Shown: piece after piece, positions 1-64,000 of the stretch
How positions within the stretch are numbered: the stretch's first letter is position 1
Layout: every line of letters begins with the position of its first letter
Source of the DNA: Prevotellaceae bacterium
GTDB lineage: Bacteria > Bacteroidota > Bacteroidia > Bacteroidales > Bacteroidaceae
Reading direction: 5' to 3'
Assembly: GCA_031262085.1 (NCBI GenBank)
Contig: JAISIN010000096.1
Span: 2,471-66,470, forward strand
Length of the DNA: 64,000 bases
Notes under the pieces: generated by a model
What the model saw: only the letters and a program-made list of their open reading frames with translations
The model's database searches: none
What the model was told of the DNA's origin: nothing
Program-made: the position numbers and the translations under genes

Positions 1-341
1 TTTTCCTCTTTCAGAGCCTCCAATAACTGCCCGTCGGGATAATACATTCGATGAATATTGTCCTGTGGTAGTCCCAGTAATTTTGAAACTGCTGTTGTAA
101 GCTTCGCCCGCATCTGCATTAACAGCTCTTTATCCGGTGCATTTGCCACACCATTCAAAGAACACTCTCCTCCGGATAAAATAATCACATGAGGATAGTT
201 TGCCTGTCTACACAGGCGAGCTATCAGTCCACCACAACCGAATGCCTCATCATCGGGATGAGGAGCAAGGATAACAACCTTCTTGCCATCGAATGATGTT
301 CGGTACTTCCTGCCCAAAAGATTAAATAGCAATCGCACCAT
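1..341 (-). CDS. PIG-L/LmbE family deacetylase, N-terminal part (runs off the window)
   Basis: Not in the ORF track. Manual translation from ATG at 341 gives MVRLLFNLLGRKYRTSFDGKKVVILAPHPDDEAFGCGGLIARL..., with the PIG-L APHPDDE metal motif. The frame stays open upstream to the TAA at 438-440, so the start is uncertain. Confidence 0.85.
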   Translation of the reverse strand, partial: MVRLLFNLLGRKYRTSFDGKKVVILAPHPDDEAFGCGGLIARLCRQANYPHVIILSGGECSLNGVANAPDKELLMQMRAKLTTAVSKLLGLPQDNIHRMYYPDGQLLEALKEE

Positions 342-420
342 GTGAATGCCGGTTTGCTGCCTCAATTTGAAACACCAAAAACCGAAACGGTAACGGAAGC
401 TAAAGCTATTCCCGGACAAT

Positions 421-488
421 CGCTCGTTCGGCACTTTTTAGACTGAACTTATCAAAGACGGAGCGTTAGTTGTCGCTCCGTCTTTTTT
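421..488 (+). repeat. Copy 1 of the dispersed 23-bp-unit element (one unit plus hairpin/T6)
   Basis: CGCTCGTTCGGCACTTTTTAGAC-TGAACTTATCAAA-GACGGAGCG-ttagttgt-CGCTCCGTC-TTTTTT, nearly identical to 63581-63653. Confidence 0.95.
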
Positions 489-1424
489 AATTGCGTACTT
501 CTGATCGGGTATGATATAGGTCTGAGACCGTTGCCGTATACCAATAGCACAAGCTATGCGATACAAAAGCAACAAAAACCGCTGCGGAATAGTCCAATTG
601 TTGACCAACGGATAATCCTTCCATAACGAGATAGAACGATAATACAGATACTTGAAACGATAAGGGTGCGTGTCGTATGAATACTTTAGCCAAGGTTTAG
701 CGACAAGCGAATAATGGAGAATGACATACGAGCAAATAGTCTCTTCTATCTCGGTTTTCAATGAACCTTCCCATTGCCTCTCCTGAAGCAAAAATGCAGA
801 TTGGAAATTATACCGTATCGGTAATAGTACCATATCTTCCACAACAACATGATAAAGAGCTTCTTGATCAACTATTTGCATATTGGGTGTTTTTTTAATA
901 TAATCAAGACATCGTTCTGTGATAGAATGTGACCGCCAATATACCAAATTCATTAATAGCATACCCGTATTATACGCATAGGGGTGATGCCATTTCAATA
1001 TTTCATCTGAGAAAAGTGGATCGAGCACAGCTCCAAATGCAACATTCTCTACATTTTCATTCCATAGGGATTCGATATCTCCATCGACTATCATATCAGA
1101 ATCCAAATAAATAACCCGCTCTACATCAGGTGGCAGTAGTTCGGGAGCTAACAAACGAAAATAATTAGCACAGCTCCAATATGAAAATTGTGGAACCGGA
1201 TATTGTGCTATTTGTTCATCAGGTACTTGCACAATATGAATCGGCGTATTATATCGTTCTGCTAATAAAGAAAACAGAGATGAATTCTTGGCACTAAGCC
1301 CTCTTACTAAAATATAAGTACACAATTGATGATTTCGGTTATTCTCCAAGAGTGAAGTAAGCATGATACCACAATAAGGTGCAAATTTTTCATCCGTTGC
1401 ACATAAGATGTTTATAGGTTTCAT
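438..1424 (-). CDS. Glycosyltransferase family 8
   Basis: INILCATD N-terminus, YFRL...RVIYLDSD (DxD), YNTGMLL, DQEAL and ILHYS..KPW motifs of GT8. The last ~16 residues are encoded by the repeat element. Confidence 0.92.
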   Translation of the reverse strand: MKPINILCATDEKFAPYCGIMLTSLLENNRNHQLCTYILVRGLSAKNSSLFSLLAERYNTPIHIVQVPDEQIAQYPVPQFSYWSCANYFRLLAPELLPPDVERVIYLDSDMIVDGDIESLWNENVENVAFGAVLDPLFSDEILKWHHPYAYNTGMLLMNLVYWRSHSITERCLDYIKKTPNMQIVDQEALYHVVVEDMVLLPIRYNFQSAFLLQERQWEGSLKTEIEETICSYVILHYSLVAKPWLKYSYDTHPYRFKYLYYRSISLWKDYPLVNNWTIPQRFLLLLYRIACAIGIRQRSQTYIIPDQKYAIKKDGATTNAPSLISSV

Positions 1425-2365
1425 TGTGAGGTATTATAAATCTGCGTTCGTTTTCGGAAACATATAGCACAAGCTATATTATACAGGAACAGTGACATGC
1501 GCTGCCCCCTAGTAAAATTGCATACCAAAGGATAATTTTTCCATAACGAGATAGAACGATAATATAAGTATTTATGGTGATAGGGATCTTTAACGTATGA
1601 ATACTTTAGCCAAGGTTTGGAAGTATAGTGAATGACAACACAGGAGCAGGCAGTCTGCTTGATCTCATCTGCGATATGCTCATTGAACAGCATCTCTTTG
1701 TGTAAAAAGAAGGTTTGAAAATTATACTTTATCGACAGTAATACATATTCTTTTTCTTTCATTACAACATGATTAATCGCCGATTGATCGACAAACTTTA
1801 TTTGAGTTGGATGTTCCCTAATATAATCAAAACAACGTTCTGCAATGGAATGACTTCTCCAATATTGTAAGTTAATCAATAGCATACCTGTATTGATAGT
1901 GATCGTATTTTCGGGCATATTCCAATCGCGATGGTACATCCCTTGAAACACAGCATCAAGAACACCTCCGAATGCAACAGTATCTATATTTTCATTCCAT
2001 AAAGATTCAATGTCGCTATCAATAATCATATCGCAATCAAAATAAATAATTCGTTCTACATCGGATGGCAATAGCGTTGGAGCCAGTAAGCGATAATAGG
2101 TAGGGAGAGAGTAGTGTGCGGTCAGCGGAAGAGATTGTGGCAAATCTCCGGCAGATACTTTCACCATATGAATAGGAGTGTTATACCGCTCTGCTAATTG
2201 AGAAAACATAGACAGATTCTTTTCAGTGAGTTCATCCGTTAGTATGTATGTACATAATTGATGCTGCCTGTTATTCTCAAAAAGTGAAGTAAGCATGATA
2301 CCACAATAGGGTACATAATGATCGTCCGTAGCACACAATATGTTTATTGTAAATGTTGTTTCCAT
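1421..2365 (-). CDS. Glycosyltransferase family 8 (paralogue)
   Basis: YYRL, IIYFDCD, INTGMLL, DQSAIN and IHYTSKPW motifs. Confidence 0.92.
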   Translation of the reverse strand: METTFTINILCATDDHYVPYCGIMLTSLFENNRQHQLCTYILTDELTEKNLSMFSQLAERYNTPIHMVKVSAGDLPQSLPLTAHYSLPTYYRLLAPTLLPSDVERIIYFDCDMIIDSDIESLWNENIDTVAFGGVLDAVFQGMYHRDWNMPENTITINTGMLLINLQYWRSHSIAERCFDYIREHPTQIKFVDQSAINHVVMKEKEYVLLSIKYNFQTFFLHKEMLFNEHIADEIKQTACSCVVIHYTSKPWLKYSYVKDPYHHKYLYYRSISLWKNYPLVCNFTRGQRMSLFLYNIACAICFRKRTQIYNTSQ

Positions 2366-3888
2366 ACAGTAAGTCGTTTGGCAAATATACGCACATCAGA
2401 AGATATGAACCATGCCAGCAATAGAGCCGGAATAGATAAAGAGACAAAAAAAGCGAAGGCTTCCAATAACCAACTCCCCCAGTTGTAAGAAAGAGGCACA
2501 GAACGTAAATGATTCTTTATAAACAAAGCAATAATCAAAGCCACGACCAAAGGAAGTGCATTCATGCAGATCAACCGAACATATTGAATATATGGCAATT
2601 TAAGCGCTCGAGAAAAGAGGTAATAGGGTTTCCACAAATGCATCACCGGAAACGACACGGCCAAAGATGCAGCTAAGATGCCTGCCAAGCCCCAATGTGA
2701 GCCGGCAACAAGCACGATTCCCAATGATAGTACATTCACTATTGCCGTCCAAAGATCATTTACCAAACCGAATAAGTTCAGGTATCGAACCGTTGTACCA
2801 TTAATAAAATCCAGAAAGAAAGAGAGAGAGATTAATGACACAAGTAATGGAGATAATACATACTGCGTACCCAACCAAACAGAGATAAATGGAGACGCGA
2901 GATGATAGATACACAAAGCCAAAATGCCACCTACTATAAAACGAACAGAAAACAATTCTTTGTAGATGCTGTAGATTCGTTGACTATCCCCTTCGGCGAT
3001 TAAAATGCCGATGCCGGTATCCGCACTATCCAATATACCTGAAACAAAATCAGATACACGCGAGACAACCTGCACGTAATTATTGTAAAAGGCAACAAAA
3101 GAGAGTGATGAATAGGTATAGATTAAAATAGGTATGATTTGTGAAGTGATAACCCAACTCGAAGAATGTATGTACGACCGCCAGGCATAGCGAATCATTT
3201 CAGGATATTGACGGAACAGTTTGTTACCCGTTCTAATACGGAGTGTAAGCCATGGATAGAGATGATTGTTTTTTCGATTGAGAATCATTGCATTGATAAT
3301 GCCAAATACCAACTCAATGACAAAGTAAAGCACAAAACTACGTACATAAATAGCGAACAATAACTGTATAAGCACTTTAGTTGTGCTTGTCAGTTGAAAA
3401 TATCCTCTTACAATATAGCCACGTTGATTAATGTACAACAAGCAACATCGATAATTAACAAAATAACCTATTAACGATGAACATAAATAAACATAGAAGC
3501 CAACATAAATAGTTACTAACGAAAAAGGTGTATTCGCAAATATAGCCGGCAGAAAGAAGGAAAACAAGATACCTGCCCCCAAGATAAACACTCCGATATT
3601 GTAATACAGGTAACCAAATAATGAAATAACCTCATTAATGCGTTTCTTGTCGTCGTTCGCTACTAATTTGAAGAGAATGAAATAAACCGCATTACTAACT
3701 CCCAAATCGGCTAAATTGAGAAATGACAAGAACCCCCCAAGAGTAGAAGTTAGACCCATGAAATCGGCTCCCAATTTATCAAGGAAAATCTTACGAGTAA
3801 AAAATGACACGATCAGCACGACAAAGTAGCATATCATATTCATTCGTGCATTCAGCAGAGTCTTTTTTACACGAGATTCGCGAGCCAT
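2344..3888 (-). CDS. wzx: Polysaccharide flippase (Wzx/MOP family)
   Basis: 514 aa with many hydrophobic helices; Bacteroides-type N-terminus SRVKKTLLNA...RKIFLDKLGADFMGL; located in a polysaccharide locus. Confidence 0.85.
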   Translation of the reverse strand: MARESRVKKTLLNARMNMICYFVVLIVSFFTRKIFLDKLGADFMGLTSTLGGFLSFLNLADLGVSNAVYFILFKLVANDDKKRINEVISLFGYLYYNIGVFILGAGILFSFFLPAIFANTPFSLVTIYVGFYVYLCSSLIGYFVNYRCCLLYINQRGYIVRGYFQLTSTTKVLIQLLFAIYVRSFVLYFVIELVFGIINAMILNRKNNHLYPWLTLRIRTGNKLFRQYPEMIRYAWRSYIHSSSWVITSQIIPILIYTYSSLSFVAFYNNYVQVVSRVSDFVSGILDSADTGIGILIAEGDSQRIYSIYKELFSVRFIVGGILALCIYHLASPFISVWLGTQYVLSPLLVSLISLSFFLDFINGTTVRYLNLFGLVNDLWTAIVNVLSLGIVLVAGSHWGLAGILAASLAVSFPVMHLWKPYYLFSRALKLPYIQYVRLICMNALPLVVALIIALFIKNHLRSVPLSYNWGSWLLEAFAFFVSLSIPALLLAWFISSDVRIFAKRLTVWKQHLQ

Positions 3889-4811
3889 CTATGTGTGATT
3901 CTATATTTTATTGCTTCTATTAACTCCTTAGCAATAATAATTTTGTGCCCATGGATTAGATAGTAACGCCAAGCTTTCCAATAATAGGGAGATTCCTTGA
4001 GAAACAAAACATCGCCCAAGGTAAACTGAAGGAAGGGAATCTTATGCTTGTAATAGATTTTATTCATTTGGATTCCAACTTCCAAGTTATCAAAAACATA
4101 ATCATAATCCGTACTTTTACTGATAGAACTACCTCTCACTACATAATGATACAACAATGCGGATGACTTTGCCACTGTTCGAGCATGCATACCACAGCGA
4201 ATATTAAACATGACATCGTCAGCTCCCCACCTTTCGTCAAAAGCAAGAGAATGACTCCTTATTAATTCGCTACGTATCAACTTACTCCACGATACCCAAA
4301 CTATATATCTCCATATTTCAAACGGGTATGCTTTGATATACTCTGTTTCAACACACCTCTCTAATGTTTCTGCATCAATCGAAGCAAAATCAAAAAACAC
4401 TATATCATACTTGCTATCCTTCCACGCATCCAATATCTGTAACATTCCTTCATAAAAGAAATCATCGGCATCAGCAAATACAATCCATTTACCTTGAGCC
4501 TTTTGCAGCGCTACATTACGGGCATATCCGGGTCCTTTCCCTTTTTTGGTAAAGTACCCTTTTCCATTCTCCCCTCTGCAAATACGACTCTCCCTTGTAT
4601 AGACAATTTCTACCCCTTTACGCTCCGCTCCCGGAAAAGCGTTGAAATCCACCATCTCAGGATCGCTATTATCATCCACTATAATTATCTGAACATCCTC
4701 TCGATAAGGAATAGAATCCAAGCATCGCTGCAAAAGTTGAGGTATATTCCTGTGTGGAATAATTATGGTATAAGTAATTTCGGCAGAATCAGCCAATGGT
4801 TTTGCATTCAT
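3867..4811 (-). CDS. Glycosyltransferase family 2
   Basis: IIIPHRN, IVDDNS, GYARN, FADADD and DDVMF motifs. Confidence 0.93.
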   Translation of the reverse strand: MNAKPLADSAEITYTIIIPHRNIPQLLQRCLDSIPYREDVQIIIVDDNSDPEMVDFNAFPGAERKGVEIVYTRESRICRGENGKGYFTKKGKGPGYARNVALQKAQGKWIVFADADDFFYEGMLQILDAWKDSKYDIVFFDFASIDAETLERCVETEYIKAYPFEIWRYIVWVSWSKLIRSELIRSHSLAFDERWGADDVMFNIRCGMHARTVAKSSALLYHYVVRGSSISKSTDYDYVFDNLEVGIQMNKIYYKHKIPFLQFTLGDVLFLKESPYYWKAWRYYLIHGHKIIIAKELIEAIKYRITHRWLANLV

Positions 4812-4829
4812 ATTTTCAATACGTAGAGA

Positions 4830-5759
4830 TTACACATGCTTCACCAACCACTTCTGACCGATATTAAACCTTAACGCTTGCACAAAATGCTTACAAATAT
4901 TCATATTGCGTTCATGACGCAAATAAAAAGACCACGCCTTCCAACGGTAGGGCGTTTCACTTAATGATAACACATACCCTAAAGAGAAAAGGGGAGGAAA
5001 CTTAATCTTGTATCTACAAAGTACTTTATTAAGCCTGATGTAAACTTTCAAACGATTCAATAAGTGATCATAATCTGTGCTATTCCATAAAGAATGGCTT
5101 CTTACTACGGAACAATACAACAACTTTGACGACCAAATTACTTTCCGAGCATATAAGCTGCTATAAATAGAAAACATCACATCCTCATCACCACATATTT
5201 CATCAAAAACGATAGCATGTCTTTTGATAAGTTCACTTCGTATGAGTTTGCCCCAAGGAACATAATATACCCATCTTACTGTCTCGACCGGAAGTGTTCT
5301 CGCCCACGCTTGTCTACTTTCTACTTTGGCTAATGTATCCGAATCGACCGAATCGGTATCGAAGAATATTATATCATACTCGCTATCCTTCCACGCATCC
5401 AATATTTGCAGCATATCTTTATGAAAGAAATCGTCGGCATCGGCAAATACGATCCACTTACCTTGCGCCTTCTGTAAGGCTACATTACGGGCATATCCGG
5501 GACCTTTCCCTCTTTTGGTAAAGTATCCTTTTCCATCTTCTCCCATGCAGATACGACTTTCGCGCGTATAGATAATCTCTACTCCTTTGCGACCAGCTCC
5601 CGGAAAAGCATTGAAATCTACCATCTCAGGATCGCTGTTATCATCGACTATAATAACCTGAACATCCTCACGATAAGGAATAGAATCCAAGCATCGCTGC
5701 AGAAGCTTAGGCATATTTCTGTGAGGTATGATGATGCTATATGTCTTTTCCACGAGCAT
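4830..5759 (-). CDS. Glycosyltransferase family 2 (paralogue of 3867-4811)
   Basis: Same motifs (IIIPHRN, VDDNS, FADADD, EDVMF). Start placed at the ATG at 5759 (MLVEKTYS), just after the upstream gene's stop. Confidence 0.92.
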   Translation of the reverse strand: MLVEKTYSIIIPHRNMPKLLQRCLDSIPYREDVQVIIVDDNSDPEMVDFNAFPGAGRKGVEIIYTRESRICMGEDGKGYFTKRGKGPGYARNVALQKAQGKWIVFADADDFFHKDMLQILDAWKDSEYDIIFFDTDSVDSDTLAKVESRQAWARTLPVETVRWVYYVPWGKLIRSELIKRHAIVFDEICGDEDVMFSIYSSLYARKVIWSSKLLYCSVVRSHSLWNSTDYDHLLNRLKVYIRLNKVLCRYKIKFPPLFSLGYVLSLSETPYRWKAWSFYLRHERNMNICKHFVQALRFNIGQKWLVKHV

Positions 5760-5761
5760 TT

Positions 5762-6691
5762 TTAACGGCGAAACAAGTATCGGGATAACCATTTTTTCGA
5801 TTTACTCCCCATACTCAATATGTAATAGATAGACAAGCAAATAAACAAATTATATTTTTCTGTCCAAAGCTTCCGGATCGCATCATTTTTATATAACATC
5901 ATAAAATGGAAGAAGTATCCGGCAACTCTTAGTTCAACTTTCTTAGGAACAGAAACAATCGATAATATGTATTGCAATACCATTAACCCTTCCGAAAAGT
6001 AAAACCCGTCACTAAATGCTTTCGTCGATACACTAAGAGAATGTTTCCGCAAATAGTTATAGCATCTGTGTATTCTACCTACTTTTCCCTGATTCAATAG
6101 GGCAACCCATATATACCAATCGCCTGCCAATCTGAAAGAGGAGGCTCTTTCAATATCCGAGTCGCAACACACATCACGCCGAAAAAGCACACTACTCGCA
6201 TTGTATATTTTTGTTGTGTAAAGCATCTGCTTCCGAATGTATTCTTTTCCATCAATGAGCACGACTTCTTGCTCTCTATTTATAATATCTAACACCGCTG
6301 AAGTGATGTTCCCTTCACCGTCTATTATATAAGAATCGCAAGCTGCTATCACCACAGACTTGTCTAAATAGAATACCCTTACCATTTCTTGCAGAAAATC
6401 AGGATGTGCATAATCGTCGCTTTCGGCTATCCAGATCAAGTTGCCGGTAGCCATCTCTATTCCTTTTTTCCATTGTTTAAAGGTGGAGCCGGAGTTGACA
6501 TCATTGTAGACTATCCGGCTGACTTTTTGATTACCGCGATAACTTTCAATAATTTCACGACTATTGTCGATAGATGCATCATCTAACAAGATGATCTCGA
6601 AGTTTTGATAGGTCTGTTGCAACACGCTGTCTATTCGTAGCCTTAAATAGCGAGCATAATTATAGTTGGGGATTATTACACTAACTTTCAT
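5762..6691 (-). CDS. Glycosyltransferase family 2
   Basis: MKVSVIIPNYN, LDDASID, WIAESDD and GDW motifs. Confidence 0.93.
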   Translation of the reverse strand: MKVSVIIPNYNYARYLRLRIDSVLQQTYQNFEIILLDDASIDNSREIIESYRGNQKVSRIVYNDVNSGSTFKQWKKGIEMATGNLIWIAESDDYAHPDFLQEMVRVFYLDKSVVIAACDSYIIDGEGNITSAVLDIINREQEVVLIDGKEYIRKQMLYTTKIYNASSVLFRRDVCCDSDIERASSFRLAGDWYIWVALLNQGKVGRIHRCYNYLRKHSLSVSTKAFSDGFYFSEGLMVLQYILSIVSVPKKVELRVAGYFFHFMMLYKNDAIRKLWTEKYNLFICLSIYYILSMGSKSKKWLSRYLFRR

Positions 6692-9081
6692 CTGCTTACA
6701 TGCCGATAGGAATAGTAACCATACTTCCCATACCTCCCATAATAATACCCATAGTATCCATGCCGCACATCGACCGCATTCAGTACCACCGCCATATTGG
6801 GATATTTATGCCCGCTATACAACTTCTCTACCTCCGAAAGCTGCGCCCGCTCGAACAAACCGGCACGAATGACAAACAGCGTCATATCAACATGATTGCT
6901 GATGATAGAGGCATCTGCTACAAAGCCATCCGGCGGACAGTCGATAAACACATAGTCGTAGTCAGCACCTACCTCGCGTAACAGTTCGCCCAAGGCATGC
7001 TCCGTGAGCAATTCGGTGGGATTGGGCGGGATAACACCCACCGGAAGCACATCCAGATTGGGATGTAGCTTTCCATAAACAATCGACGCGCGATAATCAG
7101 CAAGGGTACCGTTCAGATAGAGAGAGACACCTTGCGACGGCGAATCGACCAACGCACTGACCGACGCCTTGCGTAAGTCGAGATCGACCACCAGCACCCG
7201 CTTGCCTTTGATAACGAAGCTCATCGCCAAATTGACCGTCATAAAGCTCTTGCCGCTGCCGGGGTGAAACGAGGTGGTCATGACAACGTTGTTCTTCTTC
7301 TCTTTCGTGGTGCTCATAAACTCGAAATGGGTGCGCACCATGCGGAACGATTCATTAATCAAGTCCGTGCTCTTATCTTTCACAATCACTTCAACATGTC
7401 GATGTCGACGCCGCCGCCTGATAGTGTGCGAGCGCTTCGCCTTACTCTCAGTAAGAGGAATCTCACCCAGATAGGGCAGCGACAACCATTCGATATCGCG
7501 TTTGCTACGCACCTTGGTATTCATCACCTCTTTTACATAAAGAATAACTATCGGTATAAGCAATCCGACCGCCAACGCCATCAGCAGACTGTTCCGTTTG
7601 AGCGGAGCAATGGGAGCGTAGCTGCCCGAAGTCGATTTGATGATGCGCACGTTGGAGGCGGTAAAGGCTTGAGACAACTCTGCCTCTTCGCGTTTCTGCA
7701 ACAGGAAGAGAAAGAGCGATTCCTTCACCTTCTGCTGCCGTTCTACCGAAAGCAGGTATTTGGCTTGCTCGGGGTTGGAAGCGATGCGGGCGGTGGTGCG
7801 GGCTTCGCTTTGCTCCAAATCGCCGATTTGGGTGATCAGACGATGTTCGGTATTGTCGATGGTTTCCAGAATGGTCTGCCGGATAGTCTCCAACGACCGG
7901 TCAAGCTCGCGCACCAACGGATGCGACTCGCCGCTGTTGGCTACCATGGTGTTATACTGCAACTGCAGCCTGTTGTATTCGCCTATCTGCTGGTCGATGC
8001 TGGAGTTCTCGATGCCCGAGTTGATAGGCAGCAGGTTGTGCTTGCCCATCCGTCCGTCGACATAGATGCGAATGTAACGCACCATCGACAATTGCGTGTT
8101 CAGCGCGAGGATGCGCGAGGAAGTTTGCTGCGACTGCGACAAGTAGAGGCTGGAGGTGGCTTGCACATCAGGAATCAGGTTTTTCCGTTTGAAGGAGGAG
8201 ATATCTTCGTCGACATGCCCCAACTCCCGCTCTATCACAGCCAATCGTTCGTTGATAAAAGCAGCGGTGGTGAGATTGACTTGATTGCGGTTCTTTGCCC
8301 AATTGTCGCTATAAGCGGCAATGATCGCATTGACTACATCTTTGGCACGTTGTGGCGAGACATCGGTGGCAGAGATGTTGATGATAGACGATTTATCACT
8401 GTTCAACTCAATGCCCAGACGGGCTACATATCCGCCTGCCACTGCCGACACCGACGAACGGCTCACACGAATCTCCGGATGAAAGGCGCTTGCATAGTAA
8501 GGCGTGGCGACCACCACCACCCTGCCTACCGGCGTGCGGAGGGTATCCGACAGCGTACCCGTCACGCTTTCGTCGGTTGCCTCTCCTACCGAAGAACCAT
8601 CAAACTCGGTTAGCTCGATCGTGCGGTTCTCGTCCAATCGAAGCAGAAAGCCACTGCCGCCATCTTCGGGAGCGCTATCTATGAAAGAAACCGTCACGGG
8701 CGACGTCTGCCCATACAACACGCGATCATACGACCAGTGACTAACGGTATACTCCACATTCAGTCGTAACATGCGCACCACCTCTTCCATGATGAGTGGC
8801 GAACCGATAGCTATCATCTCGTCGTTGATGCCGGTATCGAACTGAAACATCACGCCGGGCATATTGATGCCGCTACTCGAAGAGGAGCTGTTCTGTGAGA
8901 CATTCGACAGCAGAATGGAAGCCTGCTGCATATAGGTAGGAGGCGTGGTACTGATACGTGCAACGGCGATAACAAGCGCCGCACCGACGGAGAGCACAAA
9001 CCACACCCAATGTGCTCTGCACAATGCGAACATCTCTTTAACAGAGATGGAGTCGGCAAGACGGGGGGAAGGAGGAGGCAA
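6688..9081 (-). CDS. wzc: Polysaccharide co-polymerase / tyrosine autokinase (Wzc/GumC family)
   Basis: Two TM segments flanking a coiled coil, Walker A (SFHPGSGKS), VDLDLRK, IDCPP and a C-terminal Tyr cluster YYGYYYGRYGKYGYYSY. Start is TTG at 9081 or a later ATG. Confidence 0.93.
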   Translation of the reverse strand: MPPPSPRLADSISVKEMFALCRAHWVWFVLSVGAALVIAVARISTTPPTYMQQASILLSNVSQNSSSSSSGINMPGVMFQFDTGINDEMIAIGSPLIMEEVVRMLRLNVEYTVSHWSYDRVLYGQTSPVTVSFIDSAPEDGGSGFLLRLDENRTIELTEFDGSSVGEATDESVTGTLSDTLRTPVGRVVVVATPYYASAFHPEIRVSRSSVSAVAGGYVARLGIELNSDKSSIINISATDVSPQRAKDVVNAIIAAYSDNWAKNRNQVNLTTAAFINERLAVIERELGHVDEDISSFKRKNLIPDVQATSSLYLSQSQQTSSRILALNTQLSMVRYIRIYVDGRMGKHNLLPINSGIENSSIDQQIGEYNRLQLQYNTMVANSGESHPLVRELDRSLETIRQTILETIDNTEHRLITQIGDLEQSEARTTARIASNPEQAKYLLSVERQQKVKESLFLFLLQKREEAELSQAFTASNVRIIKSTSGSYAPIAPLKRNSLLMALAVGLLIPIVILYVKEVMNTKVRSKRDIEWLSLPYLGEIPLTESKAKRSHTIRRRRRHRHVEVIVKDKSTDLINESFRMVRTHFEFMSTTKEKKNNVVMTTSFHPGSGKSFMTVNLAMSFVIKGKRVLVVDLDLRKASVSALVDSPSQGVSLYLNGTLADYRASIVYGKLHPNLDVLPVGVIPPNPTELLTEHALGELLREVGADYDYVFIDCPPDGFVADASIISNHVDMTLFVIRAGLFERAQLSEVEKLYSGHKYPNMAVVLNAVDVRHGYYGYYYGRYGKYGYYSYRHVSR

Positions 9082-9126
9082 GAAAATTAAAAATTAAAAG
9101 TTGAAGAGGTTCTATCTAAAGTAGAG

Positions 9127-11034
9127 CTAACGGAAGATGGTGAAGAACAGGGTGGTAACAAACGAGGTCAGTGACATCCAGAAAGAGACCGATTGCATGT
9201 TATTGCCGTTGACGGTAGACTGGCGGGCACGCATGGAGTTGGGTTCTACGTAGATGACGTCGTTCTGTTGGAGATAATAGACCGGAGAGGCATATACATC
9301 TCGGACAGAGCAGAGATTGACGAGATAGGGCACTTGCTTACCTGCCTCTGTGCGCAACACCACGATGTGTTCGCGATTACCTTGTATGGTCAGGTCACCG
9401 ACCATGCTGAGGGCTTCGAGCAGGGTAAATCCATCTTTATCTATATAGATGCGCCCGGGCGCAACGACTTCGCCCAACACCGTAACGGAGAGATTGAGAT
9501 ACTCTACGGTAACTACCGCATCTTTGAGCAGGTCGCGACGGATCAACTCGTTTTGAACAAAGGCAGAGACCTCTTCCTTGTTCATCCCTGCTACCCGAAC
9601 GGTACCTAACACGGGAATGGTAATGCAGCCATGACTGTCGACGGTATAACCCGGCATCAGCATAGTGCTATTACGATTGTTATAGCTGTTGCCATATCTG
9701 TAATCGTCGGAAAACAGATTAAAGGGCTGCGTCAATTCCGGATCGCGACCGCTCACAATGACAGAGATGCGATCGCCAATGCTGAGCGCTATCGGACGGA
9801 TGAGGGGTGTTTGTTCTTCTGTCAGGGAGTCTACATCCTGAAAGTAGCGGATCTTTTTCACCGACCCGCACGAACTTGCCAATAATAGCAGGCAGCAGAG
9901 ACCAATTGCACAGGAGAGATGTAAAGCGCTACCAACCATAGCAGTGTGCTTTTTCACGCTGCGGGTTTTATTCATCATTTTAAATACAATTTTTGCATGA
10001 GGTATCAGTAGGAAGAGTATACCCATCGACAGTACGCCAGATAGCTGCCACGCTACGGAGGCGCCATACAAACAGAGCAATCCGTATCCCGCAAGAGCCA
10101 ATAGGTTGAGTGCAAGTATACACAAGGTGGCTACCCAATGGCTGCAGTTCGTATCGACCAGTAGGTGATGAAAATGTGTTCTGTCGGGCAGGAAGGGAGA
10201 TTTGCCACGAATAAATCTACCTGCAATCACGCGCACGCCATCGAACAGCGGAACAAAGAAGATGGCAAGTATCAACGGAATTACACCTACTCCTTTCTGT
10301 GTCCATAAAGAGATGCCGACGTCGCTCTGCTGCAACCGTATCGTAAAGAGAGCCATCAACATGCCCAGCAGCAAGGTACCACCGTTGCCCAGATACATCT
10401 TACGTTTGCTGCCAAACACATTATATACAAAAAACGGTATGATCGCACCGCAGCAGGCAATTGCCAATATGCCCCAAGCAATGAAATCTATATAGAAGAA
10501 GAGAATTCCGAAAATGGCACTCGCTATGAAACAAAAGCCCGAGCACAGACCGTCGATACCGTCTATAAAGTTGATGGCATTGATCAGACCGACACAGAAG
10601 AAGAGTGTCAGAGGTACCGATATCCACGAAGTTAATTGCCCAATACCACCCCAAAGTCCGAAGAAATGATTGATGCTCTCGTTGCTCAATGCCATAAACA
10701 GTAGCAGGCAGGTAGTTTCTATCAGTAAACGCATCTTGCACGACAGATGTAGCACATCATCGAGGGTACCTATGTAGAGCATCACCAGCAGTACAATCAA
10801 GACAAGAGGAGGCAACATCAGATTACCGTAAGCCACCGCACATCCGGCACTCAAACAGATACCGAAGAATATTGCCCAACCACCCAGCACGGGGACAGGC
10901 GTCTGTTGCAGCTTACGCCCATCGTAGCCATCGACCAGCTCCTTGGAGATTGCCAGTTTGAGCAACCATGGATAAATCCATCGCGTCGATAAAAGGGCTA
11001 TCACAAATGTCGCTAATAGCAAAAGAATGGTCAT
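9127..11034 (-). CDS. Single ORF fusing a WecA/TagO (MraY-like GT4) initiating transferase to a Wza-type export lipoprotein
   Basis: N-terminal half: PVPVLGG, GTLDD, INAINFIDGIDGL, MYLGNGG, PDRTHFHH. C-terminal half: lipobox LASSC, GDRISVIV, VDSHGCITIPVLG and an SLBB repeat TVLGEV..PG. Confidence 0.88.
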   Translation of the reverse strand: MTILLLLATFVIALLSTRWIYPWLLKLAISKELVDGYDGRKLQQTPVPVLGGWAIFFGICLSAGCAVAYGNLMLPPLVLIVLLVMLYIGTLDDVLHLSCKMRLLIETTCLLLFMALSNESINHFFGLWGGIGQLTSWISVPLTLFFCVGLINAINFIDGIDGLCSGFCFIASAIFGILFFYIDFIAWGILAIACCGAIIPFFVYNVFGSKRKMYLGNGGTLLLGMLMALFTIRLQQSDVGISLWTQKGVGVIPLILAIFFVPLFDGVRVIAGRFIRGKSPFLPDRTHFHHLLVDTNCSHWVATLCILALNLLALAGYGLLCLYGASVAWQLSGVLSMGILFLLIPHAKIVFKMMNKTRSVKKHTAMVGSALHLSCAIGLCCLLLLASSCGSVKKIRYFQDVDSLTEEQTPLIRPIALSIGDRISVIVSGRDPELTQPFNLFSDDYRYGNSYNNRNSTMLMPGYTVDSHGCITIPVLGTVRVAGMNKEEVSAFVQNELIRRDLLKDAVVTVEYLNLSVTVLGEVVAPGRIYIDKDGFTLLEALSMVGDLTIQGNREHIVVLRTEAGKQVPYLVNLCSVRDVYASPVYYLQQNDVIYVEPNSMRARQSTVNGNNMQSVSFWMSLTSFVTTLFFTIFR

Positions 11035-11129
11035 ACTTCCTTTATGTAATCAATTCGGAATATTCGGATAAGTTGCTGCATTCACGCTATCAGTCATCCG
11101 GCATACGGCTGTAACCGCAGAAAGTAGCC

Positions 11130-11169
11130 AAATAAATTAGAGTAAAAAAGTCTGGGATTGTGCCAACAA
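11130..11169. repeat. Direct repeat copy A (40 bp)
   Basis: AAATAAATTAGAGTAAAAAAGTCTGGGATTGTGCCAACAA; matches 12023-12064 with one substitution and a 2-nt indel. Confidence 0.9.
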
Positions 11170-11327
11170 GCGATTGTCGTTAGTCGAAGGAGATGGGAGA
11201 AGTATGGTAGCGACAGAAAAAACGACTGATAACAGCAAGGCATACCAATGGGGCTTCGATTAATAGATATAACACTAAAAATCAATTAATTATAGTTATA
11301 TTCAAGAAGACAACAAGCTCTTATAAA

Positions 11328-11587
11328 GTAGTATCTCTTAGTAAGAGAGCACACAAACAGAAACAGATATGCTTACAATAAATTCGATAATTATAGCATT
11401 ATATAAAGAATGATTCATATCATGCACGCTATTCCAAAATGCTAAAACCACATTTAACGCTTCTTTTGAAACTACTAAAAAATATTTTTCGTTAAAGTTG
11501 CCATTTATGCTTGTACAGCTTGCAAAACACGCTATATTTGTGCCCGAAAGTCTATTGTTTGTGTGCTCTCTTACTAAGAGATACTAC
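11328..11587. promoter_or_regulatory. Invertible promoter segment: 32-bp IRs at 11328-11359 and 11556-11587 enclosing 196 bp
   Basis: GTAGTATCTCTTAGTAAGAGAGCACACAAACA has an exact reverse complement at 11556-11587. Inside is a + strand Bacteroidetes promoter: CTTG 11510-11513, 19 nt, then TATATTTG 11533-11540. Confidence 0.88.
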
Positions 11588-11772
11588 ATTGGGGGGGTAC
11601 GAATCATCGCCATTTCTATTTGTCATTCTTCTGTACTATTTCATTTCAAAATAGCAACAAGTCATACGTAGACGCGTATAAACAATTGCAGCTTATCGCT
11701 TGCTGTAATATGTAAGCAAGGGATAAGCTGTAAGCAAACTCCACTCCTTCAGGAAGGATTCGTTATAGAGCC

Positions 11773-11960
11773 ATAAAAGATCGGTTTTTCAGGTTACGAG
11801 CAGTCGGCACTTTTTAGACCGTTCGTTCGGCACTTTTTAGACCGCTCGTTCGGCACTTTTTAGACCGCCCGTTCGGCACTTTTTAGACCGCTCGTTCGGC
11901 ACTTTTTAGACCGCTCGTTCGGCACTTTTTAGACTGAACTTATCAAAGAAGACGGAGCGT
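11773..11960 (+). repeat. Copy 2 of the 23-bp-unit element (leader, 1 partial + 5 full units, half hairpin)
   Basis: Leader ATAAAAGATCGGTTTTTCAGGTTACGAGCAG; units CG(C/T)(T/C)CGTTCGGCACTTTTTAGAC at 11804(partial)-11934; tail TGAACTTATCAAAGAAGACGGAGCGT. Confidence 0.95.
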
Positions 11961-11962
11961 CA

Positions 11963-12015
11963 GGGCAACCGCAACAAAAATAAAGTTAGCCCCATTAGTT
12001 TTGTTGCGGTTGCCC
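11963..12015. repeat. 17-bp perfect inverted repeat with a 19-nt loop
   Basis: GGGCAACCGCAACAAAA (11963-11979) / TTTTGTTGCGGTTGCCC (11999-12015). Confidence 0.9.
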
Positions 12016-12022
12016 AGACCCG

Positions 12023-12064
12023 AAATAAATTAGAGTAAAAAAGCCTGGGATTTTGTGCCAACAA
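12023..12064. repeat. Direct repeat copy B (42 bp)
   Basis: AAATAAATTAGAGTAAAAAAGCCTGGGATTTTGTGCCAACAA, immediately downstream (minus strand) of a TACATTTG box at 12066-12073. Confidence 0.9.
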
Positions 12065-12085
12065 ACAAATGTAGCACGACTATCG

Positions 12086-12877
12086 TCAATCTTTTATCCG
12101 CAGTACCCTGATTCCGGTGCTGTTTTTGTTGTTCTTGAGCATCCGCGACAACGATAGTTTAGACACGACTACTTTCTTTTCGGCAGAAGAGGCATGGAGC
12201 AGGCAGAGTGTACCGCGCACATAGAAGGCAATGCCCAAATGCGAAATGTCTAATCCCGGTATACGGGTAGTAATGGCAATCATGTCGCCATTCTTTATCC
12301 AAACGAATCCATTGTCGGGTAACTTCTCTTTGGGAAGATAGTGCACCACCTGTCCCGACAAGGTTTGCTCGATAGATTTCATCTTGGTTACATTCGCAGG
12401 CGAGGTGCGCAGTTGCTTGTAGAGGTCGGGGTGCGACGACATATACGACAGCGACACCGTTTGGGTATCGGCACTGTGCAGAGCGGTGATGTCGGTCAGA
12501 TACCCTCGTGCAATGGCATGGTTGATCCATTCGGTGGTGTAGTGCAAGCGCGAGGTGTAGCCGTCGACCTTACCGTTGCGATAGCGCAACGCTTGCACCT
12601 TGTCGATAAAGTCGATCTCGGAGATCTCACCGTCGACCACCGGGCAGAGCGACATGGCAAGAGTGTACTCCACAAAGGTGGTGCAGTCGACCTCGTCGCT
12701 ATTGATAACGAGTTCTTCGTCATTGTTCACCTCCAGCGTATGTGCCACGTAGGGAACATTCAGAAATTGTAAGCCGTTGCTTATCATTCGATCTCCGGCG
12801 TCCTGCGCCCGGAGTGTTGCTGCGGCAGAGCAAAGAATAGCTGCCCAAAGCATCGCCATAACATTCATCCTTTTCAT
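12086..12877 (-). CDS. DUF1460 / AmiA-like N-acetylmuramoyl-L-alanine amidase
   Basis: Signal peptide, PYVAHTLE, VDCTTFVE, RYRNG..YTSRLHY..W, GLDISHLG and LLHASS motifs. Start could be 12877 or 12901. Confidence 0.85.
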   Translation of the reverse strand: MKRMNVMAMLWAAILCSAAATLRAQDAGDRMISNGLQFLNVPYVAHTLEVNNDEELVINSDEVDCTTFVEYTLAMSLCPVVDGEISEIDFIDKVQALRYRNGKVDGYTSRLHYTTEWINHAIARGYLTDITALHSADTQTVSLSYMSSHPDLYKQLRTSPANVTKMKSIEQTLSGQVVHYLPKEKLPDNGFVWIKNGDMIAITTRIPGLDISHLGIAFYVRGTLCLLHASSAEKKVVVSKLSLSRMLKNNKNSTGIRVLRIKD

Positions 12878-12921
12878 CGTTTTCCAATTATCAAAATTCA
12901 ATTCTTACTTTTTAATGGTTG

Positions 12922-13692
12922 TCATCCTTCTATGTTTTGAACCTCCATCTCCTTCACCTTGCGGAAAAGGTCGGAAGCAAAGATAAAGTCGTTCAGTTGT
13001 TTGTTGCTGGAGGTGATAATATCGTCTTTGGTACCTTCCCACTCTTTGTGTCCTTCGTGTATGAACATAATTTTCTCGCCGATGCCCATCACAGAGTTCA
13101 TGTCGTGGGTATTGATGAGGGTGGTCATGTTGTATTCCACGGTGATGTCGTGTATCAGCTCGTCGATGACGAGCGACGTTTTCGGGTCGAGACCCGAGTT
13201 GGGTTCGTCGCAGAAGAGATACTGCGGGTTCAGGGCGATGGCTCGCGCAATGGCGACCCGCTTCTGCATGCCTCCGCTGATTTCGCCGGGAAACTTATCC
13301 TTGGCTTCGGTCAGGTTGACGCGCTCCAAGCAGAACATGGCGCGACGGGTGCGGTCGCGGTAGGTGTCGTCGCTGAACATGTTCAGGGGAAACATCACAT
13401 TGTCGAGCACCGACATTGAATCGAAGAGCGCCGCACTTTGGAAGATCATTCCCATCTCGCTCCGCAGCGTCTTCTTCTCGCGTTTGCCCATCGCCAAGAA
13501 GTTACGGTTGTCGTATAGCACCTCGCCTTGTTCGGGCACCAACAGTCCTACGATACATTTCAGCAGTACCGTTTTGCCGGAACCGCTTTGCCCGATAATC
13601 AGATTGGTCTTTCCGTTCTCGAAGGTGGCATTGATGTCGTGCAAGACCTCTATCCCATCGAACGACTTATAGATATGTTTGAGTTCTATCAT
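12922..13692 (-). CDS. mlaF: ABC transporter ATP-binding protein, MlaF family
   Basis: Start trimmed to MIELKHIYKSF; Walker A GQSGSGKT, ISGGMQKR, CDEP and THD; adjacent to MlaE. Confidence 0.9.
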   Translation of the reverse strand: MIELKHIYKSFDGIEVLHDINATFENGKTNLIIGQSGSGKTVLLKCIVGLLVPEQGEVLYDNRNFLAMGKREKKTLRSEMGMIFQSAALFDSMSVLDNVMFPLNMFSDDTYRDRTRRAMFCLERVNLTEAKDKFPGEISGGMQKRVAIARAIALNPQYLFCDEPNSGLDPKTSLVIDELIHDITVEYNMTTLINTHDMNSVMGIGEKIMFIHEGHKEWEGTKDDIITSSNKQLNDFIFASDLFRKVKEMEVQNIEG

Positions 13693-13697
13693 CTTGT

Positions 13698-14441
13698 TTA
13701 TCCCATTAAGAGTTGTGTCAATATCAGGTCGGCAAAGAGAATGAGCACGCTGCTGCTCACCACCGAGTTGGTGCTGGCTTTGCCTACTTCGATGGAACCG
13801 CCTTCGACGGTGTAACCGAAGAATGCCGACACGCTGGCGATGATAAAGGCAAAAAAGAGCGACTTGATGATGCCGCACCAGATGAACCACTCCACAAACT
13901 CGTACTGCAAACCGTATTCGAGGTCGACGGCAGTCATGATGCCGCCGAACCAGCAAGTAGCAAAGGCACCGATAATGCCGGCAAAGATGCTGAATATCAC
14001 CAATACGGGAATGGTGGTGATCATGGCAAATATCTTGGGAAGTATTAAGTAGCTGGCAGAATTGACGCCCATAATATCGAGTGCATCAATCTGCTGGGTG
14101 ACGCGCATGGTACCCAGTTCGGAAGCAATGTTCGAGCCTACTTTGCCTGCCAGTATCAGGCACATGATAGACGACGAGAACTCGAGCAGCATGATTTCGC
14201 GTGTCACATAGCCCACCGTCCAGCGCGGCATGAAGGGGCTTTCGATGTTCAACTTAATCTGTATGGTGATAACGGCGCCGATAAAGAACGAAATCAGCAA
14301 TACAATGCCGATCGAATCGACGCCGAGTTGCGCCATCTCTTTTACATATTGTCGGAAAAACATGTGCATCCGCTCCGGTCGGGCAAAGGTGCGCTTCATC
14401 AATAGGATGTATCTCCCGAAAGTTCGTAGGGCTTTTCTCAT
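13698..14441 (-). CDS. mlaE: MlaE family ABC transporter permease
   Basis: AGKVGSNIASELGTMRVTQQIDAL and GGSIEVGKASTNSVV are MlaE motifs. Confidence 0.92.
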   Translation of the reverse strand: MRKALRTFGRYILLMKRTFARPERMHMFFRQYVKEMAQLGVDSIGIVLLISFFIGAVITIQIKLNIESPFMPRWTVGYVTREIMLLEFSSSIMCLILAGKVGSNIASELGTMRVTQQIDALDIMGVNSASYLILPKIFAMITTIPVLVIFSIFAGIIGAFATCWFGGIMTAVDLEYGLQYEFVEWFIWCGIIKSLFFAFIIASVSAFFGYTVEGGSIEVGKASTNSVVSSSVLILFADLILTQLLMG

Positions 14442-14453
14442 AATTATATGCTT

Positions 14454-15281
14454 TCAATTATCACTGTGATAAGTTATTGTTGAGAAGTAATCGTAGTCGA
14501 CGAGGAGGTTCCAATAGGTATCGTTGCTTTGGAAACTTAGCAGCAGATCAAAATCTTCATTGGAAACTTCGTCCAACATACCATATAGTTTTCCTCGGTC
14601 TCTATCTATGTCTCCTTTCACTAATCCACACCTGTTTATATAACTCCAAATATGTCTGACCATTCGTAGAATCGAATCGTTTAATCCGAGAATATTCATG
14701 GTTAGCTGCTCCTCCTTTTCGTATTCCTTATCTTCTTTCCATCGAACTTCACCGTTGAACGCATATACAACCTCATTTTTGATTGTAGCGTATAAAACTA
14801 TCGGCTCAATATATTCGAATCCGCGCCTTAGGTTGCAACACGATATGGCGGGTGCTCCCGTTATAATCTTTCCATCGCAAGATGCCACTAAGTTTTGATA
14901 AGCCACAACATGCGGATAGGGAGGCTCTGCCTGATACACTTTGTTGACTTCCGTCAAACAAACATTGTCATTCAATACGGTATGCCTTTCCTCTTTAATA
15001 TACTTATTGAACTCTTCTTGTTGGGTTATGCTCCTTAAGATAAGATGTTCTAAGGTAATTTTATTATTCACGGTCAAACGGCGCATGCAATAGCAACAAT
15101 GATTATTCTGTTCTTCTAAAAGGATTTCAATAAGATCTTTCTGAGATTGCCCGCCCCTATCACTTTTAAACACATCGTAGAGATCTTGGGGATAGGGATC
15201 TTGCTCTTTCACTTGGTTTAGGAACGACTTAATAATAGCCTCTCCCTCCTCTCTTAATATTGTTTTATCGATATACTCCAT
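14454..15281 (-). CDS. HNH-type endonuclease (PtuB/TIGR02646-like)
   Basis: EEQNNHCCYCMRRL, TLEHL, YQNLVASC and CCNLRRG form the CxxC...EH...NL..SC...CN pattern; directly downstream of an ABC-like ATPase. Confidence 0.75.
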   Translation of the reverse strand: MEYIDKTILREEGEAIIKSFLNQVKEQDPYPQDLYDVFKSDRGGQSQKDLIEILLEEQNNHCCYCMRRLTVNNKITLEHLILRSITQQEEFNKYIKEERHTVLNDNVCLTEVNKVYQAEPPYPHVVAYQNLVASCDGKIITGAPAISCCNLRRGFEYIEPIVLYATIKNEVVYAFNGEVRWKEDKEYEKEEQLTMNILGLNDSILRMVRHIWSYINRCGLVKGDIDRDRGKLYGMLDEVSNEDFDLLLSFQSNDTYWNLLVDYDYFSTITYHSDN

Positions 15282-15287
15282 TTGACA

Positions 15288-16595
15288 CTATTCTACTAAA
15301 GAGCGATATAGTTGGTTTTCGGTTCCTATGGCTTGGGCGAGTCTTTCTTTTAATCTCATTATCATCCTTTCGTCACCTGCATCTTTCCAATATAAATACG
15401 CATCTCGGAGTTGTTCGATGCGTACATCCCGTTCAGGCGTATCCATAGAATATTTCAATCCGGAATTGTAGTCCACCCCGAAGAGGTCGTCTATCCGCAC
15501 GCTTTTGTATTCTGTCTCCTCCTTATAGAGCTTATACAGAATATTACTGTCGTTCTGCTTGAAGTTAGTGATGACCAGCGGCGAGTGGGTAGAGACAATA
15601 AACTGAAGATGGGGAAATGCTCGTGTGTATCGCGACAGAATTTCTTGTGCGATAGAGGGATGCAGGTGCAACTCCAACTCGTCGATCAATACGATGCCCG
15701 ACGGGTCGCAATGCTGATTGAGGAGGTAGCTCCGATTGGCAATATCAAACACAATGGAGAAGATGCGCTTATACCCCTGAGGCAGTTGTGCAAACGGGAT
15801 GCGGTCACCATTCTCGAATACCAAAACGAGCACAAATTCATTGCCGCGTTTCTCCATATTCATTGTTTTCAATATAAGCTCCGGATTGGCTTGATACTCA
15901 GTAGACATTGGTTGGGAGAATTCTACCACCTTTGCAACGATTGCATCTACATGTTTCTTCTTTTCGGCATCTGCATGAAAGATATTGTTCATCCATTGCA
16001 TGGTAAAGTATTGCATCCACAGTTCCGTGCAATTTTTCTCCTCATCCCATTTGTAGTAAGCGGTGTTGCGAGGTAAAGGATTGCCTGACTTTAGCATCGC
16101 CTGCATACTTCTCCCTATGTTCGTTTTGACATGCGGGTACGAATCGGAAAAGAATGCTAACACGGGCAATTCTTCAAAATGACTCATATAATACGTCCAA
16201 AATTGAGCATTGGCTCCTCGATAGTATTCGTTTAACCCGGATGCTTTGCTCTCTTTGCGGAAGCTCCATTCCAAATTCACTTCTGTTGAGATGGAGGCTT
16301 CGGCTTTAATTTCCACAGGGTATATATAATCAAAAGTGAGCGCATCGTCTTCTCCGTATCGGGCGTCAGTCGCCGAAAAGGTTTTCACCTGTTGATTAGA
16401 ACTGGCAAGAAACTTGAACTGCGGTTCATTCTCTCGTTTCGAGAAGATGAAACTGAGCGATTGTTTCAACCCCGACAGGAGGTTGGTTTTGCCCATACCG
16501 TTTTTGCCGATAAAGAGGGTGACAGCATCTCCAAAGTCGATGGAATAGTCTTTGAAGTTCCGATAATTACTTAAACGAATTCTTCTAATTCTCAT
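15288..16595 (-). CDS. ABC-like AAA ATPase (PtuA/AAA_21-like)
   Basis: Walker A GKNGMGKT, signature LPQGYKR, Walker B VLIDELELHLHP, H-loop VSTHSP; no TM segments. Confidence 0.85.
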   Translation of the reverse strand: MRIRRIRLSNYRNFKDYSIDFGDAVTLFIGKNGMGKTNLLSGLKQSLSFIFSKRENEPQFKFLASSNQQVKTFSATDARYGEDDALTFDYIYPVEIKAEASISTEVNLEWSFRKESKASGLNEYYRGANAQFWTYYMSHFEELPVLAFFSDSYPHVKTNIGRSMQAMLKSGNPLPRNTAYYKWDEEKNCTELWMQYFTMQWMNNIFHADAEKKKHVDAIVAKVVEFSQPMSTEYQANPELILKTMNMEKRGNEFVLVLVFENGDRIPFAQLPQGYKRIFSIVFDIANRSYLLNQHCDPSGIVLIDELELHLHPSIAQEILSRYTRAFPHLQFIVSTHSPLVITNFKQNDSNILYKLYKEETEYKSVRIDDLFGVDYNSGLKYSMDTPERDVRIEQLRDAYLYWKDAGDERMIMRLKERLAQAIGTENQLYRSLVE

Positions 16596-16614
16596 ATTCT
16601 ATTGTCCATTTTGC

Positions 16615-16658
16615 GCGCAAATGTAGCACAATTAAGTTGATAATCGCTACATTTGCGC
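16615..16658. promoter_or_regulatory. Back-to-back -7 promoter boxes for the ATPase-HNH-mla operon (-) and lptB (+)
   Basis: TACATTTG on - (16618-16625) and on + (16648-16655), within a 13-bp perfect IR GCGCAAATGTAGC/GCTACATTTGCGC. Confidence 0.7.
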
Positions 16659-16715
16659 CAAAATTAGCGAAATGTCAGATAATCGGACAGACACATCGCA
16701 CATTATATATTATAT

Positions 16716-17498
16716 ATGGAAGAGACAAAAATGGTGCTCCGCACCGAAGATTTGGTAAAGAAGTATGGCAAACGTACCGTAGTAAGCCACGTATCTATCG
16801 ACGTGAAGCAAGGAGAGATTGTAGGATTGCTCGGACCTAACGGCGCCGGTAAAACAACCTCGTTCTATATGACCGTAGGCTTAATAACACCCAACGAAGG
16901 ACGTATCTTTCTGAACGATCTCGACATTACCAAATACCCTGTATACAAACGGGCACGCAATGGCATCGGCTATCTGGCGCAAGAAGCATCGGTATTCAGG
17001 CAAATGAGTGTGGAAGACAACATCACTGCCGTACTGGAGATGACCGACAAGCCGCTGAGCTACCAGAAAGATAAGCTCGAAAGCCTGATTGCCGAGTTCA
17101 GACTGCAAAAGGTACGGAAGAACAAAGGTAACCAACTGTCGGGCGGCGAGCGCCGACGCACAGAGATTGCACGCTGTCTGGCCATTGACCCTAAGTTTAT
17201 CATGCTCGACGAACCATTTGCCGGCGTAGACCCCATTGCCGTCGAAGATATTCAGCAGATTGTGTGGCGACTGAAATACAAAAACATCGGCATCCTCATC
17301 ACCGACCATAATGTACAGGAGACGCTCAGCATTACCGATCGCGCCTATCTGCTCTTCGAAGGTAAGATTCTCTTCCAAGGCACACCCGAAGAATTGGCAG
17401 CCAACCAGATTGTACGCGAGAAATATCTGAGCAACAGCTTCGTTTTGCGCCGGAAAGATTTCCAATTGGAGAAGGAAAACAAACAAAGTGTACTTTAA
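16716..17498 (+). CDS. lptB: LPS export ABC transporter ATP-binding protein
   Basis: [42 protein letters not shown] and TDHNV. Confidence 0.96.
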
Positions 17499-17605
17499 AC
17501 ACGATTCGTTCAACAGAAACAATTATCTTTGCCCACACTTGTTATAACTAACAGGTACCAATAAAGTTATCAGTAATCAAAATACTCACTAATTTTGAAT
17601 CTATC

Positions 17606-19153
<1,548 letters not shown>

Positions 19154-19168
19154 TTTGTGTATAAAGCT

Positions 19169-19203
19169 AAAAAGGGCGCACTCTTTCGAGTGCGCCCTTT
19201 TTT
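19169..19203. terminator. Bidirectional intrinsic terminator
   Basis: AAAAAGGGCGCACTC-tttc-GAGTGCGCCCTTTTTT between convergent genes. Confidence 0.9.
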
Positions 19204-19218
19204 ATGTAAACCCAATTC

Positions 19219-20421
19219 TTATCGGGCAGTTTTAGCAGTCTCGATAACAGCCATACGGTTCAGTCGTGCAGCGCCAAACGAATCAACGCCGCCCTTGCCT
19301 TCGGCAGTCAACTTAGCTTCATCTACGCCATAAGTCTTTACCAAGGCATTGACTACGGCTTGTGCACGTTTCAAGCTCAATTGCTGGTTGTACTCGACCG
19401 AACCGGTCGACGAATCGGCATAACCGCTTACAACATAAGAGTTGCCCGAATTTTTGATTTGATTAGCCATATATGCCAAGCTCGATGCCGATTCGGAAGA
19501 GATGGTAGCCGAGCCTATTTTGAAGAACACCGGTCCCATCTTCCCAACAGGCACCTCTTTCACGACCTCTTTTTCTACAATCTCCTTCTCGGGTTGCTTC
19601 TTGGCAGCAGCCAGGGCATCTTGCAGTTCACGATTCAGCCGGTCGCGCTCGGCAGCCATCCGGGCAATGCGGTCTCTCATCTCATTCAGCTCGTCGGTCG
19701 GCATTTGAGCCGCCGTTTTAGAGAAGGTACGTCCCGGGAAACGATACGTCAAGCCTAACGTGACGCTTGCCAAACCGTCGTGGCTATGACCGCCGCCAAT
19801 CTCACCGTCGAACTTGTCTTCAACAAACAAGCCGCTCAGCTCCAGATTGATGTCGATAGCTTTGCCTACCCGGAAACGGTTCACAAGACCGCCGTTCAGC
19901 CCTAACGAATTTCTGTGAGGAGCATCATAACTGTGCACAATACCTGCACCGAGATAAGGAATAAACTCGTACACGCGCTTCTCGTTATAACCGAAGAAGA
20001 GTGTGCTCAAATTAAACATGGCATCACCATGCAGATTCATGTAATCGAATTTCTGCGTATAAAGACCATTTACAGCAGCACCGTCGGTATAGGTACCTCC
20101 GGTATAGTAAGTTACGCCCTTGGCCTGCAATCCGCTGTACTGCACGCGCAAACCTAATCCCGGAGTAAACCATTTACCCAAAGCAACATTTAATGTAGGG
20201 CTGATTCTGTCACCAAAGTCGGCTTTACTATCGGCTTCGCCGAACATCACTGAAACACCTCCCCCGGCGGAGATAAACCAATTGTGCCAAAACTTGTTGG
20301 TAAGCACTTGAAACTTGTTTTGCTCTTTGGCAAATCCATCACTGTTCGTTGCAGCGCCGTATTGCGCAAATGCAACCGTCGACATGCCGGCAAAAGCCAG
20401 CGCCATTAGATACTTTTTCAT
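19219..20421 (-). CDS. OmpA family outer-membrane protein
   Basis: Signal peptide, beta-barrel (NWFISAGGG, GKWFTPGLGLR), coiled linker, and OmpA C-terminal domain (VFFKIGS, GYADSSTG..YNQQLSLKRA, LNRMA); TACCTTTG box at 20561-20568. Confidence 0.92.
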   Translation of the reverse strand: MKKYLMALAFAGMSTVAFAQYGAATNSDGFAKEQNKFQVLTNKFWHNWFISAGGGVSVMFGEADSKADFGDRISPTLNVALGKWFTPGLGLRVQYSGLQAKGVTYYTGGTYTDGAAVNGLYTQKFDYMNLHGDAMFNLSTLFFGYNEKRVYEFIPYLGAGIVHSYDAPHRNSLGLNGGLVNRFRVGKAIDINLELSGLFVEDKFDGEIGGGHSHDGLASVTLGLTYRFPGRTFSKTAAQMPTDELNEMRDRIARMAAERDRLNRELQDALAAAKKQPEKEIVEKEVVKEVPVGKMGPVFFKIGSATISSESASSLAYMANQIKNSGNSYVVSGYADSSTGSVEYNQQLSLKRAQAVVNALVKTYGVDEAKLTAEGKGGVDSFGAARLNRMAVIETAKTAR

Positions 20422-20654
20422 TTTTACTAATTAATAAACGGTTTGAGGGTTAATACCCAATTTATGTTCATATCATGTTTTACGGTTTAGTATTGCTATA
20501 TACAAGCAACTCAGTTTGTCGTATTATAATCGCTTTGTCGCATTACTATTATAACGGGCGCAAAGGTAAGACGTTTTTCGTTAATTGCCACACTTTTATA
20601 AAAAAAAACAACTTTCTACTCATTTTATCACAAACAATGGCGGCATTTCTCCGC

Positions 20655-22502
20655 TCAAGAACGCGACGAAGCCCGAAAAAGCTTTCCTATCTCTTCCTCT
20701 TTGATGATTGTAAGAATAATCTGCCCGTCGGGTGTATAATTGGGCGTTTCGCAAGCAAACAGCTTATCGGTCAGAGAGACGATCTCGTCCTGCGAAAGCA
20801 CCTGACCATATACGATGGCGGCAGCCCGCGCCAAGGTCAATGCCAGCAGCCGATGCACTTCACTCTTCACATCACCTCCTTTTTCCATGGCAGTATGCAG
20901 CATATTGAGCACCACTTCGACCGGACTCAAACCCTCAATACCTTCGGGTACCCCACTCACGGCATAACTGCCGCCTCCCAACGGGGTCAGTTCGAAACCA
21001 ATGGCAGAAATATCGTTCAAGATGCTCTCCATCACGCTGTTCTCGGCAGCCGACAGTTGCACTATCTCGGGGAAAAGCACTCCCTGCGAAGCTCGAAGAT
21101 GCTGCCTGATGCGATTCAGATACTGTTCGAAAAGCACACGCACGTGGGCACGATGCTGGTCTATCAACATCAAGCCCGATTTTACCGAGGTCAGGATATA
21201 ACGCCCTTTAAGTTGCATGTATCCGTTGCTTGGGTATGGAACATCCATATCCGGCAGCAGTCCTTCGGTCGGTGATGCGTCGACATCGGTATCTGCCTCT
21301 GTCGCCGACGCCGACGGGGTGTCGGCATACAACTTTTCCCAGTTGCAGGAGACTGTCGGCGCCTTGCTGCTACCCCGATATCCGGTACCCACCGTTTTGA
21401 ACGGGTTGTAGCCCTCATCATAATGCACCTTGGGCGGTTCGGCATATCTATTCTCTTCAAAAGCAGGGATTTCGGGTGCCTCTTCCATATCGAAATCAAT
21501 CGCAGGGACGTTAAACTTCCCCAGCGTCTCTTTCACGGCAGCTGCCAGAATTTGCCAGATAGCCTGTTCGTTCTCGAACTTAATTTCGGTTTTTGTGGGA
21601 TGGATGTTGACATCAATATGGGCAGGGGCTACCTCGAAATAGATGAAGTAAGAGATCTGCTCGCCCGCCGGAATCAGTCGTTCATACGCCTCGAGCACCG
21701 CTCTGCGGAAATAAGGGTGGTACATGTAGCGACCGTTCACAAAGAAATACTGGTGCACCCGGTTCTTGGTAGCGGCTTCGGGACGGGCAACGTAGCCCGA
21801 TATTTTCACTAAAGAAGTATCGGCTTCTATCTCGAGCAATTCTTTGTTGAGCTTCTTGCCATGCACACCCAATATGCGCTGGCGCAAAGAAACGACGGGC
21901 AGATTATAGTTCTCGGCATCGTTGTGATACAGATGAAACTCCACATCGGGATGTACCAACACCATTCGTTCCAGCTCTTCGCATATATTCTTGTACTCTG
22001 TTTTGTCGGATTTGAGGAACTTACGGCGGGCAGGTACGTTGAAGAAGAGGTTCTTCACAAAGAAATTGCTTCCGACGGGACACGACACGGTTTCTTGTCG
22101 TTCCAGCTTCGAGCCGGCTATCACGATGCGCGTACCCAATTCCTCTTCGGGGCGACGTGTTTTCAGCTCCACCTCAGCAACGGCAGCAATCGATGCCAAC
22201 GCCTCCCCGCGAAAGCCCATGGTATGTAGGGCAAACAAGTCGGCTGCCGCACGTATCTTCGACGTGGCGTGTCGTTCAAAAGAGAGACGGGCATCCGTTT
22301 CCGACATCCCCTTCCCGTTATCGATCACTTGTATGCCGGTTCTGCCGGCGTCGGTGATGAGGATGTATATTTCGTTGGCGCCGGCGTCGAGCGCATTCTC
22401 TACCAACTCTTTCACCACCGAGGCAGGACGCTGAATGACTTCGCCTGCCGCGATTTGGTTGGCAACCGAATCGGGCAGCAAATGAATAATATCGCTTGTC
22501 AT
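20655..22502 (-). CDS. mutL: DNA mismatch repair protein MutL
   Basis: [42 protein letters not shown] and DQHRAH. Confidence 0.97.
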
Positions 22503-22514
22503 TGAATGTAGAAA

Positions 22515-22805
22515 TCAGATTAATCCGTTGGCAATGGCATACCAGAGGTATGCCAGTATGGAAATTGCAAAGATCAACACACCGATGTGTACCGGTTTGC
22601 GTCCGCTCTCTTTACGACGTTTCAGGTACGTTGTTCCTTCCACGAACTTACCCCGAATATCTTCGGGCGAAAACTCCTTTTCGGGTAGCATTCCCAACTC
22701 CCGCTTGGCGCTTTCTTCCATCTTAGCCAATTTTTCCTTCCGTTCATCTACATAGATATACGGATGATGAAAACCGCGAGGCTTCCGCATGGTAAACATT
22801 CCCAT
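22515..22805 (-). CDS. Small hypothetical membrane-anchored protein
   Basis: MGMFTMRKPRGFHHPYIYVDERKE... with a C-terminal TM helix; start trimmed to the ATG at 22805; operonic between the OstA-like gene and mutL. Confidence 0.65.
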   Translation of the reverse strand: MGMFTMRKPRGFHHPYIYVDERKEKLAKMEESAKRELGMLPEKEFSPEDIRGKFVEGTTYLKRRKESGRKPVHIGVLIFAISILAYLWYAIANGLI

Positions 22806-22848
22806 AATTCTTATTTTGAAAATTGAAAGTTGAGTATTAAAACTGCCA

Positions 22849-24477
22849 TTAGTTCCCTGTCCGTCGGATATGCAGGTTTTCGGGAGATGTCTGCCGACGG
22901 TCGGACTTGGGCAACTCATCGCCTGCCCGCTTGCCCCGCCAGTCGAAGATATCCTCTTTATTGCGCGGACGGAGATAATCGAACCACACATACGATGGCA
23001 ACCTAAGCTTATCTGCCGGTATCTGGCTCATGGGATACATTGTGCCGTTGGCTTTTCCTATAAACATGCCCTTTTCCATGCGGCGCTGCATCAAGAACAT
23101 ACGTAAAAATCCGCCTTCGGCATAGTTCAGCCCGATCAGTGTGGTATCTTTTTCCTCGACCGGATAATAGATCAGCATCACACTGCCGTTGACATCAACC
23201 TGTCGCATATCACCGTCGACGAAAAACGCCTTCATCTCCTTGCCCGACACCTGATTGTAGTGCACGCTGTCCATCCGCTCTACGGTGAGAGCCTGATTGA
23301 TGATATGCGCCCAATTGATAGTGCCGCTCTTCAGGTAGATTTTGATCTCTTCGCCCAGCAGTTGTTGGGTATCGTGCCACAAGACAGGATCGGTGTACAT
23401 GGTCATGCACGAATCTTTGGAGTTGTAAACCAACGAATCGCACACAGCCTGCACATCTGTGCGGTAAACACGCACTTTATGATAAGCGCGCATCACGCGA
23501 TAGACCGAATCGGTATTCAAGTCGAACGTGAACAGTCGCAGGGTATCACCGTGTATATACAAACTGTCGCCCTGCGAATAGTCTATCGCCACCGCTCGCC
23601 GGGTGGCAAAAGCATTCCCAGCCAATTCGTTGTAATAACAATAATCGCCGGTAAGCATGTTTCGATTGACAGTGTCGTTCATCTGCACATGGTCGAATGC
23701 CTCGCCATAACCGCGCAACCGGTCATAGAACAAACTGTCGCCCGTAAGTCGCTTGCCTTGATTGGTCAGCACAGACCGGTCAAGCAATTCCGCCTGTTCG
23801 TTCACCGTATTGTAGATGCCCCGTTCGGAATAGATGTGGTTCTGTTCACTCACGATGTTGGATGGACCTAGTATGGTAGCCACTTTACTCTCGGTGCTAT
23901 ACCTCAGGGTGTCTGAGGTAAGCACAAATTTGGGGTTGGTCAGATCGACATCATGATTGAATACGGCTATCTTGGTAGCCGGACTGTATTCCCCCCAATT
24001 GGAGGTAAGTACATTCTGCTCGTCGGTGAGCGTTCCTCCATCGAAGTAATATCCCAAATTGAGGATGCGGTCATAGTTCAGACTATCGGTAGTAAGCTTA
24101 GTATTCCTATTAATCATCCGTACATTTCTCCGCAGCATGGCGATCTGGCTGGTGCCATCGTAATAGAGATAGTCTCCATATATAAATAAGGTGTCTCCCT
24201 GCTCCATGCGTACGTTGCTGAATGCTTCGACCGAGTTACTTTTTTCGTAGATATAGGCAGTATCGCAATACATGTACATACTGTCGTGCCTCAGCTTCAC
24301 CGACCCGATGAGCAGTTGCACATCCGGTCGTGCAAACTTATCGGCTTGCGCTTCGTCGGCATACAACAAGTCGACCCGCGTTTTTTTCTTGTCGGGATCT
24401 GTCCTTACATCTTGTGCATGCAACCCAACCGCCATGCCGATGAAGAGCACGCTTGCCAATGCCAGTTTGCGTTTCAT
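22849..24477 (-). CDS. OstA-like (LptD/LptA-related) protein
   Basis: Signal peptide and repeated beta-jellyroll segments (HDSMYMYCDTA, VEAFSNVRMEQGDT, QAVCDSL). Confidence 0.8.
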   Translation of the reverse strand: MKRKLALASVLFIGMAVGLHAQDVRTDPDKKKTRVDLLYADEAQADKFARPDVQLLIGSVKLRHDSMYMYCDTAYIYEKSNSVEAFSNVRMEQGDTLFIYGDYLYYDGTSQIAMLRRNVRMINRNTKLTTDSLNYDRILNLGYYFDGGTLTDEQNVLTSNWGEYSPATKIAVFNHDVDLTNPKFVLTSDTLRYSTESKVATILGPSNIVSEQNHIYSERGIYNTVNEQAELLDRSVLTNQGKRLTGDSLFYDRLRGYGEAFDHVQMNDTVNRNMLTGDYCYYNELAGNAFATRRAVAIDYSQGDSLYIHGDTLRLFTFDLNTDSVYRVMRAYHKVRVYRTDVQAVCDSLVYNSKDSCMTMYTDPVLWHDTQQLLGEEIKIYLKSGTINWAHIINQALTVERMDSVHYNQVSGKEMKAFFVDGDMRQVDVNGSVMLIYYPVEEKDTTLIGLNYAEGGFLRMFLMQRRMEKGMFIGKANGTMYPMSQIPADKLRLPSYVWFDYLRPRNKEDIFDWRGKRAGDELPKSDRRQTSPENLHIRRTGN

Positions 24478-25853
24478 TCCTTCACCCAGCCCGGGTATTT
24501 AAAGGCGCAGTTACGCCATTTTTCATTAATGCGCACGTAGGTGTGCTTCTGTTTTTCGCGTATCCACTTATCGAGCACCTCATTTTGTTTCTTCTCCATC
24601 ACAATCTCTTTCAATCGTTGATAGTCTTCGGCAATGGTCGCTTTATGCCCGTTGATTCGGCTTTTGAGTTTCACAATCACACACTCTTCCTTACCTGTCC
24701 GTTCGGGTGTCATGATAAATGCTTTCGATATTTCTCCTACCTGCATGCCATCGACAACCTTAGCTATTTCGGGCGGCAGTTGTTGCATTTCAAACTTAGA
24801 GGTGTTGTTATTCGGGTTGGGCAGTAAGCCGTGGTTATTGCGTGTATCTTTATCGTGCGACAATACGGAGGCGGCATCCTCGAAGGAGAACTTGGCGTTC
24901 CGGATATCATCGGCAATAGAATCTAACCGCGCATTGGCGCGCATCAGCGATTCTTCGGGAATATGGGGCTTTAGCAAGATGTGGCGTACCTTGATGCGGT
25001 CGCCTCTCTTCTCCATCAACTGAATGATATGGTAGCCATATTCCGATTCAACAATCTTCGAAATCTTATTGGGGTCTTGCAGATTGAATGCCACATTGGC
25101 AAAGGCAGGATCAAGTTCCCCGCGTCCCATAAAACGCAACTCTCCACCTTGTACGGCAGATTGCCTGTCTTCCGAATAGAGGCGTGCCAAGGTAGAAAAG
25201 CTGGTCTCGCCTTTGTTAACGCGATCGGTATATTCACGCAGTTGGGCTTTTACCGCCTCTATCTCGGCTTGTGGTATTTTGGGTTGTTGCGTAATGATTT
25301 GCACCTCTACCTGTGTCGGGATATACGGAATGCTGTCGGCAGGCAAGTTACTGAAGTAACGTCGCACTTCGGAAGGGGTTACCTTGACTTCGCCTACCAG
25401 TTTTTGCTGCATCTTCTGCACTCGCAATCCTTCCCGGGCATTCTCTCTCCACATTTCACGCAGCTGGCTCATGGTTTTATTATGGTACTCTTCCAGCTTT
25501 TCCCGCGATCCGATGGCGTTTATCTGGTAATTCATCATGTAATCTACGCGTTGAATCACTTCGTTTTCACTTACCTCAATACTATCGAGTGCCGCCTGAT
25601 GCAAGAACAGCTTCTGCACTGCCAGCTCTTCGGGAATGACGCAATAAGGGTCTCCGTCGAATTTTCGTCCGTTGTACAAAGCATCCAGCCGCATCTCTTC
25701 GACTTCCGATTTCAGGATAGACTCATCGCCTACCACCCATACCACCTCATCAATCACATTATCTTGCTTGTCTTGTCCGAATGCGATAGAGGCAATAAGG
25801 CACAGTAAGGCGCCGGTTCCAGCACGTTTAATGCTGTTTATCAACTTTTTCAT
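24474..25853 (-). CDS. surA: SurA-like peptidyl-prolyl isomerase
   Basis: IDEVVWVVGDE N-domain and two parvulin domains (FSTLARLYSED, GYHIIQL, RHILLKP). Confidence 0.85.
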   Translation of the reverse strand: MKKLINSIKRAGTGALLCLIASIAFGQDKQDNVIDEVVWVVGDESILKSEVEEMRLDALYNGRKFDGDPYCVIPEELAVQKLFLHQAALDSIEVSENEVIQRVDYMMNYQINAIGSREKLEEYHNKTMSQLREMWRENAREGLRVQKMQQKLVGEVKVTPSEVRRYFSNLPADSIPYIPTQVEVQIITQQPKIPQAEIEAVKAQLREYTDRVNKGETSFSTLARLYSEDRQSAVQGGELRFMGRGELDPAFANVAFNLQDPNKISKIVESEYGYHIIQLMEKRGDRIKVRHILLKPHIPEESLMRANARLDSIADDIRNAKFSFEDAASVLSHDKDTRNNHGLLPNPNNNTSKFEMQQLPPEIAKVVDGMQVGEISKAFIMTPERTGKEECVIVKLKSRINGHKATIAEDYQRLKEIVMEKKQNEVLDKWIREKQKHTYVRINEKWRNCAFKYPGWVKE

Positions 25854-26709
25854 TCTTTGTATTCAAATAATATTTAATTTTATTCTGTTTTACAGCTTGC
25901 TTATACAAGTCGGCTTTCACCTGCTTCATAAACTCCACCTGTTTGATATTTAGCAACATATCTTTCACTTCAGCACGAGCGTATGGGTATGGTTTTATTT
26001 CGCCGGGCAACAAGCAATCGCTTACATTGAGGAAGTAGTAGAACGCCGTATCCTTCAGTTCAATGTGCCTGTTTTCATTCACATACGTTCCGGCATCCTG
26101 TACTTCAAGAGGCAACATGTTGAGCACTTCGGACAGCGGCAACCACTTGTCGTAGAAGTACTTGTACGTTACGGCGTTTTGCAGGCTATACTTCTCGATA
26201 TGTTCTACGGCATCACGCGCAAATGTTTTGTACCATCTGCGCACATCGCCCAATTGCGGTGCGGCAAGTGGCACTTTGATGAACAGCCCCTGTATAAGCG
26301 GTCTTTCCAATCGGAACAGTTTTTTGTTCTGTTCGTAGAAATCGGTCAGTTCCTCTTCGGAGATCTCGTCCGATAACTGTTGTTGAATCAGGGCTTGCTG
26401 GTAGGTATGCATGATAAGCGCCTGCCGATAATTATTCACCATTTGTTCAATCTCCCCGTCGTCGGGGATATTGCTTTGCGCTTTTTCAAAGAGTAGCGTT
26501 TCCTCCACCCAGTTATGTATGTACTCGTTGACAAAACGGATGCTGTCCGACGGCGACTGCTGTGCGGTGTGTACAGCCTCAACCTCTTCTTTGTATAAGA
26601 AGATACCGTCTACCTCTGCCAATGGTATACGTCCTTTATGATCGTATGGTTCTTGACATCCGGTGCATATTCCTGTCAGTAATAATAATCCCGGGAGGAG
26701 TCTTCGCAT
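25828..26709 (-). CDS. Rotamase-like lipoprotein (peptidyl-prolyl isomerase family)
   Basis: Lipoprotein signal (CTGC), LAEVDGIFLYKEE, WVEETLLFEKA and IKQVEFMKQ; immediately upstream of surA; start trimmed to 26709. Confidence 0.65.
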   Translation of the reverse strand: MRRLLPGLLLLTGICTGCQEPYDHKGRIPLAEVDGIFLYKEEVEAVHTAQQSPSDSIRFVNEYIHNWVEETLLFEKAQSNIPDDGEIEQMVNNYRQALIMHTYQQALIQQQLSDEISEEELTDFYEQNKKLFRLERPLIQGLFIKVPLAAPQLGDVRRWYKTFARDAVEHIEKYSLQNAVTYKYFYDKWLPLSEVLNMLPLEVQDAGTYVNENRHIELKDTAFYYFLNVSDCLLPGEIKPYPYARAEVKDMLLNIKQVEFMKQVKADLYKQAVKQNKIKYYLNTKNEKVDKQH

Positions 26710-26813
26710 GCTCTTTTCTACATTATGATTTGTTATACGGCTACGAAGATAGGAGTAAAACTTGTTGTTCTCCATTTCCGTTAACGGTTTTTATCACCTC
26801 TTGGCGAAAAATA

Positions 26814-28289
26814 CTACTCCGGTCGGCTGTAATTGGGCGCCTCACTGGTGATGGATACATCGTGCGGATGGCTTTCGAGCACACCGGCATTCGTGATGCG
26901 CGTAAACTTGGCATTGTGCAGTTGTAAAATGTTGGTAGCGCCGCAATAGCCCATTCCGGCGCGCAAACCACCGGTAAGTTGGAAGATCACTTCGTAGAGG
27001 GTTCCCTTGTAAGGAACACGCGCCGAGATGCCTTCGGGTACTAATTTCTTCACATCGTTGGTTCCGCTTTGGAAGTACCGGTCTTTCGATCCGTTCTCCA
27101 TGGCTTCGAGCGATCCCATACCTCGATATGATTTGAATTTTCGTCCGTTGAAAATGATGGTATCTCCGGGCGCTTCTTCGGTACCGGCGACCAAAGATCC
27201 GACCATTACGCAGTATCCTCCGGCAGCCAATGCTTTAACGACATCGCCCGAGTAGCGCAAACCGCCATCGGCTATAAGTGGTATATTGGTACCTTTCAGT
27301 GCCTTGGCTACATCGTAAATGGCAGATAGTTGCGGCACCCCTACCCCTGCCACCACACGGGTGGTACAGATCGACCCCGGTCCGATTCCCACTTTCACCG
27401 CATCGGCGCCGGCATCGACCAAGGCTTTGGCTGCTTCGCCGGTGGCAATGTTTCCTACGACAATATCTATTTGTGAGAAAGCCTGTTTGGCTTCGCGCAG
27501 TTTTTCAATGACCGAATAGGAGTGTCCATGCGCCGTGTCAATGACAATGGCATCGGCGCCGGCATCTACCAGCGCCTGCATACGTTCGAGGGTATCGCCG
27601 GTTACTCCCACGCCGGCAGCTACCCGCAAGCGTCCTTTGCTGTCCTTGCATGCCATAGGTTTATCTTTTGCCTTGGTGATGTCCTTGTAGGTGATCAGCC
27701 CTTCCAGCTTGTAGTCTTTGTCGACTACGGGCAGCTTTTCGATCTTGTACTTCTGCAGAATCATCGACACGGCGTCCATATCGGTGGTTTGATTGGTTGT
27801 GATAATATTCTCTTTGGTCATCACATCGTCGATGCATCGGCTGAGATCTTTTTCAAAGCGCAGATCTCTGTTAGTAACGATTCCGACCAGATGTTTTTCG
27901 TCATCAACAACCGGTATTCCACCGATTCGATACTCCGCCATCAAGTCCAAGGCATCGCCAACCGACGAGCCTCGCTTGATGGTAACCGGATCGTAAATCA
28001 TTCCGTTTTCTGCCCTCTTCACGATGGCTACTTGCCGCGCCTGCTCTTCGATGGGCATATTTTTATGAATCACACCGATGCCGCCTTCGCGTGCAATCGC
28101 GATAGCCATTTTGGATTCGGTAACCGTATCCATGGCTGCGGTTACAAAAGGAATTTTCAGTTCAATGTTGCGTGAGAATCGGGTCGAGAGTTCAACCATA
28201 CGGGGTAACACCTCTGAATAGGCAGGAATTAACAATACGTCATCGAAAGTCAATCCGTCCATTACAATTTTATCTGCAATAAATGACAT
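26814..28289 (-). CDS. guaB: IMP dehydrogenase
   Basis: [13 protein letters not shown] pair, [12 protein letters not shown] and YRGMGS. Confidence 0.98.
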
Positions 28290-28353
28290 ATAATACTATG
28301 TATTAAAATTATTGCGCGCAAATATACGACAAAATAATGAATAACAAATAATA

Positions 28354-30537
28354 TTAGTTTGCCATTTCCGAGATAAACTTAATGCGCACCATCCGTACCT
28401 CTTCTTCGGTAAAGTCGTCGCCGAGTTCTTCGAGTGCATCCTCAATATTGTCTGTGGTCGATTCCTTGAAATAATCATAGATATCGAGCATGTGATCTTC
28501 GTCCATGATGTCGTCGATGAAATAGTCGATATTGAGTTTGGTACCCGAGTAAACGATGGCTTCGATCTCGTCGAGCAACTCATTAAATTCGATACCTTTG
28601 GATGAGGCGATATCATCGAGCGCCACCTTTCGGTCGATAGCTTGTATGATAGATACCTTAAGTTTGGATTTATTGGCTACGGTACGAACGCGCAAGTCTT
28701 CGGGTCGTTCGATTTCGTTTTCTTCGCAATGTCTCTTAATGAGTTTGCAGAACTCCTCACCATATCTTTTGGCTTTACCGGCTCCTACTCCCGGAATATT
28801 CTGCAGTTCGTCGAGGGTAACCGGATATATAGTAGCCATGGCTTCGAGCGACGGATCCTGAAAGATTACATAAGGCGGTATTTCCAATTTTTTGGATAGC
28901 TTTTTACGCAAGTCTTTCAGCATAGCGTAGAGGGCAGGGTCGACTGCACATGCTCCTCCTCCTCTTGTGGGAGCATCCTCTTCCTGTTCTTCAAACTCGT
29001 TATCTTCGGTAATTTTAAACGAGTACGGTTTTTTGAGGAAGGCATGTCCTTCGGGGGTGACCTTGAGCAATCCGTAGTTTTCGACTTCTTTACTCAGGTA
29101 TCCGGCGATGAGAGCTTGTCGGATGACGGCATTCCATATTTTGTCTTCCTCTCCCATTCCTGAACCGAAAACTTCGAGATCTTCGTGCAAATGCGCCTGC
29201 ACTTCCGACGTTTCCCGTCCCTGTAAGATGTCAATAATATAATCTGTTTTAAAGTTTTCTTTGACCGCAACAATAGCTTCTATTACGGTGCACAATAAAT
29301 CTTGGGCTTCCACCTGCTTTTTAGGGTTTAAACAATTATCACAATTTCCGCAATTTTCTTCTGTGTACTCTTCTCCAAAGTAGTGCAGTAGCGTTTTACG
29401 GCGACAAACAGACGATTCGGCATAGGCTGCTGTTTCGAGCAGCAGTTGTTTGCCAATTTCCTGTTCGGCTATCGGTTTTCCCTGCATAAACTTTTCTAAT
29501 TTCTGCAGGTCTTTATTCGTATAAAAGGTTATACATTGTCCTTCTCCTCCATCGCGTCCGGCTCTTCCTGTTTCCTGATAGTATCCTTCCAGACTTTTGG
29601 GAATATCATAATGGATAACATATCGCACATCGGGTTTGTCAATACCCATTCCGAAAGCTATCGTAGCTACGATTACGTCGATTTTCTCCATCAGGAAATC
29701 ATCTTGATTCTGGGTACGTATTTTAGAGTCGATACCGGCATGATAGGCTCTGGCGCTGATGTTGTTGGCTTGTAAGATTTCAGTCAGTTCTTCTACCTTC
29801 TTCCGGCTCAGGCAGTAAATGATTCCCGATTTATCGAGATTGTTTTTAATGAACTTGATGATATCTCTGTCGATGTTATTGGTTTTGGCTCGCACCTCAT
29901 AATATAGGTTTGGGCGGTTGAATGACGATTTGAAAACCTTTGCATCGGTCATATTCAGATTTTTCTGAATATCGTGTTGCACCTTGGGCGTTGCCGTTGC
30001 AGTAAGTGCAATCACCGGCGCCCGCCCTATTTCATTAATAATAGGTCGGATGCGTCGATATTCCGGTCGGAAGTCGTGTCCCCATTCGGAGATACAATGT
30101 GCTTCGTCAACGGCATAGAAAGATATTTTAATCGTTTTGAGGAACTCTACGTTTTCCTCTTTGGTAAGCGATTCGGGCGCCACATAAAGCAGCTTTGTTT
30201 TACCGGACAGTATATCTGCTTTCACCTGTTCGATAGCGCCTTTATTGAGTGAAGAGTTGATGAAATGTGCTATTCCGTCGTCTTCACTAAAATTTCGCAT
30301 GGCGTCAACTTGGTTTTTCATCAGAGCAATCAGCGGAGAGATGACAATGCCTGTTCCCTCCATGATGAGTGCGGGTAATTGATAGCACAATGACTTTCCT
30401 CCGCCGGTGGGCATAAGGACAAACGTATCGTTACCTGCCAATAGATTTTCTATGATGGCCTCCTGATTCCCCTTAAACGTGTCAAAGCCAAAGTACTTCT
30501 TCAGTTGTGCAGTTAAATTAATCTTCTTTTCTGCCAT
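28354..30537 (-). CDS. recQ: ATP-dependent DNA helicase RecQ
   Basis: MPTGGGKS, VDEAHCISEWGHDFRP, YQETGRAGRDG, CRR..CGNCDNC zinc site and HRDC domain. Confidence 0.97.
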   Translation of the reverse strand: MAEKKINLTAQLKKYFGFDTFKGNQEAIIENLLAGNDTFVLMPTGGGKSLCYQLPALIMEGTGIVISPLIALMKNQVDAMRNFSEDDGIAHFINSSLNKGAIEQVKADILSGKTKLLYVAPESLTKEENVEFLKTIKISFYAVDEAHCISEWGHDFRPEYRRIRPIINEIGRAPVIALTATATPKVQHDIQKNLNMTDAKVFKSSFNRPNLYYEVRAKTNNIDRDIIKFIKNNLDKSGIIYCLSRKKVEELTEILQANNISARAYHAGIDSKIRTQNQDDFLMEKIDVIVATIAFGMGIDKPDVRYVIHYDIPKSLEGYYQETGRAGRDGGEGQCITFYTNKDLQKLEKFMQGKPIAEQEIGKQLLLETAAYAESSVCRRKTLLHYFGEEYTEENCGNCDNCLNPKKQVEAQDLLCTVIEAIVAVKENFKTDYIIDILQGRETSEVQAHLHEDLEVFGSGMGEEDKIWNAVIRQALIAGYLSKEVENYGLLKVTPEGHAFLKKPYSFKITEDNEFEEQEEDAPTRGGGACAVDPALYAMLKDLRKKLSKKLEIPPYVIFQDPSLEAMATIYPVTLDELQNIPGVGAGKAKRYGEEFCKLIKRHCEENEIERPEDLRVRTVANKSKLKVSIIQAIDRKVALDDIASSKGIEFNELLDEIEAIVYSGTKLNIDYFIDDIMDEDHMLDIYDYFKESTTDNIEDALEELGDDFTEEEVRMVRIKFISEMAN

Positions 30538-30713
30538 GATTCTTTATTAGCTATTTATAACAAATCAACAAGTAAGAGTTATAGGAATACCTCTTCTTAT
30601 GAACTCCTTATGAAAACAAAGTTATAAACAACTTATGAAATAACAACCATATCGGACGAATATTTTCGTTTGCTTTTACTTAAAAAAATATTCATCGATA
30701 TTAGTTATTGATA

Positions 30714-31958
30714 TTAAGCACTTTGCAATCTTGCTACATTCATTTTCTCCAATTGACGCTTGGCATACTCCAAGGTAATATTCAGTTCGGCGCGCTGTTC
30801 GGAGGGTGTTTCAAACATACTGTCTATCATGATGGTTTCAACGATAGAACGCAGTCCTCGTGCTCCGAGTTTGTATTCGATGGCTTTATCAACGATATAT
30901 TCGTAAACCTCTTCATCGAAAGACAGACGCACTCCATCCATCTCGAACAGTTTGATATATTGCTTGATAATGGAATTTTTGGGTTCGGTCAGAATCGCTC
31001 TCAGCGCAGTTCTATCCAACGGATTGAGATAGGTCAGCACCGGCAGACGTCCGATGATTTCGGGTATCAACCCAAAACTTTTCAAGTCTTGCGGAGCGAT
31101 ATATTGCATCATGTTTTCACGGTCGATGGTTGCCACGTTTCTTTGGGCGTTATATCCTACTACTCTGGTATTGAGGCGTTGCGCTATTTTCTTTTCGATA
31201 CCATCGAATGCTCCCCCGCAGATGAAGAGTATATTTTTGGTATTTACGGCAATCATCTTTTGGTCGGGGTGTTTGCGTCCTCCCTGCGGCGGAACGAGCA
31301 CCACCGAGCCTTCGAGCAGTTTGAGCAGTCCTTGCTGTACCCCTTCTCCACTCACGTCGCGGGTAATCGACGGGTTATCTCCCTTGCGTGCTATTTTATC
31401 GATTTCGTCAATGAAGACGATGCCTCTTTCGGCTTCGGGCACTTTGTAGTCGGCTACTTGCAACAGTCGGGTGAGAATACTTTCAATATCTTCGCCCACA
31501 TATCCGGCTTCGGTCAAGACGGTTGCATCGACAATCGTGAAGGGTACATTGAGCAATTTGGCAATGGTGCGTGCCAGCAGTGTTTTGCCGGTGCCGGTGC
31601 TTCCCACCATAATAATATTCGATTTCTCTATCTCTACGTCGTCGCCCTTGTTCTTCTGCAACAATCGTTTATAGTGGTTATAAACAGATACAGACAGATA
31701 GCGTTTGGCATCATCTTGTCCGATAACGTATTGGTCGAGGAAAGCTTTAATCGTTGCCGGTTTGGGCATATCCTTCATATTGAGTACCGATGGCGCGCCA
31801 TACTCTTTGGTATTACGCATTTCATCGAGCATCATATACGCCTGATCAGCGCAAGTATCGCAGATATTCCCATCCAACCCTGAGATGAGATACGTCACGT
31901 CTTTTTCCGACCGTCCGCAAAAGCTGCACGTTCTATAAGTAATCTTTTTTTGAGCCAT
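30714..31958 (-). CDS. clpX: ATP-dependent Clp protease ATP-binding subunit
   Basis: CSFCGR zinc finger, GSTGTGKT, IDEIDK and RDVSGEGVQQ. Confidence 0.98.
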   Translation of the reverse strand: MAQKKITYRTCSFCGRSEKDVTYLISGLDGNICDTCADQAYMMLDEMRNTKEYGAPSVLNMKDMPKPATIKAFLDQYVIGQDDAKRYLSVSVYNHYKRLLQKNKGDDVEIEKSNIIMVGSTGTGKTLLARTIAKLLNVPFTIVDATVLTEAGYVGEDIESILTRLLQVADYKVPEAERGIVFIDEIDKIARKGDNPSITRDVSGEGVQQGLLKLLEGSVVLVPPQGGRKHPDQKMIAVNTKNILFICGGAFDGIEKKIAQRLNTRVVGYNAQRNVATIDRENMMQYIAPQDLKSFGLIPEIIGRLPVLTYLNPLDRTALRAILTEPKNSIIKQYIKLFEMDGVRLSFDEEVYEYIVDKAIEYKLGARGLRSIVETIMIDSMFETPSEQRAELNITLEYAKRQLEKMNVARLQSA

Positions 31959-31961
31959 GAA

Positions 31962-32630
31962 TTATTTCTTTATCATCACTTCGTCTACCATTCCGTATGC
32001 TTTGGCTTCGTCGGCAGTCATCCAGTAATCGCGGTCGGAGTCGGCAGCCACTTTATCGTAAGGGGTATGCGAGTGATTTGCAATAATGGTATAAAGTTCC
32101 TGCTTCATCTTAACGATTTCGCGGGCAGTGATTTCTATGTCCGAGGCTTGTCCCTGCACTCCTCCCAGCGGTTGGTGTATCATGACACGCGAGTGCTTCA
32201 GCGCCGAGCGCTTACCCTCGGTTCCTGCCACCAGCAATACGGCTGCCATGCTGGCTGCCATACCGGTACAGATGGTTGCTACGTTACTGCTGATGAACTG
32301 CATGGTATCGTAGATACCCAATCCGGCATATACCGACCCACCGGGTGAATTGATATAGATAGAGATATCTTTTCCCGGATCTGCCGAATCGAGATAAAGC
32401 AATTGGGCTTGCAGGGTATTGGCGGTATAATCGTCGATAGCCGTTCCCAAGAAGATGATGCGGTCCATCATCAGTCGGGAAAACACATCCATTTGGGTAA
32501 CGTTCAATTGACGCTCCTCCAATATATAGGGACTGATAGGGTATCCCCCACCTTGTGCTCGTATCACATCATCGAGCACCAAGCTATTCATGCCTAAATG
32601 CTTGGTAGCATATTTTCTAAAATCATCCAT
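31962..32630 (-). CDS. clpP: ATP-dependent Clp protease proteolytic subunit
   Basis: DVFSRLMMDRIIFLG, YINSPGGSV, GMAASM and MIHQP. Confidence 0.98.
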   Translation of the reverse strand: MDDFRKYATKHLGMNSLVLDDVIRAQGGGYPISPYILEERQLNVTQMDVFSRLMMDRIIFLGTAIDDYTANTLQAQLLYLDSADPGKDISIYINSPGGSVYAGLGIYDTMQFISSNVATICTGMAASMAAVLLVAGTEGKRSALKHSRVMIHQPLGGVQGQASDIEITAREIVKMKQELYTIIANHSHTPYDKVAADSDRDYWMTADEAKAYGMVDEVMIKK

Positions 32631-32632
32631 AA

Positions 32633-33991
32633 TTATTCAAAAAACTTATCAAATTCCTCCACCGTTATCACATGGTTACGCAGCGTCACTTGCTGTTGCA
32701 ATACTTTGCTGAGTTTTTCGTTGACAGCCTGCTCTGCAAGCTTCTCAACCTTTTCCTCGTCCTCCAACATTCCGCGGGCATAAGAGTCTAACATGTGCGC
32801 GGGTACACTCATACCATATTGAAAAAATTGTGTGCGGACATACTCTTTCGCCTGATCCAGAAGGTCGGCTTTTTCGATATCTATACCGGCAGCAGCCATC
32901 AACTGATTTCTGATTAATTGCCACGTCAGTCCTTCGAGGCTCTGTTGGAATTGCTCATCGGTCACCTCTTCTCCGTTCTTATCCTTTCCATTATTGATTT
33001 TCACATAACGCTTCAAGATACCTTCGGCATATTGCGGTTTATCTATCTTTCCCAAAATGTACGCTCGTATATCCAGTAAGAATTTTAAATCACTGCCTTG
33101 TTTGTCTTGCTGTTGCATGGCCTCCTTAACCCGTTCACGGAAATCGGCTTCATTGTCTACAACGCCCGGTCCCAGCACCCTGTCAAAGACATTTTGGTTC
33201 AGATCGTCGACTACATAACGAGTAATCCCGGCAATGAGATAGCTAAAGTCGGATTTTATCTCGACTGCCTTCTCTTTCTCCATATTAAAGAGCGATGCCA
33301 GTTCGGCTTCATTTCCTTTCCAAGCGACAGCGGGATTGAACACAATGGTATCCCCTACTTTACGACCTTCAAATCGTAACTTTTGCTCATCGTCTTTCAT
33401 ATAGGAAGGCAACATCGAAACCTCTTCCATCCGGATGCCCCCTTCTTTTTCGGCTCCGTTTTCGTCGAGTTCGATCAGCGTTCCCTTCAGCATATCTTCT
33501 TTATCGCCGCGGTACTCTTCTGCCGATTCGTATGTTCCATCACCATAAGCATATGCTTGTATACGATTATTCACCCTTTCGTCGGGCATGTCGATGGTAT
33601 AATAATCAATGGTATCGTTGGGGCTTAGTTCAACCTTTATGTCGGGTGTCAGCGCCACATCTATTTTGAATGTAAACTCCTCCATGTTGTCGAAATCTAC
33701 GTTATTCTCTCGGCTGGGGATGGGTTGTCCCAATACGGGCACTTTATTATCTTGCAGGTATTTGACAATAGCTTCGGAAACCATTTCCTCTACCTCTTCT
33801 CTCAAGACGCTCTTTTCGAACCGTTTTTTCACCAGTCCCATCGGCACCATACCTCTGCGGAAACCCGGCATATCCATTTTCTGACGAATATTCTTGAGTG
33901 ACTTTTCCACTTTTGCCTGATAATCCGTCTTTTCTACATTCAGGGTAAGCAGCGCGCTTGCCTTGTCTACGTTCTGAAATGAAATGTTCAT
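32633..33991 (-). CDS. tig: Trigger factor
   Basis: Ribosome-binding motif MPGFRRGMVP; tig-clpP-clpX gene order. Confidence 0.93.
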   Translation of the reverse strand: MNISFQNVDKASALLTLNVEKTDYQAKVEKSLKNIRQKMDMPGFRRGMVPMGLVKKRFEKSVLREEVEEMVSEAIVKYLQDNKVPVLGQPIPSRENNVDFDNMEEFTFKIDVALTPDIKVELSPNDTIDYYTIDMPDERVNNRIQAYAYGDGTYESAEEYRGDKEDMLKGTLIELDENGAEKEGGIRMEEVSMLPSYMKDDEQKLRFEGRKVGDTIVFNPAVAWKGNEAELASLFNMEKEKAVEIKSDFSYLIAGITRYVVDDLNQNVFDRVLGPGVVDNEADFRERVKEAMQQQDKQGSDLKFLLDIRAYILGKIDKPQYAEGILKRYVKINNGKDKNGEEVTDEQFQQSLEGLTWQLIRNQLMAAAGIDIEKADLLDQAKEYVRTQFFQYGMSVPAHMLDSYARGMLEDEEKVEKLAEQAVNEKLSKVLQQQVTLRNHVITVEEFDKFFE

Positions 33992-34114
33992 TCTATGATT
34001 TATTAATTTATATTTTAAATGTGCAATGCTTATAACTCTAAATAAGAATGGGGGTGCAAAAATAGCGTTATTTTTTCAAATACCACCATACGAAAGATAT
34101 TTTGTTATCTCCAC

Positions 34115-34816
34115 TTATCCTATCTTACTTATCTTACGCAGTTTCTCTTCATCTATCAGTTTTATTTTCCGTCCGTCGATGGCAATCAGACGTTCATTGG
34201 AGAATTGCGACAAGGTACGAATGGCGTTGGATGTAGTCATGTTGGAGAGACTTGCCAAATCTTCGCGCGAGAGATAGATGCTCAGCGTAGACTCATCTTC
34301 TTCAACCCCATAGCTCTCTTTAAGAAACAACAGCGATTCTGCCAGACGTCCGCGGATGTGCTTCTGCGTGAGATTGACGGTACGCTCATCGGCAACGCCT
34401 AAATCGACCGAAAGCTGGCGGATAAAAAACAGAGCCAGCTTATTATTTTGTTCGATCAATGTCATAATGGCAGTCATAGGTATGAGGCACACCACCGAAG
34501 GTTCGAAAGCCGACGCAGCCGTGACATAGTCTTCGCCCGCGAAATACGCACGATAACCGAAATACTCCACCGGCTTAATCATGCGGATAATCTGAGAGCG
34601 TCCACCTACACCGTCTTTATATATTTTCACTTTGCCCGTCAGTAAACACATCAGATAGCGGGGCGATTCACTCTCGTAGTGAATTACCTCATTCTTTTTA
34701 TAATGCTGGATGGTAAACTGATTAGCGAGAAACTTGCGTTGGTTTCCTGTCAAGGGCTCCCACATGTCGGCAATCAGTTCCTGGACGGTCATATCTGATA
34801 AATTAACTTCCATCAT
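34115..34816 (-). CDS. Crp/Fnr family transcriptional regulator
   Basis: cNMP-binding domain (GKVKIYK, EYFGYRA) and HTH (LSREDLASLSNMTTSNAIRTLS); start trimmed to MMEVNL. Confidence 0.92.
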   Translation of the reverse strand: MMEVNLSDMTVQELIADMWEPLTGNQRKFLANQFTIQHYKKNEVIHYESESPRYLMCLLTGKVKIYKDGVGGRSQIIRMIKPVEYFGYRAYFAGEDYVTAASAFEPSVVCLIPMTAIMTLIEQNNKLALFFIRQLSVDLGVADERTVNLTQKHIRGRLAESLLFLKESYGVEEDESTLSIYLSREDLASLSNMTTSNAIRTLSQFSNERLIAIDGRKIKLIDEEKLRKISKIG

Positions 34817-34920
34817 GCTGCTGAAAAACTGTGTTATAAAGCACAAAAGTAGAAAGAAAAAATCAATTTGAATAGAAAAATACAAAATATTGCGTAAGTT
34901 TGCAGTAAAAAGAGCAAGTA

Positions 34921-35796
34921 ATGATGAAGAATATCAAGCATGTTGACATAAATATTATCCGACGTTTTCCTACGATTAACTTTATCGGAAACGATTTTGC
35001 GATCTTTCACAATGTCGGTAGTATCTCGTTATTCGACTACCCCACGCGTTTGAACGGCGCCTGTCTGGCGCTTTGCCTGAACGGACAGTCGAACATTCGA
35101 ATCAATCTGCGGGAATACGAAATGAAACCCGGAGTGCTGGTCATCACCATGCCCGAACAGATTTTACAGCAGGTAGATTATACCGACGATTTTACCTGCA
35201 TCCTGATTGTCGTGTCCGAGCGTATTGTCAACGAGGTACTCCCCACCATACAGCAACTGTTACCACTCTTCTTCCGCATCAAGGAAGAGCCGTGCATACT
35301 TCTGAAAGCCGAAGATATTGTAGCCATTAACGAATATTACTCGTTTATGCAGAAAAAAGTAAAACTGAAAGACAACCCCTTCCGACGCGAAATTGCACAA
35401 GGCATACTGTTGGCGCTGTTTTATGACATTTATGCCATCTATCTGGGGAACCAACCGCCGGTCAAGAAATCCAAAACGCGCAAAGAAGAGTTGTTCGACC
35501 GGTTCATACGCGCCGTCGGCGAATCGTATAAACAAGAGAGAAGCGTGGCATTTTATGCCGACAAGCTCTTCCTCACGCCCAAACATCTATCTACTGCCAT
35601 CAAGGAGGTTAGCGGAAAGACCGCCGGCGAATGGATCGAAAACAGTGTGATTCTGGAAGCCAAAGCCTTACTCAAATCGTCCGAGCTAAGCATTCAGGAG
35701 ATCTCCGACGAACTGCACTTTGCCAATCAATCGTTTTTCGGGAAGTATTTCAAGCAACACACCGGAATGTCGCCTAAAGAATACAGGCAGCAATAA
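34921..35796 (+). CDS. AraC family transcriptional regulator
   Basis: C-terminal YADKLFLTPKHLS...LSIQEISDELHFANQSFFGKYFK..GMSPKEYR. Confidence 0.93.
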   Translation: MMKNIKHVDINIIRRFPTINFIGNDFAIFHNVGSISLFDYPTRLNGACLALCLNGQSNIRINLREYEMKPGVLVITMPEQILQQVDYTDDFTCILIVVSERIVNEVLPTIQQLLPLFFRIKEEPCILLKAEDIVAINEYYSFMQKKVKLKDNPFRREIAQGILLALFYDIYAIYLGNQPPVKKSKTRKEELFDRFIRAVGESYKQERSVAFYADKLFLTPKHLSTAIKEVSGKTAGEWIENSVILEAKALLKSSELSIQEISDELHFANQSFFGKYFKQHTGMSPKEYRQQ

Positions 35797-35882
35797 ATAT
35801 CAGAGCAACATCATCGGGTTATATCGGCTTGTGGAAAGCGCTTCCACAGGCTGATATAACCATATATATGCTTTCGATAAGG

Positions 35883-35970
35883 ACGTCTAACGGTGGTTGT
35901 ACGCGCGTCCAACGACCGTTAGCCGCGCGTCCAACGGCCGTTAGACGCGCGTACAACCACCGTTGGACGC
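35883..35970. repeat. Four tandem 22-bp quasi-palindromic units (REP-like)
   Basis: ACGTCTAACGGTGGTTGTACGC / GCGTCCAACGACCGTTAGCCGC / GCGTCCAACGGCCGTTAGACGC / GCGTACAACCACCGTTGGACGC; the idealised unit GCGTCCAACGGCCGTTGGACGC is a perfect palindrome. Confidence 0.85.
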
Positions 35971-36144
35971 CCTTGATGAACCGATTCGGATGCCATTCAC
36001 GCAGCGTGTTATACGCAATATGTCGCTACATTACACCTAAATATATTGGGCTAACACTATTGTTATAAACCGCAAAAAAACAGACAGACTTAGCCACTGT
36101 TCGGCAAGAAAGTGATACTTTTGCCGAACTTTAAGATAACAAGC

Positions 36145-37002
36145 ATGGTGAAAAAGAATAGTAAAACGTTTCGCTTCGCGCCCAAGAACTACTCAGACGA
36201 AGTAGAGGCGAAGATACAACAATACAAAAAGAAAGGCTACAGACTGCCCACACACCGCATGTTGCGCAACGAAGAACAATTGGCAGGCATACGTGCCAGC
36301 GCCGAAATCAATACAGCGTTGCTCGACTTCCTGAGCGGACAAATACGGGAAGGCATGTCGACAGCCGAAATCGACCACCTCGTGTACGCCTTCACCACCG
36401 ACCATGATGCCATTCCCGCGCCATTCCTGTTCGAGGGATTCCCCAAAAGTGTATGCACCAGCATCAACGACGTTGTTTGCCACGGCATACCCAGCCCGAA
36501 AGAATTCCTGCGCAACGGAGATATTGTAAACGTTGATGTATCGACCATTTATAAAGGATATTTCTCCGATGCGTCGCGCATGTTTCTCATCGGAAACGTA
36601 TCGCCCGAAATGCAACGCTTGGTGCAAGTCACTCGCGAATGTCGCGACATCGGCGTACAAACGGCACAACCTTGGACGCAATTAGGCGACGTGGGAGCAG
36701 CCATTCAGGAACACGCCGAGAAAAACGGATACAGCGTGGTGCGCGACCTCACCGGTCACGGAGTAGGCATGCAATTTCATGAAGACCCCGAAGTAAACCA
36801 TTTCGGCAAGCGGGGAACAGGCATGCTCATCGTACCGGGAATGACTTTTACCATCGAACCGATGATAAACATGGGCACCTACAAGGTTTTCATAGACGAA
36901 GCCGACGGATGGACTGTGTGCACCGACGACGGACTGCCGTCGGCACAATGGGAAAGCATGATTCTCATCACCGAAACAGGAAACGAAGTACTTACTGAAT
37001 AA
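36145..37002 (+). CDS. map: Methionine aminopeptidase type I
   Basis: CTSINDVVCHGIP, DIVNVDVS, GHGVG..FHEDP, FTIEPMIN and AQWE; start at ATG 36145 because the TACTTTTG box lies at 36116-36123. Confidence 0.96.
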   Translation: MVKKNSKTFRFAPKNYSDEVEAKIQQYKKKGYRLPTHRMLRNEEQLAGIRASAEINTALLDFLSGQIREGMSTAEIDHLVYAFTTDHDAIPAPFLFEGFPKSVCTSINDVVCHGIPSPKEFLRNGDIVNVDVSTIYKGYFSDASRMFLIGNVSPEMQRLVQVTRECRDIGVQTAQPWTQLGDVGAAIQEHAEKNGYSVVRDLTGHGVGMQFHEDPEVNHFGKRGTGMLIVPGMTFTIEPMINMGTYKVFIDEADGWTVCTDDGLPSAQWESMILITETGNEVLTE

Positions 37003-37019
37003 AAACAATATATCTGCAA

Positions 37020-37484
37020 ATGAAACTGATTTCCGAAAAACTCCTGAATGACGTAACCCGACAGGCACAAGCCAGTCCGCGCCTGCGCATGAATTATAAT
37101 CTGCACGAATCTTTGTCGGCGCCCATCCAACGACTGCTTAATGCTTTGGAACCCGACACCTATCTCCCACCCCACCGGCATCCCGATAAAACAGAAACCT
37201 ACCTCATGGTAAGAGGCAGCCTCCTTGCCTTCTTCTACGACGATCAGGGAAACGTCACCGAATGGGCACACCTCAGCCACGCCGCCGAAAACTATGGTCT
37301 CGAAATACCTGCCAATACCTGGCACAGCATCATATCGCTGGAACCGGGAACTATTATCTTCGAGGTCAAAGCCGGACCCTACCTGCCACTCGCTCCCAAT
37401 GACATTCCGGCATGGGCGCCTGCCAACACTCCTGCCTCCATAGCCGAATTTAGAGCAAAATTAATGAAAGTGGTATCTCTCTAA
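37020..37484 (+). CDS. WbuC family cupin-fold metalloprotein
   Basis: SPRLRMNYNLH, QRLLNALEPDTYLPPHRH and FEVKAGPY. Confidence 0.88.
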   Translation: MKLISEKLLNDVTRQAQASPRLRMNYNLHESLSAPIQRLLNALEPDTYLPPHRHPDKTETYLMVRGSLLAFFYDDQGNVTEWAHLSHAAENYGLEIPANTWHSIISLEPGTIIFEVKAGPYLPLAPNDIPAWAPANTPASIAEFRAKLMKVVSL

Positions 37485-37571
37485 ATTATAAAAGCTCGTT
37501 GATACTTTACAGTAAATTAACTGATTTTTTATTTATAGAACCGAATAGAACATCTAACTTTGCGAAGTATT

Positions 37572-37709
37572 AAAAAACGCCTGTAAGAAAGATTATTGGT
37601 GCACATAAATGACAGGAGGGTAGCCCCAGCCGATAGATGTCAAACTCTATTTCTCAGATGATCTGTGGAGCGCCACCGCTCATACTGTACTTCTGTCAGT
37701 GCACCAATA
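37572..37709 (+). ncRNA. Candidate structured small RNA (long closing stem, multi-hairpin apex)
   Basis: -7 box TAACTTTG at 37555-37562; 5' arm 37572-37618 is complementary to 3' arm 37670-37709; ends in a T-run. Family not identified. Confidence 0.5.
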
Positions 37710-37732
37710 TTCTCTTAAAGGTGTTTTTTTCT

Positions 37733-38749
37733 TTATGCGTTTCGCAAGCTCTGCAAGAATGCCTCTATATCGGCTTCCGTAGTATCAAACGACGTCACTA
37801 ACCGTATCTCATTCATAGGCTCATTCCAAAAATAGAAGAAATAGGTAGCAAGCAACTTATCGATCACCTCACGAGGCATTGTCAGAAACAGTTGATTGCT
37901 CTGAGGCTTCTGTGTGAAATGCACAAACGGAAACTGCTTCAGCCCTTCGGTCAACCTTGCTGCCATCGCATTGGCATGGGTTGCATTTTTTTTCCATAGA
38001 TCGTCAGTGAGATAAGCCGTAAACTGACAAGCAAGATAGCGTTGTTTGGATGCCAGCTGTGCCGACTGTTTCCGTACAAAAAGCGCTTCTTCCTTTAGGG
38101 CATGATTGAAGATGATGACGCTCTCGCCTATCATCAACCCATTCTTCGTGCCGCCAAAACTAAGCACATCGATGCCACACGCTACGGTCAATGCCCTAAG
38201 CGAAACACCCAAAGCCACGCAGGCATTGGCAAGACGGGCGCCGTCAACATGTACATACATGCCGTGCGCATGTGCCAGTTCGGTAATTGCCGTCAACTCG
38301 ACAGGCGTATAAACCGTTCCCATCTCCGTACATTCCGAAAGATAAATAACCCCCGGCTGCGAATGATGCTGTTCGCCGAAGTTCTTCAGGTGAGGGCGTA
38401 TCAGGTCGGGGGTCAACTTGCCGTCGGGTGTGACAATCGGACGTATCTGACATCCTGTCATACGGGCAGGCGCACCGCACTCGTCGACATAGATATGAGC
38501 CGTCTCGGCACAGAGTATCAACTTATAGGGTCGCGTAGCAAGCTGTAAGGCTACGGCATTACTGCCCGTTCCGTTAAAAACGAACAACGGTTCGCAATCG
38601 GGCGAAAAATGATCACGGATCATACGGACAGCTTCCGCCGTCCAAGGGTCGTCGCCATAGCCTAAAGCATGGTCTTGATTAGCTCGGCTCAATGCTTCCA
38701 TCACTAATGGATGCACGCCGGAATTGTTGTCGGATGCAAAACTTCTCAT
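37733..38749 (-). CDS. ltaE: Low-specificity L-threonine aldolase
   Basis: MRSFASDN, YGDDPWT, NGTGSNA, HVDGARLANA and SFGGTKNG (PLP lysine); start trimmed. Confidence 0.9.
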   Translation of the reverse strand: MRSFASDNNSGVHPLVMEALSRANQDHALGYGDDPWTAEAVRMIRDHFSPDCEPLFVFNGTGSNAVALQLATRPYKLILCAETAHIYVDECGAPARMTGCQIRPIVTPDGKLTPDLIRPHLKNFGEQHHSQPGVIYLSECTEMGTVYTPVELTAITELAHAHGMYVHVDGARLANACVALGVSLRALTVACGIDVLSFGGTKNGLMIGESVIIFNHALKEEALFVRKQSAQLASKQRYLACQFTAYLTDDLWKKNATHANAMAARLTEGLKQFPFVHFTQKPQSNQLFLTMPREVIDKLLATYFFYFWNEPMNEIRLVTSFDTTEADIEAFLQSLRNA

Positions 38750-38906
38750 CATGTTAATAGTGGCACAAAGGAACAAAAAAACTGCGATGCGGCAAAGAAG
38801 GTTGTTCAACAAAAGAAGGATGTTTAACACAAAATAAAAGCGATGCGAAACATTTCTGCTTCCACATCGCTTCTATAAGCTATCTCCGATGAAATAGTCC
38901 GATAAA

Positions 38907-39128
38907 CTATCCGATGAAAACATTCACGCCTAAAAAGATATATAAGATTTCTTTGTCCTGAAGGAGCATAATCTTATCTTCACGTGCCAGCCACCCTAAA
39001 GCAGCTCCCAATTCCGCGTCTTTTAATCCGGACCGTGTCTTTAACGCAGAGTAGTCCCAGCGATCGTAATTTCCCAAAATATGCCACACTTTCTCTGCAT
39101 TCAGTCCAATCTGATTTTTATTCATCAC
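38907..39128 (-). CDS. DUF2582 winged-helix small protein
   Basis: IGLNAEKVW...ALGWLAREDKI pattern; TACTTTTG box at 39177-39184. Confidence 0.85.
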   Translation of the reverse strand: MMNKNQIGLNAEKVWHILGNYDRWDYSALKTRSGLKDAELGAALGWLAREDKIMLLQDKEILYIFLGVNVFIG

Positions 39129-39292
39129 GTCACTTTTTAATGTTGTTATTAGATTAGAATGATCACATCACGAGCGCAAAAGTACGAAATTCAAGAAGAG
39201 GACAAAAGCATTTATTAACCATTGGTCTATAAATTCACACTATTTACAGTAGTTTTCATTAAGTTAGTGGCGAAAACGAGGCGTACCGATAT

Positions 39293-39333
39293 AAAAAAGA
39301 CCGCAACCTCCGTTTGACGGGAAGTCGCGGTCG
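39293..39333 (-). terminator. Intrinsic terminator after groL
   Basis: Imperfect GACCGC(A/G)AC hairpin with a U-tract on the minus strand (A7 on +). Confidence 0.6.
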
Positions 39334-39368
39334 TTATACAACTAAAGATAAAGGCGAAACTTATGAGA

Positions 39369-41024
<1,656 letters not shown>

Positions 41025-41037
41025 TTAAACATTTTAA

Positions 41038-41310
41038 TTAACCCCATACAGCAACAACATCACTTTGTCGCATGATGAGATATTTGGTACCCTCTACTTC
41101 GAGTTCCGTCCCGGCATATTTGCCATATAATACGGTATCCCCTACTTTCAATACCATTTCTTCATCTTTCGTACCGTGACCAACTGCCACTACATCACCC
41201 TTCAAAGGTTTCTCTTTTGCCGTATCGGGAATAATAATGCCGCCCACGGTCTTTTCTTCTGCCGGTGCAGGGAGTATCAGCACTCTATCTGCCAATGGTT
41301 TAATGTTCAT
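41038..41310 (-). CDS. groS: Co-chaperonin GroES
   Basis: [23 protein letters not shown] and GKYAGTE. Confidence 0.99.
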
Positions 41311-41497
41311 ACTTCTTTATTTTAATATGTTATACATAAATAGAATTAATGCTGTGCATCCTTTCTGGAAGCACAAAAGGGATAACGAAAAGTGTGCCAA
41401 ATAATCTATATAGAAGAATCTGTCAGCCATAAACTGACAGAATGACAAAAGCCATATTCACTCATCATAGCTATTTCTTTAAGATGAAAGCACTCTT

Positions 41498-42748
41498 TCA
41501 ATCTATCACCAGCTCCTCTGCCTCCCCGAAGCCATCGTATCCGGTGATGATTACGCGCTCGCCCGGTTGCAACCCTGAAGTGATTTCGTATTGTTGCGGA
41601 TTTTGCCTTCCGATACTGACAGGTACCCGAACCGCTTTCGTCCCCGAAGCATTGAGGCGATAGATCCATTGTCCGCCGGTAACCTGATAGAAATTACCGC
41701 GCGGAATGACCATTGCCTGCTCGGGTTGTCCGAGTTCTATCTGCACACGGAAGCTCTTTCCTATACGCACATTGTCGGGCATCTCGCCGGTAAAGACGAG
41801 GTCGACACTGAACGCGCGGTCTTTGACTTCGGGCACCACTTTGGCAATGCGTAGCGGGTACCGTTTGCCCTGATAGAGAATGGTCGCCGGCAGTCCGGTC
41901 GTGATGCGGTCTATGTAGTATTCGCTCAACGCGGTATGAATCTTGTAGTGGTCGAGCACCTTTATCTCGCCGATGCTACTGCCCGAGGCTATTTGCTGTC
42001 CGGGTGTAACGCCGATAAAACTTAGTTGTCCGGTAATGGGGGCACGTACTGCCAGATTATCCATCCGTTCGACGGCACGTTCGTATTTCTTCCGTTCGCG
42101 GTCGCGGTCGTTAATTACCATATTACGACGAATCAAAGTCACGGCAGAGTCGCGACGCAAGCTTTCGCGTTGCAGCTCGGCGCTCTTCACCTTATAATTA
42201 TACTCATCTTCTGCCACCTCAAGTTGTGCCTTGCTTTTGATGCCCATCTTGAACTCCTCCTTATCGAGCGCAAAGCTTTTACGCAGTCGAGCCAGCTCAT
42301 AGTCGGTCTGCAGCGCTTGTTGCTGCAGGGTGAGACTTTTCTGCTCCATCTCAATCTCCTGTTCCAGATAGCTGTTGCGTTGCTTCTCCCATTCGTCGCG
42401 CTGATCTTCAATGCTGCGAAGCAAGTCGGGATTCTCCAACACAAGGATGGTATCTCCTTGCTTCATCATCCCCCCCTCTTCGCCAACGATGCGGGCTACG
42501 CTTCCCGCTTCGCGCGTATTGACCTTAATGGTGAGTATGGGTTGTATCAATCCTTCTACATCGACATACTCCATGAACTTGTCGTTTCGCACCGCGACTA
42601 TCTGCACGCTATCGCGGTCGATACGCAATTTGCTCGGTCCTGCCGAGAGAACGGCAACGTAAACAACAAGTACGAGGAAGAGTATACCTCCCAGCAAATG
42701 GTACCGATAGCGGATGTACCAAGGCTTCTTTTCTAATTTGATATCCAT
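41498..42748 (-). CDS. Efflux periplasmic adaptor (MFP/HlyD family)
   Basis: N-terminal TM, lipoyl half-motifs (GSVARIVGEEG..GD; VRAPITGQL), long coiled coil, GLQPGERVI. Confidence 0.88.
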   Translation of the reverse strand: MDIKLEKKPWYIRYRYHLLGGILFLVLVVYVAVLSAGPSKLRIDRDSVQIVAVRNDKFMEYVDVEGLIQPILTIKVNTREAGSVARIVGEEGGMMKQGDTILVLENPDLLRSIEDQRDEWEKQRNSYLEQEIEMEQKSLTLQQQALQTDYELARLRKSFALDKEEFKMGIKSKAQLEVAEDEYNYKVKSAELQRESLRRDSAVTLIRRNMVINDRDRERKKYERAVERMDNLAVRAPITGQLSFIGVTPGQQIASGSSIGEIKVLDHYKIHTALSEYYIDRITTGLPATILYQGKRYPLRIAKVVPEVKDRAFSVDLVFTGEMPDNVRIGKSFRVQIELGQPEQAMVIPRGNFYQVTGGQWIYRLNASGTKAVRVPVSIGRQNPQQYEITSGLQPGERVIITGYDGFGEAEELVID

Positions 42749-42777
42749 AGTTTTATCTGACGCTTTGTATGGGATTG

Positions 42778-44256
42778 CTATTTGATGAGTATCTCCAAGT
42801 TTTCTGTCAACTCCCGACTTTGTTCAAAATCATACAACGTCAGGCTGCGAAGTGTATAATAGAGGTTCCAATAAGTATAGAGGGCGCTGATATGGTCGCG
42901 CCGCGACTTGTCTTTCTCCGTAATAGAGGCGTTCAGGTCGAGTACGGTCGATTTTCCCAACAGGTAGAGCCGTCGGGCAACATCGGCACGTCGTTGTGCG
43001 GTCTCGTCGGTGCGGGCAGCCACCTTTACGCGTCGGGCTTGCAGGTTGAACTGCATCACTAATTTACGCACATTCTGGTCGAAGTCTACCTTTTCCTGTT
43101 CGACCTGCGAGTTGATCAGATCGAGTTGAGAGCGTGCTACGCGAATGTTTCCTTTACCCCGCCCCCAATCAAGAACCGGCAGCATGATGCCGACCGATAC
43201 TCTTTGCATATTCGACAGCTTTCGGTAAGCCAGATTCAGTTTCTCATTCGATTGCGACAACCCGAAGCTCAAGCTGAGGTCGGCTCGCAGACCGGCATTG
43301 GCGCGGGCTTGAGCGACAGTGCTCTGACCTTGCAATTGTCGGAGACGCATACTTAGCATTTCGGGGCTATTGGCACGCGCCATGCTCAAAGCGGCAGGCA
43401 GATCTATCTGCAAGCCCGGGACCTGCTCATTCACGCGAACGTGCAGGGTCACATTTTCTTGAATGCCGAGATACGAACAAAGTTGCAGCGTAGCGTTCTC
43501 GACATCAATTTGAGCATTCATCAAGTTGGTCTCTTCGGTGAGTCTGTTTACCTCCAACTGCAACATCTCATTTTCGGTGATGGTACCGATGTTGTAGCGC
43601 CCTTGTGCATATATATATAAGGTGTCGGCATTGGCATAATTGGTTCGGGCTATTTCAAGATTGGTTTGTGCCGTAGCCAGTGCAAAGAATTGTCGAGTGG
43701 CTTCGGCAGCTACCAGTTCGAGTGTCTCTACATAACTCTTTTTGGCTTCCGCATAGCGAATGGGTTCGATACGCCGATTCCATTTCAGACTGTTGTAGCC
43801 CAAAAGCGATTGAGTATAGTTGACGCTGACAGGCACCGTTTGCCACGTTACCTGCTCTTTGATAAAGTCGTCGAGGCGACCGAGATTGGAGCTAACGGAG
43901 AATGTACCTCCCGTCAACGCTATGTTTTGAGAGAGGCTCAGTGCAAGGTTGGTGCTTAGATAGTTCTGCTCGGCTGTCACAAACCCTCCTCCATCTTGAG
44001 GGATATTGGTAAACTCATGACTCAGTCCCGGATTCGAACTCAGTGTCAGCGACGGCAAGTAGTTGGCTTGATAAGACTTATAGTTCCAATATGCAGCCCG
44101 ATAGGTATGCCGTGCCGCCCGTGCATCAGGCGATTGCTCGCGTGCCCACTCAATGGTTTGGTCGAGTGTCAATTCGAGAATATTCGTTTGCGAACGGACA
44201 ACAAGCGTCCCTAAGCAACAGCCGGTTCCAAGTAGCAAATGTCTTAAACGCATCAT
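42778..44256 (-). CDS. TolC family outer-membrane efflux protein
   Basis: Signal peptide, two OEP repeats (YLPSLTLS; LPVLDWGRG), Y.QGRY..G and YLLGKSTVLDL. Confidence 0.88.
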   Translation of the reverse strand: MMRLRHLLLGTGCCLGTLVVRSQTNILELTLDQTIEWAREQSPDARAARHTYRAAYWNYKSYQANYLPSLTLSSNPGLSHEFTNIPQDGGGFVTAEQNYLSTNLALSLSQNIALTGGTFSVSSNLGRLDDFIKEQVTWQTVPVSVNYTQSLLGYNSLKWNRRIEPIRYAEAKKSYVETLELVAAEATRQFFALATAQTNLEIARTNYANADTLYIYAQGRYNIGTITENEMLQLEVNRLTEETNLMNAQIDVENATLQLCSYLGIQENVTLHVRVNEQVPGLQIDLPAALSMARANSPEMLSMRLRQLQGQSTVAQARANAGLRADLSLSFGLSQSNEKLNLAYRKLSNMQRVSVGIMLPVLDWGRGKGNIRVARSQLDLINSQVEQEKVDFDQNVRKLVMQFNLQARRVKVAARTDETAQRRADVARRLYLLGKSTVLDLNASITEKDKSRRDHISALYTYWNLYYTLRSLTLYDFEQSRELTENLEILIK

Positions 44257-44282
44257 GATACAGTCATTTTTACTATAAGAAC

Positions 44283-44300
44283 TTCAAAAGGTATGCCAAA
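44283..44300 (-). promoter_or_regulatory. Sigma-54-like -24/-12 motif upstream of tolC
   Basis: Minus strand TTTGGCATACCTTTTGAA (TGGCA-N6-TTGA). Confidence 0.45.
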
Positions 44301-44446
44301 GTCATAACCAATTATGGATGAATCAGTAACGATAATAAGTAGCGTATGGATGGTGTGCACAACCGCACATCACATGTGCAATTGCGCACTCTCAGGGAGG
44401 ACTAAATCACTTCATTCATCGTACAAGTCACACGCGATAAAGCGCT

Positions 44447-44507
44447 TGTAATGCAAATGTAACCCGACTATCTATGCATTGTAACAAAAACGTTTTATCC
44501 ATGTAAC
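44447..44507 (+). promoter_or_regulatory. In-phase TGTAA(C) direct-repeat array (OmpR/PhoB-type box candidate)
   Basis: TGTAA(T/C) at 44447, 44458, 44480 and 44502 (spacings 11, 22, 22). Confidence 0.5.
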
Positions 44508-44555
44508 ACCAACTCCCCATCTTTGCGGCGTAATTTTAAGAGCTAAAAAACAAAG

Positions 44556-47384
44556 ATGGACAACAATGCAAAATTTACATGGAGTATGGATCCGGGCAAG
44601 ATATTCTTCCTGATCCTGCTCTTTACGTTGATTGCCATGAGCGCCATGGCAGGAAACATCAAAGGCACCATAGTCGACAAGCAGACCCGAGATCCGCTTA
44701 CCGGCGCTACGGTACAGATAGCCGGAACCACCACAGGCGCCGTAGCCGACATCGACGGCAACTATTCGCTTCCGGTCGAACAAAACCGAACTTACACCCT
44801 ATATATAAAGTATATCGGCTACAAAGACATACAGGTGACGGACCTGCACATCACGCAAGAGACCACGCTGCTGAACATTGAGATGGAGAGCGATGCGCAG
44901 GCGCTGACCGAGGTCGCCGTAGTTGCCGCCGTCAAGAAGAACACCGAAAACGCCCTGCTCACCGAACAACGCCGCAGCCTCGTGGTACAAAGCGGTGTTT
45001 CTGCCGCACAGATAGCCCGGACGCAAGACAAAGATGCGTCGGAAGTGATAAAGCGCGTGCCCGGCATCTCGATCATCGACGAGAAGTTTGTCATGGTGCG
45101 CGGCTTGTCGCAACGCTACAACAACGTGTGGCTCAACGGTAGCGCCGTACCCAGCTCGGAAGCCGATTCGCGCGCCTTCTCGTTCGACATCATTCCCGGA
45201 TCGCAACTCGACCACATCATCATTGTCAAAAGCCCGGCGCCCGAATATCCTGCCGACTTCACTGGCGGATTCATCCTCATCAACACCAAAGAGCAACCCG
45301 ACAACAACGGCATGCAGCTATCCGCAGCCGGTGCAGTCAACGACCGCACACATTTCAAACACTTCCTACATGCACGGGGAAGCAGCACCGACCGGCTGGG
45401 TTTTGATAATGGCTTCCGTTCACTGAACGCCGGAATGACGGGAGCGTTGAAGACCTACCCCGGCTACGACAGCGGTAACACCGCACGCATCGACCTGTTG
45501 AAGAACGGACTGAACAACGACTGGCACGTGCGAAGCATACACCCCGCCGCCGACCTGAAGCTGAACCTCGTTTACAATCACCAGTGGCAGACCGAGAGCG
45601 GACGCAGCCTGAGCATGCTGGCAGCAGTCAACTACAGCAACAGTTACAAAACCTATACAGACATGGAGAACTCACTCTATGGTCCCTACGACATTGCCAA
45701 CGACAAAGAGGTGCTGCTACGCAAAGCTACCGACAATCAATACAGCAACGATGTGCGTCTGGGCGCCATGCTCAACTTCACCATCAGCCCACGGGATACA
45801 CACCACACGTTCGAGTTTAAGAACATCTTCAACCAACTAGCCAAAGACCGATACTCGGAGCGCGAAGGGTTCAATGCCCAACCCGACAAGATACAACAGA
45901 TGGAGTACTACTACTCCAGCCGAACCACCTACAATGCGCAGTTCACCGGCAAGCACGTGTACGACCACAACCGCGTAGACTGGAGTGTGGGTTATGCATA
46001 TTCCAACCGCAACCTGCCCGACCGGCGACGTATTGAGCTGACCGACCGCACCGACGAGGTGATGAGCATCTACCGCATCAGTCGCGAGTTTACCCGACTC
46101 GACGAGCACATCGCCTCTGCCAACCTCAACTATCGGCACGACTTCCGTTTCGGCAGCTTCATGCCTACCCTGAAAGCAGGTGCCTACGGCGAATACCGCA
46201 GCCGAAGCTACCGCACGCGCGAGTTTCAGTATAGCTGGCAGCCACAGAACGCCCTGCCGCCCCGCTTCGAGTTCGATACCGACGTGGCAGACAACGTGCT
46301 CATCGACAGCAACTACGGCGCCGACAAGCTCTACATGCAGGAATCGGTAGATTTCCGTAACAATTATCAAGGACGCAACACACAAGTGTCGGGCTATGCA
46401 GCGTTCAATCTGCCTGTCGACGCTTGGCAGTTCTACGTCGGCGCCCGATACGAGTATGCTCGGCAGGAACTCATCATGAACACACGGTCGCAAGAAGAAA
46501 GTCCGCACAGCACCTTCTACGACTACAAAGACTTTTTCCCGTCGCTCAACGCCTCCTACAAGCTGAACGAACAGCACCAGCTGCGCTTGGCTTACGGCAA
46601 ATCGGTCAACCGACCCGAGTTTCGCGAACTTTCGACCTCTGTCTATTACGATTTCGACCTGGGCAGCGACGTGATGGGCAACTCCGACTTGCAGGCAGCC
46701 TACATACACAATGTTGACCTGCGCTACGAATGGTACCCGTCGCACGGTGAGCAGATCTCGGTTGCGCTCTTCTACAAGCACTTTGAGCATCCCATCGAAT
46801 GGACCTACACTCTGTCGGGCGGCACAGACCCCATATACTCATACATCAACGCACGCGGCGCCAACAACTACGGCGTCGAAATAGATATTCGCAAGAATCT
46901 CGACTTCCTCGGCATGAACCATTTCAGCCTCTCCTTTAACGGCGCCTGGATCAAGAGTCGGGTGCAGTTCGAGAAAGGCAGTAAGGACATCGATCGCCCC
47001 ATGCAGGGACAGTCGCCCTACATTGTCAACGCCGGACTGTTCTACAACAATCCCGACTGCGGATGGAACTTCGCCGTACTGTATAATCGAATCGGCAAAC
47101 GCATCATCGGCGTGGGCAACCGCTACGGCAGCTCCTCCGACGGCGATGCACGCAACATTCCCAACTCCTACGAAATGCCCCGCAACGCCATCGACCTCTC
47201 GGCAGGCAAAACGCTCGGACGCTGGGAACTGAAAGCTACCTTGCGCGACCTGCTCGCCGAACGCTATCTCTTCAAACAGTTCGAAGAAATCGAGAGCGCC
47301 GGACAGAAACGCACCATCGAGGAGGTAACCCGCAGCTATAAGCCCGGACGAACCTTCCAACTAAGTATCGGATACAGATTTTAA
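44556..47384 (+). CDS. TonB-dependent receptor
   Basis: CarboxypepD_reg-like N-domain (IKGTIVDKQTRDPLTGATV), plug (VIKRVPGISI..VMVRGLSQRYN), beta-barrel ending IGYRF. Start is 44556 or 44586. Confidence 0.93.
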   Translation: MDNNAKFTWSMDPGKIFFLILLFTLIAMSAMAGNIKGTIVDKQTRDPLTGATVQIAGTTTGAVADIDGNYSLPVEQNRTYTLYIKYIGYKDIQVTDLHITQETTLLNIEMESDAQALTEVAVVAAVKKNTENALLTEQRRSLVVQSGVSAAQIARTQDKDASEVIKRVPGISIIDEKFVMVRGLSQRYNNVWLNGSAVPSSEADSRAFSFDIIPGSQLDHIIIVKSPAPEYPADFTGGFILINTKEQPDNNGMQLSAAGAVNDRTHFKHFLHARGSSTDRLGFDNGFRSLNAGMTGALKTYPGYDSGNTARIDLLKNGLNNDWHVRSIHPAADLKLNLVYNHQWQTESGRSLSMLAAVNYSNSYKTYTDMENSLYGPYDIANDKEVLLRKATDNQYSNDVRLGAMLNFTISPRDTHHTFEFKNIFNQLAKDRYSEREGFNAQPDKIQQMEYYYSSRTTYNAQFTGKHVYDHNRVDWSVGYAYSNRNLPDRRRIELTDRTDEVMSIYRISREFTRLDEHIASANLNYRHDFRFGSFMPTLKAGAYGEYRSRSYRTREFQYSWQPQNALPPRFEFDTDVADNVLIDSNYGADKLYMQESVDFRNNYQGRNTQVSGYAAFNLPVDAWQFYVGARYEYARQELIMNTRSQEESPHSTFYDYKDFFPSLNASYKLNEQHQLRLAYGKSVNRPEFRELSTSVYYDFDLGSDVMGNSDLQAAYIHNVDLRYEWYPSHGEQISVALFYKHFEHPIEWTYTLSGGTDPIYSYINARGANNYGVEIDIRKNLDFLGMNHFSLSFNGAWIKSRVQFEKGSKDIDRPMQGQSPYIVNAGLFYNNPDCGWNFAVLYNRIGKRIIGVGNRYGSSSDGDARNIPNSYEMPRNAIDLSAGKTLGRWELKATLRDLLAERYLFKQFEEIESAGQKRTIEEVTRSYKPGRTFQLSIGYRF

Positions 47385-47396
47385 GTGAACGACCTT

Positions 47397-47448
47397 CATT
47401 CAACTTTCAATCTTCAATCTCTAATTTTTAATCTCTAATTTTTAATTT
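47397..47448 (+). repeat. 7-bp-period AAYTTTC-type ladder directly before a start codon
   Basis: CATTC AACTTTC AATCTTC AATCTCT AATTTTT AATCTCT AATTTTT AATTT ATG. Confidence 0.7.
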
Positions 47449-48963
47449 ATGAACGTAAAAATGAAAACAATGTGCTGGACACTCTTCATGAGTGCAGCCA
47501 TCGCCCTCGGAAGTATGATGACTGCTTGTAGCAGTAGTAACGATACCCCCGCACCGCCCATTACGGGAGGTGGTGACGGCAACGAGGACAAAGACCCCGA
47601 AGTGAGCTATGTAGGCTCGGTAGCTTATTCGGATGGCATCTTGTTCAATAAGAAAACCGAATTGGGCAACGGCAGTCAGGAGTTTGTCTTCGGCGGCAAC
47701 GTCGAACTGGGCAAAGGAACCTATCTGCTGAAGGGATGGGTGTACGTAGCCAAAGGTGCTAAGCTGGTAATTCCCGCCGGCACCGTTATTAAGGGCGACA
47801 AGCAAACGCAGGCTGCGTTGATTATAGAACCGGGCGGATACGTAGAGATGAGAGGTACGAAGGAAGCACCCATCGTGATGACCTCCGAGGAGGCGCCGGG
47901 CAACCGTCGACCGGGCGATTGGGGCGGACTGATTATCTGCGGATATGCCAAAAACAATCAGGGCGAACAGCAGATCGAAGGCGGACCGCGCACCAAGCAC
48001 GGCGGCGACGACGACAACGACAACTCGGGCATCTTTCAGTACATACGCGTAGAGTTTGCCGGATACCCGTTTGCTACCGACAAGGAGATCAACGGAATCA
48101 CCTTCGGATCGGTAGGTAAGGCTACCATCATCGACCACTTGCAAGTCTCCTACTCGAACGACGACTCTTACGAATGGTTCGGCGGCACTGCCGACGCTAG
48201 TTATCTGGTTGCCTACAAGGGATGGGACGACGATTTCGATACCGACAACGGATTCAGCGGCACCGTGCAGTACTGCCTCGCTATTCGCGACCCGCGCATT
48301 GCCGATACGTCGCAAAGCAACTCCTTCGAATCGGACAACAACGCCACCGGCGCCGACACGGCTCCTTTCACCCATGCCACCTTCAAGAACGTGACGCTCA
48401 TCGGTCCGGCTGTTGCTAAAAACAGCGACTTCGTGAACTCATCCGAGTATATCAATGCCGGCAGCGTGTATCCCGACAACGGCTCCAAGCTGGGCAAGTT
48501 TCAAGCAGCCATACAGATTCGGCGCAGCAGCAAGCTCAACATCGAAAACATGCTGGCAGCGGGCTATCCCATCGGATTGATTGTCGACGGTGAGAAGGGC
48601 AACAGTGTGCAGTATGCCCGTGATGGAGAATTTAAGTTGAGAAATATCTTCTTTGCCGGAATGAGTGCCCTCGGATCGGACAACAACAAGAAGTACGAAG
48701 ACGAACTCTACGACCCCGAAACGAAGAGCTACGACGCCACACAGTTCTCCTATTCGCACACGTTTTTTCTAAGCCAAGCCGGCAATAAGGTGATGAACGA
48801 AGCCGACCTCAACCTCACCGACCCTGCCAAGACCGGACAAAACTATTGCCCCGCAGCAATCATCAGCGATGGAAACGGCGGTTATATTGGAGCTTTTAAG
48901 GAGAGCAGCGACAACTGGTTAGAGGGATGGACAAACTTCGACCCGCAGAACACGGTATATTGA
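47449..48963 (+). CDS. Outer-membrane lipoprotein with predicted beta-helix repeats, partner of the TBDR
   Basis: Lipobox MTAC, low-complexity linker, PGDWGGLIICG, YIRVEFAGY, DDSYEWFGG, DDDFDTDNG and WLEGWTNFDPQN. Confidence 0.75.
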   Translation: MNVKMKTMCWTLFMSAAIALGSMMTACSSSNDTPAPPITGGGDGNEDKDPEVSYVGSVAYSDGILFNKKTELGNGSQEFVFGGNVELGKGTYLLKGWVYVAKGAKLVIPAGTVIKGDKQTQAALIIEPGGYVEMRGTKEAPIVMTSEEAPGNRRPGDWGGLIICGYAKNNQGEQQIEGGPRTKHGGDDDNDNSGIFQYIRVEFAGYPFATDKEINGITFGSVGKATIIDHLQVSYSNDDSYEWFGGTADASYLVAYKGWDDDFDTDNGFSGTVQYCLAIRDPRIADTSQSNSFESDNNATGADTAPFTHATFKNVTLIGPAVAKNSDFVNSSEYINAGSVYPDNGSKLGKFQAAIQIRRSSKLNIENMLAAGYPIGLIVDGEKGNSVQYARDGEFKLRNIFFAGMSALGSDNNKKYEDELYDPETKSYDATQFSYSHTFFLSQAGNKVMNEADLNLTDPAKTGQNYCPAAIISDGNGGYIGAFKESSDNWLEGWTNFDPQNTVY

Positions 48964-48972
48964 TTTATATCT

Positions 48973-49227
48973 CTATATCAATCGGCGAATGCGGCGGATG
49001 ATTTTCATTCCCAACAAAATACCGTCGAACACAGCCATGCCGGTCTGGAAGGCACGTACCATGGATTCGCCTTTAGAGGCGGTTCGCTCTACGGAGGCAA
49101 ACGAAGCCCGCGCCAGATCGGTCATTTTCTGTTGCTGTGCGCGAACAGCCTGTCGCATCTCCCGTCGACGGGCAACAAGCTCGTCGAGTGTTTGCGGTAT
49201 CTTTTCATTCGGAAGGGAAGTATCCAT
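48973..49227 (-). CDS. Small hypothetical protein (YqjK-like position in the ytxH operon)
   Basis: 84-aa coiled-coil ORF with a basic hydrophobic C-terminus; co-oriented, 13 bp from the upstream gene. Confidence 0.6.
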   Translation of the reverse strand: MDTSLPNEKIPQTLDELVARRREMRQAVRAQQQKMTDLARASFASVERTASKGESMVRAFQTGMAVFDGILLGMKIIRRIRRLI

Positions 49228-49240
49228 GGTTCTCTTTGGG

Positions 49241-49609
49241 TTATGATGACTTATCCGTGTTCAAAAACAATTCCGCAAGAAACCTCACCATCGGATGGAT
49301 GATCAGTTTCTTGCGGAACACAGCAATCAAAAGTATCAGCAGCAGATGAAAGGCGGCTATAATGCCGTAGCTAACCACCAATCCACCTACTAACGGACTC
49401 AGAACATAAGCAAAAGTGAGTGAAAGATAAAACAGAGCAATCATGCCCAATACTATCAACAGCAACACAAGCACCATAGTGGAGAGCAATACACTCAACT
49501 TCTCAGTCAGTTCCAACTTGGTGTATTCCTTCTGCAACTCAAGGTATTTCTTAAACTCGATAAACAATTGCTGCAGATTATCAATATTCTTGTCGCTTGC
49601 AAACATCAT
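49241..49609 (-). CDS. Two-TM 'phage holin family'/YqjE-like membrane protein
   Basis: N-terminal coiled coil YLELQKEYTKLELTEK followed by two TM helices. Confidence 0.7.
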   Translation of the reverse strand: MMFASDKNIDNLQQLFIEFKKYLELQKEYTKLELTEKLSVLLSTMVLVLLLIVLGMIALFYLSLTFAYVLSPLVGGLVVSYGIIAAFHLLLILLIAVFRKKLIIHPMVRFLAELFLNTDKSS

Positions 49610-49648
49610 GGCTGTGCTCTTTTTATGCCTTTACGTCGACGATTGTGT

Positions 49649-49858
49649 TTAGTCTTTCACTTCATTTTTCAGTTCGGCGGCAATCTCATCTACCAGATTG
49701 TCCATTTCTAAACCTTTCAGCGTGATACCCTTTTTACGAAGTATCTCGGCTATTTTAGAACGCGTGTCTTCTCCTTTTTCGGGAGCAAACAAGATACCAA
49801 CGGCAGCTCCAACGGCGGCGCCACCCAAGAATGCACATAGAACATTTAATCCTTTCAT
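49649..49858 (-). CDS. YtxH domain protein
   Basis: FLGGAAVGAAVGILFAPEKGEDTR is the YtxH signature. Confidence 0.88.
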   Translation of the reverse strand: MKGLNVLCAFLGGAAVGAAVGILFAPEKGEDTRSKIAEILRKKGITLKGLEMDNLVDEIAAELKNEVKD

Positions 49859-49952
49859 AATCTTTTTCCTTTCTTTTTAAATACAAGTTATATCAAATAT
49901 GACTATGGAAAGATAACGTGTCCCGATAAGAAGTTGTTCAATCTGCCCACAC

Positions 49953-50678
49953 TTATTTTGAGCAAAGCAGTGACGGCAGCTCCTCCAAGCGTCTGACGCA
50001 GCACACATTCGGGCGCGTTACGGCGTGGGCAGGAATGCCCATGATGACTTGGCAGCCCAATGTAAGTGCCGGTTGGATGTCGTTCTTGTACGAATCGCCT
50101 ACAACCGCCACTTCGGCAGGAGTGAAGCCGGCTTGTTCGATAGCCAACCGCCACAGTTCGGGGTCGGGTTTGCGCACACCGGCTATGGTCGAATCGGTGA
50201 TGAAGTAGAAAAATGAAGCGATATCAAGGTCGGAAGCTATTTTGGCAATATTACCGTAGTAATTCGACACGAGCAACAAGGTGTACGACCGATGCAGGGT
50301 CTCCAGTACCGGACGGGCAGCAGCAACATAGCCCGATGCGTAGTCGGTGACCAATTGCGCAGCGCATTTGAAAATCGCTTCGCGCTCGTCGACCGGTAAG
50401 TCGATGGTTTCGTGCTGAAGCAGGTAGCGAAATTGCAACTGCACCTTAATATGTTGGGTTTCGTATAGGGAACACGTGGGCTGAACCAGATGGTGACGTT
50501 CCATCATCTGTTCGGCATAGATGTATGCTTCACGGAAGTTTTCGGGTGTCAGCGGTAATCTCATCTGTTCGACATATATCTTCAGATAGATATCCATCCA
50601 GTGTAGAAAAGGCGAATCGATAGTGCCTCCGAAGTCGAAAGCTATTGCCTTCAGGTTACTTGTATCAATGTGTGTCAT
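49953..50678 (-). CDS. HAD-superfamily hydrolase
   Basis: FDFGGT (motif I variant), LVSN, KPDP and VGDSYKND. Confidence 0.88.
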   Translation of the reverse strand: MTHIDTSNLKAIAFDFGGTIDSPFLHWMDIYLKIYVEQMRLPLTPENFREAYIYAEQMMERHHLVQPTCSLYETQHIKVQLQFRYLLQHETIDLPVDEREAIFKCAAQLVTDYASGYVAAARPVLETLHRSYTLLLVSNYYGNIAKIASDLDIASFFYFITDSTIAGVRKPDPELWRLAIEQAGFTPAEVAVVGDSYKNDIQPALTLGCQVIMGIPAHAVTRPNVCCVRRLEELPSLLCSK

Positions 50679-51673
50679 GATTTCTTTTTATTTCCTATTT
50701 TCATTAATCCCAATCCTATCACAACCCATACCAGCTCGCGCACACGGGTGATAAGGGCTGTATATACGCCATAGGCGCCCGACATGGAGAGACCGCCCAC
50801 AGCCAGCGCCAATCCGCCTTCGCGTCCGCCGATCTGCATCGGCATAAAAAAGAGCAGGTTTGCCAGCAGTGATGAGAATGCCAGTATCAGGAAGCAATCC
50901 ATGAAGCTGACATGCGTAGTAAGCACATTCATGATGAGCCAGATCTCGCCACAACTCACAATGCGAGCCAGATATTCCAAAAACAAGGCGCCGTAGAAGG
51001 CGCTTTTCCGTTGCCGATGCAGCAGGGAGATCTGTCGGTCTATCCCTTCGAGCTGAACGCGATACTTATCGGCAAAGCGAATGGCATGCTTTTTCAAGAG
51101 AGGTATCTTACTGCCCAGACGAATGCAAGCCACTGCCATGCCGTGCCGATAGCCTTTCACAAACAAAATGCCCAGCAGCAGGCAGAAGAGGATGATCAGA
51201 CCGAGCACAATGCCCATCTCCCAACTCACTTTATAGAACGACACAAATACCACAACTGCACTTATCCAGAACAGAAAGTGCGAACAGATGTGCATCATGA
51301 CGTACAGAATGACCGATGAGGTGGCACGCTCTACCCCCACATAAGGGGTCAGCTCCATGATTCGGTAAGGCTCGCCGCCCATCAGTCCCACCGGCGTGAC
51401 ATAGTTCAGCGAAAAAGCCGAGACGGTGAGTTTGTAGAGGTGGGAGAACGACAGTGAAGAGCTATCGCCGCTACTACGCACAATGATATACCACGACAAG
51501 GTGTTGATTAGGTAGACAAACAGCCACAGCAAAAGTACCAACGGCAGGTAGCCTCCGGCACGCTTCAGGTTACTCAGCAGCTCCTCGTAAGAGATGTTGA
51601 ATGTGCACAACATCACCATAACGGCTACGATGCCGAAGAGAAGAAAAAGGTTTCTAAATCGGGGGGTACTCAT
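50675..51673 (-). CDS. Lysylphosphatidylglycerol-synthase TM-domain (flippase-like) protein
   Basis: Multi-TM; NYVTPVGLMGGEPYR and MPMQIGGREGG motifs. Confidence 0.82.
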   Translation of the reverse strand: MSTPRFRNLFLLFGIVAVMVMLCTFNISYEELLSNLKRAGGYLPLVLLLWLFVYLINTLSWYIIVRSSGDSSSLSFSHLYKLTVSAFSLNYVTPVGLMGGEPYRIMELTPYVGVERATSSVILYVMMHICSHFLFWISAVVVFVSFYKVSWEMGIVLGLIILFCLLLGILFVKGYRHGMAVACIRLGSKIPLLKKHAIRFADKYRVQLEGIDRQISLLHRQRKSAFYGALFLEYLARIVSCGEIWLIMNVLTTHVSFMDCFLILAFSSLLANLLFFMPMQIGGREGGLALAVGGLSMSGAYGVYTALITRVRELVWVVIGLGLMKIGNKKKS

Positions 51674-52572
51674 GGCAGTTCGGCAGATAAAGAGGCAGAC
51701 AGGTGTTCGTGCTTTCGCACCATATATATAAAGAGCACGTTGAGCACGGTCAGTTCAAAGACAAAGTACACCCACGGCAAGCCGACCAACAGCGAGAGGC
51801 AAAGCACGATAGCGCGTGTGTTGAACGAGAGTATATTGGTGTACTTCATCAGTGGCAGGCTCTTCCGGCAGAAAGTTTGCCGTAGCGATTGCGGCGGCGT
51901 CTGGTCGGGATAATCTTGCTTCATCCGGTTGAAGAACGCTTGGAAACGGGGCGTCAGTTGCTCTTGCGAGTGTGTGTAATTTACGTAAAACCATTGGAAG
52001 AGTTTACGCACAAACGACCGTTTCCACGTGAGCGACCGAAACAGGCAGCGTTGTTGTTCGGCAGTATCGAGTTCGCTGCCCGTCTTCCCTTTCAGGAAGA
52101 ACAAGTGGATGTTGCGATAATAGTCTGCCATAGATGCCTGCTTGGTGTGCGAAAAGCCTGATACGGCAGCCAACACCCAGACCCAAATGCCCCACTCGGG
52201 CATGAGGCGCAAGCAGATAGCTGCATAGATAGAGATGAACCAGAGGTCGCCCGCCACTCCATCGAGGATGCGCCCCAGCTCTGACTTCTGTCCGGTGAGG
52301 CGTGCCAACTGTCCGTCGGCGCTGTCGTACATGTTTGCCCATACCAGCAGACAGATGCCGCCGATGTTCATCAACAGGTCGTCGGGGTAAAACAGAATGC
52401 CTGCTGTCACTCCCAGAAAAATCGATGCGACAGTCACTGCGTTGGGGGTGATGCCGATTTTTTGGAAGAGCAATGCCCAACGATAGCCTATCGGACGATA
52501 GAACACAAGGTCTATCCACTCTTCGGTATCTGTCGATTTAAGGCTGGCTTCCAAACTTGTTTCACTCATCAT
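51670..52572 (-). CDS. CDP-alcohol phosphatidyltransferase
   Basis: TPNAVT and the DSADGQLARLTGQKSELGRILDG signature (DxxDGxxAR...GxxxD). Confidence 0.92.
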   Translation of the reverse strand: MMSETSLEASLKSTDTEEWIDLVFYRPIGYRWALLFQKIGITPNAVTVASIFLGVTAGILFYPDDLLMNIGGICLLVWANMYDSADGQLARLTGQKSELGRILDGVAGDLWFISIYAAICLRLMPEWGIWVWVLAAVSGFSHTKQASMADYYRNIHLFFLKGKTGSELDTAEQQRCLFRSLTWKRSFVRKLFQWFYVNYTHSQEQLTPRFQAFFNRMKQDYPDQTPPQSLRQTFCRKSLPLMKYTNILSFNTRAIVLCLSLLVGLPWVYFVFELTVLNVLFIYMVRKHEHLSASLSAELP

Positions 52573-52590
52573 ATCTATTTTCTATGGCTT

Positions 52591-53448
52591 TCAATTTTTC
52601 ATTTTTCTGATAACGACCTCTGCAATGGCTTGTGCTGCCTCCCGTCGACAGGGAGCAAAGCTCGGCCAGTCGTTGAAGTCGATGATGCGTATGTTACCGT
52701 CGGGCGAAACGATGCAGTCTCCACCGTACACCTCTACTTGCAGCACCTGCGCGGCATCGGTACAGAGCTTGTGCAGTTGTACGGGTTCAAAGGGGATGCC
52801 CACCGGTATGCCGTTGACGGCTTCGAGTCCAAACTTGCTGTGATGCACCTCTTGCGGGTAGAAGTAGTAAAAGAAGTCGGTTCCGGCTACCCCGTAGAAT
52901 TTCACCAGATCGCCGACCAGATGTTCGTTGATGACAACACGTTCAATCCCTCTAAGCGCATATTCGGCAATGATTTCGGTCAGCTCGTGTCGGCTTCGCA
53001 CATAGGTTACATCTTCGCGATGAATGGCATGAAAGTCGGCACGCTTCACCCAGCAAACCTCAAAGGGTACGGCATCAGCCACAGCGTCCGGTCGGTCGGT
53101 TGTGCAAATCACGCTGTCGGGGTGCGGGATGTGGTTTGCCATGAGCAGCGAGGTCATTTGTTCGCGGGTACAGCCTTCGATTCCGAAAGCCGAGTTGACG
53201 GCTTTTACCCCTTGTTGTTCGAGTTGCTTCAGCCTGTTCACCGCAGCTTTGCCGCGCATCATGGTAAATACGACAGGCTCGCCTTGCAGTCCGTTGGTTA
53301 GAAACTCCTGTTCGGTATAAGTATGAACCGTGTATCCCAGCGCTTGCAGGCAGGTTGCCGTCAACGTGAAGATGGCAGCGTCGTTACCCACGTGATTGGG
53401 GGAAAAGAGCGTGTGTCGCTGTATGCCGGCTATATTGATTGGATTCAT
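52591..53448 (-). CDS. ATP-grasp-fold protein of unknown function
   Basis: VNSAFGIEGCTR, WVKRAD, INEHLVGDLVKFYG and YGGDCIV..IIDFNDWPSF are consistent with ATP-grasp. Confidence 0.65.
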   Translation of the reverse strand: MNPINIAGIQRHTLFSPNHVGNDAAIFTLTATCLQALGYTVHTYTEQEFLTNGLQGEPVVFTMMRGKAAVNRLKQLEQQGVKAVNSAFGIEGCTREQMTSLLMANHIPHPDSVICTTDRPDAVADAVPFEVCWVKRADFHAIHREDVTYVRSRHELTEIIAEYALRGIERVVINEHLVGDLVKFYGVAGTDFFYYFYPQEVHHSKFGLEAVNGIPVGIPFEPVQLHKLCTDAAQVLQVEVYGGDCIVSPDGNIRIIDFNDWPSFAPCRREAAQAIAEVVIRKMKN

Positions 53449-53455
53449 TGATTGG

Positions 53456-54160
53456 TCAGTTATCTGCTAAGAAACGTTCGGCTTTGCGGATGTCTTCCGC
53501 ATGGTCTACGTCGATAATTTTACTGAAGGGGAAGGCTTGTACGTGCAGCTTCGCATCTACCATATATTGCTGAAAACCCCTCATGCGGGCAATGCCCGAC
53601 TGCATGGCTTGAGGCAACAACGCCAATGCCCGGTGGTTCATGCAGTAAATGCCTCCGGATATGTAGCGGGCATCTGCACAGGGTGTACTACTGTAACCGG
53701 TTATCCGCAGGCTGTTGTCGGTACATACGTAGAGGGGTCGCTCATCGTCGATATAGTCGGTAACTGCCATCAGCGCATCGTGTGTCGGGTCTGTCTCGAA
53801 GGTGTGAATATATTTAGCAAACTCCGACGGACGAAACACCGGATCGACAGTGGTCAGACAGAACTTGTCTCCGCCTTGCAGACAGGGCATCAGTTCGTAG
53901 AAGCTGTGAAACGAGTCGGGTGTCGACTTCACCGTGAGGTGTAACGGAACAGGTAGTGTCAATGCTTCGACAAACCGTCTTACCTCCGTCATCTCTTCAT
54001 TGATAATGAGGCAGATGCTCTCTGCCTCATTATCAATGAAGATGCGGAAGAGACGTTCCAACAAAGGAACGCCGCCCACCTTGACCAATGGCTTGGGAGC
54101 GGCAATGCCTTCGGACACCAAGCGCGAGCCTTGTCCGGCAGCGATGAGCGCATACTTCAT
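53456..54160 (-). CDS. Nucleotidyltransferase (NTP_transferase; possible inositol-phosphate cytidylyltransferase)
   Basis: LIAAGQGSRL...PKPLV and IIDVDHAED. Confidence 0.85.
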   Translation of the reverse strand: MKYALIAAGQGSRLVSEGIAAPKPLVKVGGVPLLERLFRIFIDNEAESICLIINEEMTEVRRFVEALTLPVPLHLTVKSTPDSFHSFYELMPCLQGGDKFCLTTVDPVFRPSEFAKYIHTFETDPTHDALMAVTDYIDDERPLYVCTDNSLRITGYSSTPCADARYISGGIYCMNHRALALLPQAMQSGIARMRGFQQYMVDAKLHVQAFPFSKIIDVDHAEDIRKAERFLADN

Positions 54161-54181
54161 TCGAAAATAGTGCTGTGCGAA

Positions 54182-55471
54182 TTAGTCCAAATAATCGGGT
54201 GCCTCTTCGCCTACCAAGCTGCGGATTGTTTGCTTAACCATACGCCATTGCGTAAACAGGTCGTGTACCGGCTCGTGCTCGGAGTCGTGCATGGGGCTTT
54301 TGCAGAAGAACGACAGCCATGTTTGTATGCCGTACATGTCGGCACGCAAAGCAAGGTCGCTAAAAAGCACCAAGTCGAGTGCAATAGGAGCTGCTAAAAT
54401 GGAATCGCGGCAAAGGAAGTTTACCTTTATTTCCATCGGATAGCCCATCCATCCGAAGATATCGATGTTGTCCCATGCCTCTTTGTTATCCTTACGGGGC
54501 GGATAGTAGTTGATGCGCACTTTGTGATACACCTCTTTATATAGATCGGGATACTTTTCGGGTTCGAAGATACTGTCAATCACCGAAAGCTTGCTTACTT
54601 CCTTGGTTTTGAAGTTTTCGGGTTCGTCGAGCACCTCACCGTCGCGGTTGCCGAGTATATTGGTCGAGAACCATCCGCTTACGCCCAGCATACGCGTTTT
54701 GAACATCGGGGCGAGCACGGTCTTCATCAGGGTCTGTCCGCTCTTGAAATCTTTTCCGGCAATAGGTATCCGGGTCTTCTCGGCAAGCTCCCACATGGCA
54801 GGGATATCGACGCAGAGGTTAGGCGCTCCCATTACGAAGGGCGCTCCTTCCGAAAGGGCAGCATACGCATAACACATACTGGGCGATATGACAGTGGTGT
54901 TGTTCTCTTTCATGGCTTTCTCCAAGGCTTGCAATGAGTTGTGCTCTTCCGAGAGGGGGATATAGATTTCAGTACTTGCCGCCCACAGCATCACCACGCG
55001 GTTGCATTGGTTATCGGCTTTGAAGTTGCGGATATCTTGGCGGATCTGCTCTACCAGCTCCCAACGCGTTGCGGCTTGTTTGATGTATGTTCCGTTCAGT
55101 CGTTTAGCCCAATTGTGATCGAATGCGGCAGGCATTGGTTTGATGTTTTCCAATTCGTCTTTCACCAAGTCTAAATCACTGTTTTTCAATACTTGGGCAA
55201 CCTGTGCTGCTTCATACGCATTGTCAGGAAATATATCCCATCCACCGAAAGCTATGTCATTAAGGTCTGTCAAAGGAACTACGTCTTTAATGAGCTTTTC
55301 CTCTCCGTGCTTCATTTTTATCTTGGCCATCTGGGTAATCGAACCTATCGCTTTAGTCAATCCCTTGCGGGCAGCCAAAGTCCCCGTTATCAGTGTAGTC
55401 GAAACCGCACCGCCCACTCCAACAACCAGCACTCCCAAGCGCCCGGTTGCCGGCTTAATGTTCTCTTTCAT
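54182..55471 (-). CDS. ino1: myo-Inositol-1(3)-phosphate synthase
   Basis: GVGGAVSTT, FGGWDI, GKDFKSGQT, STNILGNRDG, SKLSV, DNKEAWD and RDSILAAP. Confidence 0.94.
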   Translation of the reverse strand: MKENIKPATGRLGVLVVGVGGAVSTTLITGTLAARKGLTKAIGSITQMAKIKMKHGEEKLIKDVVPLTDLNDIAFGGWDIFPDNAYEAAQVAQVLKNSDLDLVKDELENIKPMPAAFDHNWAKRLNGTYIKQAATRWELVEQIRQDIRNFKADNQCNRVVMLWAASTEIYIPLSEEHNSLQALEKAMKENNTTVISPSMCYAYAALSEGAPFVMGAPNLCVDIPAMWELAEKTRIPIAGKDFKSGQTLMKTVLAPMFKTRMLGVSGWFSTNILGNRDGEVLDEPENFKTKEVSKLSVIDSIFEPEKYPDLYKEVYHKVRINYYPPRKDNKEAWDNIDIFGWMGYPMEIKVNFLCRDSILAAPIALDLVLFSDLALRADMYGIQTWLSFFCKSPMHDSEHEPVHDLFTQWRMVKQTIRSLVGEEAPDYLD

Positions 55472-55579
55472 TGTTACGATAACTTTTATTAGTTTATAAA
55501 ATGCCCCAAAATTAGGCTATTTTGTTCAATCGATACTCCTCTTCTTGTCTGTTTTCATCTTTCATTTGCAAGATTTAAG

Positions 55580-56395
55580 TTAATTCGGGCTATTACAGGT
55601 ATCAAGATGATATTTTTCGAGTACAAATTTGTCCGCATCTTCCCACACGGGAAACTTCTCACGAAAGCGGAGCAGTGCTTCGATGTTGAGATCTGCGGTA
55701 GCGCTGCCTGCTGTTCCGTCGGGAACGGAAGCAAGCAACTCATTTTTGGGAGAGATGATTACACTGCCGCCATCGTGAAGCAGTCCGTTGCCGTCTGCAC
55801 CTACGCGATTGACTCCGCACACGTAGCTCATATTTTCCAAGGCACGTGCCCGGAGCAACACGTCCCATACCCGACGACGCGAAGCAGGCCAGTTGGCAAC
55901 ATAGAGCAACAGATCATATTCCAGATTTACGTTGCGGCTCCACACGGGGAAGCGCAGGTCGTAGCACACCAGCAGCAAAATATTCCAGCCCCGATAGCGA
56001 ATGATGGGGCGCGTATCTCCCTGTACGAAGTGATCCGATTCAAGCCCCATGCGAAACAGGTGTCGCTTGTTGGAGAAGTAGGCTTCGCCTTCGGGGGTCA
56101 GGAAGAAGGCACGATTGTAACAAGGGCAGTCGGGCTGATTTCTGTCGCAGGCAATAAAGCTGCCCGCCATAGCGATGTGTAACTCTCGCGCCCAACGACG
56201 TAGGGTGGTGATGACCTCGCCGTCGTCCGGCTCTGCCAGCCGGTGGCTGTCCATGCTGAATCCGGTCGAAAACGTTTCGGGAAGTATCACTAACTCCGTC
56301 TTGCCACGTAGTTGTTCCAACTTCGGGCGAAGATGGCGAAGATTCGCCTGTTTATCTTCCCAGACGATATCTGTTTGCAGAATGGTTATTCTCAT
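55580..56395 (-). CDS. Nitrilase-family amidohydrolase (YafV/omega-amidase-like)
   Basis: E-K-C triad: LPETF, KRHLF and VCYDLRFP; TAACTTTG box at 56426-56433. Confidence 0.9.
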   Translation of the reverse strand: MRITILQTDIVWEDKQANLRHLRPKLEQLRGKTELVILPETFSTGFSMDSHRLAEPDDGEVITTLRRWARELHIAMAGSFIACDRNQPDCPCYNRAFFLTPEGEAYFSNKRHLFRMGLESDHFVQGDTRPIIRYRGWNILLLVCYDLRFPVWSRNVNLEYDLLLYVANWPASRRRVWDVLLRARALENMSYVCGVNRVGADGNGLLHDGGSVIISPKNELLASVPDGTAGSATADLNIEALLRFREKFPVWEDADKFVLEKYHLDTCNSPN

Positions 56396-56522
56396 ATGAT
56401 AGTCGTGTTATTAAAAAAATATCCGCAAAGTTACGACTAATATTGAAGCACTGTACTGCAACCGCATCTAAATTAGGGCAACCGCATCAAATCTAAATAG
56501 TCACAATGATACGTTATCCCCC

Positions 56523-56936
56523 CTAACGCATATTCACCGTCATCGTCGTATCTGTCCGTAACGTAAACCTGCATTTGTTATACGACGGCGCTCCCATCAC
56601 CCCTTGGGCATCGTTACTGAAAGCATACTTCTCCGTAGGAATCCCGAAAACGCCTGTATCAAGCTTGCGGTTGTCGTTCTCGTCTTGAAACATCGAAAAA
56701 GCATACGTGCCCGGCGGTAATCCCTTGCAGGGGATGCGCAGCACGCTGGCGGTTGCGGCAACACCGAACGCGGCTACGGGTTGCTTCATAAACGTTTCGG
56801 CAGAGTTGTAAAAGGCTACATACACATTGCCGACGGGCTTCTCAATGCCGCGCACTTCGATGGTCAGACTCTGCGCAGCGAGGTGTTGGGCTGCAAACAG
56901 GGTTGCAGCAACCAACAGAATCATTGTTCGTTTCAT
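56523..56936 (-). CDS. DUF2141 domain secreted protein
   Basis: Signal peptide, GTYAFSMFQDENDNRKLD..GIPTEKYAFSNDA. Confidence 0.85.
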   Translation of the reverse strand: MKRTMILLVAATLFAAQHLAAQSLTIEVRGIEKPVGNVYVAFYNSAETFMKQPVAAFGVAATASVLRIPCKGLPPGTYAFSMFQDENDNRKLDTGVFGIPTEKYAFSNDAQGVMGAPSYNKCRFTLRTDTTMTVNMR

Positions 56937-56955
56937 ACTTTCGTGATATATTTAA

Positions 56956-58884
56956 TTAGAAATTCGATACGTCGTAAGCCGCATGTTTGCCCAACGTCAC
57001 AAATACGCCCATGTAGAACTGCCGGTCGCTCGATGCCCGTATAGGCTCTCCGTCGTCGGTACGCCCGAATAGATTGCGTCGACCGAATACATTGTTTGCC
57101 GATGCGTGAATAACCACTTTCGGACTCGGTAGATAAGTGATACCGATGTCGAGGCTGTTATAGGGTTTCACCTCGTCGTTCATCAAACCCGGACGACGGG
57201 GGTTGTGCCAAGGACGACCGCTGCTGAAACGATTGGTCACGCCGATGATTGCTCCGATGCGCGGTATGGAATACTTGAGTGCAATGGCGGCATTGTGACG
57301 AGTAGCGTATTGGGGCACAGTCGGTTCGGTATCAGTCAATTGCTTTCGGCGCGACAAGTTGTAGGTGTAAGAGATCTGATATTCCAGACGGCGCACCGTG
57401 CTACGATCGTTCAAGAAGAGGTCTATACCGCGACTATGTCCGTATCCGTCGGACGTGAGCTTCCCTGCTTGCCACAGCGCCAGGCGACTATACCTTTTAT
57501 AATATATCTCGGCTTTATAGAAGCGCCCGTTGCTTTCGTGCTGTATGCCTGCCATGTATTGTGCACACACCTCGGATGCCAACCGAGCGGCCTGCGTCAG
57601 CAGCGAAGCAAGCGGCAGTTGTGTATAGCGTCCTGCCGTTGCCGACCATACGATACCGCCTGCCTGCGCGGTAACAGCCAGTCGGGGCGAGAGGTTGGTC
57701 CGATGATTGGGAAGTGTATATTCCGTCCGCAGAGAAAGTTCAGTCTTGATCGGTTCTATCGGATGGTAGGTGGCTGTTGCGAATGTGGCAGCGATGAGTG
57801 GCGTTACCTGCCGGCGACGATCGATCGTTGCCAACCGATAGCGATTCCGATACGAACGCACCAAGCTTTCCGCCCCTATATCCAATCGGAACTGTTCGGA
57901 AAAGCGTCGGAACAGCTTACCCTTGACATGGAGTTCGTGCTGATGCTCTTGCCAATGATCATTGGCGGCATCAGCACCCGTTATGGATTGTTTCACCAGG
58001 CTGTAAGCTGCTCCTGCATACCAGTTCCAATTGCCGGAGGTGCGCCTACGAAAGGTGGTATTGAGATAGAGATTGTTTTCTCCAAATCCGAACAGGCGGC
58101 GCGCCGTACCACTGTAGTTGGCAAAGTCGGTACGGTCGTAGCCCGCATATATTTTAAAGCGTGTTGCCTCATCGGGATGATAGCGGAACTGGGTAGCAAC
58201 CGATAGCAGCCGATAGGGATCTTCGAACTCCGTGCGCGAAGGGAACAGCCGGTCGTACAGCGACAGCTCCTGCCAATCGACATTGACCGAGAGCGACCCT
58301 TCGGCAAACGCCCGCGTGCCTCCTCCGCCCGCTCCGACTATCGAAGCATTCAGCCCTACTTTATGGATGCGACTTTCATCTTTCGTTTCCAACGGAAGCA
58401 CTGCCGACAGAGCATCACCATATTCCAACGGCGCTCCGCCCGTAGCCAAGTTGATGCCACTGAACATAAAAGTGGAGTAACGTCCGCGTGTAGCGGAGTT
58501 GACGCTACGCGCAGCGTAAGGGTTGAGCACATGCAACCCGTCGATGTATGTCTGTGTCTCGTTGCTGCTTCCGCCACGCACCAGCAGTTTGCCGCTTTCG
58601 CCTTCTATCTGTGTGCCCGGCAGGTTTTGCAAAGCACGGTAGAGGTCGCCGCTCGCGCCACCCGTAGTGACCAACTCTATCGGGTGCAGATCGCTGTAAC
58701 GGCTGTTGGCAACAGATGTTCGCTTGCCTTTCACCGTCACCTCTTGCAGAGCAACGGCGCTGTCGGTACGAAGTTGAAGATAGACCGTATCGCGCTGTGC
58801 CGACCATGCGACGAGTGGTGTCGACAGTGACAGGATAAGAAGCCACAACGTTCCTATAAGAGAGGAGATTCTTGCTCGTTTCAT
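56956..58884 (-). CDS. TonB-dependent receptor (short form)
   Basis: Plug (LPGTQ...LLVRGG..E..TYIDG), barrel, ANNVFGRRN. Start trimmed to MKRARISS because the TATGTTTG box is at 58922-58929. Confidence 0.85.
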   Translation of the reverse strand: MKRARISSLIGTLWLLILSLSTPLVAWSAQRDTVYLQLRTDSAVALQEVTVKGKRTSVANSRYSDLHPIELVTTGGASGDLYRALQNLPGTQIEGESGKLLVRGGSSNETQTYIDGLHVLNPYAARSVNSATRGRYSTFMFSGINLATGGAPLEYGDALSAVLPLETKDESRIHKVGLNASIVGAGGGGTRAFAEGSLSVNVDWQELSLYDRLFPSRTEFEDPYRLLSVATQFRYHPDEATRFKIYAGYDRTDFANYSGTARRLFGFGENNLYLNTTFRRRTSGNWNWYAGAAYSLVKQSITGADAANDHWQEHQHELHVKGKLFRRFSEQFRLDIGAESLVRSYRNRYRLATIDRRRQVTPLIAATFATATYHPIEPIKTELSLRTEYTLPNHRTNLSPRLAVTAQAGGIVWSATAGRYTQLPLASLLTQAARLASEVCAQYMAGIQHESNGRFYKAEIYYKRYSRLALWQAGKLTSDGYGHSRGIDLFLNDRSTVRRLEYQISYTYNLSRRKQLTDTEPTVPQYATRHNAAIALKYSIPRIGAIIGVTNRFSSGRPWHNPRRPGLMNDEVKPYNSLDIGITYLPSPKVVIHASANNVFGRRNLFGRTDDGEPIRASSDRQFYMGVFVTLGKHAAYDVSNF

Positions 58885-58997
58885 ACTGTTTCGTTTGTTC
58901 CGATTCTTTCGTTTCACGGCGCAAACATAAAGCAGTATCTTTGAATGGAGAAATGGTTGGGACAGATGGTGTGGATTTGTGCTGAAACAACAGAACG

Positions 58998-59026
58998 TGT
59001 GACGAACGGTACACGTCTGTGACGAA
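58998..59026 (-). promoter_or_regulatory. Candidate LytTR operator (9-bp direct repeats)
   Basis: TTCGTCACA-N11-TTCGTCACA on the minus strand, between the LytTR gene and the TBDR promoter. Confidence 0.5.
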
Positions 59027-59035
59027 TAGCCTATA

Positions 59036-59890
59036 TCAGGAAAGTATTTCTCTGACCGTTCGGGTATATCCGCGCGATACAGGAATCTCTGTATCTCCGT
59101 CTATCATACGCAGGCGATAGCCTTGTAAGTTACCTTCGACCTTCGCCACTGCCTGCGTGTTGACAAGGAAAGCGCGATGACAACGAATCACAAACGGCGC
59201 TTCTGTCACCACATCGACCGCTTGCTTCATGGTGGCGCGCAACAGTTTCTGCTGCATCTTGCCATCGTCAATGCGGCGATAGACTATTTTGATGTAGTTC
59301 CCCTCCGATTCTATATAAAGCAAGTTGCGCGCATCAATCAAGAGTTCCTCTTTGGTGCTTCCCTTGAAATGCAGTGGTATGTCGACCGGTCGGGAAAGCG
59401 ACGGTTCTGCTTCGCTACGTTGCGCCAAGGTTGCATTGATGGTTTCCAACTTGTGCAGGTCGCGTGCCAGCAACAGGTTGCGGTTCCACATCAACAGAAA
59501 GATGGTGGGAAAAGGAATGATAGCTGCCACCCACAGCAGGCAAACGAAGAAGGGAATAACCGTCCACCCGCGAACGAAATAGAAGTAGCTCCACAGACCG
59601 ACGGTTATCAGCAATCCTATTTCGATGTATTTCAGCAGCTGCTTGCCCAGCGTCCAGCGTGCAGCGTCGTGATAGCGTGGAAAGAGTGCGGGAGTGAGAT
59701 ATAGGGCGATGCAAAGCATGATGCCGGTAGTGAGGTTGCTCCCTAAAATGATCCAATATTTATCCTCCTTTAAGTTTGAGATACCGAACGGCTGCAACAC
59801 CCAAATAACAAGCGAAGCAATGAGCCAAGATATCAACACCGCCTTCCAGCGGCTATAAACAATGGGGGATGGGGAGTTGAGTGACATCAT
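59036..59890 (-). CDS. Membrane-anchored LytTR family regulator
   Basis: About 4 N-terminal TM helices, then LLYIESEGNY...RCHRAFLVN...IPVSR (LytTR domain). Confidence 0.9.
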   Translation of the reverse strand: MMSLNSPSPIVYSRWKAVLISWLIASLVIWVLQPFGISNLKEDKYWIILGSNLTTGIMLCIALYLTPALFPRYHDAARWTLGKQLLKYIEIGLLITVGLWSYFYFVRGWTVIPFFVCLLWVAAIIPFPTIFLLMWNRNLLLARDLHKLETINATLAQRSEAEPSLSRPVDIPLHFKGSTKEELLIDARNLLYIESEGNYIKIVYRRIDDGKMQQKLLRATMKQAVDVVTEAPFVIRCHRAFLVNTQAVAKVEGNLQGYRLRMIDGDTEIPVSRGYTRTVREILS

Positions 59891-60402
59891 AAAGTTCTTT
59901 CGATAAGATAGCGTGTATCCAACTCAATCACCTCCAAGTCGCGAAATGAGCCGTTGTCGACAACGAACCGCACCAGCGTGCGCGTCTTGTGGAAGCCCGA
60001 GATGCCCGCTGCGCCCGGATTGATATGGAGAATATCGAGCGTCTTGTCGTACTTCACTTTGAGAATGTGCGAGTGTCCACTAATGAACAACTTGGGCGGA
60101 CGTACCGGCAGCAGGCTTCTCACCGACTTGTCGTAATTGCCCGGATACCCGCCGATGTGTTTCATGAGCACGTCGGCACCCTCTACGGTGAAGCGGTTTA
60201 TTTCGGGATAGACACGGCGAATCTCCTGTCCGTCGATGTTGCCGTACACGGCGCGCAGGGGACGAAAGGCAGCCAACCGTTCAGCCAGCGCCAAGGAGCC
60301 GATGTCGCCGGCATGCCAAATCTCGTCGCACGCCTTGAAGTAGTGCAGGTAGCGGTCGTCCCAATACCCGTGTGTATCCGAAAGTAAACCGATGGTTGTC
60401 AT
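59887..60402 (-). CDS. YfcE-like metallophosphoesterase
   Basis: LSDTHG, HAGDIG, VYGNID, GHSH and INPGAAG. Confidence 0.9.
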   Translation of the reverse strand: MTTIGLLSDTHGYWDDRYLHYFKACDEIWHAGDIGSLALAERLAAFRPLRAVYGNIDGQEIRRVYPEINRFTVEGADVLMKHIGGYPGNYDKSVRSLLPVRPPKLFISGHSHILKVKYDKTLDILHINPGAAGISGFHKTRTLVRFVVDNGSFRDLEVIELDTRYLIERTL

Positions 60403-60575
60403 TTCCTCTTCTCTTAGTTAAAAGGGCATCTCAATAACTATTTATGCCGCAAAAGTACAGATAGTTTTTGTTTTCTTTTCTCTTTTCGAGAAGTTTTACT
60501 TTACTTTGCACGCCCATAACTTAAAGAGGGACTTTACTCCCCCCCAACTTAAAACAACCTTCAAATAGGATCAAT

Positions 60576-61868
60576 ATGCAAGAAACCGAACGAAAACAGA
60601 TTATCGCGCTCATCAAGCGCGAAGTGGTACCGGCCATCGGCTGTACCGAACCGATGGCGGTTGCCCTCTGCACCGCCCGTGCGTGCGAAGCTTTAGGCAC
60701 GCCCCCCGAACAAATCGAAGTATGGCTCAGCGCCAACATCCTGAAGAACGCCATGGGCGTGGGCATCCCCGGCACGGGCGGTATGATCGGTCTGCCCATC
60801 GCCGTCGCATTGGGTGCCCTCGTCGGCAAGTCGGAGTATCAACTCGAAGTGCTACGCGACACCACCCCCGAAGCTGTCGAAGCAGGTAAGAAGCTCATCG
60901 ACACCCGCGCCATCCGCATCGCCCTGAAAGAGGGCATTACCGAGAAGCTCTATATCGAGGTTGTCTGCCGCGCCGACAGACACGACGCCCGCGCCATCAT
61001 CAGCGGCGGACACACCACCTTTATATATATAGCCCGCGACGGTGAAGTCTTGCTCGACAAGCAGTCCACCGCCACCGCCGCCAACCCCTCCGACGAACCC
61101 GCGCTCACCCTGCGCCGCGTCTACGACTTTGCCACCACCGCCCCCCTCGACGAGATCGCTTTCATCCTCGAAGCCCGCCGCCTGAACAAAGCCGCCGCCG
61201 AACGCTCGCTCGCCGACGGTCACTACGGTCATGCCCTCGGCAACACCCTTGCCCGCATACAGGGCACGAGCGGCAACAGCACCAACAGCAGCTTCCTCCA
61301 CATCCTCTCCTACACCTCCGCCGCCTGCGATGCCCGCATGGCAGGCGCCCCCTTCCCTGTGATGAGCAACTCGGGCAGCGGCAACCAAGGCATCTCTGCC
61401 ACCCTGCCCGTCGTCGTCTACGCCGAAGACCACGGCGCCACCGAGGAGCAGCTCACCCGCGCCCTCATCCTAAGCCACCTCACCGCCATCTACATCAAGC
61501 AGCACATGGGACGCCTCTCGGCGCTCTGCGGCTGTGTCGTAGCCGCCACCGGCAGCAGTTGCGGCATCACCTACCTCATGGGCGGCGACTACCGCCAAAT
61601 CTCCTTCGCCGCCCAAAACATGATTGCCAACCTCACCGGCATGATCTGCGACGGCGCCAAGCCCGGCTGCGCCCTCAAAGTGAGCAGCGGCGTCTCCACC
61701 GCCATGCTCTCTGCCATGCTCGCCATGGAGCAGAAGAGCGTCACCTCCGTCGAAGGCATCATCGAAGACAACGTCGACCTGAGCATCCGCAACCTCGCCC
61801 GCATCGGCTCCGAAGGCATGAACGAAACCGACCGTATGGTGCTGGGGATGATGACGAATAAGGAGTGA
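60576..61868 (+). CDS. Serine-dehydratase alpha family / YhaM-like L-cysteine desulfidase
   Basis: PAIGCTEP, KNAMGVGIPG, MSNSGSGNQG, LSALCG and GMICDGAKPGCALK. Confidence 0.88.
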   Translation: MQETERKQIIALIKREVVPAIGCTEPMAVALCTARACEALGTPPEQIEVWLSANILKNAMGVGIPGTGGMIGLPIAVALGALVGKSEYQLEVLRDTTPEAVEAGKKLIDTRAIRIALKEGITEKLYIEVVCRADRHDARAIISGGHTTFIYIARDGEVLLDKQSTATAANPSDEPALTLRRVYDFATTAPLDEIAFILEARRLNKAAAERSLADGHYGHALGNTLARIQGTSGNSTNSSFLHILSYTSAACDARMAGAPFPVMSNSGSGNQGISATLPVVVYAEDHGATEEQLTRALILSHLTAIYIKQHMGRLSALCGCVVAATGSSCGITYLMGGDYRQISFAAQNMIANLTGMICDGAKPGCALKVSSGVSTAMLSAMLAMEQKSVTSVEGIIEDNVDLSIRNLARIGSEGMNETDRMVLGMMTNKE

Positions 61869-61892
61869 TGCAGTTGCCCTGAAACTGAAACA

Positions 61893-63224
61893 TCACAGAA
61901 ACATCGTCATATATACAGGAAGATACAGTACCTCCTCTTCCTTACGCATATCTTTTGTGTAAACGATATACTTGTTTTTTATTCGCGAAGAGAACTTTCG
62001 GCAAAAGGCATCCATCGAAGCATGTGCCTTGTATGCCGACGATTTGACTTCAATCGGGCTGACCTTGTCGCCATCGGCAATGAGAAAATCTATCTCATAG
62101 TTGTGCTTGCCGCTGTCGGTGGGGAAGGTGTAGTAGTAAAGCTCATGACCGGCAGCTTTCAGCATCTGCGCCACCATGTTTTCATAAACATATCCGAGGT
62201 CGGCACTCAATTTGTCGCCGAGCAACTTCTCGTAAATGATGTTGTCCGTGAACGTCTTATCCCAAAAAGCGAGCGTAACAAACAGTCCGGTGTCGCCAAC
62301 ATACATTTTATAGCGTTCAGGGGCATGATGCAACGCCATGCCTGCGCTCGGGTCGTTTGCGTGGTGTGCCATGTTGATGACCATCGACTCCCGCATCTCC
62401 GCAATGGTTTCGGACAAACCACCGGAGCGTGCTCCGTTCGTCGCGCTCCACGTCAGGTATCTACCGGCATTACGATTAAGCTCTGCCGGTATCCGGTGAA
62501 ACAGTTTGGAAGCATTTCCCGTCGGATCTATCCGGTTGAAGTCCTTTTCATAAAGGCTGATAATCGTCCGTTTCACTCGGTCTACTTTTTCCATGTTGTT
62601 GGTCTCTATATAGGCGAAAACCGACTGCGGCATTCCTCCAACAAGCATATACAGACGGAAGTCGCGCATCAGAGAGCGGTTGGCAGCATCGCCCAGCGAT
62701 CTCTTTCCGGCGAAGCACCGCGCAAGAATAGGCACGGATACGGAATCGCCTAAAGCCCATTTAAACTCCTCGTAATCCATCGGATACATATTGACCTCCA
62801 CCTCTTCACTCGGAATAAGGATGCCTTCTATGTTCTTTCGGATAGATATAAGCGAGCCGGTTTCAATATAGTCATACCGATGGTCTTTCACCAAGTACTT
62901 TATGGCCTGCCTCGCCTTGGGAGCTTGCTGCACCTCGTCGAAGATAATCACAGACTTGCGCTCTTTCAATTCCACCCCGTAAATCATCTGCAACCGCATG
63001 AATATGAAATTCAGATTAGATACATCGTTGAAAAGGGCGCGCACTTCATCCGAACTTTCGGCAAAGTCAATCAGTATGTAAGTCTCATACTCATTCTTGG
63101 CAAACGCTTCGGCAATGGTAGATTTACCTACACGACGGGCACCTTTTATCAGGATGGCAGTGCGTCCGTCATCCTCCTGTTTCCATCGTCGCAGTTCCTC
63201 ATATATTTTCCGTTTGAAAATCAT
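61893..63224 (-). CDS. AAA_14 ATPase with C-terminal DUF4143 (PD-(D/E)xK-like) domain
   Basis: GARRVGKST, IFDEVQ, ETGS, YPMDYEEF, LVGGMP, DTGL, YENMVAQ and EIDFL...IEVKS; TACTTTTG box at 63250-63257. Confidence 0.9.
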   Translation of the reverse strand: MIFKRKIYEELRRWKQEDDGRTAILIKGARRVGKSTIAEAFAKNEYETYILIDFAESSDEVRALFNDVSNLNFIFMRLQMIYGVELKERKSVIIFDEVQQAPKARQAIKYLVKDHRYDYIETGSLISIRKNIEGILIPSEEVEVNMYPMDYEEFKWALGDSVSVPILARCFAGKRSLGDAANRSLMRDFRLYMLVGGMPQSVFAYIETNNMEKVDRVKRTIISLYEKDFNRIDPTGNASKLFHRIPAELNRNAGRYLTWSATNGARSGGLSETIAEMRESMVINMAHHANDPSAGMALHHAPERYKMYVGDTGLFVTLAFWDKTFTDNIIYEKLLGDKLSADLGYVYENMVAQMLKAAGHELYYYTFPTDSGKHNYEIDFLIADGDKVSPIEVKSSAYKAHASMDAFCRKFSSRIKNKYIVYTKDMRKEEEVLYLPVYMTMFL

Positions 63225-63267
63225 CTGTCATTATATGGGTTATCAGGCGCAAAAGTAATGATAGATA

Positions 63268-63351
63268 CACGATTCTCAAAATCTTTATCCGCTAAATACG
63301 CACGATTCTCAAAATCTTTATCGTTCCAAACGACACGATTCTCAAAATCCT
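63268..63351. repeat. Three direct repeats with an exact 33-bp period
   Basis: CACGATTCTCAAAATC(TTTATC) starting at 63268, 63301 and 63334; spacers CGCTAAATACG and GTTCCAAACGA. Confidence 0.9.
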
Positions 63352-63418
63352 ACTAAATAGGAGACGCGACAGTTCCTCAAAGTTACGCGATTTATGCGGG
63401 TAATCTTTGTAGATAGGA

Positions 63419-63653
63419 ATAAAAGATAGGTTTTTCAGGTTACGAGCAGTCGGCACTTTTTAGACCGCTCGTTCGGCACTTTTTAGACCGCTCGCTCGGC
63501 ACTTTTTAGACCGCTCGCTCGGCAACTTTTAGACCGCTCGCTCGGCAACTTTTAGACCGCCCGTTCGGCACTTTTTAGACCGCTCGTTCGGCACTTTTTA
63601 GACTGAACTTATCAAAGAAGACGGAGCGTTAGTTTGTCGCTCCGTCTTTTTTT
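63419..63653 (+). repeat. Copy 3 (complete) of the 23-bp-unit element: leader, 1 partial + 6 full units, hairpin, T7
   Basis: Leader ATAAAAGATAGGTTTTTCAGGTTACGAGCAG; units 63450(partial)-63603; tail TGAACTTATCAAAGAA-GACGGAGCG-ttagtttgt-CGCTCCGTC-TTTTTTT. Confidence 0.95.
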
Positions 63654-63723
63654 GGTACAAAGTACTCACAGAACGGAGTAGAAGTACACGGTCGGAGTCG
63701 CTTAGGCAGATACCCCTTTTTTT

Positions 63724-63754
63724 AAAAAAAAAAATCGACCGCCTTCGGCGGTCG
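63724..63754 (-). terminator. GC hairpin (8-bp stem, GAA loop) plus U-tract after the FGE-domain gene
   Basis: Minus strand CGACCGCC-GAA-GGCGGTCG-A followed by a long T run. Confidence 0.7.
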
Positions 63755-63843
63755 GGAATACTCGCCTGCCCTTTTGCTCGCGCTTCGCCTTTAGGCAGGC
63801 TCGCCAGACAGCTTAAAACAAAGACAGAAGTCAACGCAGTAAA

Positions 63844-64000
63844 CTAAAGGGGCGCGGATGCGACTACCCGGAACCCGTAGCGGTAGTCGTGGCTGCCGGG
63901 GCCGTGACGGTTGCGATAGGCAGAGCGGCAATTCCGGGCGCTGCTGTCCCAGCAGCCGCCGCGAAGCACGCGGTAAGAACCCCACGAAGAACCTGAAGGA
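63844..64000 (-). CDS. C-terminal end of a formylglycine-generating-enzyme (FGE-sulfatase/SUMF1) domain protein (partial)
   Basis: Not in the ORF track. Manual translation: ...PSGSSWGSYRVLRGGCWDSSARNCRSAYRNRHGPGSHDYRYGFRVVASAPL*, matching RVxRGGxW...CRxxxR...GFRV. Confidence 0.85.
   Translation of the reverse strand, partial: PSGSSWGSYRVLRGGCWDSSARNCRSAYRNRHGPGSHDYRYGFRVVASAPL

Follow-up and report, generated by a model that had tools for sequence, protein, structure and literature searches.

A probable invertible promoter of a surface-polysaccharide operon in a Prevotellaceae genome, with a site shared by at least six switches

A 260-bp element at positions 11328-11587 of the window, that is, the whole 64,000-nt stretch of Prevotellaceae DNA analysed here, has the features of an invertible promoter that would toggle a Wzx/Wzy-type surface-polysaccharide operon encoding a WecA-Wza fusion, Wzc and glycosyltransferases. 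The window represents contig C66 of a 3.18-Mb metagenome-assembled genome (MAG; 134 contigs, completeness 90.6%). We hold with good confidence that the element is an invertible promoter of this operon, assembled OFF, and that a tyrosine recombinase encoded on contig C62 is its presumed trans-acting invertase. That the element is a real phase switch of the well-known Bacteroidales kind appears very likely on comparison with its paralogues and with related genomes. Such invertible promoters, controlled by tyrosine invertases, are established at Bacteroidales glycan loci (PMC8748976; PMC12632263). The sharing of one site by at least six switches, with no local recombinase, is a mildly unusual trait of this genome. 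The features of the locus are collected in Table 1.

Table 1. Coordinates of the switch, the polysaccharide operon and the right-hand neighbours in the window
Feature	Position	Strand	Remarks
Left inverted repeat (IRL)	11325..11359	.	perfect from 11328
29-nt genome-wide core in IRL	11328-11356		GTAGTATCTCTTAGTAAGAGAGCACACAA
Presumed recombinase core	11334..11348	+	TCTCT-TAGTA-AGAGA, read from sequence
Predicted invertible segment	11360..11555	.	196 bp; homologous to interiors of five other switches
Bacteroidetes-type promoter	11510..11540	+	-33 CTTG (11510-11513), 19-nt spacer, -7 TATATTTG (11533-11540)
Right inverted repeat (IRR)	11556..11590	.	core site TCTCTTACTAAGAGA at 11567-11581
Leader, switch to operon	11035..11324	-
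Operon gene 1	9127..11034	-	635 aa; GT4/WecA-like initiating phosphotransferase fused to Wza-type exporter (Poly_export + SLBB)
Wzc-like chain-length regulator / tyrosine autokinase	6688..9081	-	Wzz, GNVR, AAA_31
Rest of operon	3..6691	-
Three GT2 glycosyltransferases	5762-6691, 4830-5792, 3867-4811	-
514-aa protein	2344-3888	-	no family match
Two GT8-like transferases	1421-2365, 438-1424	-
PIG-L-like deacetylase fragment	3-434	-
AmiA-like gene	12086-12901		convergent; ABC and MlaE genes beyond

Analysis of the sequence confirmed the perfect inverted repeats claimed in the preliminary description, 32 nt each (11328-11359 and 11556-11587) with their arms 196 nt apart; allowing one mismatch extends them to 35 nt (11325-11359 and 11556-11590). 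This is the sole perfect inverted repeat of at least 16 nt with a gap of 60-800 nt in the 64-kb window, and the longest one obtained in 500 shuffles of the region 10500-12500 measured 15 nt versus the 32 nt of the real repeat, which places the latter far beyond chance. Each arm also carries the near-palindrome described earlier, TCTCTTA-G-TAAGAGA (11334-11348 and 11567-11581). Its central 15 nt, TCTCT-TAGTA-AGAGA, consist of two 5-nt inverted half-sites with an asymmetric 5-nt spacer between them, and this core is likely the crossover region.

The promoter reported within the segment, CTTG-N19-TATATTTG on the + strand, is present as stated; it sits 15 nt inside the right repeat and reads outward. 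Apart from its -7 box, neither strand has a TAnnTTTG between 11035 and 11975, so that the segment is indeed devoid of such a box on the minus strand, as had been noted. The operon genes to the left all lie on the minus strand, and the promoter thus faces away from them. As assembled, this only promoter is directed to the right, where it meets non-coding DNA and then the convergent AmiA-like gene at its 3' end, so the switch is OFF. We propose, by analogy with the published precedents fimS and the Bacteroides Tsr enzymes, that a tyrosine recombinase would occupy the TCTCT/AGAGA half-sites of each repeat and synapse both repeats, and that strand exchange within the TAGTA spacer would then invert the 196-bp segment, inversion being the outcome expected of an asymmetric spacer. 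By simple arithmetic, this rearrangement would bring the -7 box to 11375-11382 on the minus strand, leaving a leader of ~330 nt to the ATG at 11034, with the promoter reading leftward into the operon in what would be the ON state.

Neither a recombinase gene nor a NusG-like UpxY gene was found at the C66 locus. To its left the switch adjoins the WecA-Wza fusion, the first gene that follows it, and to its right come the AmiA-like, ABC and MlaE genes. The stretch from the switch to the AmiA-like 3' end contains a hairpin, a tandem array of 23-bp units (11804-11934) and a 25-bp stem (11959-12019). A ~45-nt motif is directly repeated on either side of the switch (11130-11177 and 12023-12072, 88% identical); its right copy forms part of a dispersed element carrying the 23-bp tandem array and abuts a minus-strand TACATTTG box (12066-12073).

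A genome scan for further copies of the repeat core, as proposed in the preliminary description, returned 10 occurrences of the 29-nt core GTAGTATCTCTTAGTAAGAGAGCACACAA. These make up four complete switches, with inverted pairs on C65, C66, C98 and C131, and two more at the ends of C85 and C121, where single copies remain because both contigs stop inside the invertible segment and one flank of each is unassembled. Alignment of the six switches revealed cores identical but for one SNP and interiors 63-86% identical, with the paralogous promoters (TTTG-N19-TACATTTG or TACTTTTG) in register and at the same distance from one repeat. Repeats strictly kept while interiors diverged are the pattern expected from selection by a shared recombinase. 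The promoter-distal flanks of the C66, C98 and C131 switches are also mutually homologous: in BLAST comparisons, the ~110 nt adjoining the left repeat on C66 were 74% identical to the matching flank on C131, and the C98 flank paired with that of C131 in the same way. Such homology argues that these three loci arose by locus duplication, not by insertion. The flank leads into the WecA-Wza operon on C66, into a 291-aa protein of unassigned function and then a WecA-like gene on C131, and into a 268-aa paralogue of that protein and then an AAA-ATPase-like gene on C98; all three promoters were assembled facing away from these genes. The two paralogues (C131:1413-2288 and C98:518-1324) occupy the usual UpxY position, and a Pfam and NCBIfam scan returned no match for the 291-aa protein.

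The remaining switches have other surroundings. On C85, the promoter was assembled ON, facing an HlyD/RND/outer-membrane-factor efflux operon (C85:21678-27391) that appears, from this arrangement, to be under phase-variable control. The C121 promoter is aimed at the 3' end of asnA, and the C65 switch is flanked by convergent ferritin and RNase G-like genes, which leaves its promoter nothing to drive. A seventh switch (C77:7323-7611), with doubled repeats and the sister core TCTCT-TCCTA-AGAGA, was assembled ON toward a UpxY-like gene followed by WecA and then Wza. The encoded UpxY-like protein is 30% identical to a congener's UpxY, and the upstream neighbour of the switch, which we take from the sequence to be dnaA, is not a recombinase. 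The different C77 spacer (TCCTA) would bar recombination with the six switches that have TAGTA, even were the two kinds of site to share a single enzyme. No recombinase gene was found beside any of the five switches with both flanks assembled (C65, C66, C98, C131 and C77), and an Rfam scan of all switch loci and their flanks yielded a spurious miRNA match only.

We compared these loci with those of relatives. WecA and Wza homologues (~40% identical) are common in the genus, and congeners share a layout of a ~400-aa tyrosine recombinase (domains Arm-DNA-bind_5, Phage_int_SAM_5 and Phage_integrase), a repeat-flanked promoter segment of 170-300 bp, UpxY (NusG family), WecA and Wza. The recombinase adjoins its switch in all congeners examined. 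The congener cores include TCTCT-TTGGA-AGAGA, TCTCT-GTATA-AGAGA, TCTCT-CATTA-AGAGA, TCTCT-TTCCA-AGAGA, TCTCT-CCGTA-AGAGA and TTTCT-AAGTA-AGAAA; their consensus is T[CT]TCT-N5-AGA[GA]A, to which TCTCT-TAGTA-AGAGA conforms. Cores of this form (seen in L024, L025, L028-L033, L060, L063, L064 and L069) lie beside tyrosine recombinases at homologous capsule loci and beside the closest recombinase homologues in more than 10 congener species. Five orthologous congener switches with the TTTCT-AAGTA-AGAAA core, once aligned, were all in one orientation, OFF. A two-armed search with the exact 15-nt core uncovered one promoter-bearing switch in each of two other MAGs, namely one labelled Bacteroides sp., in which the switch adjoins a 401-aa tyrosine recombinase, and a yak-rectum Bacteroidales bacterium. 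With up to two mismatches allowed, the 29-mer had no match in 60 further genomes (36 from the same genus and 24 from other families); BLAST of the switch region against 250 species of the genus gave chance-level matches only, a 21-mer from the repeat had no match in two public contig collections, and literature searches with the literal repeat strings returned unrelated papers only. Together, the six paralogous switches with identical cores and the homologous capsule loci of congeners back the earlier reading of the element as a Bacteroidales invertible promoter assembled OFF.

We searched the genome for the enzyme. It contains three Phage_integrase matches, none of them on C66: a XerD-like gene on C46, an integrase with a frameshift on C76, and the C62 gene (C62:4946-5941, G000). 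The C76 tyrosine integrase (C76:17304-18192) is split by the frameshift at the contig end, and is either a pseudogene or an assembly error. The C62 protein, of 331 aa, combines Phage_int_SAM_5 and Phage_integrase domains without the ~85-aa arm-binding domain (Arm-DNA-bind_5), and is the sole intact member of the Tsr-like family in the assembly. It shows 43-58% identity to locus-adjacent invertases, with 43% for the capsule-adjacent one of a congener (E=1e-76) and up to 58% for others across 112 of 250 species, and alignment with XerD matches its R, R-H, H and Y residues to the catalytic ones. In G147, a short homologue, 54% identical, is directly followed by a switch whose repeat, TGTGGTCTCTCTGACTAAGAGAGACCACAA, resembles that of C66. 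No repeat was found near the C62 gene itself, the neighbours of which we read from the sequence as purL and a superoxide dismutase gene (sodB). With no recombinase beside the fully flanked switches and the sole intact one lying between these two genes, inversion probably occurs in trans, and the C62 recombinase is most likely the invertase, predicted to act on all switches.

A different or additional invertase may nonetheless be missing, since the MAG has a completeness of ~91% and contig ends cut two of the switches short. The switch would then be real and its recombinase would be encoded, for instance, beyond the ends of C85 or C121, which break off inside their segments with one flank each unseen. 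We regard this alternative, which bears on the identity of the enzyme alone, as live but less likely, although the constant adjacency of recombinase and switch in the congeners examined fits it, as does the frameshifted integrase at the C76 end. The five fully flanked switches speak against it, none having a recombinase at its side, and so do two properties of C62, which belongs, intact, to this very recombinase family and whose nearest short homologue is accompanied by a look-alike site.

It is improbable that the element is instead a relic, that is, an ancestral invertible promoter locked OFF after loss of the adjacent recombinase and UpxY. Both genes are lacking at the C66 locus, and the C66, C98 and C131 promoters were all assembled facing away from the polysaccharide-side flank, as a relic would have it. 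A dead site, however, would decay alongside its interior, whereas the ten 29-nt cores are identical but for one SNP and the interiors have diverged to 63-69% identity; moreover, switches of this sort are normally assembled in a majority-OFF state (PMC8748976).

We likewise see only a slim chance that orientation is not decisive because the operon is read through from the minus-strand TACATTTG box ~1 kb upstream. This box (12066-12073) is the first TAnnTTTG that the minus strand offers upstream of the operon, and the ~45-nt motif that it abuts is repeated in the operon leader. Such a transcript, however, must cross the 25-bp stem, the 23-bp tandem array and a further hairpin, and read-through would leave a conserved switch without purpose. 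Finally, a MITE-like dispersed non-autonomous element with terminal inverted repeats and an outward promoter by chance, itself not invertible, would account for at least six copies of 260-269 bp with identical termini and for the C65 copy between convergent genes, but this reading was rejected as highly improbable: there are no direct target-site duplications, the adjoining bases (AAA/GAA/AAT left, ATT right) instead extending the inverted repeat, the flanks are homologous, the C66 and C131 copies head loci beginning with or containing a WecA-type gene, the termini conform to the consensus of recombinase sites at relatives' switches, and no transposase is associated.

We then placed the invertible-promoter reading among known systems. 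In E. coli fimS, a sigma-70 promoter flanked by 9-bp repeats is inverted by the tyrosine recombinases FimB and FimE. The C66 element shares with it a promoter between short inverted repeats and, as proposed, a tyrosine recombinase, whereas fimS belongs to another phylum, serves a single locus and has its recombinase genes alongside. The Mpi consensus is ARACGTWCGT. This motif is absent from both strands of 11300-11620, hence from the repeats, and no serine recombinase (Resolvase family, PF00239) was detected in the genome by a search that was positive in 12 of 14 control genomes; GTTAC-N7-GTAAC has 0 copies genome-wide. On these grounds we rejected membership in either the Mpi or the Tsr25/26 type, and the preliminary description had rightly set the site apart from both. 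Its further suggestion of a distinctive site with possibly different specificity did not hold, as the core fits the T[CT]TCT-N5-AGA[GA]A found beside Tsr-like tyrosine recombinases of congeners. To judge from this core, the site is an ordinary member of a third, widespread class, apart from the other two.

In its parts, the C66 switch closely resembles the invertible promoters that stand beside a tyrosine invertase gene at Bacteroidales glycan (CPS) loci (Yan, Hall and Jiang 2022, PMC8748976). Shared traits are repeats of 20-35 nt around a segment of 170-300 bp (32/35 nt and 196 bp here), a -33 TTTG / -7 TAnnTTTG promoter close to one end, a downstream operon of the WecA/Wza type, the T[CT]TCT-N5-AGA[GA]A core and a recombinase of the same family in the genome. 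The invertases of those glycan-locus switches lie immediately upstream of them (PMC8748976), whereas here the recombinase is not beside the switch and has no Arm-DNA-bind_5 domain, the operon has no UpxY, and one site is reused at at least six loci, some unrelated to capsule. The locus also differs from UpxY/UpxZ-regulated Bacteroides CPS loci in that its first gene is the WecA-Wza fusion; the C77 sister locus does have a UpxY-like gene. Examples of glycan-locus promoters with an adjacent invertase are the B. thetaiotaomicron cps loci and the PhaseFinder-type invertons reportedly described by Jiang in 2019. Switches of the Tsr25/26 type, with GTTAC-N7-GTAAC sites, operate at S-layer/outer-surface lipoprotein loci of B. 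fragilis and B. thetaiotaomicron, the latter species carrying eight near-identical copies of a 301-bp promoter segment (PMC4611039; bioRxiv 10.1101/521070). They resemble the present family as tyrosine-recombinase switches at several loci per genome with near-identical promoter segments but, besides their site, differ in mostly keeping an adjacent recombinase. In its logic, with one enzyme encoded elsewhere and many promoter switches with a common repeat, the family recalls Mpi, named as the global serine invertase of B. fragilis in the passage of PMC12632263 that cites Coyne et al. 2003; a single enzyme is what we infer here, and the genome differs from the Mpi system in having neither a Resolvase-family gene nor the Mpi motif in its repeats. 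The same paper, where it refers to a 2007 study (its reference 117), supplies a precedent, a Bacteroides tyrosine invertase that works in trans at a remote site; as presented there, that enzyme keeps a local site, unlike the C62 gene, which has none beside it.

The known habit is to express one capsule at a time (PMC12632263). The assembly, taken as the majority state, has the C77 capsule locus ON and the C66, C98 and C131 loci OFF, which fits this habit. We tentatively entertain, as a possibility that we would not call probable, that the arm-less orphan enzyme of C62, fixed between the housekeeping genes purL and sodB, is a genome-wide master switch for at least seven promoters belonging to two spacer classes, of which TAGTA occurs at six loci and TCCTA at one. 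If so, it would be the tyrosine-recombinase counterpart of the serine invertase Mpi, and the polysaccharide loci would be co-regulated with the RND efflux operon and perhaps with the chromate-transporter pair on C98, downstream of the promoter as assembled. Should the orphan enzyme be the invertase, global Mpi-like control would also have arisen within the tyrosine-invertase family, and the genome would offer a compact study system of one enzyme and many sites. Phase-variable capsules shape the encounters of gut Bacteroidales with phages and host immunity, so one more switch of this sort is what one would expect. What this genome adds is an architecture of many switches with one identical site and no local recombinase, one of them facing an RND efflux operon.

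Given six identical sites, a master enzyme could also recombine between loci. The C65 switch lies inside a ~650-bp near-palindrome (C65:23001-23647), with a ~190-bp element X on both sides, inverted and ~96% identical; this X-switch-X' palindrome may then be a scar left by exchange between two loci with identical sites. Element X, which has a C-rich run and a conserved hairpin, recurs after the promoter-proximal repeat on C85 (27600-27912), ahead of the RND efflux operon, and on C98 (1679-1880), ahead of two chromate-transporter genes. It had no Rfam match and no clear covariation, and may be a portable leader.

We also looked for other assemblies of the C66 locus. Exact look-ups of the AmiA-like protein (with two start codons) and of MlaE found no other assembly, and WecA-Wza had no match in a homology search at E<=1e-100. 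An exact protein look-up of WecA-Wza yielded one Logan contig, from run SRR14710920, which ends inside the 32-nt repeat; as Logan contigs are built with k=31, a perfect repeat of 32 nt is not spanned, and the contig does not report orientation. WecA-Wza is a single 635-aa ORF in this contig too, and in more than 15 congeners the WecA-like and Wza-like proteins are encoded by separate adjacent genes with a stop codon between them.

Follow-up and report, generated by a model that had tools for sequence, protein, structure and literature searches.

Family A, the dispersed repeat to which the 23-bp tandem array at 11773-11960 belongs, is, with a probability that we put at about 0.6, a lineage-private, non-coding, non-autonomous mosaic intergenic repeat, and most probably selfish or neutral DNA, not a gene. 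The most important new finding is the genomic context of this family: the same genome carries 145 arrays with a period of 22 or 23 bp, in about 62 families. The window, i.e., the whole 64-kb stretch of DNA analysed here, corresponds to positions 2471-66470 of contig C66 in the draft assembly of an uncultured, small-genome Bacteroides in the GTDB sense (3.18 Mb, 134 contigs, 90.6% complete).

Tandem Repeats Finder identifies two 23-bp arrays of family A in the window, at 11804-11934 (5.7 copies, 97% matches, score 248) and at 63450-63603 (6.7 copies, 93% matches, score 252). The 16-nt core of the unit, TCGGCACTTTTTAGAC, occurs 14 times in the window, exclusively on the + strand, with 0.04 occurrences expected from shuffled sequences. 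The typical layout consists of a leader of about 33 nt, followed by 1 to 6.7 spacerless 23-bp units and a tail of 16-19 nt. The leader is common to copies 2 and 3 of the window and to a copy on contig C84, and the tail is common to all five copies in the genome. The units vary mainly in the first 7 nt (CGCTCGT, CGTTCGT, CGCCCGT or CGCTCGC), and a GGCAAC variant is found in two units, both in the array of copy 3. The unit is not palindromic (the best stem is 3 bp). An earlier note on this DNA had placed three copies at 421-488, 11773-11960 and 63419-63653 and described a core of variable unit number that differs mostly in its first 7 nt; the unit-by-unit layout agrees on both counts and comprises the following features, with neighbouring elements included.

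421-443, + strand: unit of copy 1, CGCTCGTTCGGCACTTTTTAGAC, a single 23-bp unit with no leader
444-456, + strand: tail of copy 1, TGAACTTATCAAA, 3 nt shorter than the tails of the other copies
457-488, + strand: hairpin of copy 1, GACGGAGCG-ttagttgt-CGCTCCGTC, with a T-run
11773-11805, + strand: leader of copy 2, a 21-nt part, ATAAAAGATCGGTTTTTCAGG, plus a 12-nt part, TTACGAGCAGTC
11806-11934, + strand: array of copy 2, one partial and five full 23-bp units
11935-11959, + strand: tail of copy 2, TGAACTTATCAAAGAAGAC, overlapping the left arm of the hairpin, GACGGAGCG (11951-11959), with no right arm
11963-12015, no strand assigned: 17-bp inverted repeat, GGGCAACCGCAACAAAA (11963-11979) and TTTTGTTGCGGTTGCCC (11999-12015), outside family A
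63375-63418, − strand: promoter-like cassette with a TAACTTTG box (63378-63385), abutting the leader of copy 3
63419-63451, + strand: leader of copy 3
63452-63603, + strand: array of copy 3, one partial and six full units
63604-63622, + strand: tail of copy 3
63620-63653, + strand: hairpin of copy 3, GACGGAGCG-ttagtttgt-CGCTCCGTC, with T7, completing the fullest form of the element

The search for further copies that the earlier note had recommended, when extended to the whole assembly, reveals two, for a total of five, and none in relatives or sequence collections. The copy at C84:19849-20010 consists of the leader, a partial unit, four units and the tail, and the one at C107:1-109 of at least four units and the tail, its array being cut by the start of the contig. 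The terminator-like GACGGAGCG/CGCTCCGTC hairpin with its T-run is complete only in copies 1 and 3, that is, in two of the five copies, and is truncated or missing in the other three. Thus, the proposed succession of tail, hairpin and T-run holds for copies 1 and 3 but not for copy 2, which has the left arm only and in which the 17-bp inverted repeat at 11963-12015 stands in for the element's own hairpin. Three of the five copies reside within one 64-kb stretch, an arrangement that random scattering rarely produces and that neutral scattering does not predict.

The arrays are non-coding, as the earlier note had it: every frame is repeatedly interrupted by stop codons, and in none of the three window copies does an ORF run across the array. 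A search of the whole window against Rfam at the gathering threshold matches no family. Predicted folding of the + strand is not significantly better than that of shuffled sequences (z −1.6); for the − strand, the z-score is −3.3. The pairing between leader and unit that had been proposed is borne out, in that the leader segment ACGAGCAGTC is complementary to GACCGCTCGT of the unit with one mismatch and the pairing is present in the predicted folds; in copy 2, complementarity to the variable portion of the unit resides in the 12-nt leader part, TTACGAGCAGTC.

Analysis of the genomic contexts shows that all five copies are located downstream of a minus-strand gene or RNA and have the same orientation relative to the tail-side gene, which extends to the whole set the observation, originally made for the three window copies, that they are co-oriented and lie 3' of minus-strand genes. 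Copy 1 is located within an opposite-strand operon, next to a minus-strand gene for a GT8 glycosyltransferase; the TTA at 438-440 in its unit is the TAA stop codon of this gene, and its hairpin region, read on the opposite strand, contributes codons to the 20-residue extension at the C-terminus of the GT8 protein. The neighbor of copy 2 is a minus-strand gene for an AmiA-like amidase, those of copy 3 and the C107 copy are two paralogous genes for KAP-type NTPases with FGE-like C-termini, and the C84 copy is flanked by the Bacteroidales-1 (6S) RNA gene and, on the other side, by an ogt-like gene. No same-strand ORF is present downstream of any family A copy, no promoter is common to the regions upstream of the leaders (the three leader contexts differ), and no complementary target of the unit core is detectable elsewhere in the genome.

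Close to copy 2 lies an invertible capsule promoter (11328-11587), bounded by inverted repeats of 32 bp each (11328-11359 and 11556-11587). A TATATTTG box, on the + strand at 11533-11540, faces the copy 2 array, in the orientation that leaves the minus-strand capsule genes OFF; the location of the repeats and the box confirms the earlier statement that the promoter in its OFF state points into the array. Arrays are not generally associated with the OFF side of invertible promoters: only 2 of about 5 such loci have this arrangement. A second occurrence of the promoter-like cassette that abuts the leader of copy 3 is at C66:1031-1098, where it is again joined to the initial 21 nt of the leader, and C118:~480-540 contains part of this combination.

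The relationships among the copies point to a mosaic history. The first-unit variant CGTTCGT is common to copy 2 and the C84 copy, which also have an identical junction to a neighboring TIR-like motif (...TTCGTTATAGAGCC meeting ATAAAAGAT), and the CGCCCGT unit is present in both of these as well as in copy 3. Given that position-specific unit variants are held in common between copies, whole arrays were copied to new places and not born separately, after which their unit number changed. The units are 92-100% identical between copies compared to only 69-76% for the adjoining paralogous genes, so either the spread happened recently or homogenisation among the copies is under way. The segments that were copied have ragged boundaries that include pieces of neighboring small repeats: the neighboring motif is complete next to the C84 copy but is represented by only 15 nt next to copy 2; the first 21 nt of the leader, ATAAAAGATAGGTTTTTCAGG, are also found without any array at C66:1078-1098, joined to the TAACTTTG-box cassette (minus strand); and a 62-nt module, situated after the tail of both copy 3 and the C107 copy, is found without the element on contig C96, at a site that is paralogous, not allelic, to the element-bearing sites. 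The hairpin, too, is separable from the array, being present, halved or absent depending on the copy; all five hairpin copies in the genome adjoin either a family A copy (an array or the copy 1 unit) or an array of family B, a second 23-bp family (CGGTCGTAGGAAAGAGATTCCTA). Families A and B are linked by this GACGGAGCG hairpin and by hybrid units at C95:327-384; the similarity between their units is no better than chance. In two family A copies, a GGCTCTATAACG-type motif abuts the leader. The ...AACGTTATAG(A/C)GCC motif that abuts the family A leader is present in about 28 intergenic copies, and 14 of its 37 genome matches lie at most 250 bp from an array; like family A, it is private to this genome. 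The GGCTCTATAACG-type motif has no plasmid match and is absent from 60 other Bacteroides genomes, on which grounds its identification as the end of a known IS was rejected.

The hallmarks of precise transposition are missing from these loci. The common boundaries show neither terminal inverted repeats nor target duplications, and the leader aligns with the reverse-complemented tail over only 8 nt. A scan for the IS5-type ends GAGACCTTTGCA and TGCAAAGGTCTC, with up to 2 mismatches allowed, within 600 bp of each copy returns nothing except a match in a coding sequence at 524. The draft genome contains no longer copy and no transposase-bearing parent, and a search for a RAYT gene (Y1_Tnp, PF01797) in this genome, about 90% complete, gives no match, with control genomes matched. 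The larger transposase-bearing copy, the empty sites and the target-site duplications that the earlier note had suggested looking for were accordingly all sought and none was found. Patchwork duplication or ectopic recombination between mosaic spacers fits these observations better than precise transposition.

Outside this genome, family A was not detected in the 250 Bacteroides species genomes sampled, 40 relatives among them, and the sister species (G043), with 91% identity in the serine dehydratase-family (SDH_alpha) gene, likewise lacks it. An exact-pattern scan for two consecutive unit cores gives no match in the species-genome, metagenome and viral collections, nor does a blastn search with family A in plasmid and phage records, although this genome's own entries may be missing from the collections. 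Within the sequences searched, family A is confined to this species. No clean orthologous empty site was obtained, and at each copy examined, synteny with the nearest relatives is lost: at copy 3, the SDH_alpha gene is shared with the sister species but synteny stops directly after that gene; the flank of copy 2 is missing from the sister species and is not syntenic in four other relatives; and the ogt-like and 6S RNA genes that surround the C84 copy are not adjacent in relatives. We therefore infer the mobility of family A from its paralogous copies only.

The class of arrays to which family A belongs is far larger than the family itself. In the whole genome, Tandem Repeats Finder identifies 112 arrays with period 22 and 33 with period 23 (at least 2.5 copies per array), altogether 145 arrays that occupy 13.6 kb, compared to 12 arrays at period 21, 3 at 24 and almost none at longer periods up to 41. 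The arrays with periods 21-24 sort by sequence into about 62 unit families with no relationship to one another. The largest of these (ATCTCCCTTTGATGTGAGGCAG), with 28 loci, has short conserved flanks, one of which ends in the ...AACGTTATAG(A/C)GCC motif, and an array of a family other than A is located in the window at 35901-35970. Nearly all of the arrays (135 of 145) lie outside ORFs, at similar densities per kb in convergent (0.37), co-directional (0.35) and divergent (0.23) spacers; in co-directional spacers, 38 of 58 are closer to the 3' end of the upstream gene. For 43 of the 145, no ORF is called on one side within the contig, and one family A copy starts a contig.

The periodicity of the arrays is sharp from the outset. 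Two-copy arrays already peak at 22 bp (28 arrays, vs 0-2 at each period from 25 to 41), and among arrays with at least 2.6 copies, 88 have the 22-bp and 33 the 23-bp period; neither the exact-run counts nor those of Tandem Repeats Finder contain anything at periods 24-41. A simple minimum length for recombination or expansion is disfavored as the cause of the period given that lengths of 24-41 bp are missing as well; thus, a length threshold does not explain the peak. Simple slippage does not explain a period that is already present in two-copy arrays and absent at 24-41 bp either. A hairpin in every unit was likewise considered as a general rule and rejected, a stem of at least 5 bp being found in only about one third of the families.

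Related Bacteroidales contain similar arrays with different unit sequences. The sister species has one 22-bp and one 23-bp array with a GAGTAGA(A/G)GTACTC core; two other Bacteroides genomes, with about 100 kb sampled from each, contain short 22-bp arrays; and in 100 kb of a large cultured Bacteroides, the 22-bp spacing is represented by a single two-copy repeat and arrays are absent. Of about 80 loci surrounding one housekeeping gene, about 15 contain 21-23-bp arrays. Six Bacteroidaceae genomes (five Bacteroides and one Mediterranea) have 21-23-bp arrays at the 3' end of the same operon, and the units of these six arrays are unrelated to one another, most of them being hairpin-forming.

If family A is indeed selfish or neutral DNA, its unit number would change in place by replication slippage or unequal exchange, and new copies would arise when similar intergenic modules recombine ectopically or undergo patchwork duplication, not by cut-and-paste transposition, possibly helped in trans by an enzyme. 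The element would have no dedicated product, and its effects would be side effects of position: copy 1 would supply a stop codon and a 20-residue tail to the glycosyltransferase, copy 2 would lie in the path of the OFF-state capsule promoter, and the element in general would place hairpins and a terminator between transcription units. Two features of the data are in some tension with this simple scheme, each bringing in rival explanations. One is strandedness: the same orientation of the five copies, together with the confinement of the hairpin to families A and B, hints at a strand-specific, possibly RNA-level, role. It is conceivable, albeit unlikely, that the + strand is expressed as a non-coding RNA, by read-through or from incidental promoters such as the OFF-state capsule promoter that aims into copy 2, with the units binding or sponging a protein or RNA and the hairpin with its U-run terminating the transcript. 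The fullest copies, in which array, tail and hairpin with T-run follow one another in one orientation, are compatible with such an RNA, as are the co-orientation of all five copies, the association of all five genomic hairpins with family A or B, and the fact that the regions of BrickBuilt, a comparable element of Porphyromonas gingivalis, are transcribed, one of them overlapping a reported sRNA (PMC4596501). However, the leaders have no conserved promoter upstream and differ in their three contexts, the hairpin is truncated or missing in three of five copies, the + strand does not fold better than shuffled sequences, the unit core has no complementary target elsewhere in the genome, Rfam provides no match, and copy 1 is embedded in an opposite-strand operon. 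For a type III antitoxin-like or degenerate CRISPR array, the chance is close to nil. All that family A has in common with these is a spacerless repeat array with a terminator behind it; the units abut directly, with no spacers between them, no cas gene is found among the annotated neighboring genes, all neighbors are on the minus strand, and the absence of a same-strand downstream ORF implies that there is no toxin gene. ToxI-type repeats are 36 nt or longer, compared to the 23-nt unit of family A. Thus, with no spacers and no same-strand downstream ORF, the locus is neither a CRISPR array nor a type III toxin-antitoxin system, both being refuted by gene context and the earlier note having been right to discount them.

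The other feature is the period itself. Twenty-two to 23 bp is close to two helical turns, and classic iterons are similarly spaced, which, along with the division of the unit into a conserved 16-nt core and 7 variable nt, resembling a binding site and a spacer, could be taken to indicate that proteins bind the units on one face of the helix about every two turns, in an iteron- or centromere-like array or in the phasing of a nucleoid protein. We consider such an array quite improbable: no rep or par gene is adjacent, the five copies occupy unrelated chromosomal contexts, the family is absent from the sister species, and sequence-specific binders are implausible for about 62 unrelated unit families with the same period. 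The iteron-like units favored in the earlier note fail on the same grounds, namely the missing rep gene, the chromosomal copies and the many unrelated families; plasmid iterons proper were rejected given the chromosomal contexts (the capsule locus, the KAP-NTPase/FGE genes and 6S RNA) and the lack of a plasmid match. Somewhat less improbable, although still doubtful, is an undescribed length-measuring process in Bacteroidales: some enzyme or repair pathway would add duplications in increments of about 22-23 bp and so create and expand arrays of any sequence, the leader and tail being simply the stretch that hosted the initial duplication. Candidates would be an integrase or recombinase that makes staggered cuts, or a step in replication or repair whose footprint is fixed. 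The peak of two-copy arrays at 22 bp, the unrelated units of the about 62 families and the unrelated 21-23-bp arrays at one orthologous operon end in six genomes all argue for such a process. On the opposite side, no candidate enzyme has been identified and the genome has no RAYT gene, the two-copy arrays could be decayed remnants of longer ones, and the leader, tail and unit variants that the copies have in common imply that family A itself was copied as wholes. Mosaic, selfish or neutral DNA accordingly remains our preferred reading of family A, and the fixed unit length, which neither slippage nor a length threshold explains, is the interesting residue.

Taken singly, the element is ordinary repeat DNA, a new species-private family of the BrickBuilt kind. 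Arrays of this class disrupt assemblies built from short reads and can alter where genes end (copy 1, for instance, provides the glycosyltransferase with a new stop codon and tail); they would also serve as variable-number markers in strain typing. The set of 145 arrays provides clean data for asking what fixes the unit length of Bacteroidales minisatellites; if a length-measuring process does operate, it would explain both the existence of about 62 unrelated families with one period and the unrelated arrays at the same orthologous site.

Several known systems invite comparison. REP/BIME clusters, which are mobilised by RAYT transposases, resemble family A in that they are short repeats between genes, at times tandemly arranged and located at gene 3' ends, but have a palindromic unit and a RAYT gene; with a 3-bp stem and no PF01797 match in the genome, family A does not qualify as a REP/RAYT system. 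The BOX elements of Streptococcus pneumoniae, boxA-(boxB)n-boxC, have the same general plan of a head, variable internal units and a tail, and, like the terminator-like SPRITE repeats, are found in spacers, nested or clustered with small repeats and associated with terminator-like hairpins (PMC10969869). They differ from family A in phylum and sequence, in the 45-nt length of boxB and in having a stable fold, in contrast to the family A array, which has none; BOX is a functional analogy only. Among Bacteroidales, MITEPgRS/MITE464 of P. gingivalis is a dispersed intergenic element with a minisatellite core, as family A is, but has a 41-nt unit, repetitive flanks and IS5-type inverted repeats (PMC4596501). 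The MITE reading that the earlier note had ranked first is not supported in its canonical form: family A has neither terminal inverted repeats, including IS5-type ends, nor target-site duplications, and there is no transposase-bearing copy or related autonomous IS.

The closest parallel is BrickBuilt, a minisatellite-bearing MITE of P. gingivalis (Klein et al. 2015, Mob DNA 6:18; PMC4596501). It consists of 23-nt spacerless repeats between a leader and a tail, is represented by 19 intergenic copies with 1-22.8 units, 10 of which are flanked by terminators, occurs only in P. gingivalis and the closely related P. gulae, and is without an Rfam match (PMC4596501); its authors call it a MITE on the basis of IS5-type inverted repeats, and their paper is silent on what fixes the unit length (PMC4596501). 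A literature search finds no description of BrickBuilt-kind elements in the genus Bacteroides. Like BrickBuilt, family A has a spacerless 23-nt core between a conserved, non-repetitive leader and tail, is dispersed in intergenic copies with a variable number of units (1-6.7, compared to 1-22.8) and restricted to a species, has no Rfam match and is often flanked by a terminator. The differences are equally clear. When the unit is compared with the BrickBuilt consensus AGAYCATARTATCCTCTCRTRTG, the best of 46 rotations and strands matches at 11 of 23 positions, against an average of 11.4 for shuffled sequences (P = 0.79), a test of homology that covers the unit sequence only and not the leader or tail. 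Furthermore, family A lacks the IS5-type terminal inverted repeats; its leader and tail, at 33 and 19 nt, are about 10 times shorter than those of BrickBuilt (up to 285 and 318); it has 5 copies, not 19; its host belongs to Bacteroides; and it is one of about 62 families with the same period in its genome. Given that the architecture matches, the unit sequence does not and the IS5-type repeats are absent, family A is filed separately from BrickBuilt, as neither a BrickBuilt member nor a canonical MITE but a new family of the BrickBuilt kind.

Units of 22 or 23 bp make up 145 spacerless tandem arrays in the whole draft genome, and these arrays fall into about 62 mutually unrelated unit families. 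Nearly all of them are intergenic. Periods of 24–41 bp are represented by almost no arrays, and among two-copy arrays the peak is already at 22 bp. Examples are (C-numbers are contigs of this genome; bare coordinates refer to the window):

35901-35970, 22/23-bp array
C39:17739-18034, 22/23-bp array
C55:20824-21071, 22/23-bp array

In six Bacteroidaceae genomes (five Bacteroides and one Mediterranea), arrays of 21–23 bp share one site, an operon 3' end that lies about 2.3 kb upstream of a serine dehydratase-family (SDH_alpha) gene. The six units are unrelated to one another, and most form hairpins. The loci, fetched from relatives around the SDH_alpha gene, are:

L054:630-734, operon-end array
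L067:464-522, operon-end array
L070:517-567, operon-end array
L079:862-922, operon-end array
L082:580-643, operon-end array
L086:650-718, operon-end array

Besides family A, to which copies 1–3 in the window belong, the genome contains family B, with the 23-bp unit CGGTCGTAGGAAAGAGATTCCTA, a hairpin in each unit and a leader and tail of its own. The GACGGAGCG hairpin, also found with family A, adjoins family B in inverted position, and units mixing the two families are present at C95:327-384.

C102:50400-50538, family B
C60:120-326, family B
C41:249-386, family B
C65:793-879, family B
C95:241-384, family B

A 103-bp segment found upstream of two Ser/Thr-kinase-FGE paralogues (C120:16974-17076 and 19844-19946) terminates in GCTCGGCACTTTTTAG, which is similar to the core of the family A unit. 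In one of the two copies it directly abuts the GGCTCTATAACG motif. The family A unit may be related to this segment or may derive from it.

The final 20 codons of the GT8 gene and its TAA stop (438-500) come from copy 1, which also fills the junction between this gene and the PIG-L deacetylase gene within the capsule operon (341-437); the GT8 paralogue (1421-2365) stops about 20 residues earlier. The invertible promoter and copy 2 are together flanked by direct repeats, each about 48 bp long (11130-11177 and 12023-12072, 88% identical). Near copy 3, a 33-bp repeat (2.5 copies, 63267-63349) lies between a DUF4143 ATPase gene and a cassette of about 65 nt. The latter is common to three sites, directly upstream of mutually unrelated minus-strand genes, has a minus-strand TAACTTTG box and looks like a candidate mobile promoter module; it ends distally in the first 21 nt of the family A leader. 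A 62-nt module (GGTACAAAGTACTCACAGAACGGAGTAGAAGTACAC...) is located downstream of paralogous genes whose C-termini are FGE-like; in the sister species, its GAGTAGAAGTACTC core builds arrays of 22 and 23 bp (L046:1463-1597 and 2426-2551).

63375-63439, cassette
C66:1031-1098, cassette
C118:~480-540, cassette
63654-63715, 62-nt module
C107:113-160, 62-nt module
C96:7541-7602, 62-nt module

A Bacteroidales-1 (6S-type) RNA gene (C84:20120-20297, minus strand; Rfam RF01693, 171 bits) lies close to the C84 copy of family A, at a distance of about 110 bp from its tail. Small repeats stacked over about 350 bp form the spacer between this gene and an ogt-like gene, whereas in one relative only about 60 bp separate the 6S gene from its neighbour, a different gene.

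The genome contains about 28 intergenic copies of a TIR-like motif, (CATTACCCATTGAAA)ACGTTATAGAGCC; of all 37 genomic matches, 14 are no more than 250 bp away from a 22/23-bp array. Compared with 60 other Bacteroides genomes, the motif is private to this one; plasmid records gave no match, and no parent IS was found. Some copies pair as inverted pairs of 54–90 bp that resemble tiny MITEs.

11759-11772, TIR-like motif directly left of the family A leader of copy 2
C23:18324-18377, TIR-like motif
C47:1408-1461, TIR-like motif
C69:23743-23826, TIR-like motif
C21:51014-51101, TIR-like motif

Follow-up and report, generated by a model that had tools for sequence, protein, structure and literature searches.

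The window analysed here is a stretch of 64,000 nucleotides from a Prevotellaceae bacterium. Its source is a metagenome-assembled genome from a termite gut, so that the term gut bacterium used in the first-pass annotation holds in the termite-gut sense only. The window contains a tightly packed row of six co-directional genes, a putative operon, in the order MIPS, NTP transferase, ATP-grasp, CDP-alcohol transferase, LPG_synthase_TM-like and HAD. The ATP-grasp gene, third in the row, follows 8 nt after the NTP transferase gene and lies 19 nt before the CDP-alcohol phosphatidyltransferase gene. The features, listed in the direction of reading, are:

55507..55514, minus strand: TAATTTTG, a candidate -7 box of the Bacteroidota type (sequence reading)
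54182..55471, minus strand: myo-inositol-1-phosphate synthase (MIPS), 429 aa, first gene of the row (PF07994, E 4e-104)
[quoted passage not shown]
52591..53448, minus strand: orphan ATP-grasp protein, 285 aa, candidate inositol or inositol-monophosphate kinase (ORF, AlphaFold2 and Foldseek, without Pfam family)
53044..53046, minus strand: codon of K135 in W-x-K-R, the ATP-binding lysine, invariant in the family (alignment, hhalign)
52882..52932, minus strand: hinge strand INEHLVGDLVKFYGVAG, residues 173-189, with the near-invariant K183 (HMMER alignment, conservation)
52657..52686, minus strand: last beta-strand IIDFNDWPSF, residues 255-264, with the Mg ligands D257 and N259 (D-x-N), ITPK-like (hhalign, HMMER)
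51670..52572, minus strand: CDP-alcohol phosphatidyltransferase, 300 aa, BEPIS-like (PF01066)
50675..51673, minus strand: LPG_synthase_TM/HpnL-like membrane protein, 332 aa, flippase-like, accessory (PF03706, E 3e-25)
49953..50678, minus strand: HAD-IA hydrolase, 241 aa, with an atypical motif I, FDFGGT, without Asp+2 (PF00702, PF13419)

The TAATTTTG box precedes the MIPS start codon (ATG) by about 36 nt. It was read against TAnnTTTG, the -7 consensus of Bacteroides promoters, and is probably the promoter of the MIPS-first row. The two transferases were matched at low scores: the best NCBIfam match of the NTP transferase was IPCT/DIPPS at only E 2e-9, and the CDP-alcohol transferase showed weak NCBIfam matches to the AIP and PIP synthases.

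The ATP-grasp ORF (53448..52591) starts with ATG, and its translation contains both motifs quoted in the first-pass annotation, the hinge strand and VYGGDCIVSPDGNIRIIDFNDWPSF (residues 240-264). Single-sequence searches of Pfam and PDB with this protein gave nothing useful, and no Pfam family was found in it at E values up to 10. NCBIfam matches to RimK, MptN and LysX were far below threshold and confined to residues 64-124. The family is nevertheless strongly conserved; it comprises 5872 clusters at 90% identity and 1194 clusters at 50% identity and occurs in at least 593 species (one-per-species genomes); its members are annotated at source as 'hypothetical' and rarely as 'ATP-grasp domain-containing'. 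It is an orphan ATP-grasp branch without a Pfam model, and we found no characterization of it in the literature searched. A search of the window's own genome with the family HMM revealed no paralogue, and the motif D.N.[FWLY]P[SG][FY] occurs there only once, in the ATP-grasp protein (ORFs of at least 150 aa, 1.38 million residues).

Structure prediction with AlphaFold2 yielded a confident model (pLDDT 87, pTM 0.86), and Foldseek identified it as an ATP-grasp fold (probability 1.00, TM ~0.7 to Ddl, ArgX and RimK), in agreement with the fold named from the sequence at first reading. The residues typical of the superfamily, K135, D244, D257 and N259, show little or no variation in the family. Among 119 diverse members, W133, K135, G179, Y185, G242, D244, N259 and P262 are invariant, and R11, D23, E46, R65, N85, R95, D146, H176, K183, D257 and D260 are conserved in at least 90%.

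The first-pass annotation had placed the protein near the inositol-trisphosphate 5/6-kinases (ITPK1; PF05770 and PF17927; PDB 2odt, 2q7d, 1z2n, 7pup) on the basis of ITPK1 motifs, which were quoted roughly right: human ITPK1 (HsITPK1), for which the query sequence was 100% identical to PDB 2odt, reads VVQNFINHNAVLYKVFVVG and LFGIDIIINNQTGQHAVIDINAFPGY. Both proteins have the ATP-grasp fold, the ATP lysine, one histidine, the Mg ligands, the D-x-N-x-(F/W)-P-(S/G)-(F/Y) strand and an inositol context in common. By hhalign, K135 was paired with K157 of HsITPK1, H140 with H162, D244 with D281, D257 with D295, N259 with N297 and P262 with P300. The Mg-binding triad Asp...Asp-x-Asn is thus present on an ITPK-type strand, with W261-P262-S263-F264 aligned to F-P-G-Y. 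The same strand reads VVDVNVFPSY in the Entamoeba enzyme EhITPK1, IVDLNYLPSF in AtITPK4 and VIDINAFPGY in a further ITPK, whereas the ligases RimK (7qys) and PsnB have MEVNSSPGL and LELNASAMF. The D-x-N noted at first reading, as in ITPKs and not the E-x-N of RimK and PsnB, therefore stands in both HMMER and hhalign alignments. H140 is conserved only in Bacteroidia.

In the hinge, HMMER aligned GdlvKFYgV with GADIRCFVVG of RimK and GDDVRVYVI of PsnB, and the conserved K183 takes the place of an Arg in both. The RimK/LysX signature, an E-x-N strand together with the arginine of the G-x-D-x-R hinge, is absent from the family, which has D-F-N and Lys183; PF08443 was not matched by the window protein, and TIGR00768 reached 29.9 bits against a cut-off of 143.4 over residues 64-124 only. 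As judged from alignments, the real ITPK-like traits are local, namely the D-x-N strand and the Lys at 183. The residues by which ITPK1 contacts inositol phosphate, H167, K199 and R212 (PMC6900528), were paired by hhalign with E145, E169 and G179 in a central alignment that is out of register. By eye, K183 could match K199 of ITPK1.

Over the whole protein, kinship with ITPK1 was not supported. A narrow family profile (A1) gave EhITPK1 as the best PDB sequence match (E 7.6e-5), with one of three matched stretches out of register. This ranking was lost with a broad profile, which placed PsnB first (1.3e-6) and the ITPKs level with RimK (EhITPK1 2.9e-4, AtITPK4 3.2e-4, RimK 4.7e-4, HsITPK1 9.4e-4, ArgX 0.015). 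Local hhalign gave the order PsnB (96%, 2.4e-9), RimK (92%, 5.6e-7) and HsITPK1 (89%, 2.2e-6); a search for ITPK1 homologues brought up vertebrate orthologues only, too narrow a set for a diverse ITPK profile. Among the 119 diverse members, sub-threshold Pfam matches were to ATPgrasp_ST (13), to PF05770 Ins134_P3_kin (10, best E 0.0036) and to RimK (9), and the window protein had no match to PF05770 or PF17927 even at E values up to 10. The best 50 Foldseek matches in the PDB were all ligases (Ddl, RimK, ArgX, PsnB), whether the search was run with the full model or with the separately predicted catalytic half (residues 100-285), and ITPK1 was absent from either set. Clustering with ligases, named beforehand in the first-pass annotation among the results that would speak against ITPK1, is thus what the structure gave. 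The Ddl of the same genome scored only 2% in hhalign although Ddl is among the top Foldseek matches, so the ranking by Foldseek does not follow relatedness in sequence. With profile scores in the order PsnB > RimK ~ HsITPK1, nothing in sequence or fold says 'kinase', and the modelled fold by itself cannot decide between kinase and ligase.

The genomic context is stronger evidence than these comparisons. In 80 species loci the NTP transferase gene (76/80), the CDP-alcohol transferase gene (79/80) and the HAD gene (73/80) were found adjacent to the ATP-grasp gene, and the order NTP transferase, ATP-grasp, CDP-alcohol transferase was kept; an LPG_synthase_TM/flippase-like gene was present in 19/80 and MIPS was adjacent in 46/80. 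All genomes with the ATP-grasp gene also have the orthologous transferase, 37/37 in an order-level sample of 301 genomes and 23/23 in a phylum-level sample of 401 genomes, and in the loci read the two genes are neighbours or lie within a few kb. These conserved neighbours confirm the membership in an inositol operon that was proposed at first reading, and the family is one of the core enzymes in the CDP-inositol lipid pathway of the 'B. vulgatus type'.

In several lineages the NTP transferase and the ATP-grasp protein are encoded by a single ORF (P0127, P0160, P0165, P0203 and P0215, and a 513-aa ORF in L089), and one cluster representative (P0269) is an ATP-grasp/HAD fusion. Kinases and nucleotidyltransferases of salvage pairs such as HldE, FKP and AmgK/MurU are typically adjacent or fused. 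Fusions of the NTP transferase with the ATP-grasp protein show this very arrangement and were therefore counted in favour of a kinase. In Dysgonomonadaceae the cluster is split: NTP transferase, ATP-grasp and transferase genes are flanked by housekeeping genes, and a HAD-MIPS pair is located elsewhere. Clusters from other classes of the phylum are larger: they also contain MlaEFD, a GFO/IDH/MocA oxidoreductase and a class-III aminotransferase, and a second ATP-grasp gene sometimes follows in tandem. Such enlarged clusters fit a modification of the free cyclitol before it is re-phosphorylated, yet they also feed the idea of a ligase that is taken up below.

MIPS itself is dispensable for the presence of the ATP-grasp gene. 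Thirty-four of the 80 carriers lack an adjacent MIPS gene and 25 of these (~30% of carriers) lack it anywhere in the genome. Among these MIPS-less carriers are isolates of Tannerella forsythia, Massilibacteroides vaginae, P. distasonis, P. chinchillae and P. faecalis. T. forsythia does not synthesize inositol and was shown by experiment to convert exogenous free myo-inositol into inositol-phosphodihydroceramide; the authors noted a BEPIS homologue, reported 'no candidates for an inositol kinase' and thought that a cytidylyltransferase was absent (PMC4587543). In strain ATCC 43037 this BEPIS homologue sits in a row of NTP transferase, ATP-grasp, transferase and HAD genes (L037), so a divergent NTP transferase does flank it.

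A comparison of the ATP-grasp proteins from MIPS-plus (56) and MIPS-minus (25) groups showed 105 positions that are at least 90% identical in both and zero group-specific columns, and MIPS status switches at least 8 to 11 times along the tree. The lack of group-specific residues together with this repeated switching argues for one substrate common to both situations, for which free inositol would be the obvious candidate. No conserved transporter was found beside the MIPS-less clusters; an Asp-Al_Ex permease is limited to Tannerella. B. thetaiotaomicron uses another pathway, via CDP-DAG, and hardly makes use of exogenous inositol.

The gene set and gene order of the window agree with the 'putative alternative inositol lipid cluster' described for Bacteroides (Phocaeicola) vulgatus and Prevotella by Heaver et al. 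2022 (PMC9246714), with NTP transferase, CDP-alcohol transferase and HAD genes accompanied by MIPS and by the LPG-synthase-like gene. The model of these authors contains three proteins only (BVU_RS13095, RS13105 and RS13115), and the term 'ATP-grasp' occurs 0 times in their text (PMC9246714). It starts from Ins-P made by MIPS and hence cannot account for MIPS-less carriers. The published pathway therefore omits the ATP-grasp gene and leaves the use of free inositol by MIPS-less species unexplained. New here are the residue comparison between MIPS-plus and MIPS-minus groups, the profile comparisons against yardstick proteins, the absence of ITPK1 from the best 50 Foldseek matches of the catalytic half, the separate HAD-MIPS pair and the atypical HAD motif.

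The ATP-grasp protein is the best candidate for the inositol kinase missing from this pathway. We put at about an even chance that it phosphorylates free myo-inositol (or InsP1) and in this way feeds the cytidylyltransferase of the CDP-inositol lipid pathway. The enzyme would use ATP to convert free myo-inositol, possibly inositol monophosphate, to an inositol phosphate, from which the divergent NTP transferase would form CDP-inositol, and the CDP-alcohol transferase would then move phospho-inositol onto dihydroceramide or a glycerolipid. MIPS-less species would obtain the free inositol from their surroundings; in MIPS-bearing species it could be supplied by MIPS and a phosphatase, for which the HAD protein is a candidate.

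Several observations point to such a kinase: D257 and K183 stand where RimK and PsnB have Glu and Arg, the pathway has no evident carboxylate substrate, and the phospho-inositol on the finished lipids is unmodified (PMC4587543, PMC9246714). The large distance of the NTP transferase from canonical IPCT suggests that it uses a different phospho-substrate. On the other hand, MIPS-bearing clusters would strictly need no kinase if the NTP transferase takes Ins3P, and the fold neighbours of the modelled protein are carboxylate ligases. Of the function given at first reading, a kinase remains the best interpretation, here placed upstream of the cytidylyltransferase, and the ITPK1 kinship attached to it does not. 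The more highly phosphorylated inositol species that had been predicted are not supported, given the plain head groups of the carriers' lipids, and synthesis of higher inositol polyphosphates is unlikely. ITPK1 makes signalling polyphosphates, whereas the window protein probably acts on free inositol or InsP1, activates a lipid head group and has a cytidylyltransferase as partner.

The same logic, X-OH to X-P to NDP-X with adjacent or fused genes, is found in the salvage pairs HldE, B. fragilis FKP, AmgK/MurU and LicA/LicC. Their kinases belong to other folds: ribokinase-like in HldE, GHMP in FKP and protein-kinase/APH-like in AmgK and LicA. A kinase of the ATP-grasp fold would be new among such pairs.

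A more elaborate version of the kinase proposal, speculative and improbable when all its parts are taken jointly, also gives work to MIPS and HAD. MIPS would form D-Ins3P, the HAD phosphatase would free the inositol and the ATP-grasp enzyme would re-phosphorylate it elsewhere, for instance at D-1, so that the divergent cytidylyltransferase could make a CDP-inositol isomer unlike the archaeal and Rhodothermus one; the family would be a distant prokaryotic relative of ITPK1 and PPIP5K, the MIPS-less oral and gut species would scavenge host inositol, and other classes would admit an aminated cyclitol. The HAD step is its delicate point. All recovered HAD orthologs have the motif FD[YF]GGT[IL]D, in which Asp+2, the general acid of canonical HAD phosphatases, is missing, and a canonical phosphatase is doubtful for this reason. 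In the split clusters HAD goes with MIPS and not with the transferase. Its retention in MIPS-less species together with the missing Asp+2 makes the proposed role as an Ins3P phosphatase shaky.

The main rival to the kinase, unlikely as we see it and nevertheless to be reckoned with, is a true ATP-grasp ligase. Such an enzyme would turn a carboxylate into an acyl-phosphate and couple it to an amine or a hydroxyl group on the cyclitol head group or on a precursor of it, with aminoacyl or acyl inositol or inosamine as examples of products. The nearest folds and profiles (Ddl, RimK, ArgX, PsnB) are ligases, and RimK/LysX/ArgX and PsnB (PDB 5zct, 7qys, 3vpb, 7drm), the best fold matches with equal or better profile matches, are of similar size and have the three-domain layout and a G-x-D-x-(R/K) hinge strand. 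The weak NCBIfam matches are to RimK, MptN and LysX, yet all NCBIfam and Pfam scores to RimK/LysX-type families are far below cut-off. In the other classes the class-III aminotransferase and the GFO/IDH/MocA oxidoreductase could create an amine nucleophile, in clusters where the ATP-grasp gene is sometimes duplicated in tandem, and a flippase-like MprF-type membrane protein is encoded nearby in the window. Against this, the ATP-grasp gene is core in hundreds of clusters without the aminotransferase, and neither a carboxylate donor nor a partner gene is found in the operon, where the context also holds no peptide or amino-acid substrate. In T. forsythia, B. vulgatus and P. veroralis the head group of the lipids is plain phospho-myo-inositol (PMC4587543, PMC9246714), and D-x-N with Lys replaces the E-x-N with Arg of RimK and PsnB. 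Moreover, the fusion partner is a soluble NTP transferase, which acts before attachment to the lipid.

Rather less probable than such a ligase is a kinase that adds a second phosphate to Ins3P (or CDP-inositol), leading to a PIP-like lipid from which HAD later removes the extra phosphate, that is, mycobacterial or BT-like logic on a CDP-inositol chassis. This would give every core gene a job, HAD included, and would agree with PIP and AIP synthases as the best NCBIfam matches of the transferase, with the ATP-grasp/HAD fusion and with the fusion of transferase and HAD in Prevotella veroralis (PMC9246714); ITPK1 itself phosphorylates InsP1 and can start from InsP1 made by MIPS (PMC6900528). However, free inositol would have to be phosphorylated twice in MIPS-less species, the HAD protein lacks the canonical Asp+2 and follows MIPS rather than the transferase where clusters are split, and a PIP-like intermediate is not reported for these species. 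That the protein is a genuine ITPK1 of bacteria, producing soluble InsP3 to InsP6, is very improbable: the common D-x-N-x-W-P-S-F strand, the EhITPK1 match of the narrow profile, the hhalign probability to HsITPK1 and the MIPS gene in the same row are outweighed by a likeness no greater than to RimK or PsnB, the lack of Pfam matches and of ITPK1 among the best 50 Foldseek matches, contact residues left unmatched in the partly out-of-register hhalign alignment, an obligate partner that is a nucleotidyltransferase and not a further InsP kinase, and the retention of the ATP-grasp gene without MIPS.

The fitness of gut Bacteroidota is influenced by inositol sphingolipids and phospholipids, and in the periodontal pathogen T. 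forsythia inositol lipids account for about one quarter of all membrane lipid. The ATP-grasp family is a concrete and clonable candidate for a step in their synthesis. Should the protein prove to be a kinase, no other ATP-grasp enzyme would be known that supplies a nucleotidyltransferase, and the eukaryotic ATP-grasp inositol kinases would have a counterpart in bacteria.

Paralogues of the transferase that might have represented a GRASP-less version of the same cluster belong to another system and are paired only with a flippase-like gene. In the same phylum, Rhodothermus marinus uses MIPS, IPCT and BEPIS with CDP-inositol as donor, and its transferase is of the same broad CDP-alcohol transferase family as that of the window, as far as the work of Jorge et al. 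2015 is related in later papers (PMC4587543, PMC9246714). Two Rhodothermus-like minimal loci with the order transferase-MIPS-IPCT (L113 and L117) encode a canonical IPCT (E 1e-38 and 5e-30) and have neither an ATP-grasp nor a HAD gene, and their transferase is only ~30% identical.

An expanded form of the cluster occurs in other classes of the same phylum (L094–L111; for example, L097 3966–15194). Its genes are arranged in the order NTP transferase, MlaE, MlaF, MlaD, one or two tandem ATP-grasp genes, class-III aminotransferase, CDP-alcohol transferase, GFO/IDH/MocA oxidoreductase, flippase-like gene, HAD and MIPS. This gene content points to an aminated cyclitol as head group, served by a dedicated Mla-type lipid transporter. 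The ATP-grasp proteins of the expanded clusters lack a 15-residue insert (HSKFGLE..NG..G), which is present in those of Bacteroidia.

Natural fusions of the NTP transferase with the ATP-grasp protein, about 500–547 aa in length, are spread over several 50%-identity clusters (P0127, P0160, P0165, P0203, P0215 and L089 5910–7451). The ATP-grasp protein is also found fused to the HAD (P0269, 503 aa). A PAS-HisKA-HATPase–ATP-grasp protein of 691 aa was seen in a single case (P0242), possibly owing to an error in gene calling. Dysgonomonadaceae have the pathway genes in two places:

L059/L060: trio of NTP transferase, ATP-grasp and transferase genes, whose neighbours are uvrB, rimM and a gene of the EPSP-synthase family
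G009:C20 (L125 5307–7574) and G721:C4 (L126): separate HAD-MIPS pair

In the window, the HAD hydrolase gene of the operon is followed on the same strand by two genes for small proteins:

49953–50678, minus strand: HAD hydrolase
49650–49858, minus strand: 69-aa protein with a hydrophobic stretch at its N-terminus
49241–49609, minus strand: 122-aa membrane protein, weakly matching Phage_holin_3_6

Motif I of the HAD hydrolase reads FD[YF]GGT[IL]D in all orthologues recovered from the window and from loci L001–L080. The Asp+2 position, which provides the general acid/base in canonical HAD phosphatases, is thus occupied by Gly, a feature that the protein shares with dehalogenase- or phosphonatase-like members of the family. 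Judged from this replacement, both the assumed phosphatase role and the role as 'PI-DHC synthase' assigned to the HAD by Heaver et al. (2022; PMC9246714) are uncertain. The nearest PDB sequence is human HDHD3, a protein with no assigned function.

A paralogous CDP-alcohol transferase (44–48% identical) was found in nine further loci (L081–L088 and L120). In none of these is it accompanied by the NTP transferase, ATP-grasp, HAD or MIPS genes. Its partner in five of them is a flippase-like LPG_synthase_TM gene.

Two Tannerella loci carry an additional gene, which is co-directional with the NTP-transferase gene and overlaps its start:

L037 3536–5206 (T. forsythia ATCC 43037), also in L034: Asp-Al_Ex/TrkA_C (YidE/YbjL-type) permease

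This permease is possibly an inositol importer. Close copies at this position are confined to these two loci; a relative with approximately 22% identity lies on the opposite strand in four Bacteroides loci.

Finally, L065, labelled as a 'Clostridium sp.' MAG, has a cluster typical of Muribaculaceae/Prevotellaceae and is placed among these in the tree. This is probably explained by misbinning or mislabelling and not by a transfer to Bacillota.
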